Positions 1 to 49,967 of a DNA stretch of 49,967 bases are shown here, in pieces; the stretch's first letter is position 1, and each line of letters opens with the position of its first letter. The position numbers were made by a program, and so were the translations under genes. The stretch is from NCBI GenBank assembly GCA_001600695.1, contig BCKQ01000004.1:632089-682055 (forward strand). The letters are read 5' to 3'. This DNA comes from Ascoidea asiatica JCM 7603. Its lineage: Eukaryota > Fungi > Ascomycota. The notes under the pieces were generated by a model. It made no database searches. It saw only the letters and a list, made by a program, of their open reading frames with translations, and was not told the origin of the DNA.

Positions 1-556
1 TAATAAATAAAATTGCTATAAAACATACAACTAAGAAATGCTTAGGGTTTTCAATGAAATATAAAATTTAAATCAATTTAGCAAACAATAAGAAATTTAA
101 GATTAATTAAGGTTATCTTTCAATATGTCACTGGAAACTTAAATATTATCATACACTACTATTGTAATCGTAAAATAAAAATAAAACCCATAAAGTTGGC
201 TCTAGTAATACACATGATAACAAATAAAAAAAACGATTAATATGGCTACATACGTGCACATGAAAAAATAACAAAATCCTCATATATGGGGTCGTACACG
301 CATGTGATAGTTTAGATAAATACCAAATATTTGGCGACTGTGATGCATGGGTTTGTGTTTTATTTCAATTTTCGATAGCTAGTCTAATAATAGCAGCACA
401 GGTAGTCGAGGCTCGATTGGGAAGGAGGCTGTTGCCGAAAGCAGCAATCACCCACCACACCGTGAACCTCCCGTGAGGTTTCCGTGAAGTTTTCTCCCAG
501 CGAGTGAAGAAGAAATGAAAAATGAATAACGCTGAGTGAATGTGAATATTCTGCAG

Positions 557-610
557 AACAACAACAACATCAACAACAGTAGTATTAACAATAATAACAA
601 TAATAACAAT
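557..610. repeat. (AAC/AAT)n trinucleotide microsatellite
   Basis: aacaacaacaacatcaacaac...aataataacaataataacaat, seen directly. Confidence 0.75.
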
Positions 611-1249
611 ATCAAAAACAGAAACAGGAACCAGAAACATCAGAAAAGAAAAGAAAAGAAAAAGAATTTGCAAACCTGCTTGAATTGTATCATTTTCACT
701 CTCGTTGCTATTATTCTGATTCTATTTCCATTAATTCTTATTCTGATTCTTATTCTTATTTTATTTCTATTTTATTTTATATCTATTTCTATTTTATTCT
801 AAATCATTGATATATTCTTTTTTATTCATATCGTTTTTAAAGATATCCATATTAATCAATTATTCTTTCTATTATACCAACTACAGTTCATTCATTTATC
901 ATTAATCGAATATATATTATCTATTATCTAAAATCAAATATAACTTACAACTTATAACTTATTTATTAATTCAATTTAATATATTCTTATATCTTACTTA
1001 TTCGTTTCTTTATCTCTTTTATTTCAAATAAATTCAAATCAATTATCATAAATTATCAACAACAAATTATTCAACAATTCAAATATATTGATATATTCAT
1101 TTACTCATTTATTTAACTACCAAGATAACTTCACCAATTTATTTTTATTATTTCTATTTATATCCATTATCCACATTTAAATTTCCATAATCTTTAATAA
1201 ATAATTATTAATATATTCAATCGTTATCTTATTTTTATATCTATTTCAA

Positions 1250-1374
1250 AATCCATTATCCATTTTCCATTAATCATTAATCAATATCCATTATTCATTA
1301 TCCATTATCCATTATCCATCATTCATTATCCATAATAATATAATATCTAATACTTAATACTTAATACTTAATAC
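1250..1374. repeat. Imperfect 7-bp tandem repeats (ATCCATT)n followed by (TAATACT)n upstream of RAX2
   Basis: atccattatccatt... units, then taatacttaatacttaatacttaatac. Confidence 0.7.
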
Positions 1375-1412
1375 AATATCAAAATTAATATCCTTAAATA
1401 ATCAATATAATA

Positions 1413-4400
1413 ATGCACCCAATAAAGTTTTTATCCTCAATAATAATATCATTTCTTATAATAATATCTCAGTTATCAATAAATGTACTAGCAGAAGAAG
1501 ATTCTTCAAATTCAACATCAATATCTACAAACTCATCATCATCATCATCATCATCAGCAAATACCATATTCGATGTTGACTTAATTCAAAAACCTTCCTT
1601 AAATTTCAACTCTTTTGGTAATAAAATTGGTTTCTTAGGTCAATTTGATTCAGCTTCTTTATATAATTATAATGGTCAACAAAATTTATATACTTTAAAT
1701 AATAATTATAATAATATCTCAAATATTTATATCTATGATAATATTAATTTATATAAAAATGATTCAAATAATAATTCAATTTCAATTAAAGGTTCAAATA
1801 TTTTAAAATTTGCAAATTTAACAGGTTTAATATCTTTAATTCAACCAATTAATAATTATTCTTTTTTATTAATTGGTGATTTATCTTCAATTAATCAATT
1901 ATCTTTAAATAATGATACTTCTTTTAATACATCTATAAATTCAACAATTAATTCAAAACCTTTTATTTTTGATATTCAAAATAATAATATACTTGATTTA
2001 GATCCAAATGATCTAATTAATGGTACTATTTCAACTTTATTATATGATGATGATAATTCTAAAATTTATTTCGGTGGAAATTTATCTTTTAATAATACTT
2101 ATGGTTCTTTTTATTATGATATTGAAAAAAATTCTTTAAATGTTTTACCATTTAAAGGTTTTAATAAAGGTTCAAAAATTAATAAAATTTTAAAAATTGA
2201 TGATAATTCAATCTTATTTTCTGGAGATTTTTATAATTTAGGTATTCCAAGTTTATTATTCACAAATCAATCTTATTTTTTAAATTATAATAATTCTTTA
2301 TATAATTCAAAAAATAAAACTTCAAATAATACTACAATTAAAATTGAAAGTGATCAAGTTGTTTCTTTTAAATATGCTGAAATTACAACTGATGAAACTG
2401 ATACTTCAATTTCAACTCCAGATTCAATAATTTGTCCATCTGATGATTCAAATGGTTGGTTAATGACTGAAAATATAGATTCTGGTGCTTGGTTAGCTGA
2501 TTTACCTTTCACTGTTTATCCAACAAAAATTAGACTTTATAATTCAAAATATAATGATAATTCTGGTGTTAAAACTTTTAGATTAATAACTTCTCCTTCA
2601 AATTCAATAATGAACTTAACTTATATTGATCCAACAACAAATGAATTAACAACTTGTAATCAATGGTGTACTTTATATCAACAAACTGAATTAGAATCTC
2701 TTTATGAAGATTTAGAATCTGAATATTCAAATAATATAACTAATATAACTTCAATTGATTATAATAATGATGATGATGTTTCTTCAACTTTATCTTGGGG
2801 TCCTGAATATCAAGATTTTGGATTTGTTAATAATTTAAAAGTTGATTATTTAAATTTTCACGTTTATGATTATTATGGTTCAAGAGCAGGTTTAGCTGGT
2901 TTAGAATTATTTACTGGTGAAATTTTAACTTATGCAAATGATACTTTAAATGAACCAAATTGTGATGATTCTTCTTATGGTGAATCTTATTCAAAATTAA
3001 TTGGTTCTGATTGGGTTGAAAGTGTAACTGGAACTTTTTCAACTATTGAAATTTCAACTTCTGATTCTGATGCTGAAAATATAGGTGTAATATTTTATCC
3101 AAATATTTCATATTCTGGTACTTATTCAATCTCTTTATATACCCCAGGTTGTCAAAGTGATGGTACTTGTGATACAAGAGGTATGGTTTCTGTGATTTTA
3201 TATGATGCTCAAAATAATACTTTAGACGATTTTATTTCTTATCAAAATAATGAATTTGAAAAAATTGAACATCTTTATACAGGTCATTTAAATGTTACTG
3301 ATCCATATGATGAAGATTATGATGAAGAAGCAAGACCAAGAGTTGAATTATATTATTCGAATTATATTCTTGGTCAAAATACTTCAATTGTTCAAATGGT
3401 TGCTGATAAAGTTGCTGTAACTGTTTTAAGTCTTGATGCAGTTTATAATACTACAAATTCAACTACCTCTAAAAACAGTACTACATTGAATAATGTTACT
3501 ATAGATGATGAATATATTATTTTTTTAAATGGTTTATTTGAATATGATATTTCAAATTTTACTTCCTTTCCAGAAGATTATTTAACTTACAATTTTTCTT
3601 CAGAGTCTTTTGAAAATACATTTGTTGGAAATTCTTCTTTGAATAGATTAATGCCAAAATATTTCAATAAAAATATTTCAATTAATGGTATGGTTAATGT
3701 CAATGATACTTTATATTTTGGTGGTGATTTTAGATCAAGTAAATATGGTAAATTTTTCTTCTCAGCTGACATAGATTCCTATGATACTGATCTAAATGAA
3801 TTAGAAATAACTCCACAAAAAATGGATCATCCTTTTACTTATTCAATTCAAAATTTATATACGGATACTTCTGAAGATGTTATAGCTGTTGGATTTTTCA
3901 ATTCTAATTCTTCAAATGAGGATAGTAATTATAATCATATTGCAAAATATTCACATTCTGAATTTTCTTCTTTCAGTGGTGGTGTTTCTGATTCTATTTT
4001 TCATTTTTCAGAAGTTTTTGTAAATGGAAGTAACTATTTTATTTTTAGTACTCAAAATTTTGATAATTTCCATATTTGGGATAATTCAAATTCAGAATGG
4101 TTATCAGATGAAAATTTCATATTAAATGTTACTGCTTCGGGTATTTCAAGTAATAATGAAATTGCCCTTATTTTAGGAAATATTGTTATCAGAGGTTCTT
4201 CAACAAATAATGGTGTATTTATTAATCAAAATAGTGATTTATCAGCTTTTGGATTTGAATTCTCAAATTCTTCTTCAAATATTATTTCAGAAAGTTTATG
4301 GATTAATGATACATTAACTGTAATTGGTGGAGATTTTGAAACAAGTGATGGAATCAATAATATATTATTCATTCAAACCAATGGAACAACAGAATATTCT

Positions 4401-5660
4401 GGTTTAGATAGTCTTATAAATTGGCATAATTCAACTGTTTCCACTATTAATAAAGATCAAAATGGAAGATATTTATATATTGGAACTAGTGGTGAAGCAG
4501 GTTTACATGATGATTCTTCCACAAGTAATGTGTTTATATATGATCTTTATTATAATAATTTTACAATTCCATCACCTGTTATTTCAGATAGTGGAGAACC
4601 TGAAATAAATGCACTTGTATATAATGAAAAGCAAGATGTTTTAATTGTTGGAGGTTCTTTTGATAAAGCTTCATCAATTGATTGCTCTAATTTATGTTTT
4701 TATGATTTATCTGCCTTAAGGTGGAATGATTTATCAAGTACAAGTATATCATCTGGTACAGTTTATTCAATGAATTTAACCAGTAATACAGAATTATTTT
4801 TAACAGGAAATATGACAATAGAAAATGTTCAAGGATATCTCGCAACTTTTGATTTTTCAACTTCACTATTACAGGTCAATCATGATTTAAATGACCCAAC
4901 TACAACTACTACTTCAACTAGTGGTAGTTCATCTTCTTCAGATTCTACTTCATCTTCTACAAAACGTAAGAGAGCAGTTCTTGAACAGTCATCATCAACA
5001 ACCGATACTACAGATGAAACTACAGCTGCTGTTCCTTCGACTGTTAAACAATTTATATTGGTTGATGGTAGTGATGACAGCAATGATAGGGTTCTTCTTT
5101 TGGGTGATAATTTTATTTCTGGATATAATAAATCAGCTTGGAGTAGATTGGATTTACTTACAGATGAACTTGTACCAGGAGAATCAACATTTTCAATGTT
5201 TAGATTGGTTTCAATTGAAGATCCAGAAGTAAAATCTAGCTCATTTTTTGATAAAGAATATGTTTTAGTTGTTGCAGGTAACATTGTTTTTGAAGAATAT
5301 GGTAATATGTCAGTTGCATTATTTAATGGTAGTAATTGGTTTCCATATTTAAATGTTTTTTCAAATAATGATTCACAATCACAGGTTTTAAGTATAATAT
5401 TAAATAAAGCTATATCATCAGATATGAAAGATCAAAATTCAGTTAAACATGAAAAATTAAATAGGGGATGGATAGTATTTATAGCATTTGCATTGGCATT
5501 AGGAACAGTAATGTTACTTTCACTTTTTGCGGTATTAGTAGCAATGTTCAGAAGAAGAAAAAACGAATATGATCCAAGTCTGAGAACAAGAATAGAAGAA
5601 CAAGAAATGGTACAGTCGGTACCTCCAGCACAATTATTTGATGAATTCAAACGTCAGTAG
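1413..5660 (+). CDS. RAX2: Bud-site selection / polarity type I membrane protein Rax2
   Basis: 1415-aa ORF. Signal peptide, N-terminal 'GKIGFLGQFDSASLYNY', 'PTKIRLYN...FRL...NSIMNLTYIDP', 'YTPGCQSDGTCDTRG', C-terminal TM and the tail 'RIEEQEMVQSVPPAQL' all match recalled Rax2 motifs. Confidence 0.92.
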   Translation: MHPIKFLSSIIISFLIIISQLSINVLAEEDSSNSTSISTNSSSSSSSSANTIFDVDLIQKPSLNFNSFGNKIGFLGQFDSASLYNYNGQQNLYTLNNNYNNISNIYIYDNINLYKNDSNNNSISIKGSNILKFANLTGLISLIQPINNYSFLLIGDLSSINQLSLNNDTSFNTSINSTINSKPFIFDIQNNNILDLDPNDLINGTISTLLYDDDNSKIYFGGNLSFNNTYGSFYYDIEKNSLNVLPFKGFNKGSKINKILKIDDNSILFSGDFYNLGIPSLLFTNQSYFLNYNNSLYNSKNKTSNNTTIKIESDQVVSFKYAEITTDETDTSISTPDSIICPSDDSNGWLMTENIDSGAWLADLPFTVYPTKIRLYNSKYNDNSGVKTFRLITSPSNSIMNLTYIDPTTNELTTCNQWCTLYQQTELESLYEDLESEYSNNITNITSIDYNNDDDVSSTLSWGPEYQDFGFVNNLKVDYLNFHVYDYYGSRAGLAGLELFTGEILTYANDTLNEPNCDDSSYGESYSKLIGSDWVESVTGTFSTIEISTSDSDAENIGVIFYPNISYSGTYSISLYTPGCQSDGTCDTRGMVSVILYDAQNNTLDDFISYQNNEFEKIEHLYTGHLNVTDPYDEDYDEEARPRVELYYSNYILGQNTSIVQMVADKVAVTVLSLDAVYNTTNSTTSKNSTTLNNVTIDDEYIIFLNGLFEYDISNFTSFPEDYLTYNFSSESFENTFVGNSSLNRLMPKYFNKNISINGMVNVNDTLYFGGDFRSSKYGKFFFSADIDSYDTDLNELEITPQKMDHPFTYSIQNLYTDTSEDVIAVGFFNSNSSNEDSNYNHIAKYSHSEFSSFSGGVSDSIFHFSEVFVNGSNYFIFSTQNFDNFHIWDNSNSEWLSDENFILNVTASGISSNNEIALILGNIVIRGSSTNNGVFINQNSDLSAFGFEFSNSSSNIISESLWINDTLTVIGGDFETSDGINNILFIQTNGTTEYSGLDSLINWHNSTVSTINKDQNGRYLYIGTSGEAGLHDDSSTSNVFIYDLYYNNFTIPSPVISDSGEPEINALVYNEKQDVLIVGGSFDKASSIDCSNLCFYDLSALRWNDLSSTSISSGTVYSMNLTSNTELFLTGNMTIENVQGYLATFDFSTSLLQVNHDLNDPTTTTTSTSGSSSSSDSTSSSTKRKRAVLEQSSSTTDTTDETTAAVPSTVKQFILVDGSDDSNDRVLLLGDNFISGYNKSAWSRLDLLTDELVPGESTFSMFRLVSIEDPEVKSSSFFDKEYVLVVAGNIVFEEYGNMSVALFNGSNWFPYLNVFSNNDSQSQVLSIILNKAISSDMKDQNSVKHEKLNRGWIVFIAFALALGTVMLLSLFAVLVAMFRRRKNEYDPSLRTRIEEQEMVQSVPPAQLFDEFKRQ

Positions 5661-6171
5661 TCTGTTTACATTTATTATCATATTTTTCAATTAAACAAAA
5701 ATACAATTTTAATTTTAATTTTAATTTAATTTTGAATTTGAATTATTATATCCAACATTGTTTTATTTTATTTAATTTTACTTTATTTCTTTTTATTTTA
5801 CTTTTCAAATGCTATTTTTTCTATGGTTTCCTTTTTTTTGTAACTTTGCTTTTTCTTTTCAATCTCTTGAGTTGTTGCACCTTCTTTGTCTGTGTTTTAC
5901 TTTTTTTAATATATTCTCAAGTTTTTGTTTGGACTTTTATAATTTTCATTTTCTTTAAGTTAGTTAATTTTCTGTATTAATTGATATATATATATATTTA
6001 TATATATTTATATTTATATCACTGCCAAATACTGAATCATGTAGACAATCAATCAAATAAATCTGGATCAATGCAATTAATTCTGCTGATAGAACACACG
6101 AAGAAATTCAACCAAATAAATATAAATTTATTACTGAAATGAACTTATCTCAATTAAAAGAACGTCTAATG

Positions 6172-6179
6172 ATCACGTG
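6172..6179. promoter_or_regulatory. Cbf1/bHLH E-box (ATCACGTG) upstream of BUR6
   Basis: Exact RTCACGTG about 245 bp upstream of the ATG. Confidence 0.45.
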
Positions 6180-6423
6180 CATAAAACCTTGATCTCTAAT
6201 CTTTTTTAGTGTTTTTATTTTTTTCCTTCCTGCAAACAATATAAAAAGACGCTTTTTCCCGTTTTTACATCCTGCCAAATTTTCAAATCTTCAGACATTC
6301 GAGATAATCAACACACAATAAATCAACACATGAATATCAATCAATCAGTTAATTTATCAATAAATCAATATATAATTTAATCAATAAAAAGCAAGACACT
6401 CAGTTATTACTCAGTAAACAAAA

Positions 6424-6777
6424 ATGTCAGAAACTCCAACTTATGACTTAATAAAAACACATTTCCCAGCTGCAAGAATAAAGAAATTAATGCAAAGTGA
6501 TGAAGATATTGGAAAAGTTGCACAAGTTACACCAGTAGTTGTTGGAAAAGCTTTAGAAATATTTTTATGTAAATTAGTTGAAAAATCTTGTGATGAAGCA
6601 AGATTATCTGGTGCTAAAAGAATTAATGCCCAACATGTTAAAAGTGCAATTGAAAAAAATGAAAAATTTGATTTTTTAGTTGAAGTTGTTGCAAAATATG
6701 CAAATCCAAATTCTCAGAATAATAATAGTACTGCTAATAGTAATACTAATACTAGTAACAGTGGTTCAAATCCTTAA
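6424..6777 (+). CDS. BUR6: NC2 alpha subunit (histone-fold negative cofactor 2)
   Basis: 'IKTHFPAARIKKLMQSDEDIGKVAQVTPVVVGKALEIF...FDFL' is the DRAP1/Bur6 histone fold. Confidence 0.93.
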   Translation: MSETPTYDLIKTHFPAARIKKLMQSDEDIGKVAQVTPVVVGKALEIFLCKLVEKSCDEARLSGAKRINAQHVKSAIEKNEKFDFLVEVVAKYANPNSQNNNSTANSNTNTSNSGSNP

Positions 6778-7420
6778 TTTCACATTCCAATGTTATATAT
6801 CAATTCTATCTCTTATATTATTTATATCTTTCTATATCACTTATCTTTAATTCTACTGTAATTCTATTTTATTTTTGACCTTTTCTTTTAATTTCTAATT
6901 TTTTATCTCTTATCTCTTGTTTCTTATTTCATATTTCATATATCTATGTCTTTTTATATTTCTTATTATTTATAATGGCGGTTGTTATTCACTCATATTT
7001 ATACAATTAATGCATAATGATTATATTTTTATCATTTCACTCCTTTAAAACAATCTACAATCAATCGGTAAGTCAATCAATTAAACTATTAAACAAAAAT
7101 TGGCCAAAACTGATCAAAATCTATCCATAATTTCCATAATCCCATGACAATTATTGACACCTCTCCCTAATTATGACTTATTTCTTAAAAAATAAAAATT
7201 AGTCTAAAAAAACAGACTAAAACTGAGTTAAAATAACTGAGTAAAAATGAAAAAGCCTGAGCAAAGTGACACGAAATGTATTCAAATTGATTTAATGTTA
7301 AATAATATTATATAATTTTAATTAAATATCATTCTTTCTTTGAAAAAAAGTGATACTCTTTTTGAAATTCAATGAATACTATTCCCATAAAATTCATTGC
7401 TCGACTATTTTTTTTTTTAT

Positions 7421-7437
7421 TCTTTTTTTTTCTGGGG
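7421..7437. promoter_or_regulatory. Mig1/CreA-type site (T-rich + CTGGGG) upstream of the sugar kinase
   Basis: SYGGGG preceded by an AT box, about 770 bp upstream of a carbohydrate kinase. Confidence 0.4.
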
Positions 7438-8207
7438 TAGGGCTTTTTCATTCACTACTACAAATAATAAATATCAATATTGATTTTTAAATTAGTAAAA
7501 CAGCAACAACAACAACAACAACAACAATAAAAATAATAATCACATAACAGTGATAAACAAAGTAATCAAAAGAATAATATTATTGTATCGTCATGCTTTA
7601 AATGCCTTTCATAAACTCTTGCTCCTTTGATATCTCGAGACTTTGATGCTTTGCTGTGCAAATGTAAAATAATCATTCTTTAACTAGCCCACATATTCGA
7701 TTATGTCTTTGATAAAGACTATTTTATTATTATTATTAATCAATAAACTCTGAAAAATGATACTCTGGCTATCTATCTATCTTTATTCAATCCTTAGATA
7801 ATATTAATACTTATTAAATTAATTGTAGTGAAATTATCAAATTAAAAGATTCAGGTTATTTGTAACAATTTGTTGTTTATTACTTCTCTGCTTAACTCTA
7901 TAAATCAGATAAACTATATAAATAACGACACTTCCCGAGTTTTCTCAATTGCTTTTTTATTTCTATTCTATCTCATCAAATAATAATTACAGATACAGTA
8001 TATCAATTTATTAATTTATTTATCACTTTTATTATTGCATGATTATCTTTTAACAAAATTCTTTTTTCAATTCAATTAATTCAATTATTTACTTTTCTTC
8101 ATTATTAATATTCAATAAAATTTTATATTAAACATTTACACAATATAACTCATTTATATTAATACTATAAATTACTCAAACAATCAAATATTTCTTTCTC
8201 TTAGAAA

Positions 8208-10508
8208 ATGAGTCGCTTTAATTCTTATAATAGTCTTCAAAGATTAAACTCATTAAATCAAAATTTTCAAAATAAATTCTATATTGGTGTTGATGTTGGT
8301 ACAGGTTCTGCAAGAGCTTGTATTATTGATTCCTTAGGTTCAATTTTATCTTTAGCTGAACGTCCAATTATTAGAGAAGAATTAAAACCAAATTTTATTA
8401 CTCAATCTACAACTGAAATTTGGTCTGCAGTTTGTTATTGTGTTAATACAATTATTAAAGATTCTGGTATTGATCCAAATTTAATTTATGGTATTGGTTT
8501 TGATGCAACTTGCTCATTAGTTGCTTTAGACTCAAAATCTAATAATCCAATTGGTGTTGGACCAAATTTTTCAAATAATTTACAAAATATTATTTTATGG
8601 ATGGATCATAGAGCTGAATTAGAAACTAATCAAATTAATTCAATTGATTATTATGGTTTAAAATATGTTGGTGGTAAAATGAGTATTGAAATGGAATTAC
8701 CAAAAATGAAATGGTTAAAAAATAATTTCCCAAATAAAGAAGATTTCAAAAAATGTAATTTTATGGATTTACCAGATTTTTTAGTTTATAAAGCAACAGA
8801 TGTAAAATCCAGATCTTATTGTTCAACAGTTTGTAAACAAGGTTTAGTTCCACCTGGTGTTGATGGTTCAACTGAAGGTTGGAATAAAGATTTCTTATTA
8901 GCTTGTGATTTACCTGAATTAATTGAAAATGATTTTAAAGCTCTTGGTGGATCTCCAACAGGTTCAGGAAATTTCTTAAGTGCAGGAGAAACTGTTGGTC
9001 CATTATCTGAACAAGCTGCCGAAGAGTTAGGTTTAACAACTAATTGTATGGTAGGTTCTGGTGTTATTGATTGTTATAGTGGTTGGATTGGTACAATTGC
9101 AGGTAAAACAGATCTTGTTATTTCATCTTTAGAAAAACAAGATAAAGAACAAAGTGGTATTAATAGAGCAATTGGTAGATTAGCTGCTGTTGCTGGTACC
9201 AGTACTTGTCATGTTGTAATGTCAAAAGATGCAATTTTTGTACCTGGTGTTTGGGGTCCATATAGAGATATCATGGCGCCATCATATTGGTTAGCAGAAG
9301 GTGGACAATCATGTACTGGAGCTTTATTAGCTCATATTTTAAATACACATCCTGCATATGGAGAATTATCAAAATTAGCAGATGCATCCGGTATTTCAAA
9401 ATTTGATTATTTAAATTCAGTACTTGAAAGATTAAAACTCTCAAAAAATGAAAGATCAGTTGTTTCTTTAGCAAAACATTTATTTTTATATGGTGATTAT
9501 CATGGTAATAGGTCACCAATTGCTGATCCAAATATGAGAGCTGCAATTATTGGACAATCAATGGATTCAAGTCTTGAAGATTTATCAGTTACATATTTAG
9601 CAGCTTGTGAATTTATTGCACAACAAACTAGACAAATTGTTGAAGCTATGGAAAAATCTGGTCATAAAATAACTTCAATATTTATGTCAGGTGGACAATG
9701 TCGTAATGGTTTATTAATGAGGTTATTAGCAGATTGTGTTGGATTACCAATAATAATTCCTAAATATATTGATGCAGCAGTTGTATTTGGTTCCGCACTT
9801 TTAGGAGCTGTAGCAGCCGAAGATAGTCAAAAATTTAAACCAAGTGTATTAGAAGGAAGAAGACCAAGAAAATCTTCAGCTTCATTACATAATTTTGGAC
9901 CTTCATCCCCTTATACTGCACCATCTGCTACAGCAAGTGCTACAAATATTTCCGCAATGAGTTCTATGTATGCAGGGCCTCAAGCAGAAACCAGCTTTCC
10001 ATTTCCAATAATGACACCAATGGATGAACAAAAAGAATTCGATTTTTCAAATTCAAATACGAATTCAACTGAATCTAATAATGATAATAATAATTCAATT
10101 CCAAAATCAGTAATTGCTGATGATTTAAACTCCAGTGATTCTGAAGACGATGAAGACGATGATGATGACGACGAAAAAGAACATTTGTCGTTTGGATCTA
10201 AAGCAATTAATCGATTTGATGAAAAGTTTAGTAAAATGACCTTAAAACTTGAAGGTAAACCGGTATCCAGAAAGGCATCATTACATAAAATCAAATCAAG
10301 GAAGCTGGTTTCAGGAAGTTCATCTCCAGGTGATAAATTATGGACAGTAATGGAAAGACTTTCTGGTCCTGGTAGAGTTGTAATGCCAGGTCCAGAAGAT
10401 GATCCAGACAGAAAATTATTGGACGTCAAATACAAAGTGTTCCTTGACTTAGCTGACAAACAAAGAGAGTATAGAAAAATGGTTGATACTGTAGAAGGAA
10501 TTAATTAG
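8208..10508 (+). CDS. FGGY-family carbohydrate kinase, YDR109C-like (D-ribulokinase)
   Basis: 'YIGVDVGTGSARA', 'GIGFDATCSLV', 'ILWMDHRA', 'AGTSTCH', 'EGGQSCTG', 'DYHGNRSP', 'SGGQCRN'; low-complexity acidic insertion near the C-terminus. Confidence 0.92.
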   Translation: MSRFNSYNSLQRLNSLNQNFQNKFYIGVDVGTGSARACIIDSLGSILSLAERPIIREELKPNFITQSTTEIWSAVCYCVNTIIKDSGIDPNLIYGIGFDATCSLVALDSKSNNPIGVGPNFSNNLQNIILWMDHRAELETNQINSIDYYGLKYVGGKMSIEMELPKMKWLKNNFPNKEDFKKCNFMDLPDFLVYKATDVKSRSYCSTVCKQGLVPPGVDGSTEGWNKDFLLACDLPELIENDFKALGGSPTGSGNFLSAGETVGPLSEQAAEELGLTTNCMVGSGVIDCYSGWIGTIAGKTDLVISSLEKQDKEQSGINRAIGRLAAVAGTSTCHVVMSKDAIFVPGVWGPYRDIMAPSYWLAEGGQSCTGALLAHILNTHPAYGELSKLADASGISKFDYLNSVLERLKLSKNERSVVSLAKHLFLYGDYHGNRSPIADPNMRAAIIGQSMDSSLEDLSVTYLAACEFIAQQTRQIVEAMEKSGHKITSIFMSGGQCRNGLLMRLLADCVGLPIIIPKYIDAAVVFGSALLGAVAAEDSQKFKPSVLEGRRPRKSSASLHNFGPSSPYTAPSATASATNISAMSSMYAGPQAETSFPFPIMTPMDEQKEFDFSNSNTNSTESNNDNNNSIPKSVIADDLNSSDSEDDEDDDDDDEKEHLSFGSKAINRFDEKFSKMTLKLEGKPVSRKASLHKIKSRKLVSGSSSPGDKLWTVMERLSGPGRVVMPGPEDDPDRKLLDVKYKVFLDLADKQREYRKMVDTVEGIN

Positions 10509-11035
10509 TAATTGCCAATACGTGCTTGTTAATTTCCTCGTGTTGATTTTGTATTATTTCTATTCTCTTTTCCTATGTTTATTTACAATTTTATTTATAT
10601 TTATTTATATTTTATTTTCAGTTCTACTTTTTTATCTTCTATTTTCAACACTATCAAACAATACAAAATCACTACACTGCTCAGAATTTTTTTTGTAGGT
10701 TTTCATCCGTTCCTCTGTCTTTGATTTCAACCGTACCACGGATGCTTATTTGAATCTAGGAGGATTTTTGAATTTTGTAACGTTAATGTTAACTTTACAA
10801 AAAATATAAGAGCTAAAAATATTATAGCAATTTGATATTTGAATAAGAACAAGATTGAAATTAAAACCTTTAATGAACAACATCTTTAAATTAAACAACT
10901 GATCAGTTTTTGGAAAGCAACTAGCTTTGAAGAAAGTTGTCAATTAAGAACGAAGGAATGATATAGTTCAGGCCTTGGAGAAGAAGTCATCGCTCTAATA
11001 AATGATATCACTGGCCTTCACCAATCGTTATTTAA

Positions 11036-13666
11036 ATGACAGGCCTTAAGAGATCTTTCTCAAATTGTAATACAGATTCAAATTCAAATAAAAATCCTGT
11101 AAATAATAGTGATAATAACAACAACAATAACAAAAACATCATAAGTGATTCAATAGATACTGCTTTGATTAATTATTCGAGTAATCGTCAATCATTTACT
11201 CAAGAACATAATAATATATCATCAACATCAACTACACTTCAAAATACATATTTTGATAAGAATAATCGTAATGAGAGTAATAATGGTGAGAATAAGAACA
11301 ACGTAAATGAAAATATAAACGATCAAACAAATGAAAATAAAAGACAAAGGAATAAAAAAGCTTGTACTAAATGTCGTAAAAGAAAGACAAAATGTTCTGG
11401 AGAAATTCCTTGTCAATATTGCTTAAAAGTTAATTTGCCTAATGAATGTATATTTCCAGAAAAAGAAAAATTTAAAAATATTATAATAAAAGATACTTAT
11501 CTTAATTTTCTTAAGAATAAGATTAAAAGATTGCAGTTTCAATTAGATCAAGTGAATAGGGATAATAAAAATATTAAAAATAATAGTTTCATAAATAAAA
11601 TAAACCTGAATAATAATATTAAAGATATTAATTTACTTAGTAAAGAAGAGGAAGATAATTTTGCAATAAATCCACTACTAGAATTAGATAATTCCAATAA
11701 GGAACTAAATATTGCTACGAATTCAAAGACAAACTCAAATACAACTTCTAGTTCAAATTCAAATACAAATTTAATTACTGATAATGATAGTCATAAAAAC
11801 TTGTCTATAGTATTCAATAATAATAATGAAAAATATAAGCAACTTGAAAATCTTAACTCTTACTATAATTCAAATTCATTCTTATCTTATTTAGGTGATT
11901 CTGATTGTATAAAGTTTTCTTCAGCATTATTTAAACTTTTGCTTAATTTAGATTCCTCTTTACCATTTCCAAAATTTATTCAAATTAATTATATTCCTGA
12001 TATTTTGCCAAGTAATGAGTTTTTTAAATTACCAAAAGAACAAATTGCTTCAAAACTAGTTAAAGCTGTATTTGATTTTGTTGGTGATGATTATATATTA
12101 TTAAGAAAAACTGAAGTTATGAGAATTGTTAAAAAATTATATAGTCAAAATCATAATGATGATATAAATATTTTAAATATTTTATCAAATGCAAATTCAA
12201 ATAATATTTCATATACTGAAATTTCCCATTTTTTTGCAATTTTAGCAATCGGTCAAGTTTATACAACTCCAACTTTAAAATATAATAAATCAAATACTAA
12301 ACCTTTTTTTAAAAAAGGTTCAATTCCTGGTTCAATTTATTTTGAGTTTGCTTTGAAATTATTCAAAGAAAAAAATATAATCTCTGATCAATCTTTATTA
12401 TTACTTCAAACTTTATTATTATTTTCTTTTTATTTTTTAATACTTAATGAAAAAAAAAATGCTTATTTATATTCTGGAATTGCTGTTAGATTATCTTATT
12501 CTTTAGGTTTACATAAAGAATTTAAAAACACTTCACTTCAATTCAATGAAAATATTAATGAAATTGATTTAGAATTTCGAAGAAGAATTTGGTGGTGTTG
12601 TTATATATATGATAGATTTATAACTATTAGATTAGGTCATCCTGTGATCATAAATGATGATGCAATTGATGTTAAATTACCTTCTCCTGCTTTGAATAGT
12701 AAAGATTTAGGTGATCCAACTTATTTACTTCAACAAATTGGTTTAGCAAAAATTTCTGGAATGATTTTAAATAGAATTTATACTTCAAATGGGAAAAATT
12801 TTATTCAAAATATTCATGATATTTTAACTCAATTAAGAGATTGGTCAAATAATTTATCAAGTATAACTAAATTGAATTATCCAAATTTGGAAAGAGGTTT
12901 AAAAAGACAAACTTACTCACTCCATTTAAATTATAATTATTTAGTTATAAGTGCCACAAGACCTTTATTTTTACATGTTTTCAAAACTGTTTTGAACGAA
13001 AATAATTATAATGATATTACAAAAACATATGAACCATCTCTTTTAACTTCGGCAATTTTAAAATCATGTATCAACGCTGCTCTTATAAATAATAAAATTT
13101 TGAATATTTTATATTCTGATATGCTAATTGCGACTTTTGGATTTTTAGATGCAATATATTTATTTAGTTCTACAATGATTCTTATTATGTTGCAATTTAT
13201 AAAAGAAAAGCAGTCTAAGAATAATCAAAAAAATGGATTATATAAGCTCATTGATTCATTTACTGAAGATGTAAATTCAAAGGTTCTGTTGGGGTTAAAA
13301 TTATTGGAAGAAAACAGTGAAGTTGGATCTCTAGCTTCATTAAATTTATATAATCAAGTTTTAAGCCTAAAAAAATTATGTGATATTTTATCAAAAAGAG
13401 ATAAAAGTCAATTGGCTAGAATCGATATAATTAAATACTTAACAGAAAATAAAGCTATAGAAGAACTCGAAAAGCCCGAATATGAAAATGACAGTGAAAG
13501 CTTGGTAACCTCAATCGATCCTCCTAAAACAGATTTTATTGATTTGTGGGAAGATGAACTATTAGAACAATTTTTAGATTCTAGAAACAATATACTAAAC
13601 TTTGATGATTTAAACGCAGATTTCAATTTTATAGATTTCAATAATATTTTTCCAAATAATCTTTGA
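11036..13666 (+). CDS. Zn(II)2Cys6 transcription factor with fungal-specific middle homology region (PUT3-like architecture)
   Basis: 'ACTKCRKRKTKCSGEIPCQYCLKVNLPNEC' binuclear cluster; 'SLGLH...EFRRRIWWCCYIYDRFITIRLGHP'. Confidence 0.9.
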   Translation: MTGLKRSFSNCNTDSNSNKNPVNNSDNNNNNNKNIISDSIDTALINYSSNRQSFTQEHNNISSTSTTLQNTYFDKNNRNESNNGENKNNVNENINDQTNENKRQRNKKACTKCRKRKTKCSGEIPCQYCLKVNLPNECIFPEKEKFKNIIIKDTYLNFLKNKIKRLQFQLDQVNRDNKNIKNNSFINKINLNNNIKDINLLSKEEEDNFAINPLLELDNSNKELNIATNSKTNSNTTSSSNSNTNLITDNDSHKNLSIVFNNNNEKYKQLENLNSYYNSNSFLSYLGDSDCIKFSSALFKLLLNLDSSLPFPKFIQINYIPDILPSNEFFKLPKEQIASKLVKAVFDFVGDDYILLRKTEVMRIVKKLYSQNHNDDINILNILSNANSNNISYTEISHFFAILAIGQVYTTPTLKYNKSNTKPFFKKGSIPGSIYFEFALKLFKEKNIISDQSLLLLQTLLLFSFYFLILNEKKNAYLYSGIAVRLSYSLGLHKEFKNTSLQFNENINEIDLEFRRRIWWCCYIYDRFITIRLGHPVIINDDAIDVKLPSPALNSKDLGDPTYLLQQIGLAKISGMILNRIYTSNGKNFIQNIHDILTQLRDWSNNLSSITKLNYPNLERGLKRQTYSLHLNYNYLVISATRPLFLHVFKTVLNENNYNDITKTYEPSLLTSAILKSCINAALINNKILNILYSDMLIATFGFLDAIYLFSSTMILIMLQFIKEKQSKNNQKNGLYKLIDSFTEDVNSKVLLGLKLLEENSEVGSLASLNLYNQVLSLKKLCDILSKRDKSQLARIDIIKYLTENKAIEELEKPEYENDSESLVTSIDPPKTDFIDLWEDELLEQFLDSRNNILNFDDLNADFNFIDFNNIFPNNL

Positions 13667-13807
13667 ACTTAATGTAATTATTAATCAATATCATGTCATA
13701 AAACTTTTTTTTTAAAAACTTTTATTTTTCACTATTTTATACATAAAGAATAAAAAAATTTCCCACAATCAAAAAGAATTTCAAGTTACTATCCTCCGAA
13801 AAATCAA

Positions 13808-16800
13808 TTACTTCTTGATATCCTGATCATCAGGTTTCAGATCTTTATTGGTATCGTTATCTTTTGTATTTTCATTATCCAAATTTTGTTTACCAATCTC
13901 CGAATCTTGATCGAACTCAATATCAGTAGTATTCTGTATACTTTCATTATCATCTGTAGCATTTGTACTTACACTCCTAATATCAACACTATTATTTTCA
14001 CCAACATTGCCTTCTTCAGCATCACCGCCAATATTAAACACACTATTATTATCAATGAAACTATCAATTTCATTTGCATCGGCATCTCCTGCTTCATCTC
14101 CGATTCCTAAAAGACTATCATCTTCATCATCTAATGAATCTATAGCAGAATTACTTCGACTAATAGCATCTTCATAGTTTCCATCTTCATAGAGTCTATT
14201 ATATCTAGCATCTCTTCTACCCCTTACAACTCTTTTTATTGTTTCAAATATCATAATTATTGTAGTTACACATATAAATGCAGTATCGACAATTTTATTG
14301 ACTGCATGATCCGTAAATGTATCATTGATTCTTTCATCTTCTTCACCTAATCTAATTTGACCAAATGAAATTCCGTTACGTCTAATACCACGATCATAAA
14401 CAAACCAAGTGGCAAATATAAATACAATTAATGGAATACCAATTATAAGGAAAATATTCACCCCTGTAAAGCCTCTATTATGCGCTTTGTTAAAGTCTTT
14501 TTCTTTGCCAGGACAGGGTAAAACTTCCCATTTATCAAACTCTTTACCACCTTGACAAGTACTTAATGGCAATTTTCTATATCCTGTAGGTTCATAAAAT
14601 TCAAAAACATTTTCCTTGGCACAAACTTCTTGAGAATCCTTAGGTTTTAAACCTTTAATTAATTTACAGGTACCATCATTTTCCTTGAAATAATTATAAT
14701 CACATTCATAATCATGTCTTGTACAAGAACAGTTTCTTAATAATTTATAGGCATCTCTCAAAGGAGCATTTCCAATAAAGCAATCTGAATGATCAGATAT
14801 TCTTCTTAAGTATTGGGTTTGGTGGCCAAACAAACAATGATCCGCAATAAAAGGGTGTTTTGGTGACCAATATTCAAAATCATCATTATCAGGCATATCT
14901 AAATCTAATACACATTGCCTATTATGAACTTGGGTAAAATCGAGAGTGAAAATTATCGAATTTTCTGAGTTATCAGAATCTTCAGTTATTAGAATAAATC
15001 TTCTTGAGGTATCTGATGGAATAGTTGCAATATCTAATATTTTGACTTCTTTCTCAGTAAACTTGTATTCAAACCAATTATCTCCCTCATCTAATGAGTA
15101 CAAAATTTTATTATCCAGTTCTCCATTTTTAGCCAATATAATTATACTTCCCTGATCTCCATATTCCCAGGCATACACACCTTCATGAATTTCTTTCCAT
15201 GTAATACCACCATCTCTTGTCATGAATGTTGAACAGTCCTCGAATGCATTTAATTTGTCCCCAACATTTCCCACAGCAATCATCATTCCCACTGCAGATC
15301 CAGATCCATATGTATCTCTTCCATCTATTTTTTCAGTATAACCATGAAGATTCAAAGAGCAGTCTTTTAGTTGTTTATTACCATTGATGCACTCATATTT
15401 AACTCCTTTCGAATCAACAGTAGGAGGTTGAATAAAACTCCACTCACTACCATCATTATGAGTTATTTTACTTTTCAATTCTTTCTTAGCTTTGTTAATT
15501 TTAACATCTTCTGCATTGCGTACAACATTTATTATTTCAATTCCCTCGATTCCTCTAACATTTTCGAAATCAACAAATCCATATTCATTTCGGTTCACAA
15601 AATCTTCTGACAAAACATAAGAAGTACCATTATAATTAGATTTAAGTATACTACCAAATTCTCTACCATGATCCTCATTTGTTGTAACATGCAAAAATAT
15701 CGATTTAGTGGTTGAGTCTAAAACAGTATATGCTTGTTGCTTACCGACATGGAAATCATAAGGAAATTCAGCTACTGCAAATATTTTTCCATCAACTGTG
15801 GTAAATGCTTTTAACGATTTATTATCATCTGCAACAGTGGCTACAATCACAAATTCTTCTGTAGATGCAAAACCAATGATTTTTTCGAATAAGATTTTAG
15901 AGTCTTTGTTAAAGAAGTCATTGGAGGAAACAAGACGATAAATTTTTAGACCATTATTACTTTCTTCAATATTAAACTGTTCGCAAAATATCAAATTTTT
16001 ATCGAGATATGGTTCATCAAAAGTTGAACCAACGAAATCGCAGTTTTTAACATTCTCAATCATTTTTTCCCAATTCTTTCCTCCATTCTTAGAATAATAT
16101 GCAACTGAATAACAATCTTTTGAGTAGAAGTCTTCTTTACATTTTTCACTATCACCATGCCAAATTAAATAGTCATTATTAAGCTTATTAAAAGATAAGG
16201 GAAGAACACCAAAACTATTCACTTTAACTGGCACATCAACTGATCTAAAAGATTTACATCTATCAGTACTTCTGAAAATTTTGTTATCTGATTCCACAAT
16301 TAAATAAACATCATCTGTCGAGTAAGGATTTAAAACTATATAAATTACTTTTTCTCCTAATCTTAAGTTTTGAAAACTTATTCCACCGTCATGTGAAAAA
16401 TAAACATCGCCGGTACTGGTTCTCATGATTATAGTTTCATCTTTAATATCATCAAGAGACTGATCTAAGTAAAAGTACTGTAAGATTGAACCTTTGATAT
16501 CAGTCTTGGAACCTTTGAGTAAATCATTAGAAGATTGAGAGAGAATTTTTTCACATTCAACAACATATTTATTCTCATCATTTAATTTATATGCATCTTT
16601 GGATTCTAAATTACATTGATTACCGGGTATTAATCTTTTTGACACTGTTTCAATAGTTATATCGCTAGTACTTTTTTTATTTTTTTCTTTTTCAATCAGA
16701 CACGCTTCTCTTAAAGTTTTGAAATCAGGCATACATTCCCCTTTGGAGTTTTCATTAAATCCATAATTACATTCATAATCTTCATTAGAACAAGAGCATT

Positions 16801-18808
16801 TAATATCTTCGGCTATAACATCCTCATATAATTTATTCACAAAACATTTAGCATCCTGTTTTCTTCTATGAAATTTTTCTTTGTGACCCATTACACATTT
16901 AGGTTCATCTGAAACAGTGGCTTGTCTTGCAACCCAATCTTCAAAATCATCATCTTTACATGTTTTATCAAAGGCATTTGAGAAATCTAAGCTATTAATA
17001 ACAGACTCAATTCCATTGAAAGAAACTTCAGCTGCTTCATCTTTTTTAATAAGTGCAGTATAAACAAATTTTTTAGAACTACCATCAATGGTAGTGATAA
17101 GCAGTAAAGGTACACAGTCTTCAGGTAATTCAAATTCATTCCAAGTTTTTCCTTGGTCCAATGAATAATGACCTTTATTATGTTTCCCATCTTTATTAAA
17201 ATTAGCTCTATAAGGTATAGCTACAATTATATTACCTTGATCACCATATTGAAAAATGCAAGGTTCATCTAAAGCCAATTCCCAAGTTAAACCTCCATTT
17301 CTAGAGACAAAAGATTGTAAAGAATTTAAATCAGCAGTTAAAATGGAAGATGAGGCCTTGGTATAACTACCGATTCCCATTATAATACCAGGTGTTGGAC
17401 CAGGTTCATATTTACCATCACCACTTCTAATCATTGTTGTTAAAATGTTTAATCCACAATCGGAATTGTCTTCTTTACATTCGTTAGAAATTTTATCACC
17501 TTCTTTAATGGTATAATTTAAATAATTCCAAGAACGACCATCATCATATGAGAATACAGAACGAATTTTTGGGAAAAAAAAATTTGCTTCATCATAGCCA
17601 ACCATTAGATTTCCTAACCATGTTCCGTCAATATTAGAGATTTTTTCAATTGTGAAAAAACCAAAATAATCATTTTGAGATTTATCTATTAAAAAATTAT
17701 CTAATTTTTTGAAATTTAAACCAGAAGAATCTGAAACATATAAATCCGAAATCATTGAACCAAAATTATTGAAGCCATAATCCCAACCACTAGAATCAGA
17801 AGTATTATTATCTCCGTCATTAATTGAATTAGAATAGCCCCAAACAGAAACATAAAGAGATTCATCATTTGAAGGCAAAAACATAAACATTTCATTCATT
17901 AAATCATTTGGAAAATTTGATTTTTTAAAATTTTTACCATCTTTTGAAATAAACATATTAATGGGTGAGTTTAGATTATATTTATCTGAATAAGATTTAA
18001 CAATTATAAAAGTTTGAATAATTTCAATTTGATATAAATAGGAGTTAGACATAAGATTTAAGTCATCATTAATAATTTGAGGATCATATTTAGATCTAAA
18101 CCAATCTTGAGAATATAAAAGCTGAGAGCTTTTAAATCTATTTTTTGAGTCTGTATTTTTTCTAATACATAAAATTGCTTCATCAGGACCTTTATTAAAA
18201 GTTTCAGAAGCATGAGTGAAAGTACAAAATTCTATATTACCTCCTTGAAGTAAAGTTTGAGGAGGAGTTGCAAAAGAATCAGTTGTATAAAAAAATTTAT
18301 GTTTACACTCATCATAATTTCCATCATCATCATTATCACAATCTAAGAAATCTATTATTAAAAAATCTTTATTTTTTGAATTATATTTAATATCAATTGA
18401 TGCTAATTTAGCACTTTTAGGTAAATTAAAAGATTTCCAAGTTTTTGCTTGATCAGTTGTATAGAATTGTTTTGAAGTTGTTGTTAATGCAAAAGCTCTA
18501 TCTTTAAAAAAAGGATCTCTTATTAATTCAATAATTTCAAGATCATCAAAAGGTATTTTATCCATATCCTTTCCATCATTATTAGAACTTATGACAGATC
18601 TATTTCCTAAAAACAACACCACAGAGGAGTCATCAAAATATATATAATCATCTATAAAATATGGAATTTTGTTATCTGAAATTTGAGGTATTGAAGAATC
18701 TTCAGTTTTGACCAGCAATACATTGAAACATAATATAAAAATTGCTATTTTGAGTATATGGCTTATTTTCAAGGAAAGCATTCCTCGAGGAAATTGGTAG
18801 AAACCCAT
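13808..18808 (-). CDS. PEP1: Vacuolar sorting receptor Vps10/Pep1
   Basis: 1666 aa with signal peptide and two sortilin modules with BNR repeats (SxDxGxTW, YGDQG). Cys-rich 10CC regions, one TM, cytosolic tail with FGQIRL and YNRL. Confidence 0.95.
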   Translation of the reverse strand: MGFYQFPRGMLSLKISHILKIAIFILCFNVLLVKTEDSSIPQISDNKIPYFIDDYIYFDDSSVVLFLGNRSVISSNNDGKDMDKIPFDDLEIIELIRDPFFKDRAFALTTTSKQFYTTDQAKTWKSFNLPKSAKLASIDIKYNSKNKDFLIIDFLDCDNDDDGNYDECKHKFFYTTDSFATPPQTLLQGGNIEFCTFTHASETFNKGPDEAILCIRKNTDSKNRFKSSQLLYSQDWFRSKYDPQIINDDLNLMSNSYLYQIEIIQTFIIVKSYSDKYNLNSPINMFISKDGKNFKKSNFPNDLMNEMFMFLPSNDESLYVSVWGYSNSINDGDNNTSDSSGWDYGFNNFGSMISDLYVSDSSGLNFKKLDNFLIDKSQNDYFGFFTIEKISNIDGTWLGNLMVGYDEANFFFPKIRSVFSYDDGRSWNYLNYTIKEGDKISNECKEDNSDCGLNILTTMIRSGDGKYEPGPTPGIIMGIGSYTKASSSILTADLNSLQSFVSRNGGLTWELALDEPCIFQYGDQGNIIVAIPYRANFNKDGKHNKGHYSLDQGKTWNEFELPEDCVPLLLITTIDGSSKKFVYTALIKKDEAAEVSFNGIESVINSLDFSNAFDKTCKDDDFEDWVARQATVSDEPKCVMGHKEKFHRRKQDAKCFVNKLYEDVIAEDIKCSCSNEDYECNYGFNENSKGECMPDFKTLREACLIEKEKNKKSTSDITIETVSKRLIPGNQCNLESKDAYKLNDENKYVVECEKILSQSSNDLLKGSKTDIKGSILQYFYLDQSLDDIKDETIIMRTSTGDVYFSHDGGISFQNLRLGEKVIYIVLNPYSTDDVYLIVESDNKIFRSTDRCKSFRSVDVPVKVNSFGVLPLSFNKLNNDYLIWHGDSEKCKEDFYSKDCYSVAYYSKNGGKNWEKMIENVKNCDFVGSTFDEPYLDKNLIFCEQFNIEESNNGLKIYRLVSSNDFFNKDSKILFEKIIGFASTEEFVIVATVADDNKSLKAFTTVDGKIFAVAEFPYDFHVGKQQAYTVLDSTTKSIFLHVTTNEDHGREFGSILKSNYNGTSYVLSEDFVNRNEYGFVDFENVRGIEGIEIINVVRNAEDVKINKAKKELKSKITHNDGSEWSFIQPPTVDSKGVKYECINGNKQLKDCSLNLHGYTEKIDGRDTYGSGSAVGMMIAVGNVGDKLNAFEDCSTFMTRDGGITWKEIHEGVYAWEYGDQGSIIILAKNGELDNKILYSLDEGDNWFEYKFTEKEVKILDIATIPSDTSRRFILITEDSDNSENSIIFTLDFTQVHNRQCVLDLDMPDNDDFEYWSPKHPFIADHCLFGHQTQYLRRISDHSDCFIGNAPLRDAYKLLRNCSCTRHDYECDYNYFKENDGTCKLIKGLKPKDSQEVCAKENVFEFYEPTGYRKLPLSTCQGGKEFDKWEVLPCPGKEKDFNKAHNRGFTGVNIFLIIGIPLIVFIFATWFVYDRGIRRNGISFGQIRLGEEDERINDTFTDHAVNKIVDTAFICVTTIIMIFETIKRVVRGRRDARYNRLYEDGNYEDAISRSNSAIDSLDDEDDSLLGIGDEAGDADANEIDSFIDNNSVFNIGGDAEEGNVGENNSVDIRSVSTNATDDNESIQNTTDIEFDQDSEIGKQNLDNENTKDNDTNKDLKPDDQDIKK

Positions 18809-19572
18809 ATCAATTGTGATATATGCTTTTTGATAAAATTGAATGTTGGTATTTATTTAATTGAATTGATCAAATTGACGAAATAGAAATAGAATGGATC
18901 AATCTCCTTTAATTAAAGAACCAAAAGGTTTATCTTCTTTTTTGGCGTCTGAATCTGGATGTTTGAGATTATGATTCTACTATTAGTTGCCGGTACTGTA
19001 TTAAGTATTGAAGTTTAACATTAAGAGTAGATTAAGCCCAAGCGCTGAGGCTAGATAAAAACCCATGGGAAAGAAGCAAACAGACAAAAACACCCAAACC
19101 AATGGGTCAAAAGGCAAATCTAAGGACACGAAACCAGACTGAAAAAGTAACGTGCTATAGTGCGTTTGAAACAGCGTTAAATATTGCGTCTACATATTAA
19201 ATGTGCTACAAACGTTATTTAACATCTTTTTGCATTAATATATTGAAAGCATATTACAAGTTTATGTGCTTTTGTTTACCTCACCCATACCAGTGGATTT
19301 AAAAATTTAAAATATTTCAGTCAGATGACCTAACTTTATATTTTTCAAAAAAAATTAAATATTTTTTTTTTCTGCGCTTTATAAGATCTAGGGTAAATTT
19401 CAGAAAAAAAAAATATTTTTATTTTCAAGTTTTATTTTCTTGATTCTTTTTTTTTTTCTATTATTGTTTATTGCCTTTCCTTCATTGTTCAAAGAGATAA
19501 TAACTCTAGTATATATCTTTAATTGAATAATATTTTATCCACAATTATAATAAATTAAAATTTTCTTTCACA

Positions 19573-20940
19573 ATGAGTTCATCTGAAATTTATCCTGTAT
19601 CTACTTATAATTTGGCTCTTAAACCTTTCAATCCATTACCTGCAATCTCAAAAAAATATCCTTATACTATTTCTATATCATTGGCTGCCATTGATCCTGA
19701 AAGTTTTGATAAAAATGAAACTCCTTCTACTTTACGTATGTTAAAACAAAAAGATGATATGCTTATTGATGATTCTGATTCCGAAGAAGAAAGTGATGAA
19801 GATGACGAAGAAAAAGATGAATTAGATTCTGATGAAGAAATGGAAGATTCTGATAATCAAAAAAAATCAAAAAAGAGTTCAAAGAAATCTAAAGATTCTA
19901 AAAAATCTTCTGATGACGAAGATGATGATGAGGAAGAAGAAGAAGACGATGATGATGATGATGAAGATGATGATGATGACACTGAAGAATTTGTTATTTG
20001 TACTTTATCTCCAAAAACTCAATTCCAACAATCGATAAACATAACCATTCGCCCAGAAGAAGAAGTATTTTTCGTAGTTACTGGATCATACCCAATTCAT
20101 TTAACTGGTAATTATATTAATCACCCTTTTGATGAAGATTCTGATTCTGATGAAGATTATGAATTTGATGAATATGATTTATCCCCCGATGAAGATGAAA
20201 CTTACAGCTTAGAGGATTTAGAAAATGAATCTGATATTGAAGGAAAAATTGAGGAATTAATAGAAGATGAAGAAAAAAAAGATTCTATAAAATCAATCAA
20301 AGAAGAGGATGATGAAAGTAAAGAAGAAGTAAAAAAAGAAACTGTCAATGATTCTAAAAAAGAATCAAAAAAAGAATCAAAAAAAGAAAAAAAAGAAAAA
20401 TCTAAATCTCCTTCAAAAAAAGAAGAAAAACCTGTAAATGAATCTAAAAAATCAAAAAAGGAAAAAAACAAGAAACGTGCTTTAGAAGAAGATAATGAAA
20501 AATCTACTAAAAAGAGTAAAAAAGCTTCAGAAGAAAAAAATGTGAAATTCAATAAAGATTTAGAACAAGGTCCTACTTCATCTTCTGATAAAAAAAAGAA
20601 ATTTCCAACAAAAAAATTAACTGGTGGAGTTGTAATTGAAGACCGAAAAGTTGGTACTGGACGTGCTGCAAAATCTGGTGACAGAATTGGAATGCGTTAT
20701 GTTGGTAAATTAAAAAATGGTACTCTATTTGATAAAAATTCTAGTGGTAAACCATTCACTTTTAGTTTAGGTAAAGGTGAAGTTATCAAAGGCTGGGATG
20801 TTGGTGTAGCAGGTATGACTGTTGGTGGTGAAAGAAGAATCATTTGCCCTCCAGTAATGGCTTATGGTAAACAAAAACTTCCTGGAATTCCTCCTAATTC
20901 CGAACTTATATTTGATGTTAAATTAGTCACATTAAAATAA
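19573..20940 (+). CDS. FPR3: Nucleolar FKBP prolyl isomerase / histone chaperone Fpr3/Fpr4
   Basis: Nucleoplasmin-like N-domain ('FVICTLSP', 'IHLTGNY'), acidic and Lys-rich tracts, C-terminal FKBP ('GMRYVGKL...[11 protein letters not shown]...[13 protein letters not shown]'). Confidence 0.93.
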
Positions 20941-21386
20941 GTAGAAAAATTTTCCTTTTTTAACATTTTATAGTTTTAAAATCAAATATTATTGGATTAT
21001 TATAAAATTTATATTTTTTATATTCCACATGGTTTTCCAAATTATGTAGTAAATGACTAATTAATTAAAAAAAACTCCAATGTACTGTAGCATGGCTATT
21101 TCAAAATACCCATTTAATAGATACTGAAAAAAAAAAGAAAATTCAAAAACAACCCAAAAAAGTTTTTTTTAAAATTAATAGTTAAATTAAAGTTACCAGA
21201 AATCACAATTATCGATGGGAAGTTTTATTTCCAGGACCAATTTGTTCCGCAAACTCTGTTTGATAATTTTATTGGGTTTAACCCGCGATAATATTGGCAA
21301 ACGATATTTTGAATCTAAAACTGTCTTTTTGTTTTTATTTTCAACAAGCAAAGTATTTGAATCTTTTATTTTGAATGATATTATAA

Positions 21387-22553
21387 ATGAAAAATATGTC
21401 TTCTGAATTTTTTTATTCTGCAGAATATTTTCAGTTTATCAATTGCGTGACAATTTCTATTCAGATTCCTTCAAGTGAGGAGATTTTTGGGCTATTTCTT
21501 GAGAATGATAGCAGTCTTCAAGTTTTTTCTTCAAACTCCATTTATTCAATATCTTTGCCTTCGAAAATAAAATATTGTTCTCCTACATCTATTCCTTTAA
21601 CTCTTCTATCTTCAAGTAATTTTCCTGGTTGCTTTACGTTGAAACTAGAAACGAGTGTATATCAACCTATAAAGAATTCTTTAAATCCAATAATGGATTT
21701 AAACTGGCGAAATAATTCAACTATTTGGTCGGGAAATTTTCTCAAAAACCAAAAAGAAAAGGGGTTTACAATTTGTTGTAAAAAGTGCAATGCAATAATT
21801 ATCGACAATAGAAGTATATCATATATTATTAATGATAAACCTTCTGATTCTTGGTCCGAATTGGTTGATTTTTGGTTTTGCCATAGACCTGATATTGATT
21901 CCAAATTAAATCCAAAAATATTACAAGAAAATTATGTTCCATCAAGTGGATCGTTTATAGTGGGACCAAGTGATTTTCAGATAAAAAAGTCTGAATTGAA
22001 TGGCAATATAATTTTACATTCTAAAAAAGTGAATTGCTTCAAATGTAAAAATATTCTTGGAAATTACAATGAAGAAAATGATAAAGTATTAACATTGAAT
22101 AAGTGGTGCTTAGAAATTTTTAGTGGAGTTGAAAACAAGTGCGAAAGTTTTTGGCCATACTATTCTGCTTATAATACATTAGTTGATGCTATTGTGAACC
22201 AATCAACCAGATTTTTTTCCATATACTCAAAAAATTCTTCAAAAAAAGATTCAATTTTTGTATATGTTGCTAGTCTTGAATCATCTGTAACATTATCTCA
22301 ACCACTAGCCCATCCATTAGAAAGTTGCTTAAAATTGTTTTATTCCAGCCTTGAAAGAATAAATCAAAAAAAATCTGATTTTAATCAGTTAATCGAACCT
22401 CTTAGCTTTCCTGCAGAAGTTTTTGATGATTTTATTCTGACATTGACTCAAACAAACAAATTTCTTCCGAATAACTGCAAGACTTTTGAAGGAAAAATAG
22501 CTGGAATAAATGATTGGAAAATTGGATTTCTTCCGCGAAAGAAAGTTTTTTAA
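21387..22553 (+). CDS. IPA1: Ipa1/UBE3D-like (HECT_2, E2C-binding) protein; the true start may be a downstream Met
   Basis: 'ICCKKC...DKPSDSWSELVDFWFCH' and second 'CFKC' Zn-binding motifs. Confidence 0.8.
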   Translation: MKNMSSEFFYSAEYFQFINCVTISIQIPSSEEIFGLFLENDSSLQVFSSNSIYSISLPSKIKYCSPTSIPLTLLSSSNFPGCFTLKLETSVYQPIKNSLNPIMDLNWRNNSTIWSGNFLKNQKEKGFTICCKKCNAIIIDNRSISYIINDKPSDSWSELVDFWFCHRPDIDSKLNPKILQENYVPSSGSFIVGPSDFQIKKSELNGNIILHSKKVNCFKCKNILGNYNEENDKVLTLNKWCLEIFSGVENKCESFWPYYSAYNTLVDAIVNQSTRFFSIYSKNSSKKDSIFVYVASLESSVTLSQPLAHPLESCLKLFYSSLERINQKKSDFNQLIEPLSFPAEVFDDFILTLTQTNKFLPNNCKTFEGKIAGINDWKIGFLPRKKVF

Positions 22554-22921
22554 GACATTTTGTTTAATATCATAATTTCACTTTCAATCAAATGAATTTT
22601 GGGCTTTTCTCTTTTTTTATTCAATTTTTTTTTTTTTTTTTCATTGCAAATCACAAATACAACGTAATAATAGTCTTATTACAAGTAGTGTTACTAATTA
22701 TGTAGTTAATGATAAAGTCTTAGCGAAGTAGCAAAAACAGGTGACTAACTTAGTCTGAGACCAGGTTTTTGGATCCATAATTTTTACCAACAGTTTTAAG
22801 CTGAATTTGAAAAACAGTAAACACAACGATTGAAATGTCAAAAGAATAAACAACATAAATCATGAAGCAGAGAACGAAATACATTATCTTAGTTCTCTTT
22901 TAACAACAAGAATATAGTAAA

Positions 22922-24337
22922 ATGTCAACCCCCAAAAGAAATCTTCTTTTAATAAATAATCAAAAAACACCTAAGCTCACTCCTTCTGTTTCTCCGCCAA
23001 AATCAATTTTAAAAAATCATAAAGCTAATATTTTGAACACAAGAGATTATAAAACAAGATCTACAATAAGTTTCAATGATGGAAACAAAGCTCGCACAGA
23101 TCAATTGAATCAAGAAGAAAAGATCGGTATCAAAATTTCGAAGTCTTTTTTCAATAGTCATCCTGAATTGAGTACTGCCATTGAAGAGGATGGTACATTT
23201 AATGCCATAAAAGGCTCTCGTGTTTTATTTTCTGCAAAGAAAACTATTTATGACTTCAATAATGACTTTAGCTATGATGAATCAATAGATTCTGTGAACC
23301 CACTTTTATTAGAGAAACAAAAATTTAAAGTTTCAAAAGAAGAGGAAAAAAAAAAACGAAGTGATGCAAGTGATAATAATTACAATAATAATAATAGTAA
23401 GAATAATAAGAGTAATAACAATCAATTTGAATCTACTAAGAACAATGAGAATGATTTAGATGGGAATTCAAAACAAGTTCAATATATATATACGAGTGAG
23501 TTCAGTGAATTGCCCATTTATAAAAGAGTGTTATATGATCCTCAGGTCCCGTTTATGATTTCATTATACCTGCAATTGATATTTAATATTATGTTATTAT
23601 CTATTGTCTCTTATTTTGGCTTTCAAGTGGTTAAAACAATTAAAACAGATGTTGATAGCAAAGTAGAGTCATATGCTGCTGATATCATACAAGAAATATC
23701 ATTGTGTTCAAGAGAATACTCAAGGAACAATTGTGCACCGGGAAAAAGAGTTCCGGCTCTAGAAGAATCATGTTCTGTTTGGGAAAAATGCATGAATAGA
23801 GATTCAAATACCATAGGAAGAGCAAAAGTTAGTGCTGAAACTTTCAGTGAAATTATAAATGGTTTTATAAAACCAATAAGTTGGAAAAGTATTTTTGTTT
23901 TGACATTGATTACTTTTGGAAGTGTTTTGCTTACCAATGCTACTTTTGGTACTTACAGAATTTATGCTGGCCAAGAATCTAATGGGAATTCTTTTGAAGC
24001 ATCAAGCAATGATAATGATATTAGAGATGCTGCAAATCATGATCAATATGTTCAAAATTCAAATAGTTTAAAACGAATAACTTCTCCCTTAAAATCACTA
24101 ACTCCAAGTTTCAAACAACAAAATGAAATGCCTCAAGATCTAAATACTACTGATGATTTTTATGAAGCCAATAATCTAACTCCAATGCCAGGCTTTATAA
24201 AAATGAGTTCCCCGATTAAATCGACTCCTTTTGTTTCTTCAAATTTTGATTCCTCATTCTATAATTCTAGATTTAGCCCTACTATGGGAGCTAAATTAAG
24301 ACATGATAGACATATTAAATATGATATTGATAACTAG
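22922..24337 (+). CDS. BRL1: Nuclear envelope protein Brl1/Brr6 family
   Basis: 'PFMISLYLQLIFN' TM1, four-Cys lumenal domain 'CSREYSRNNCAPGKRVPALEESCSVWEKCMNRD', 'SAETFSEIINGFIKPISWK' before TM2. Confidence 0.88.
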   Translation: MSTPKRNLLLINNQKTPKLTPSVSPPKSILKNHKANILNTRDYKTRSTISFNDGNKARTDQLNQEEKIGIKISKSFFNSHPELSTAIEEDGTFNAIKGSRVLFSAKKTIYDFNNDFSYDESIDSVNPLLLEKQKFKVSKEEEKKKRSDASDNNYNNNNSKNNKSNNNQFESTKNNENDLDGNSKQVQYIYTSEFSELPIYKRVLYDPQVPFMISLYLQLIFNIMLLSIVSYFGFQVVKTIKTDVDSKVESYAADIIQEISLCSREYSRNNCAPGKRVPALEESCSVWEKCMNRDSNTIGRAKVSAETFSEIINGFIKPISWKSIFVLTLITFGSVLLTNATFGTYRIYAGQESNGNSFEASSNDNDIRDAANHDQYVQNSNSLKRITSPLKSLTPSFKQQNEMPQDLNTTDDFYEANNLTPMPGFIKMSSPIKSTPFVSSNFDSSFYNSRFSPTMGAKLRHDRHIKYDIDN

Positions 24338-24702
24338 TTTATTATTAGTTATATTAAAAACAATTTATCTTATGTAATTTTAGTATCTGTAATAAATAAT
24401 TTTAGGTTTAGCAACATTCAGTATTTAAATTCTGCTTTAACGTTAACTGCATCATAATAAAGCAAAATATGGATGCTGGATGTATCTTGCAGAATCTGCT
24501 CACTTCTCAAATGTTCAACAAATTCGAATCTTGATTCGTTTTAATAACCATAGTTTAACAAAATAAAGTATTGCTATGAGCATTCATCGTATTTCTAAAA
24601 CTATTTAAACAGTGTAAAATTGTTTTTTTTTAGCTAATTATTCCAAAACATTAACAATACAATCTTCAATTACACTATATGTAGGGTAGTTTAATAGGAA
24701 AA

Positions 24703-25194
24703 ATGAATGGAATTATATTAGTTTTAACGCTATTCGCTTTATATTTTATCAAAAAGGTTTTATTTCCAAGCGTACAGGATTCATCGATAGAAATTGATCC
24801 TTTCAAAGAAAATTTAGATTCTGAAAATGGTATTAGTGATGCGGTTGTAATAAAAAATTTTACGCCAAGAACTTTATATAAATTCAATGGCCATGATGAC
24901 GAAAAAGTGTATTTAGCAATAAAAGGGAGAGTATTTGATGTCTCAAGTGGAAGATCGTTTTATGGACCAAGTGGACCTTATGCAAATTTTGCTGGACGTG
25001 ATGCTTCAAGAGGATTAGCTATGAACTCTTTCGAGGAAGATGTAGTTAGAGATTGGGATCAACCTATAGATGATCTTGTAGGATTGAAAAAAGATGAAAT
25101 CCAAGCATTGAATGAATGGGAATCCTTTTTTGAGAAGAAATATATTTGTGTTGGAAATTTGATTCCTGAGACAGCTCCTAAAGTCAATAATTGA
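24703..25194 (+). CDS. DAP1: Membrane-associated heme/steroid-binding cytochrome b5-like protein Dap1
   Basis: N-terminal TM; '[11 protein letters not shown]...[30 protein letters not shown]'. Confidence 0.92.
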
Positions 25195-25528
25195 GCAAGA
25201 CGATTTTTTTCGTTTTTAATTTGCTCTGAAGGATAATAAGCTTTACTAATACTCAAAAAATGACTTTATAGTAATTACATTGGCTTTATCACAAAGGTGG
25301 TAATTTTTTTAAAAATATAACTGAAATGTTTATTGAATTTTTGAGTTGATCGATTGAAAAATGAAATAGATTTCAATAAAAAGAAGTACTAATTCTAACA
25401 AAATTCAATAACTGTTTAAGAAAATAATTTTGTAATTTAATTGTATATTTTTTAACATAGGTCTGGAATAATATTGTAGATTTTGATACTGTAATACTCT
25501 ATGATATTTACAATGGAAAGTATTAAGA

Positions 25529-25535
25529 CGGGTAA
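25529..25535 (-). promoter_or_regulatory. Reb1 site (TTACCCG) upstream of DCN1
   Basis: CGGGTAA on the + strand, about 180 bp before the ATG. Confidence 0.45.
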
Positions 25536-25714
25536 CTTACTTTTTCATCAATTTTGAAGAGCCATAAAGTTAATCGTCACCATACATTCAGCCATTCTGA
25601 TAAGAAAAACACATCTAAATTAATATACTGTATGTCTTTGAACTGGGGAGAACAACGAAAAGAAGCAGCAACAAATGTTACTTCAAAAAATTATTTCTCA
25701 TCAAAAAATATAGC

Positions 25715-26616
25715 ATGCTTTCTGTAAGTATAATTTTTGGATATGCTACATTTTGTTATAACGGAATACTAACTCTATTCTTTAGGACTCTCAAGAACTA
25801 CTAAGGTCAAAATTCAGTAATATAACCGGTGTATCAAAAGCTTCGTCTGTAAATTGGTTAGAAACCTTTGATTGGAATATTGAAAGAACATTGAACGAAT
25901 TCTATGCTGATAATAAGCAAATGCAGAACAGTTCAACAACATTTAAAAGAACATTCAAAACAATTTTTAAACCGAATGAGAAAAGAAAAAAAATGCCTAA
26001 AAATAATACCGCTAAGTTAGAACAAATATATCAAAAATATATGGATCCTGAAAATGAAGAACAGATTAATATTGAAGGAACTATTGAATATATTGAAGCC
26101 TTAGGATTTGACCCAGAGGATAGAAAAGCGTTGATACTCGCTTATCTTCTAGAATCCCCAACAATGGGTCTATTCACCCGAAATTCTTTCATGGAAAAAT
26201 GGAGTGAATATAATGCATTTTCAATATCTGCGATGTCAAAAAAAATAATTGAAGTTGACAGGAAATTCGACGAAGATATTGAGACTCTCAAAATGATTTA
26301 TACTTATACTTTTGGTTTTGTTTTGGAAAAAGATCAAAGGTCAATGGCTCCTGACGTTGCTATAGATTATTGGAAACTATTATTATCGAATCGTTTTCCG
26401 GAGAAAATAAATAGCTGGACGCAGTTTATTGAAACAGTGTGGAAAAAATCAATATCAAGGGATGTTTGGAATATGACTTTAGAATTTATGATAAAATTTG
26501 AAAATGACCAAAAATATGATTCTTGGGATGAAATGGAAGCATGGCCTGGAGTTATAGATGATTTTGTTGCCTATGTAAGACAAAGTATTGCCCCAGAAGA
26601 AGAAGATATTTTTTGA
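25715..26616 (+). CDS. DCN1: NEDD8 E3 Dcn1; spliced, exons 25715-25723 and 25786-26616 (279 aa)
   Basis: ATG CTT TCT|GTAAGT...TACTAAC(25767)...TAG, a 62-nt phase-0 intron. Splicing restores the UBA-like N-terminus ('FSNITGVS...WLETFDWNIE'). PONY domain 'SISRDVWN...AWPGVIDDFV'. Confidence 0.92.
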
Positions 26617-27005
26617 AGACTTTTTAGTCTTGATAAAACGAAGTATTTTGTAGTGATGGAAAAAATGAGAAACTTTCATTTACTTTAAAAATATTTAATT
26701 GCTTGTTATTCCCTGAATCGTAATGCTCGAATGTGGTTATTAAGATTTGGTTTCTCTACAAATTTGAACAGTGACAACTTCAAAAAATAAAGTTTACTCT
26801 TAAACCAGAAAATTCTAAATAGTATCTTTATATTTCCTTTTTTCTAATAATAGTTTTTTTCTGATCACTTGCAAAATTGGAATTTAAAATAAAAATTGTG
26901 TACGTTAAGCTTTGTAGAAGTTATAAATAAAGTTAATCATCCTACTAAATGACCACACAAAATTGGTTCAAAAGTTCTTTAGAAACCCTTTTTCAATGCC
27001 ATAAA

Positions 27006-27077
27006 GGGTCTGTCCGGGAATCGAACCCGGGACCACCATCACCCTAAGATGGTATCATACTTCTAGACCAACAGACC
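27006..27077 (-). tRNA. tRNA-Pro (anticodon AGG), intronless, 72 nt
   Basis: Reverse complement GGTCTGT-TG-GTCTAGAAGTATGAT-A-CCATC-TTAGGGT-GATGG-TGGTC-CCGGG-TTCGATT-CCCGG-ACAGACC-C folds as a cloverleaf with a canonical B box. Confidence 0.95.
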
Positions 27078-27323
27078 TTAAACTTAAAACAGTTTTAAGC
27101 AAATATATAAAGCTATTTTTCATTTTAAAACAAATGGTTACAAAATACAAAATATTTTGTGCTATACAATACAGAATTGCCTTATGCAATCGTAAAGACA
27201 TCCATAAAAAAGAAATTCACATAAAAAAAAAACAAGCCTGTCATTTTATTATTATAAAAAAATAATAAGTTACTAATACAACAACTATAAAACCCATATA
27301 TAATTCTCGAAATAGGAAACGAA

Positions 27324-27840
27324 TTAAATAGCCATTTTTTTCTCCATTTGAGAATGAAAATCTTTATTTGAGTTTTCAAAACCAGTATAAATATCCTCCC
27401 AGTCAACTGAACTATCTTTATTTAGGAGAATATCTCTGTGAACATTACCATTGCCTTCAAAATAATCTGGCTTAAAGTCAATTTTACTAACAATCTCTAG
27501 TTCCATTGATCTTTTTAAAGGTTCACCTAATCCAAACAATAGTCTATATTGCTCCATTTTAAGATCATGTTGAGTTTCTTCCCAGTTTTTAACACGGTTT
27601 TCCAATGGATGTCTATTATTAATTTGTGATGATAAGGATATAGGAGCTCCATTCTTTAAAGAATCTTGCAACGATGGAATTGAATTAGCAAATTCACCAT
27701 ATTGTATTGTATTAATTGATGTTGGTTGGGAGTTTGGAGGAACAATTCTAAGATTCTATATTTAATCGAAATTGTTAGTTTCTAGTTTTTTTCTATACAC
27801 CAAAAGAATGAAAAATTATAACGTATTTACATACACCCAT
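27324..27840 (-). CDS. UMP1: Proteasome maturation factor Ump1; spliced, exons 27840-27835 and 27755-27324 (145 aa)
   Basis: ATG GGT|GTATGT...ACTAAC...TAG, a 79-nt intron, gives 'MGNLRIVPP'. Motifs 'HPLENRVKNWEET', 'FGLGEPLKRSMEL', 'HRDILLNK...VDWEDIY', 'FHSQMEKK'. Confidence 0.93.
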
Positions 27841-27948
27841 GCTGGAAGTTATTTATTTATTATCTAAAAGGATTGAAGTTCTTTACTTTCTTGCTTTAAT
27901 TGTTTTTGCAATATCTGCTAACCTGAAACTAAATAATTATAAGCTTCA

Positions 27949-27956
27949 AGTGGCAA
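27949..27956. promoter_or_regulatory. Rpn4/PACE-like element AGTGGCAA upstream of UMP1
   Basis: Variant of GGTGGCAAA, about 110 bp upstream of a proteasome gene. Confidence 0.5.
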
Positions 27957-28281
27957 TTATCAACATTTCAATCAAAAAAAATTGAAGATTATATACAATG
28001 CGGAAAAACTGCGGAAAAGGATGGATATTATATTTTCCGTAGTTTTAAATTGTTCTGCAATAAGAATTGGATGCTGGATGACAGTTATCGGCTCTTTGTT
28101 TCCCGTTTTTTTTTATTTTTTTCCCATTTAACAGTTCAATTCTATTTTATATTCTCTAGGAATTGCGTTTATTGAAGGATTTCTTGATGGAAAATGTTAT
28201 TATTATTTTAACATTAGTTAGCGATACCTAAATTTTCAAAAATAAAAAGATTTTAAAGAAAGCCATGGTTAATATTTCAAT

Positions 28282-29307
28282 ATGACAGCTTCAAATATGT
28301 TAATGGAATCAACTTCCTTCAATACTAATTCAGAAAACTCTTTATTCAAACTACGTTATAAATTATCAAATAATCATTCGAATAATATTACATGTCTAAA
28401 AATATCTCCCAATGGAAAATTATTCGCAACTAGCTCTTCAGATAAAATTATCAAAATATTTAATCTTCATAACGGGAATAAGCTTTGCGAATTTGAAGGA
28501 CATCTAAAAGGTATATCAGATATTGATTTCTCACCATGTTCTAATTATCTAGCTTCAGGATCAGATGACTATACTATTAGAATTTGGTCATTAAAATACT
28601 ACAAATTAGTAAGAATTCTCATTGGTCATACTTATCATGTCACTTGTGTCAAATTCAATTACAAAGGAAATTTACTAGTTTCTGGTTCAAATGATGAGGC
28701 TATAAGAGTTTGGGATACATATGGTGGAAAATGTTTAAAGACTCTTTCAACTCATTCTGATCCTATATCTTCAATTGATATAATATGGGATGGAACCATA
28801 ATTGCTAGTGGTAGTTATGATGGTTTAATAAGATTATATGATACTGGATCAGGACAATGCTTAAAAACATTAATGTATGACAGAAACGATATTAGTACAT
28901 TTCCAATAAGCTTTATCAGATTTAGCCCTAATGGGAAATATATTCTATCAAGTACTTTGGATGGGAAACTTAGGCTATGGGATTATATGAACAACAAAAT
29001 TGTAAAGACCTACCAAGGGTATTTCACCTCGAAAACACAAGAGATAAAACATTTATCGATAGCTGAGAAATATACTTGCAGTACTGAATTTATAACTTGC
29101 ACTAAAACGCCATTAATTGCTTCTGGTTCGGAATCTGGAAAAATTTTTTTATGGGATATTCAAACAAGAAAAATAGTATCCATTTTAGAGACTAGTCAAA
29201 ACTCTCCTGTATTACAAATACATACATATAATGAAGGAAAAACTCTTGGTTCAATAACTTTGAATGGTCATATTCAAATATGGGACTTAGATGAAGAAAA
29301 AGCTTAA
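28282..29307 (+). CDS. SWD3: COMPASS WD40 subunit Swd3 (WDR5 orthologue)
   Basis: Seven WD40 repeats; 'GHLKGISD', 'GKCLKTLSTHSDPIS', 'SGSYDGLIR..DTGSGQCLKTL', 'FSPNGKYIL', 'EKY'. Confidence 0.9.
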   Translation: MTASNMLMESTSFNTNSENSLFKLRYKLSNNHSNNITCLKISPNGKLFATSSSDKIIKIFNLHNGNKLCEFEGHLKGISDIDFSPCSNYLASGSDDYTIRIWSLKYYKLVRILIGHTYHVTCVKFNYKGNLLVSGSNDEAIRVWDTYGGKCLKTLSTHSDPISSIDIIWDGTIIASGSYDGLIRLYDTGSGQCLKTLMYDRNDISTFPISFIRFSPNGKYILSSTLDGKLRLWDYMNNKIVKTYQGYFTSKTQEIKHLSIAEKYTCSTEFITCTKTPLIASGSESGKIFLWDIQTRKIVSILETSQNSPVLQIHTYNEGKTLGSITLNGHIQIWDLDEEKA

Positions 29308-29683
29308 AAGCAGTTGACCCAGTTTCAGCAACTGCAACTTTGCGGGCGGACGACTCTTTTCAATGTAAATCTATGATTATTCACATAAATTTATAGAATC
29401 ATATAGTTGCACTATAAATTCTGATTTAAATAAATATTTGAAAGCTCTAAAATGAATTCAGGTGGTAGAAATGCCGAGATCGAAAATAAAATCTCGAAAA
29501 TAAAATTCATCAGATTTATTATAAATGTCTTTTTCTTTTGGGCGCTTAATTTTTTCTTTTTTATTTAAACTTATGAATATTTCTACTATTAGTTATTTAA
29601 TCCTCTGTCAATTACTTATTAGTTACATTAAACTCAAACAAAACTTAACTATATCATTCTAATTTACAAACTTGTTAAGCCAG

Positions 29684-32600
29684 ATGTCGTTTTTTAGAGA
29701 TATTTCCAATGGAAATTCTTTTAAGTCTCGTCAAAATATATTTTCAAGCATAAAAAATTCAGACGCAAAAAATCATTCAATAGAACAAGACGCCTATGAT
29801 GATTCTTCAATGAATGATTCCATAGAAAGTTTAAATGATAATGCCCAAGAATTAGGAAATTTCCCTTTTGAATCTCAAAATCTGTGTGAATTTAATCAAG
29901 TGCATCATAAAGAGAATTTTAGTTCAAGATCAAATTTACTGAAAAAGAACAATACCAATAGCAGATCAAAAAACATTTCAGATTCATCTAGTTGCAATAT
30001 TCAATCATTTACTGATGTTCCATCTAATTCAACATTTTCTTCAGAGATTTCCAAGGCTAAAAGTAATGATTTAATTATTAAAAATGATAAAGAAAATTAT
30101 AAGCATCATAAAATAACAAAGATATCCAGTTCCAGTGGACGGGTTTCAGCCAATTCTGAGAACTCACTAGTTGAAACAGAATTCAATACAAATAATCAAA
30201 ACAAACTAGATAGTAAAATGGATTATTTACCAAAAAGAACTTCAACCCCTAAAATTGTTGGTCCTCAACCATCATATAATTTTTTCAATTATAATAAAGA
30301 AAATCCAGTTAAAGAAAAAAATCTGGACAAAATTCATGCTTATTCCAATAATGACTCTAGAGAAATGAGAAAATCTCAAGGTGATATAGATGTAGATTCG
30401 TCTTTCAATCCTCTCTTTTTATCTGTTACTCATTTACAAAATTCAAAAATTAGGATGGAAGAAAAATTAAAGTCTCTTAACGAAGAATTGACTTTAAAAT
30501 CTAATCAAATAATCTGTTATGAAAAAACTCAAAAAAAAATCAACTCTCAAGTTAACTCTTTTAAAATCACTCTTAAAGATTTAGAAAATACAATTCTTAT
30601 TCTGGAAATCAAAAAAAAAGAATATCAAACAAAATTTGAATCATGCTTTAATGAGTTAAATACTCTTCAAAAAGTATCTGCAGAGATGAAAGTAGATCTA
30701 GAAGAATCAAAATCCCATCTGAACTCATACAATGGGAAGTTTTGTATTTTAAATCAAGAATTGAATTACAGTAAGTATTTTCTTTTTTATTTTCACTTGG
30801 ATACTTTAATTTCTACTTCAATAATACTAACAATGCTGCTTTAGAAACAATAACAATTAACACTTTAAAAGACCAAGTAGATGATATTTCAGGAAGACTG
30901 TCTGAAGAAAAAATGCTATCAGCAGAGTTGGCAAATAAATTAGAATCTGCGAGCAAAATTAACTTCGTATCAATGGAAGAAGAAAAAAAAAATAAATTGA
31001 AGTTTGACAAAGAATTTTTGAATAATCTAGAAGATCTCAGAAAAACAATTGATGAACAGCAAAAGTATTCTACTACTCTTTTATCTATTTTTATTTTTAT
31101 TTTTTCTTAAATCACTTTACTAATAATTTTTAGTTTTCAATCCAAAGAGCTGAACGATCATACAAAACTAATAAAATCTGAAATGGAAGCTCTGGCCACT
31201 AGCGTTGCTAACAAGTAATTATCACTTTCTCATTATTTCTAATAATTTTTTTCAATGGTTTCTGTATAAACTAACAAATTTGAAAAAGTCTTAATATCTC
31301 TGATGAGGCTAAAATGAATAAAACCAAGGAAGTTTCAAACGTTTTTGAATCATTTGTTGTTGAAACAAGGAAAAGTATTGAAGATCATTTGAATTCTATA
31401 AAAGATATTGTTGGAAATATTCAAAAAAGAACTGATCAATTAGAGGACTCTATAAACTCAAAGGAGAAAAATATTGTCGATACTGTAAAATCAGAGACAA
31501 CTATTTTAGGTACTTCTAGTCAAGATATTTTGAGTTCCATTTTATTGAAAATTGAAGGCCTTCAATCATTTTTGGCTGAGGTTAATGAAATGAAAACTTT
31601 AGAAACTACAATATTTGAGCTAAAACGTGAAAATACAGAACTAGTCAATGAACTTTCAAGAATAAAGGGAAGCTACGAGAAATTAGAGGTCAACAATAAA
31701 TCATTAATTTCAGGTATTAATGAATTAAGAAGTAAACTAATTAAAAAAAACTCGGAAAGGGATAACTTAATTGAAAAGGTTCGTCTATAATTTTGTTTTA
31801 GAAACCAAAAACTTAATTGTCTATTTTACTAACCAAATTTTTAGATTGGGTTGCTGGAAAATAATATTGAAATAAGAAAGCAAGAAGAAAAGAATATTGT
31901 TAAAAATAATGAGATTGAGAAGACTTTTCGTGAAAAAGAATTTCAGTGTTATCTTGAAAATGAAAAAGAAAAGGTTTTAGTTCTTAAGAAAGAAAATGAT
32001 AGTGCTGAAGATATTTACAAGAATAAAGTAAGTGTTTTTTCCCAATTTAATTGATGAGCTACAATGATCAAGAATAAAGATACTAATTTTTTTTTTTGTA
32101 AGATCATGGACTTGGAGAAAGCTTTAAAAGAAAGTAAAGCGGAAATTTCAACTTTAAGGGATAGTTTTTCTAAAATAGATGGGAACTCTAGAATCGAATT
32201 CGCTGAGACTTTAAAATCGAATGGAAGTCTTTTGTTCTTGTTGAATGAAAAATGTGATACTCTTGAAAGCAATCTGACAGATAAGGTACGATATTTCCTT
32301 GGATACATGTTTTTATTGACAACCCAATCTCAAATACTAATTTATTTATTTTCTTCAGTTATCTGGGCTAAATGAGATTTTAACATCAAAAGAAGAAACT
32401 TTTCTCAAAAAAGAATTATCTCAAAAGGAATCCGAAAATGAAATAAAAAATATACTACCCAAATATTTTGATTCAATTAAAAAAGAAATTGGTCAAGTTA
32501 AAACAGATTTTAAGCAGTTCAAATCCAAATCTGATACTCAAATGCGTTCTCAAGTAAGCACTTCAAATTCAAATAGTATTTTTCAATAGATAAATCAATG

Positions 32601-33349
32601 TTATTTACTAACAATTTTTACTTTTTGCTGTTGGATAGATTATGAGAATTCAAACATTATTGGATAAAAAAGAAGATGAGATTAGAAAAAAGGATGGGAT
32701 ATTGAATGATGCGATTAATAATAATACTTTTCTCCAAAAAAAAATTGATTCTTTGTCTCAAAAAGTTGTTGAATTCGAGAAGGACAGTAATACTTTGGCA
32801 AAAAAAGTAAGTAGTAATTGGAACTTTAAAATTTTTTCGTTCTTTTGCATAATTTATTAACACAAAACATTGAATCCAAAGGTTGAAGATAATGTTCCCG
32901 AATTAAAGTCAAAGAGCAAAAGATTTGCTTTTGAATCAAAAGTCACTTTTGCAAATCCCGAAACAAATACCACCGCTGAAACGCTTACCACAAATAACAA
33001 AGAAAAAAAAAATGTAAGTTTTTCCCCACATTCATTAACTGTGTGATCTTTTTTTTATATTTATTTTTGATCAATTACACTAACCTTCCATAATTATCAG
33101 AACTTACTGTTATTGCCTATGAACTATGGTAATTCTAAATTGAGAAGTAAAACTGAAACAAAAGAATCAAGAACTAAGCGTGTAGCAACCTTTTCAACTT
33201 ATGAAGCTCAACAAAGTCAAACCTTTTCAAAAAGAAGGGTGCTAATAGATTCTGAAGAGTTGTTTGATGCTTCAGAAAATGATGATTCTTTAGTGAAAGC
33301 TTTCAGTGCAAAGACGAAAAAATACGGAAAAAGAAAAAAGCTTTTGTAA
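29684..33349 (+). CDS. ZIP1: Synaptonemal complex transverse filament protein Zip1; 10 exons, 995 aa. Exons 29684-30770, 30845-31064, 31134-31214, 31289-31778, 31845-32027, 32103-32285, 32359-32553, 32639-32806, 32882-33013, 33101-33349
   Basis: N-terminus 'MSFFRDISNGNSFKSRQNIFS' resembles recalled S. cerevisiae Zip1 '[20 protein letters not shown]'. Also 'DDISGRLSEEK' (cf. 'DDCSGQLSEEK'), a long coiled coil and a basic C-terminus. Nine GT..branch..AG introns of 66-87 nt join all fragments in frame (2988 nt). Confidence 0.85.
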
Positions 33350-33722
33350 TTCTTTTTCAATAACTCTATTTTCAAGTATTTCGTTTTCCGTAAAAGTTAG
33401 CTTTCTGTGAGAATTAGATAAATATTGTTTGCTACAGAATGGAATGAGGAATTTAAAATCATACATAATAAAAGATTTTATAAAGGTATATTGTTATGAA
33501 TGTTTAGCTTTAATAAAGCTTAGGTAGTCAATAAATTTTTTATTCAAGTTGAGAAGAGGTTTAACTACCATCAAAGGAAGTATAGTCATAAACAAGTTAA
33601 TGTAGAGCATATCTTACAAACTCTTTACATAGTATTTACTGTACAGCTGAATTGATCTTACACTCATAAAGTTAACCAATTATGAGCATTACAGCATTTT
33701 CAACCACAGATTGAATAGATAA

Positions 33723-34021
33723 AGTAAATTAGAGAAAAACGAAGGAAACGAGCACTTTTTGCTAATTAAACGGGTAATGCGGAAATAACACTCTATTAGG
33801 AAATAATGTGCCATAAAACTTGCATGCCGCTGATTTCACAGTGGCAGTGCGATACCGGCTTTATTTCAATATTTCCGCAATGGAAAACCACTCTACGGAA
33901 GCTAAAATTAATGGCGGAAAATGTTTTTGAGTCCAAAAAAATCTAAAATTTATCATTTTTCCGTAAAAATCCGGTTTTAATAGCAAAAAAGTGCTCGTTT
34001 CCTTAATTTTTCTCATTTACT
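33723..34021. repeat. Imperfect ~60-bp inverted repeat pair bounding a ~300-bp element (MITE-like or structured ncRNA)
   Basis: AAGGAAACGAGCACTTTTT (33742-33760) is the exact reverse complement of AAAAAGTGCTCGTTTCCTT (33986-34004); similarity extends on both sides. Confidence 0.8.
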
Positions 34022-34277
34022 GCTGGCCAATATAACCAATTCCAATGTTCGGCAATCTCTAAGATCTTAAAGGAAGAGGTGAAAGAAAGATCAGGAAGAC
34101 CCATACCGGAATCTTAGATATTGCAATGATGCATTTCAAAAATGATTGAAGTGAATTTTGTTTTTACTTTGAAGTGAAATTTAATAGTGCGAAATTCATT
34201 TTTAAGCATTAATTTTGCCTGTTTTTGATTTTAAATTTATATGTTCTGTTATTGAATAGAGAGAAAGCCATCAAAAA

Positions 34278-35393
34278 ATGAATATATACAAATCCTCAAG
34301 AGTTTTTCAATTCGTTCCTCGTGAAACTCTTCGTTTTCACTCTCATTCCCACACTCACTCAGATCCTAGCCTTTTGGTCAAAACAAATGGGTGGAAAGAT
34401 CCAAGTGTCCGAATAACATGGATAGGTTTAATATCAAATGCAGGATTTGTTATAGGAAAAGGAGTTGGAGGTGTAGTTTTTCATTCACCTTCTTTACTTG
34501 CTGATTCCATTCATTCTGTCTCTGATTTGGCTTCAGACTTTTTAACTTTAGCCACTGTTAATTATGGTAAAAGATTTCCCTCATTTGATTATCCCAACGG
34601 TTTAGGTAAGATTGAAACAATGGGATCTCTATCGGTATCAATGCTTTTACTATCGGCTGGAGTCTCGATTGGCTGGTCATCAATAGTATCTATTTTAGGA
34701 CCCCTAATTCCAACATTAGTAGATAATGGTAATATTTTTCTCAATCAAATAACAGGAATTCCTTCAATCATTCATGTAGATAAAAGCTCCTTGACTTTAC
34801 CTATTGTTCAGGAAGCTACAAATATTAATGCTGCTTGGATTGCAGGTGGTTCAATTGCTGTCAAAGAATGGCTTTTTCAAGCAACCAAAAAAATTGCGAT
34901 TGCAACAAAATCAAATGTTCTATTAGCAAATGCCTGGCATCATAGAGTGGATAGTCTAACAGCTTTAGTGTCTCTTGGTACAATCACCTCAAGTCATTTT
35001 TTGAATATCTCTTGGTTTGATTCGATTGGTGGATTTTTAGTTTCTGTATTGATTATAAAAGCTGGATATTCTTCAGCTAAAACAGCCATTTTTGAGCTAA
35101 TTGATAAATCAATTGATAGAAATGATTCGACTTATATTGAGATTGAAAAAGAAATAAATGATACTCTTTTACAATTATCAATAACAGAAGAAAATCTGAA
35201 AATGAAAATCAAAACCTTGAATATGCAAAATAGTGGTCCAAATATTATAATAACAGATCTAATTTTAGAAGTTCCTTTAGGAAATTCAACCAATGTGACA
35301 ACTCTTAATAAGGCATCAAAATTTCTCAAGAAAAAGCTTTTGGAAAATAATAAGCGATTAAAAAAATGTTCTGTTGAATTTATTGAGGAATAA
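34278..35393 (+). CDS. MMT2: Mitochondrial cation diffusion facilitator (iron exporter) Mmt1/Mmt2
   Basis: Presequence-like N-terminus, HSHSHTH, 'VRITWIGL', 'LLADSIHSVSD', 'GKIETMGS', 'ANAWHHRVDS'. Confidence 0.88.
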   Translation: MNIYKSSRVFQFVPRETLRFHSHSHTHSDPSLLVKTNGWKDPSVRITWIGLISNAGFVIGKGVGGVVFHSPSLLADSIHSVSDLASDFLTLATVNYGKRFPSFDYPNGLGKIETMGSLSVSMLLLSAGVSIGWSSIVSILGPLIPTLVDNGNIFLNQITGIPSIIHVDKSSLTLPIVQEATNINAAWIAGGSIAVKEWLFQATKKIAIATKSNVLLANAWHHRVDSLTALVSLGTITSSHFLNISWFDSIGGFLVSVLIIKAGYSSAKTAIFELIDKSIDRNDSTYIEIEKEINDTLLQLSITEENLKMKIKTLNMQNSGPNIIITDLILEVPLGNSTNVTTLNKASKFLKKKLLENNKRLKKCSVEFIEE

Positions 35394-35484
35394 TATATAT
35401 TTCAAAACATAATTTTCTTAATATCCATATTGAATCTACAAATAATTCGAACTTAAAAGCAAAAAAATAGTTAACTATATAAAT

Positions 35485-37341
35485 TTAAAAATTGAAAGAA
35501 CCAGGTAGTGAAGCTTTTTTAAAGGAATCGGCATTATTCATAGTATTATATCTTGTTTTCAGTTTACTTGGAATGGATTTTTGATTTTTTCCTAAAGATT
35601 TATTTGGATGATTGTAATTTTGTGGAATTAAAGCAATGATTGGATTTACCTGCTCTGAAGTCGCATCAAATGTTTTTGGAGCTCTTGAATCATTTTTAGA
35701 AAAATCAAGTGAATTTTTTATTGTTGGTAAAGTACTAACAAACGTACGTCCGCCATCAATTTCCCTTAACCATCTTAAACAACAAAAGTTAAAATTAATA
35801 AAAAATGTTAGTTTGTAAATGGCTATCAATAATTTTTTTTTAAAGATATTTGATAATATATAAGTGTTTTAAATATACATACTTGAAAGTTTCTGGATAC
35901 TTCAAAGATATAAAATTGTAAATATTTTGAGATATTTTTCTAACTTCAGGATCATTTTTGATCCAATATCCATGTTGAATTAATCTTTTTACTTCACCTG
36001 TTTTTTCAGATAGATAATCATTCATACAACAATTTGAATGTTGAGTGATTAAAACTTGAAGAAGAGAATAAAATAATCTGTAAGAAAACGCTCTTTCTGT
36101 ATATTCAACAGCTTGAGATAATATAGGAATAAAACTAATATAATCATTACAAAATGAGTTATGAGTAATGAAAGATAGTAAAGTTATAATTTTTGTTTCT
36201 AAAACTTGTAAAGAATCATAAGACATTCTACCAGCAGCATAAATGCCTAATTCTAAATTACATAAATAACGAAATAAAACATGATGAGGCTGTATTGTTG
36301 GATTTGCAATTTTCCAATCTTTAAAAACATTTAAAACTTTCAATCTGTTTTTAGGAAAAAAAGTCCAATGAGACCAAATATATTGAAGAATCATTTCTAT
36401 TAAAACCTGAGAAACAATAGTATTTGATTCATTTAAAAGATCAAAAATAACACCAGTGTCAATGATTTGTTCCATTAAATCATTAAACGCAGGTAGATAA
36501 ACATTAGCATTTTCAAAATTTGAATTATTTGCACCAATTGCTAGTAACCTAATAACCGCAATTTTTTTTGTTATGAAATCATTAATTGATGGTCTTGGTA
36601 TAAATTCATTCAATAAAGATAAATTAATTTCATTAATTGTTCTTTCAGCTTTCCAAGCAGTTATAAAATTCATTGAAGTAATAATTAATGATAATTTAGT
36701 TGCAGCTTTACATTGATCAATCGAAGTTCCATTAGTAATATTTGACATCTGACTATGATTATTACTTAAGCTATTAGCTTTTTCTTTTAAAGGTAAATTT
36801 TGTTTAAAAATAAATAGTTCTTCAACAGAATAAGTGATTTTCCTTTTTTTATGTTTTCTTTTTATTTTCTGAGTTGAATTTTCATCTAATATAATAGAAC
36901 CTAATGGAATATTATCATAATTTTCACTATCGCTATAATTATAATTATAATTATCATTACTATTATGCTTATTATTGCTATTACTATTGCTATTACTATT
37001 CTTATTATCATATTCTAAATTTAAATTTGTAGAATTAACCGATTGAGCATCAGAAAGAGAATCACGTAAAGAGCCAGTGCGAAGTATTTTCAATTGTTCA
37101 ATTTTATTTTGATTGAAAATAGCAGAATGAGCAGCAGAATTAGATATTAAAGCTGAATTTTCTGTATTTGTTTTTGTTTGTTGATTATATTCATTTAAAA
37201 GAGTGTGAATTGGAAAATAAGAATCATTTGAATTAAAAAATTCATAATTCTGACTTTGAGATTCTGTTGAATTTAAATTTTTGATATTTTTATTATTTAA
37301 TTTAACAAACTTCAAAGGTTCTAGGTTTTCATTATCATGCC

Positions 37342-37396
<55 letters not shown>

Positions 37397-37984
37397 GCCA
37401 TTAAAAGGTGGATAAGCTTTAGAAGCACCAAATTCCATTGTTTGAGGAAGAGAACCGGCATTTCTTTTATCTGATTGATTTGAAAGAGTTATTGCAGAAT
37501 TAGAACTCCAAGAACTTCCAAGTCTATTATCATTTGTTGCTTCAGCTTTTTTTCTATCATTCACCGAACAAAAATATTCTCTGATTGTAAAAATTATTGC
37601 AGAAAGTAAAATTACAAAAAAAATCATTAAACCAAATATAGACAAAGCATCAAATAAAGGCTGATATTGAGATTCTTGGTTTTTATGTATTAATAAATGT
37701 CTTGTTCTATCTTCAAAATAAGCTTGATGATATAAATCTGAATTAACACCAGGAATATTTCTTTTTTTCAAATAATTTAACGATGCACCTTTATTTAAAT
37801 TTATATTATAATCATCCTTGAATTGAATAAACTGATTCAGGTAATTATTATTATCATTGTTAATATTATTATTAATGTTTCTTTTATTTAAATTAGAATT
37901 TGTACCAAAAAAGGAATATTCATTTTCTAGTTGGCGTTTAAGCGCTTGTTGAATTTTATTTTGATTCAATGAAAATTTATTCAT
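35485..37984 (-). CDS. Uncharacterised single-TM protein with Asn-rich linker and helical-repeat C-domain; spliced, exons 37984-35883 and 35773-35485 (~796 aa)
   Basis: 714-codon ORF. GTATGT at 35882, AACTAAC branch and TAAG acceptor at 35774 (109-nt phase-2 intron) join it in frame to the 35485..35829 ORF. Confidence 0.75.
37343..37396. repeat. (TTA/AAT)n microsatellite encoding poly-Asn
   Basis: About 18 tandem ATT units within the minus-strand CDS. Confidence 0.9.
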
Positions 37985-39647
37985 TTTTAATTGATAAAAA
38001 ATGTTTAAAGATCGACTAATTTGAAATGATTATTTTAGTTATGAAATCATAAAAAATATATAAAATGAAACCTTGAAGAATTAATATTAACATTCTAAAA
38101 TCAAAATATCAATGAAAGTAAAACTTTTAAAAACTGAGAAATAAAATTTTAGCTTTACTGAATTAACCCATAAAATGATATGAAGTTTTTTCTGCTCATT
38201 TATTACAGTGCCAAACAAATTTTCTTGTAACTCTGGAAGTTCATTTTTGAAATTGATTTATCTCATACCTTTAAGACAAAATGAAGTTAGCTGCTTAAAG
38301 ACAAGTGAAACCAAGTGAAATCTGGAAAAATCTTCAAATATTACTAGCTGTTTTGATTGAAGAATTGGAGAGTTTTCCGAATTGTCTGCTTTTGTGGCAG
38401 TTACTGAGAAGTCAAAAAACAGCAGAAATCCAACTGATCTACCAACTCAGGGGCCATTCTACCGGCGAAGATAATTCTAGTGCAAACAAAGCAGTTAAAG
38501 TAAAAAAATCGAATCAACATTTGTTGATGGGTATTTTAATAAAATATTTTAAATCATCTTTAGCTAATTCATTATTTTAGATCTTTATTTTGAATCCATT
38601 TGATTAGCACTGCTACATTCTCTTGAAAAATAATATTTTTCAAAATATGGATTAATCCATACTAGAAGTAAATGCTTTCAATTCTCAAAAGAAGTTCCAG
38701 AATATTGAACAAATTCTAGAATCATATTATTTTCATTTGCAAAATTGTCTTTCGAATTACTTACTTGAACCATCCCTTGAATAATGATAATCACTTCTTT
38801 CAACGAGACTGACTTTATTCTGCTACTCTACAGTAGTTTTTTGGTGTTTGTAGAGTAATGGTTACTACTGATTAGTCTTTTCATTTTATGTATTTTTAGC
38901 TTTCTTTCCCGTCTACGCAGATACCTGCAACACAGGGTACTCCAACGCGGAATATTAAACCATTGGTATGGTTCTTTCAGGTCCTTTGAGTCTGGCTTAG
39001 CAGTTGATGAACTTTGCCTGCTTGATCAGCATTACACTTTTTGTAATAATTGTAGTAATTGCAATAACTTAGTAAACGGAGAACGGTTCGGCAACCTTAT
39101 TTGAATTTTATTACACGACAGCCTAAAAATATTAATATATTTCATTCGTCTAATTCATTTTGAATCAATTTTCATCTTTTTTTCATTTATCTCATCTTTG
39201 ATGAATATTCGTTAGATATTCTATAGATGCATATTACTTAAAATTAATCATTTAGCTATGGAAATTTTATACTACTCAATTGATCTCAGGCCTATATAAA
39301 GATGATCCAATTCCTGCTTTTTAAATTATCCTCTTAATGTTTGGTTTCTTTCCTTTTTTTTTATTTTTTGTTTCCCTTCTTTTCAATCATTCTCAAATAC
39401 TTTCAAGATTAAATAGAAATTAATATAATAATTAAAATTTAATTCAATTTCAATTTCAATTTATTCTACTGATTTGGTAATAATAAATAATTAAATAAAG
39501 AAAAATTATCAATTATAATTAATATCATAAATATATCATTTCTAGATATTGCATATACACTTTATAGCTCAATTCAATCACTTTCGTTCAAAAAATCTAA
39601 GCAAAACAATTTAATCATTTAAAAATAAAAATAAAAATAAAACTAAA

Positions 39648-40703
39648 ATGAGAAGTTCAGTATTATTTTATTATTCATTGATAATTTTATCATCAATGAA
39701 AATTGAAGCTTCATATATTCCAACATTTTTTAAAAGAAGTGAAAATAAATTAATCTCCCTGGAAGATTTAGTACCTGCAAATGTTGTCAAAAGAGATGCT
39801 AATAAAGTTTCATTAAATGATTTAGTGCCTGTTAATGTTGTGAAAAGAAATGCAATCTTACTTTCTCTGGATGATTTAGTACCTGCAAATATTTTCAAAA
39901 GGGATACAATATATACAACAAGTGTTGAACAAGCAGTTTCTCAAATTGGCGATGGACAAATTCAAGCTGCCACTTCAACTTCAACTTTATCAGCTGTTGT
40001 AACACAGATTGGTGATGGTCAAATTCAAGCTCCAACTTCAACTTCAACTACTTCTTCAAAATCCACTTCCACTGTTACTCCAGTAAGTCAAATTAGTGAT
40101 GGTCAAATCCAAGGTACTTTAACAGTTACTGATTTAACAACTGAAACTTCATTAACGGTTGTTACTATAGTTTCTGATGGTTCTCTTATTCTTTCAACTG
40201 TTGATGCATCAACTTCTGATTCTGAATCATCTACTGCTTCTGAGAAAACTACAGCTTCATCTTTTTATTTTTCAATTATTGAAACTGGAACCGGAACTGA
40301 AACCGAAACCTCTGATATTCTTACTGGTACTAGTAGTGATATATTATCTGGTGAATCTACTACTGAAACTGGAGCTTCTGATATTTTAGGCTCTGAAATT
40401 TTATCTTCTGGTACTTCATCTTTAACAACTGATTACACTCTTACTACAATGCTTATTACTTCAACCGATATTTCCGGTAGTATAGTAACATCAACTACAT
40501 CAGCTTTACTTTCCACAAATACTGCTGGTCAAACTGTACTTGCTGATGTACCAAGCTCTATATTAGCTGCAGAAAGTTCAACAGCTTCTGAATCAACTAG
40601 TTTTGAATTATCTGTTTTAAGTTCTGGTTTCAACTTACAATATAATCTATTAGCTTTATCTACTTTTATTTTTGTTGTAATCCTTGATTTAGTTATTTTA
40701 TAA
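39648..40703 (+). CDS. Cell-wall protein with PIR repeats, Ser/Thr-rich stalk, probable GPI signal and three N-terminal Kex2-flanked repeats
   Basis: Signal peptide; three repeats each ending in KR; SQIGDGQIQA, TQIGDGQIQA, SQISDGQIQG; hydrophobic C-tail after SSG. No cysteines, so no Pir four-Cys domain. Confidence 0.85.
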   Translation: MRSSVLFYYSLIILSSMKIEASYIPTFFKRSENKLISLEDLVPANVVKRDANKVSLNDLVPVNVVKRNAILLSLDDLVPANIFKRDTIYTTSVEQAVSQIGDGQIQAATSTSTLSAVVTQIGDGQIQAPTSTSTTSSKSTSTVTPVSQISDGQIQGTLTVTDLTTETSLTVVTIVSDGSLILSTVDASTSDSESSTASEKTTASSFYFSIIETGTGTETETSDILTGTSSDILSGESTTETGASDILGSEILSSGTSSLTTDYTLTTMLITSTDISGSIVTSTTSALLSTNTAGQTVLADVPSSILAAESSTASESTSFELSVLSSGFNLQYNLLALSTFIFVVILDLVIL

Positions 40704-41132
40704 GATTAGTTTCTTAGTTGCTTAGTTTTTAAAAAAAAGTTTATGTAAAGTTTAGGTTCAAAATTTAGGTAAATTTTTTAGGTATTTGGTTTTCATCTTA
40801 AAATTGTGAGGGTATTATTTTTTTCATTTTTGTTCTTTATTTTATATACATTTATTAATTTTCAAAGGGATGGTTTGAAAAATTTTCAAAAACCGAAAAT
40901 AGACATTTGGTTTTAAAGTATTTTTGATTTGTAACATTTTTATTATATTTTTGTTCTTGTTATTGTTCACAAAAGGTCTTTGTTTTTTTTCTTCTTATGA
41001 TTGATTATTTTAATCTTTTCTTCATCTTTTAATCTCGTTAGTTGTACATTACTTTTAATGTTTCCTAAATAGCTTTACTATGGAATATATTTTATTGCAG
41101 ACCACTTTATTACTTATTGTCACTTCCTCTCC

Positions 41133-41189
41133 CACGTTCCCAAAACAATCAAGCACGCGTCATGGATTATTGCTTGTGTGCGCTGATTG
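41133..41189. promoter_or_regulatory. Motif cluster upstream of PPN1: CACGTT (Pho4-like), ACGCGT (MCB), ATTGG (CCAAT box)
   Basis: Motifs at 41133, 41155 and about 41186 in a GC-richer patch. Confidence 0.35.
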
Positions 41190-41564
41190 GCCAAAAACTT
41201 TTATTTTTCGTGCCGACCGAGCTTGAATACAATTCCACCAGCTCCGATATTTATCAATCAACAATAAAATATATTCAACAATAAGAAAAAACTGCATAGA
41301 AATTATCTCACATTTTGTATTTTCTTCTTTTGTTTAATAACTTTTTTTAACAAATTGAGGCTGAATTGAACTTAACAAAGAACTTTAACACTTCCATTAT
41401 TTAATCCTTGTGACAATTCACCCAGAATGCTTTCATTCTTGTCTTCTAGTTATTTAAATTCAATCATATAATCAAATATACTCTCAGATCTTTTTTATCT
41501 GTTTAAAAATATAAAACATATATTCCAGAAAATAAATTCATATTCAAATTATTAAATCTTCAAA

Positions 41565-43781
41565 ATGTTTCAAGACCTCTTCAAATACAAAATCTATCAC
41601 AATCTCAATAATAGAGAAGAAAATAATATCAATACTAATGATAATTACAAATTCGACGAGTATTTAATTAACTCAATTGACAATGAAAAATCAAGTCTAA
41701 AACGTAAAAAAAAATACTCTTTTAGATCATTAAGAATTATATTATCTTTGCTAACCACAATATTTATAACTTTCTTTTTTGTATATATTCAATTAGACAC
41801 TAATATAAATTCAATTAATGATAATATTTGGAATATTGATCATAATAACAATAATTTAACTACTCAATTATCCTATACTTCAAAACAAATACAAGAATTA
41901 AAAAAATTAAATTTATCAACAACTAATCCAGTTCAAATTCAAACTGTTAATGGTCCTAAAATCATTCATGGTAGATTTCTTCATATAACGGACTTTCATC
42001 CCGATCCTCTTTATAAACCAGGCTCTGATATTCAAAATGCTTGTCATAGAGGTAAAGGTTCTGCATCAAAATATGGTGATGCAATTTTAGGTTGTGATTC
42101 ACCATTAATCTTAGTTGAAGAAACAATTAAATGGATTGATCAAAATTTAAAAGATAAAATTGATTTTATCGTTTGGACTGGTGATAATGTTCGTCATGAT
42201 AATGATAGAGAAAATCCAAGATTCGAACCTGATATTTTTGAATTAAATCAAAATATTTCAAATCTTATGTTTTCAACTTTCAAAAAAGAAAATTCATTAA
42301 ATCCAAGAAGTCTACAAGTTAAGATTATTCCAAGTCTTGGTAATAATGATGTTTATCCTCATAATTTATTTTCTCCTGGTCCAACTTTACAAAGTCGTCA
42401 ATTATGGAAAACTTGGGAAAGATTTATAACCAATGATCAGTATCATGTATTTGAAAGTGGTGTTTATTTCTTTTCGGAAATTATTCCAAATCAATTAGCT
42501 GTATTATCAATTAATACTTTATTTTTTTTCAAAAGCAATCCATTAGTTGATGATTGTGATAGTAGAAAACAACCTGGTTATAAACTTTTAGCCTGGTTAG
42601 GCTCAACTTTGAAAGAATTAAGAAAGAGAAAAATGAAAGTTTGGTTGACTGGACATGTACCTCCATTACCTAAAAATTATGAATTAAGTTGTTATAGAAA
42701 ATATATTGCTTGGTCTTATGCTTATAGAGATGTTATAATTGGTGGCTTATATGGTCATATGAATATTGATCATTTTGCACCTTTAGATTCTCAATTAGCT
42801 TTCCAATCAATAAATTTGGAATTTGAAAGAAAAAATTTACCAAAATTATATGATTTTGATTATTTAAACAATAACAATAATAATAATATCTCAAATAACT
42901 ATTCTACTTTTGAAACTTTAGATGATATTTATAAAGAAATTGATAATTCGTATGATGATTATCTTGATATTCTAGATGATAATGAAATATCATTAAAAGG
43001 GGGTTTACCAGTTGGAAAAGTTCAATATATGGAAACTGTTAGAAGATTATTTTATTCTTCTGTCGATTATAAAAAAAGTTCATCTCTAGAAAACTCTGAA
43101 AGATACTCAATAGTTCATGTTACTGCAAGTGTTGTACCAACTTTTAATCCTGGATTTAGAGTTTGGGAATATAATATTTCTGATCTACATCTTAATGAGA
43201 ATTTAGCTCTGCAATCATCTTATGAATCATGGGATACATTTTTTAGTACTTTGAAAATTAATTTAACCGATTTTGGATCTTCCTTTGATGCCTTTGATCA
43301 AGAAGAAGAAGAAGAAGAAGAAGAAGAAGATTTTAAAGATTTAATTCCGTTTACAAAAAAGGATCCCACTCTACCCTCAATTCAACCTGGTAATATATCT
43401 TTAGGACCTGCTTATATTCCTCAATTATTTACCCCAACAAGATATGTTCAATATTATATTGATTTGAAAGAATTAAATCAAAAAAATAGTGAATTTGATT
43501 ATAAATACGAATATTCTACAGATAAAGAATATAATATGACTTCCTTACTTGTTAGTAATTGGTTAAATCTCGCAAAAAAATTAGCAAAACCTTTGAAAGA
43601 ATCACCAAATGATTTAATAGCTTGTGGGAAAAAAGGAAAAAAAGGAAAGAAAAATAAGAAAAGCAAGAAAGATAAAAAAGGAAAGAAAGGAAATAAAAAG
43701 TCAGAAGAGTTGGAAAAACTCTGGCAGAAATTCATAAAACATAGTTTCATAAGCTCAGATTATGAAAATATGGGTTTATAG
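41565..43781 (+). CDS. PPN1: Vacuolar endopolyphosphatase Ppn1
   Basis: Type II TM; metallophosphoesterase motifs 'GRFLHITDFHPD', 'WTGDNVRHD', 'GNNDVYPHN', 'GHVPP', 'YGHMNIDHF'. Confidence 0.95.
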   Translation: MFQDLFKYKIYHNLNNREENNINTNDNYKFDEYLINSIDNEKSSLKRKKKYSFRSLRIILSLLTTIFITFFFVYIQLDTNINSINDNIWNIDHNNNNLTTQLSYTSKQIQELKKLNLSTTNPVQIQTVNGPKIIHGRFLHITDFHPDPLYKPGSDIQNACHRGKGSASKYGDAILGCDSPLILVEETIKWIDQNLKDKIDFIVWTGDNVRHDNDRENPRFEPDIFELNQNISNLMFSTFKKENSLNPRSLQVKIIPSLGNNDVYPHNLFSPGPTLQSRQLWKTWERFITNDQYHVFESGVYFFSEIIPNQLAVLSINTLFFFKSNPLVDDCDSRKQPGYKLLAWLGSTLKELRKRKMKVWLTGHVPPLPKNYELSCYRKYIAWSYAYRDVIIGGLYGHMNIDHFAPLDSQLAFQSINLEFERKNLPKLYDFDYLNNNNNNNISNNYSTFETLDDIYKEIDNSYDDYLDILDDNEISLKGGLPVGKVQYMETVRRLFYSSVDYKKSSSLENSERYSIVHVTASVVPTFNPGFRVWEYNISDLHLNENLALQSSYESWDTFFSTLKINLTDFGSSFDAFDQEEEEEEEEEDFKDLIPFTKKDPTLPSIQPGNISLGPAYIPQLFTPTRYVQYYIDLKELNQKNSEFDYKYEYSTDKEYNMTSLLVSNWLNLAKKLAKPLKESPNDLIACGKKGKKGKKNKKSKKDKKGKKGNKKSEELEKLWQKFIKHSFISSDYENMGL

Positions 43782-44217
43782 GATGTACATGAGGTAGAAT
43801 ATTATATCAAAATATTATATATCTGCTTTGTTTATTGTGCATAAATTCTTTTTTTTTAAATCGAAAAAAAAAGATCAAAACCGAATCAATGGTTTTAGGG
43901 GAATTAATTTGAAGGCATAGACCAAAGACCATTCAAAGTTTTTAGATTGGATTTTGAACGAATTTTATATATTAATGTCTCTAATCGAATGGATATCTCA
44001 AAATAAGAAAAAAAAAATTGTCAGTTCTTCCAAGAACATTTAAAAAAACGAAATAGAAAAATAGTTAAAAAAATTGAATAAAAAGTACTGATTTAACCAT
44101 CAAATACAGGGTATTAAATAAAATATAAATAAAGAGCATTTTTTCAAGATTTCCAAAATCTTTCTCAATAGAACAGTTAAAGATATTGTAAAATTATTAA
44201 CCATAAACCAGATTAGA

Positions 44218-47200
44218 TTATTGCCTCAAATCAATAGTTTTATTAGCTTCGTCATCTTCATCGAGAATAACATGATATAGACTATTATTTACTCCACTAA
44301 CACGCTTGGCTAACATTCTTTGTGAAGCAGATGAAAGAGAAGGTTTTCTAGGTTGTTGCTTATTTGAAGATTCAACAAGATTTTGTCTTATTGAATCAAT
44401 TCTACTCAGAAATTGAGGTGGCCCTTGAGCCTTATTATTATTAGCGATCATTGAGGAAAGCTCAATATTACTGCTGATAGAAGTATCGAACGATAGCATA
44501 GAGGAATTGTGTTGATAGTTATGATTTGTATCAAAAATGCTCGAGACGGTAGAACTTCTCATAGAGTCCGTTTGGGTAGGAGAATATTTAATGGTACTCA
44601 AGTTTTCTGTCCCCTGTTTGGTTGAAAAATCAGCAACCGATTTTCCTAATTTAACATTATCTATCCAATCTATTTTTTGCACTGTATTAGAATCTTGCCT
44701 TTGTTTTTCAAGATTATCTAGGTTCAATGAATTTCTTTGAGATTTTTTCGATTTGGCAGTATTGATCCACAAAGCATTCTGCTCTTCATCAGCAAAGGCA
44801 AACCGGTTTTGTCTAGAAGATTGAATATCTTTAATTGTTGAATATTCTTTCGATTTAGCCAAATTTATCCAATCTAAACCTTGTTCTTCATCTCGAAAAG
44901 GAAACATTTTTGCAGGTGACAAACTCCTGCCTCTACTAATCGGTGTTGCTTTTTTAGAATTGGCTAGTTCTATCCATTCAATGTTTTCTTCTTCAAGATC
45001 TCCTTTCTTATTAAAAATATCCAGTATATTGGATAATGACTTTCGTTTGGATTTGAGCCAGTCTGGCTTATCATCAGCAACTGCATTTTTAGGGAGAAGG
45101 TTTACCAAATCCACAACCGATTTTCTTTTATTAACTTTATCAATCCAATCCTTTGGAACGGGTTCCAAGCTTTTAACAACTGTCTTTTTAGGACTATCGA
45201 CCTTATGTAATTTATTGGCAGACTTTTTTAATATATCTTCTACTTCTTCTTCAAAATGTTTTGGATTTATTTTTTGAATTTTTTGTTCAACATTATTACT
45301 GTAAATATCAACACCAATCTTATTGAGCTGCTTGAGTGCCTCTGGATCATCTTCTTTTTCCTTTTCAATAACAGGAGCAGGTTTTAATTCATTTTTTAAT
45401 TGAATTGCTTCTGGGGATTCTTCTAGTGGTTTCTCTATTCTAGAGGCAGGTTTCAATTTATTTATCTTTTGTAAAGCTTCAGGAATACTTTCGTCTCTTA
45501 TCTTGCGAATAGAAGCATGTCTTAAAACATTCACTCTCGTTAATGCTTCTGGAACGGGCTCGATCTTTTTGGGAGAAGGAGGTGCTTTTCTTAATTGGGG
45601 ACTGAATTCAGAGTGAGTTTCCTCAATAACTTTTTTGGGAGATTCTGGACCAGTTTTAACTTTTCTTAATTCTACATTTGGAAATTCGGTCTCATATGAT
45701 AATTTTTCATCTTCATTTTCTATTTTTTTACTCCTTTTAAGAACTGTGGATTTCAAATTAGCAAAATCTATTTCTTTATTTGATGCTCTTTCATTTTCAT
45801 TTTCTAAAATCTTTTCCGACTGTTTTTTTATCTGTGGCCTTATAGAATTAAATTTTCGGATAGGCATTTCATTCTCTTGTAACTCCTTAAGTTCTTTTAA
45901 AGAAGTTATATGCTTTCCGGGAGATCTTTCTAAGGCACTGGTTAACCAATCTTTTTCTTGATCTTCTTGTTCAATCATTTTATTGAAAATTGCAATTTGA
46001 TTTCTTGTAGGACTAAGCTCTCTTTGAGGAGTTCTAGGTTCGTTTTTTTGAGAATCCAATGGAGCCTTATTTATTGCGCTCGATAACCAATCTGCTTCAT
46101 TTTTATTATTTAAGTTTCTTACTCTAGATCGAGTTGGACGATTAGCTGTATTAGTTTTTGGATTTTCATCCACTTCATGTATCTGTGTTAGAATTTTCTT
46201 GGTAGAAGTAACCCAACTTTGCTGACTTATTTGACCATTATTTAAAGACAGAGAATTAGCCTTTTTGAGGGCTGGTGCTTTGGCAGCTGCAGTCGCCGAT
46301 ATAGCATATTCTGATCTTGGCATTGGAACATATTTTTCTCTAGTAGAACTATTTCTAGAAGGTTGCGAAGAATTTGTTCTTTTTAAAGCACTAGTAATAA
46401 AAAAGCCTTTATCTTTTTTTTTAGGTGGTGAGATATTATTACTTAATGTAGAATTTTCTTTGAGCTTCTGTAAATTGCTGATATCTGATACTGGCATAGT
46501 ATTTCGGTTATACATATTTCCTTTGGCTAAAGAATTATCATTTAAAGCACTTGTAATAAAGTTATTTTTGATGTGATTCTTCTTTGGAGGGGAAATCTCT
46601 TCGATACTATAATCATTTTCTTCATCCTTGTCTAGATCTATGACTTCAACCTTAAGTGGCAAATTAGAAGAAGACTTTGATTTTCTTGATTGAAAATCAG
46701 CTTCCCTTTGTTGCTTATTTTGAATGTGGTCGATATAATTGCAATTGATTTTTTTTGGAGAAGTAGCAACAGGAGAAGGGATAGAATTGTCTTTGTTTTT
46801 GAAAATGTTGGTTTTAGAAGATTTGGTTTTATTGATTTTGGGTTGCGGCTTGGCCATATTGTTAGCTCTGACCATAAAATCTGGAGTATCTTCATTCAAG
46901 TATCCCTTATCTTCATATCCTATGAGTCTAGAACTATTCTTCTCCGGTAAAGATGGTTTCACTGAACTATCCAAGAGAATATTATTATATTTTTCTAATA
47001 CGTTTCTTACTTTTGATGATGGAGAAGGAGATCTGATTACTGGAGTTATTGCATTCTTTATTTGGATTTTTTTTGGAGATATACTTCTATCATTATTTTG
47101 AATATTAGCTTTACTATTGGGTACTGTTTGATTTAAATTTCCAACATTATTAATTTTCTCGAAAAACTGACGATTAGGAGAATTGGTATAAAACTCTCGA

Positions 47201-49308
47201 GGAAGAATTTTCTCTGGCCCAAAAGATTTTTTCACTGGAGATTTTGAGTTATTAGATCTAATTTTGTATCTTTCTGTATTTTCAAAAGATCCATTTGAGT
47301 TTCTTAAGATTTGTGCTGTCGTTGTGTTGAATTTATCATTAGGGTTAGACATGGAATTGGTAGTTTTGCTTTCCGAATCAAATCTGTTTGTTCTAATAGG
47401 TTCTCTGCCATTCTTGATATTTAATGGGGCAGTAGAAAACTTTCTTTGGGCTGTAATTAAAAATGGATTAATCTTCTGATTTTGTTGATTAGAAAGTGAG
47501 TTTAATTTATTAATGGATTTCTGATCTAATTTATTTTTCATGATACTGGCAGAAGTTTTTGGAACTTTCAAAATACCAGGTAATTCACTTTTGTTTCTTA
47601 AATTTGTTCTATCAGGACTTATTGAACTTTTTGTGGTGATTCCTGGAATCATACCCAATGCTTCTTTTTCCAACAATTTTTCAGACTTTTCGGAAAGTTT
47701 GGAGATTAAATTCATATGAGACTCTGAGATTGGCAAGGAGTGCTTTTGAAAAGGCTCTTCATTGATATTTTCTTCTAATATGTTATCGGTCTTTGGAATA
47801 TTTTTACGTTGGGGAGATTTCGATAGATTTGCTGATCTTTCAGACATTCTTCGAAGTAAATTCATTGATTCCATTGATATCGAATATTTATCTTTTTTTT
47901 GAGATTTACTTGAATTAGTTTCTTTAATAGTCTCATCATTGGAAGAAATGTTTTTAGGATTTGATTTCTCCTTACGTTCAATTACTTTATTTTGAACTTC
48001 GATTTCACTCTCACTATCAGAATCACAGTCAGAAAGGTTTATTACTTTAATAGCATTTGGATTAAATTGTTTTTTTGGCTTTTGCTTGGAATTGGTAGTT
48101 AATTCAGGATGAATTTTAACCGAGTGTGTTCTTTTGAACTCCAAAAAATCTTCATAACTAAAAACTGGATCATTATCATTTTTTGATTTAGAAATACTTT
48201 TAATCTTATCTAATGAGGGTTGTTGTAAATTTGTTCGTTGTTTTGATGTATGCTTATCTCCATCGCCTATAAACTGATTAGTTATATCTGACAATATTTT
48301 TTGTTCATTATTTGAATTTCTATATGATAAAATATTAGAAGCTTGATTGGAATTATTCGAATTTGAAGATTGTGGAATTTGAGAAAAATCAGATTCAAAT
48401 ATGTAAGGAGCATCTAAAGAATTAGGAAGTACTTTGCTCACTTGCTTGATAGGGGAGTTATCTTGTAATTGAGGATTAGGAGATTTATATTTTTCTCGTA
48501 ATGCTTCAATTTTATCATAATTATAAGCAGATTGAAATTTAAGTGGACTATTAAAAAAATCATAGTCATCTTTTGACTTATTGGGGACAGGGTTTTCAAT
48601 TTCATTCTCTTTATCACAAAAACTTATGGGTGATGTTCCAATAGATGTATAATGTTTCATTTTTTGAACCGACTGTAAAAAAGCGTTATGATCATGTTGT
48701 GCTGATGAATTAGTAATTTGGGGAAGTTCTCTATCCTCATATATTTGCTTTCCTGGAGATAAACGTTTAGCTATGGGACTAAGTAAATTTAGAAAATTAT
48801 CGTTTGTTTCATTAAATTCATCAATATCTCCAGAAACGATTCTTGAGTTAAATGGGGAAACATAGTTTTTAGCATAAATTTCTTTAGATCTTTGAATTGA
48901 AGTTGTGTTATTTGAGTTGATATTATCAGAAGTATTGGAGGAAATGAGACCATTTTGATCTTGTTGTTGATTTTTATCTTGATTTTTACTCCCATCGGTT
49001 TTAGAATTTATTTTGTTTGTGTTATTTTTGAGTAAAGATTTTTTGTAAGCATTAAACTCCAAGTTTAAAGAATGAACAGAATCAGCAATAGACGTATCAG
49101 AATCATTTTCATGGCCATCATAATTTTCTTTTGGATTAAAAATACTAAAATCATTGAATTCTCCAGCTGATCTTCTTTTTCTAATTTCTTCTTCTAATGC
49201 TCTTGTTATCATCTCATCTTCATGAGCTCTTTTTACATCTAATTCATGAAGCCTCTGAAGAAAATCATTTATATCATTAGATTTATAGAGATTATCATCA
49301 ATGTTCAT
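44218..49308 (-). CDS. BSP1: Long disordered Bsp1-like (DUF4045) actin/endocytic adaptor
   Basis: N-terminal 'INDFLQRLHELDVKRAHEDE...LEEEI' (DUF4045-like), 'FQSAYNY' (cf. recalled Bsp1 'YRSAYNY'), KPSLP proline motif, repeated PEAL and DWLxSA motifs. Confidence 0.65.
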   Translation of the reverse strand: MNIDDNLYKSNDINDFLQRLHELDVKRAHEDEMITRALEEEIRKRRSAGEFNDFSIFNPKENYDGHENDSDTSIADSVHSLNLEFNAYKKSLLKNNTNKINSKTDGSKNQDKNQQQDQNGLISSNTSDNINSNNTTSIQRSKEIYAKNYVSPFNSRIVSGDIDEFNETNDNFLNLLSPIAKRLSPGKQIYEDRELPQITNSSAQHDHNAFLQSVQKMKHYTSIGTSPISFCDKENEIENPVPNKSKDDYDFFNSPLKFQSAYNYDKIEALREKYKSPNPQLQDNSPIKQVSKVLPNSLDAPYIFESDFSQIPQSSNSNNSNQASNILSYRNSNNEQKILSDITNQFIGDGDKHTSKQRTNLQQPSLDKIKSISKSKNDNDPVFSYEDFLEFKRTHSVKIHPELTTNSKQKPKKQFNPNAIKVINLSDCDSDSESEIEVQNKVIERKEKSNPKNISSNDETIKETNSSKSQKKDKYSISMESMNLLRRMSERSANLSKSPQRKNIPKTDNILEENINEEPFQKHSLPISESHMNLISKLSEKSEKLLEKEALGMIPGITTKSSISPDRTNLRNKSELPGILKVPKTSASIMKNKLDQKSINKLNSLSNQQNQKINPFLITAQRKFSTAPLNIKNGREPIRTNRFDSESKTTNSMSNPNDKFNTTTAQILRNSNGSFENTERYKIRSNNSKSPVKKSFGPEKILPREFYTNSPNRQFFEKINNVGNLNQTVPNSKANIQNNDRSISPKKIQIKNAITPVIRSPSPSSKVRNVLEKYNNILLDSSVKPSLPEKNSSRLIGYEDKGYLNEDTPDFMVRANNMAKPQPKINKTKSSKTNIFKNKDNSIPSPVATSPKKINCNYIDHIQNKQQREADFQSRKSKSSSNLPLKVEVIDLDKDEENDYSIEEISPPKKNHIKNNFITSALNDNSLAKGNMYNRNTMPVSDISNLQKLKENSTLSNNISPPKKKDKGFFITSALKRTNSSQPSRNSSTREKYVPMPRSEYAISATAAAKAPALKKANSLSLNNGQISQQSWVTSTKKILTQIHEVDENPKTNTANRPTRSRVRNLNNKNEADWLSSAINKAPLDSQKNEPRTPQRELSPTRNQIAIFNKMIEQEDQEKDWLTSALERSPGKHITSLKELKELQENEMPIRKFNSIRPQIKKQSEKILENENERASNKEIDFANLKSTVLKRSKKIENEDEKLSYETEFPNVELRKVKTGPESPKKVIEETHSEFSPQLRKAPPSPKKIEPVPEALTRVNVLRHASIRKIRDESIPEALQKINKLKPASRIEKPLEESPEAIQLKNELKPAPVIEKEKEDDPEALKQLNKIGVDIYSNNVEQKIQKINPKHFEEEVEDILKKSANKLHKVDSPKKTVVKSLEPVPKDWIDKVNKRKSVVDLVNLLPKNAVADDKPDWLKSKRKSLSNILDIFNKKGDLEEENIEWIELANSKKATPISRGRSLSPAKMFPFRDEEQGLDWINLAKSKEYSTIKDIQSSRQNRFAFADEEQNALWINTAKSKKSQRNSLNLDNLEKQRQDSNTVQKIDWIDNVKLGKSVADFSTKQGTENLSTIKYSPTQTDSMRSSTVSSIFDTNHNYQHNSSMLSFDTSISSNIELSSMIANNNKAQGPPQFLSRIDSIRQNLVESSNKQQPRKPSLSSASQRMLAKRVSGVNNSLYHVILDEDDEANKTIDLRQ

Positions 49309-49967
49309 GATTACAAAGTATAATAATTAAAATATGGGTATCCAAACAAAAATAAAAACAAAAATAAAAGAATAGGAAATAGTTTGAAATAGTCGTAAAT
49401 TGAAGAAAATAAACAGAAGAATAAAGAAAAAAAAAATAAAAGCCAATTAAAAAGCAAAATTTAAGTAAATTGTTCGGTTGGTTAAATTATTATATATCAG
49501 AAAATGAGTGAAAGGAATAACTTATATAAAATTCATTATTCTACTTGAATAAAATTGAATATCTATCCAAGGAAATTGACCTGGGTTTTAATTCCCTAGA
49601 TTGTTTCTTAAAAATGATTAAATTCCCAAATTTCATTCTTAATCTTATTATATTTCTTCTTTAGGAAAATGATAAACAAAAACAAAAACAACAAACAAAC
49701 ATTGAAGCTCCACAGCAATGGGTTTAAATACTCAACAATCAAATCTAAATAAAATTAAATCTGCACTAGCGTAGCCATATTCATGGGTGCTCTTTAATTT
49801 TATCAGGTGCATAAATGGAACCAGTCTGACGGATTTAGTGTTTTTTAATTTTAGGATTACAAGAGTATGATCATATTTAAGTTTCCAGTGACATATTGAA
49901 AGATAACCTTAATTAATCTTAAATTTCTTATTGTTTGCTAAATTGATTTAAATTTTATATTTCATTG

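Follow-up and report, generated by a model that had tools for sequence, protein, structure and literature searches.

A probable ZIP1 orthologue with nine predicted introns in the budding yeast Ascoidea asiatica

How could a meiotic gene of a budding yeast come to carry nine introns, when ZIP1 is intronless in S. cerevisiae and Saccharomycodes ludwigii and has a single intron in some post-duplication genera? The question is raised by a locus on the forward strand of Ascoidea asiatica JCM7603, positions 29684-33349 of the 49,967-nt stretch of DNA analysed here (the window), which comes from an assembly of 20,313,720 bases in 71 contigs (PMC5499181).

Splice structure and identity of the locus

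At the DNA level the locus resolves into ten exons and nine GT-AG introns of 66-87 nt (Table 1). The initial annotation had given the same intron coordinates, and these held throughout, with GT at the start, AG at the end and the branch motifs that it had named; its count of about eight ORF fragments has to be raised to ten exons. The exons sum to 2988 nt, i.e. 995 codons and a stop, with no internal stop, and in silico joining reproduced the uninterrupted 995-aa frame claimed before (the joined model was translated only for this frame check; homology searches were run exon by exon). In all nine introns a branch motif lies 11-28 nt upstream of the intron end, and the acceptor is the first AG past that motif. 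Any single intron left in place brings a premature stop, inside the intron or just past it; this is also true of the five introns with length divisible by three. The introns contain 46% T and 31% A, the exons 29% T and 43% A.

Table 1. Features of the ZIP1 locus in window coordinates
Feature	Positions	Strand	Description
Motif GGCGCTTAAT	29541..29550	+	143 nt before ATG; resembles URS1 minus one base
Exon 1	29684..30770	+	aa 1-362; Zip1 N-terminal tip FFRD...FKxRxNIF, low-complexity head, coiled-coil start near aa 240
Intron 1	30771..30844	+	74 nt, phase 1, donor GTAAGT, branch TACTAAC, TAG; profile match in register across
Exon 2	30845..31064	+	conserved Zip1 block GxLSEEK at 30892-30912
Intron 2	31065..31133	+	69 nt, phase 2, non-consensus donor GTATTC
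Exon 3	31134..31214	+	81 nt; alone without significant profile match
Intron 3	31215..31288	+	74 nt, phase 2, donor GTAATT; position probably common with Saccharomycetaceae ZIP1
Exon 4	31289..31778	+	coiled coil; weak collinear profile match 391-531, sub-threshold coiled-coil Pfam matches
Intron 4	31779..31844	+	66 nt, phase 0, non-consensus donor GTTCGT
Exon 5	31845..32027	+	183 nt, coiled coil (heptad score)
Intron 5	32028..32102	+	75 nt, phase 0, donor GTAAGT
Exon 6	32103..32285	+	183 nt, coiled coil (heptad score)
Intron 6	32286..32358	+	73 nt, phase 0, donor GTACGA
Exon 7	32359..32553	+	195 nt, coiled coil (heptad score)
Intron 7	32554..32638	+	85 nt, phase 0, donor GTAAGC
Exon 8	32639..32806	+	168 nt, coiled-coil end (heptad score)
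Intron 8	32807..32881	+	75 nt, phase 0, donor GTAAGT, weak branch TATTAAC
Exon 9	32882..33013	+	132 nt, non-coiled-coil tail (heptad score)
Intron 9	33014..33100	+	87 nt, phase 0, donor GTAAGT, branch CACTAAC
Exon 10	33101..33349	+	basic/acidic tail, ends RKKLL + stop codon

A relaxed scan for intron patterns, blind to the earlier coordinates, recovered all nine acceptors, with nine matches in 3.7 kb; two of the acceptors were paired with an alternative upstream donor. Shuffling the region 500 times gave a mean of 2.3 relaxed matches and a maximum of 7, compared with the real 9. The strict donor-plus-branch consensus fits two of the nine introns and seven deviate from it. A tenth intron, starting from GTAATT and spanning the stop codon, was considered and rejected, as a branch motif is absent downstream. 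Introns 4-9 (31779-33100) are all in phase 0, and skipping of exons 5-9 would preserve the frame.

Two profile matches bear out the earlier naming of the product as Zip1. A profile of the Zip1 N-terminus (first 45 residues, built from 47 orthologues) matched significantly at a single place in the genome, the start of exon 1 (E 2.5e-5; the next match had E 1.17). Both tip motifs are present, with two additional residues between the halves and a Ser where Pro is usual, as in protein P0151. The tip keeps equivalents of F4, F5, R6, D7, I18 and F19, residues at which mutation affects crossing over or synapsis (PMC6605668) and which have been proposed as Zip3 contacts (PMC12667828). The second match is the conserved exon 2 block LKxELDDxSGQLSEEK, at profile positions 280-343 (E 3e-5, local search against 8231 background frames). 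In a local search with the full profile the end of exon 1 (aa 272-349) corresponded to positions 185-262, and the exon 1 and exon 2 matches are in register after removal of intron 1. The heptad score, computed exon by exon, indicated an unstructured head to ∼aa 240, coiled coil to ∼aa 870 (∼630 aa) and then a tail.

A profile check against Zip1 orthologues had been proposed for the whole product; it was positive for exons 1 and 2, and exons 3 and 5-10 gave no significant Zip1 match individually. The stretch aa 239-262 resembles the SSNDVLLEAF block, in register by eye; the block profile gave no score there. The terminal RKKLL was compared with the Zip1 C-terminal motifs DEFDLS/RKKLLL, and the C-terminal profile match was not significant (E 0.18). 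In genome-wide searches neither S. cerevisiae Zip1 alone nor the full-length profile had a match, and exon 1 searched against protein collections, PDB, Pfam and the ESM Atlas returned nothing specific (the length window of one protein-collection search excluded full-length Zip1).

The upstream gene, SWD3, has its best named relative in Saccharomycopsis. Its best match, at 69% identity, is on metagenome contig L003, where the next same-strand gene begins with the same N-terminal motif and matches the exon 1 product in pairwise comparison (E 6e-9); the contig probably belongs to another Ascoidea-like yeast. A DNA pattern derived from the N-terminus of the L003 orthologue picked out a single locus of the metagenome collection, which is S. 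cerevisiae ZIP1 with GCN2 and DPP1 next to it. This pattern allowed one extra codon, modelled on S. cerevisiae Zip1, so that the test is partly circular; the N-terminal profile test is not.

The neighbours of ZIP1 are SWD3 and a cation-efflux gene here, whereas they are DPP1 and INM2 in Saccharomycetaceae. The synteny of Saccharomycetaceae ZIP1 (DPP1, INM2, NSE3) is not kept, and the gene order is common only to L003; conservation of that synteny is not expected at such distance and is not defining. Linkage of SWD3 and ZIP1 was absent in Saccharomycopsis crataegensis, Pachysolen, Cyberlindnera and one Logan contig, and therefore no ZIP1 orthologue was obtained outside Ascoidea and Saccharomycetales.

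Compared with S. cerevisiae ZIP1 (YDR285W) and the other Saccharomycetaceae orthologues, the locus is alike in the tip motif, the GxLSEEK block, the succession of head, coiled coil and tail, and the single copy; it differs in the length of the protein, 995 aa versus ∼750-960 aa, and the match to the C-terminal motifs falls short of significance. Matches to the Zip1 partner families SPO22 and ECM11 are present in the genome. The locus is a single, intact gene in A. asiatica, and we hold with high confidence that it is the spliced ZIP1 orthologue of this species. Recognisable Zip1, missed by ordinary searches, is by this identification extended to Ascoideales.

Intron richness against the genome background

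Three strict short-intron patterns produced 221 matches in the whole genome, some of them by chance, with ∼14 same-strand pairs and no clear triple. ZIP1 itself yields only two strict matches; thus the strict screen ranks it among the richest genes and cannot show that it is the richest. With the relaxed scan the background was ∼1 match per 3.7 kb of strand (∼340 kb, both strands), and no other 3.7-kb stretch in these ∼340 kb exceeded 6.

Published figures point the same way. Introns are present in 3-5% of Saccharomycetaceae genes and in 10-15% of those of methylotrophs, basal lineages being richer (PMC5499181); the sister genus of Ascoidea has 0.17 introns per gene (PMC13148404). ZIP1 has here ∼3 introns per kb of coding sequence versus 0.04 on average in the conserved genes of the subphylum (PMC8476143). 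Multi-intron genes occur also in the intron-rich basal Saccharomycotina (Lipomyces, Geotrichum, Nadsonia, Tortispora; PMC5499181), but in comparison with these the Ascoidea genome overall looks intron-poor, so that ZIP1 stands out. The description of the gene as exceptionally intron-rich is backed by both comparisons, with the proviso that equally rich genes with weak signals may exist. Its neighbours had been said to carry none or one intron, and in the relaxed scan the other genes of the window did show zero or one candidate.

A literature search, of incomplete coverage, found no published report of these ZIP1 introns. The ZIP1 orthologue is real, probably spliced and exceptional in its gene structure; Zip1, spliceosomal introns and introns in meiotic genes are already known, hence no new mechanism is shown.

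The single intron candidates of the window (24589-24684, 25724-25785, 40083-40170 and 44111-44211) lie in or beside cytochrome b5-like, DCN1-like and PIR genes and near an orphan ORF of 1696 aa. Elsewhere in the genome a family of near-identical short intron-like sequences occupies six sites (G000:C2:2501807, C10:603705, C18:124290, C18:264683, C18:304192 and C20:153007).

Origin of the introns

In four Saccharomycetaceae ZIP1 genes we saw a phase-2 intron signal 82 codons past the G of GxLSEEK, three of them clean and one doubtful. Intron 3 of A. asiatica, also of phase 2, lies 84 codons past the same anchor G; the profile positions of the two introns are 373 versus 374 upstream and 380 versus 380 downstream. 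The gene on contig L047, which has Saccharomycetaceae synteny and the orthologue of which first came as a 487-aa fragment, carries a canonical 94-nt intron at +82 in phase 2; that of Arxiozyma heterogenica an annotated 107-nt intron, again at +82 and in phase 2; that of H. blattae (L049:1623-1706) a clean, unannotated in-frame candidate of 84 nt at +82. In K. africana (L050 from 1440) donor and branch are found at +82, phase 2; the intron is doubtful because only a distant acceptor preserves the frame. The H. naganishii protein P0145 has an intron-like insertion at the site, seen at the protein level only. These observations suggest that translated intron sequence has entered the ZIP1 models of H. 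blattae and H. naganishii, and perhaps that of K. africana. The ZIP1 genes of S. cerevisiae and S. ludwigii have no intron at the site; the earlier statement that ZIP1 is intronless is right for these two species and wrong for Saccharomycetaceae at large, given the introns of the L047 and A. heterogenica genes.

The chance of an intron falling within two codons of one of the nine, and in phase with it, is ∼1.5%. The residues flanking intron 3 aligned in register no better than shuffled ones (p 0.39), and the shared position is deduced from anchor distance, phase and a low-confidence profile alignment. By this comparison of positions intron 3 is probably homologous to the Saccharomycetaceae intron and ancestral. 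Retention and gain had been offered as alternatives for the introns in general; the comparison backs retention for intron 3 only, and gain was not backed.

We lean towards the view that the introns of this gene are mostly retained ancestral ones. The nine short introns would be removed by ordinary spliceosomal splicing, giving an mRNA for the 995-aa protein; this would act as the transverse filament of the synaptonemal complex, with a tip, a coiled coil spanning the complex and an unstructured tail. The tip may engage Zip3 and promote crossovers, as its counterpart in S. cerevisiae does. Transcription would be meiotic, and the introns would be old ones that escaped the loss stripping most yeast genes, presumably because a gene silent in vegetative growth has little exposure to cDNA-mediated loss. 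In Saccharomycetaceae intron loss exceeds gain about a hundredfold, and loss in yeasts is believed to proceed mainly by cDNA recombination, which spares 5′ introns (PMC4202332). The first 1087 nt of ZIP1 in A. asiatica are free of introns and all nine follow, the pattern of a gene hardly touched by cDNA-mediated loss. The match of intron 3 in Saccharomycetaceae, the placement of the introns in the middle and 3′ part, and the existence of other split meiotic genes with unsplit mitotic paralogues make retention the most likely reading.

The split genes include a DMC1-like gene (G000:C4:620756-621892) and an MSH5-like gene (G000:C6:1007208-1009330), each with at least three introns judged from match coordinates, an MSH4-like gene (G000:C7:359260-362100) with three introns read from sequence, and a SPO22-like gene (G000:C6:688646-691493) with at least two breaks. 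Four MutS paralogues, RAD51 and RAD57 are single frames (paralogue names come from family and elimination, not from trees), and ∼40 helicase domains contain one stop interruption in total. The HOP1-, MND1-, ECM11-, MLH2- and MER1-like genes and both kleisins are long open frames; vegetative silence therefore cannot be the whole explanation. MER3 has a frame of 1165 codons. Many introns of the DMC1-, MSH4-, MSH5- and SPO22-like genes lie in the 3′ halves.

Meiotic genes with introns, often with non-consensus signals, are found likewise in S. cerevisiae (DMC1, HOP2, REC107/MER2, HFM1/MER3, SPO22, AMA1). They have one or two introns each, mostly near the 5′ end; ZIP1 of A. asiatica has nine, begins with a long intron-free stretch and, as far as its introns were searched, is free of the Mer1 enhancer. 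We put forward as a tentative idea, which may well prove wrong, that in budding yeasts genes for crossing over and synapsis are a refuge of ancestral introns, Ascoidea ZIP1 standing near the ancestral exon structure, DMC1, MSH4, MSH5 and SPO22 keeping it partly, and one ZIP1 intron persisting unnoticed in several Saccharomycetaceae because gene models run straight through it.

Retention is compatible with a further, minor possibility: the weak splice signals could multiply into a gate, such that full-length Zip1 would be made only in the presence of a Mer1-type activator or of meiotic splicing capacity, intron retention giving a truncated message. The deviating signals would fit (donors GTATTC, GTAATT, GTTCGT, GTACGA and GTAAGC, branch TATTAAC), among them the GTTCGT donor of intron 4, which we take to be of MER2 type; so would the early stop that follows retention of each intron, and the fact that the shared intron has weak donors in H. 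blattae and K. africana as well. For S. cerevisiae, regulation of splicing in meiosis is established (PMC7969001), and the A. asiatica genome has a KH-domain MER1-like gene, MER1 having been reported for Ascoideaceae (PMC8567612). However, the Mer1 enhancer consensus AYACCCTY was absent from all nine introns with one mismatch allowed, and degenerate donors may be the norm of this species.

That most of the introns were gained within the lineage of Ascoidea, whether inserted at AG|GT-like sites of the Lys/Glu-rich coiled coil or multiplied through tandem duplication of exon and intron together, we regard as unlikely. One could cite for it the uniform intron length, the run of six consecutive phase-0 introns around exons of 183, 183, 195, 168 and 132 nt, and the fact that most Zip1 orthologues retrieved are single open frames. 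The phase-0 run may be explained by AG|GT-like sites in Lys-rich sequence. The nine introns, however, show no similarity to one another (best z 2.9 of 36 pairs), nor do the exons repeat one another (best z 2.2), which argues against recent copying and leaves an origin by tandem duplication or from mobile introns unsupported. Moreover, intron 3 is probably older than the lineage, and intron gains are rare in yeasts (PMC4202332).

It is very doubtful that ZIP1 is ordinary for its genome, one of many multi-intron Ascoidea genes as yet unsampled. Genes like it could hide among the ∼14 same-strand pairs of strict matches, and basal yeasts can be intron-rich (PMC5499181); against this stand the ceiling of 6 relaxed matches elsewhere, the long frames of the helicase domains and of the mitotic MutS and RecA paralogues, and the low intron density of the sister genus (PMC13148404). 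A decayed gene or a chance join of fragments is improbable in the extreme: most exons do lack significant homology individually, but one frame is restored by the first-AG acceptors of all nine introns, the blind scan scored above all 500 shuffles, the profile register is kept across intron 1, the gene is single-copy and its partner genes are present.

If genes for crossing over and synapsis are indeed such a refuge, intron loss would depend on when a gene is expressed, and 'absences' of Zip1 in other yeast clades may partly be failures of annotation. Ascoidea ZIP1 is a concrete case for asking why some yeast genes escape intron loss.

Upstream motif, CTG codons and surroundings

The motif GGCGCTTAAT found before the ATG (Table 1) is present also upstream of the syntenic L003 orthologue. 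The genome holds 38 copies versus 5-10 expected (37 sites besides ZIP1, L004-L039), many of them on the sense strand 120-320 nt before a gene. Among the genes that it precedes are the MSH4-, MLH2- and MER1-like ones together with non-meiotic genes, and it was not found near DMC1-, HOP1-, MSH5-, MND1- and MER3-like genes. A role as a meiosis-specific site is thus unsupported and the motif is no proof of meiotic expression. The canonical URS1/Ume6 site GGCGGCTA is absent upstream of ZIP1 and not enriched genome-wide. GGCGCTTAAT may be an Ascoidea promoter element, perhaps a changed Ume6 site.

A. asiatica reads CUG ambiguously, and the ZIP1 model contains 11 in-frame CTG codons, which we translated as Leu. 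One of them (30898-30900) encodes the nearly invariant Leu of GxLSEEK, in a lineage with altered CUG decoding; the Ascoidea order reads CUG as serine (PMC13148404).

Two long ORFs of the window, 44218-49308 (1696 aa) and 35840-37984 (714 aa), had no Pfam match above threshold. Downstream of ZIP1, at 33732-34014, there is a fold-back element with 39-nt arms, 85% complementary and 205 nt apart.
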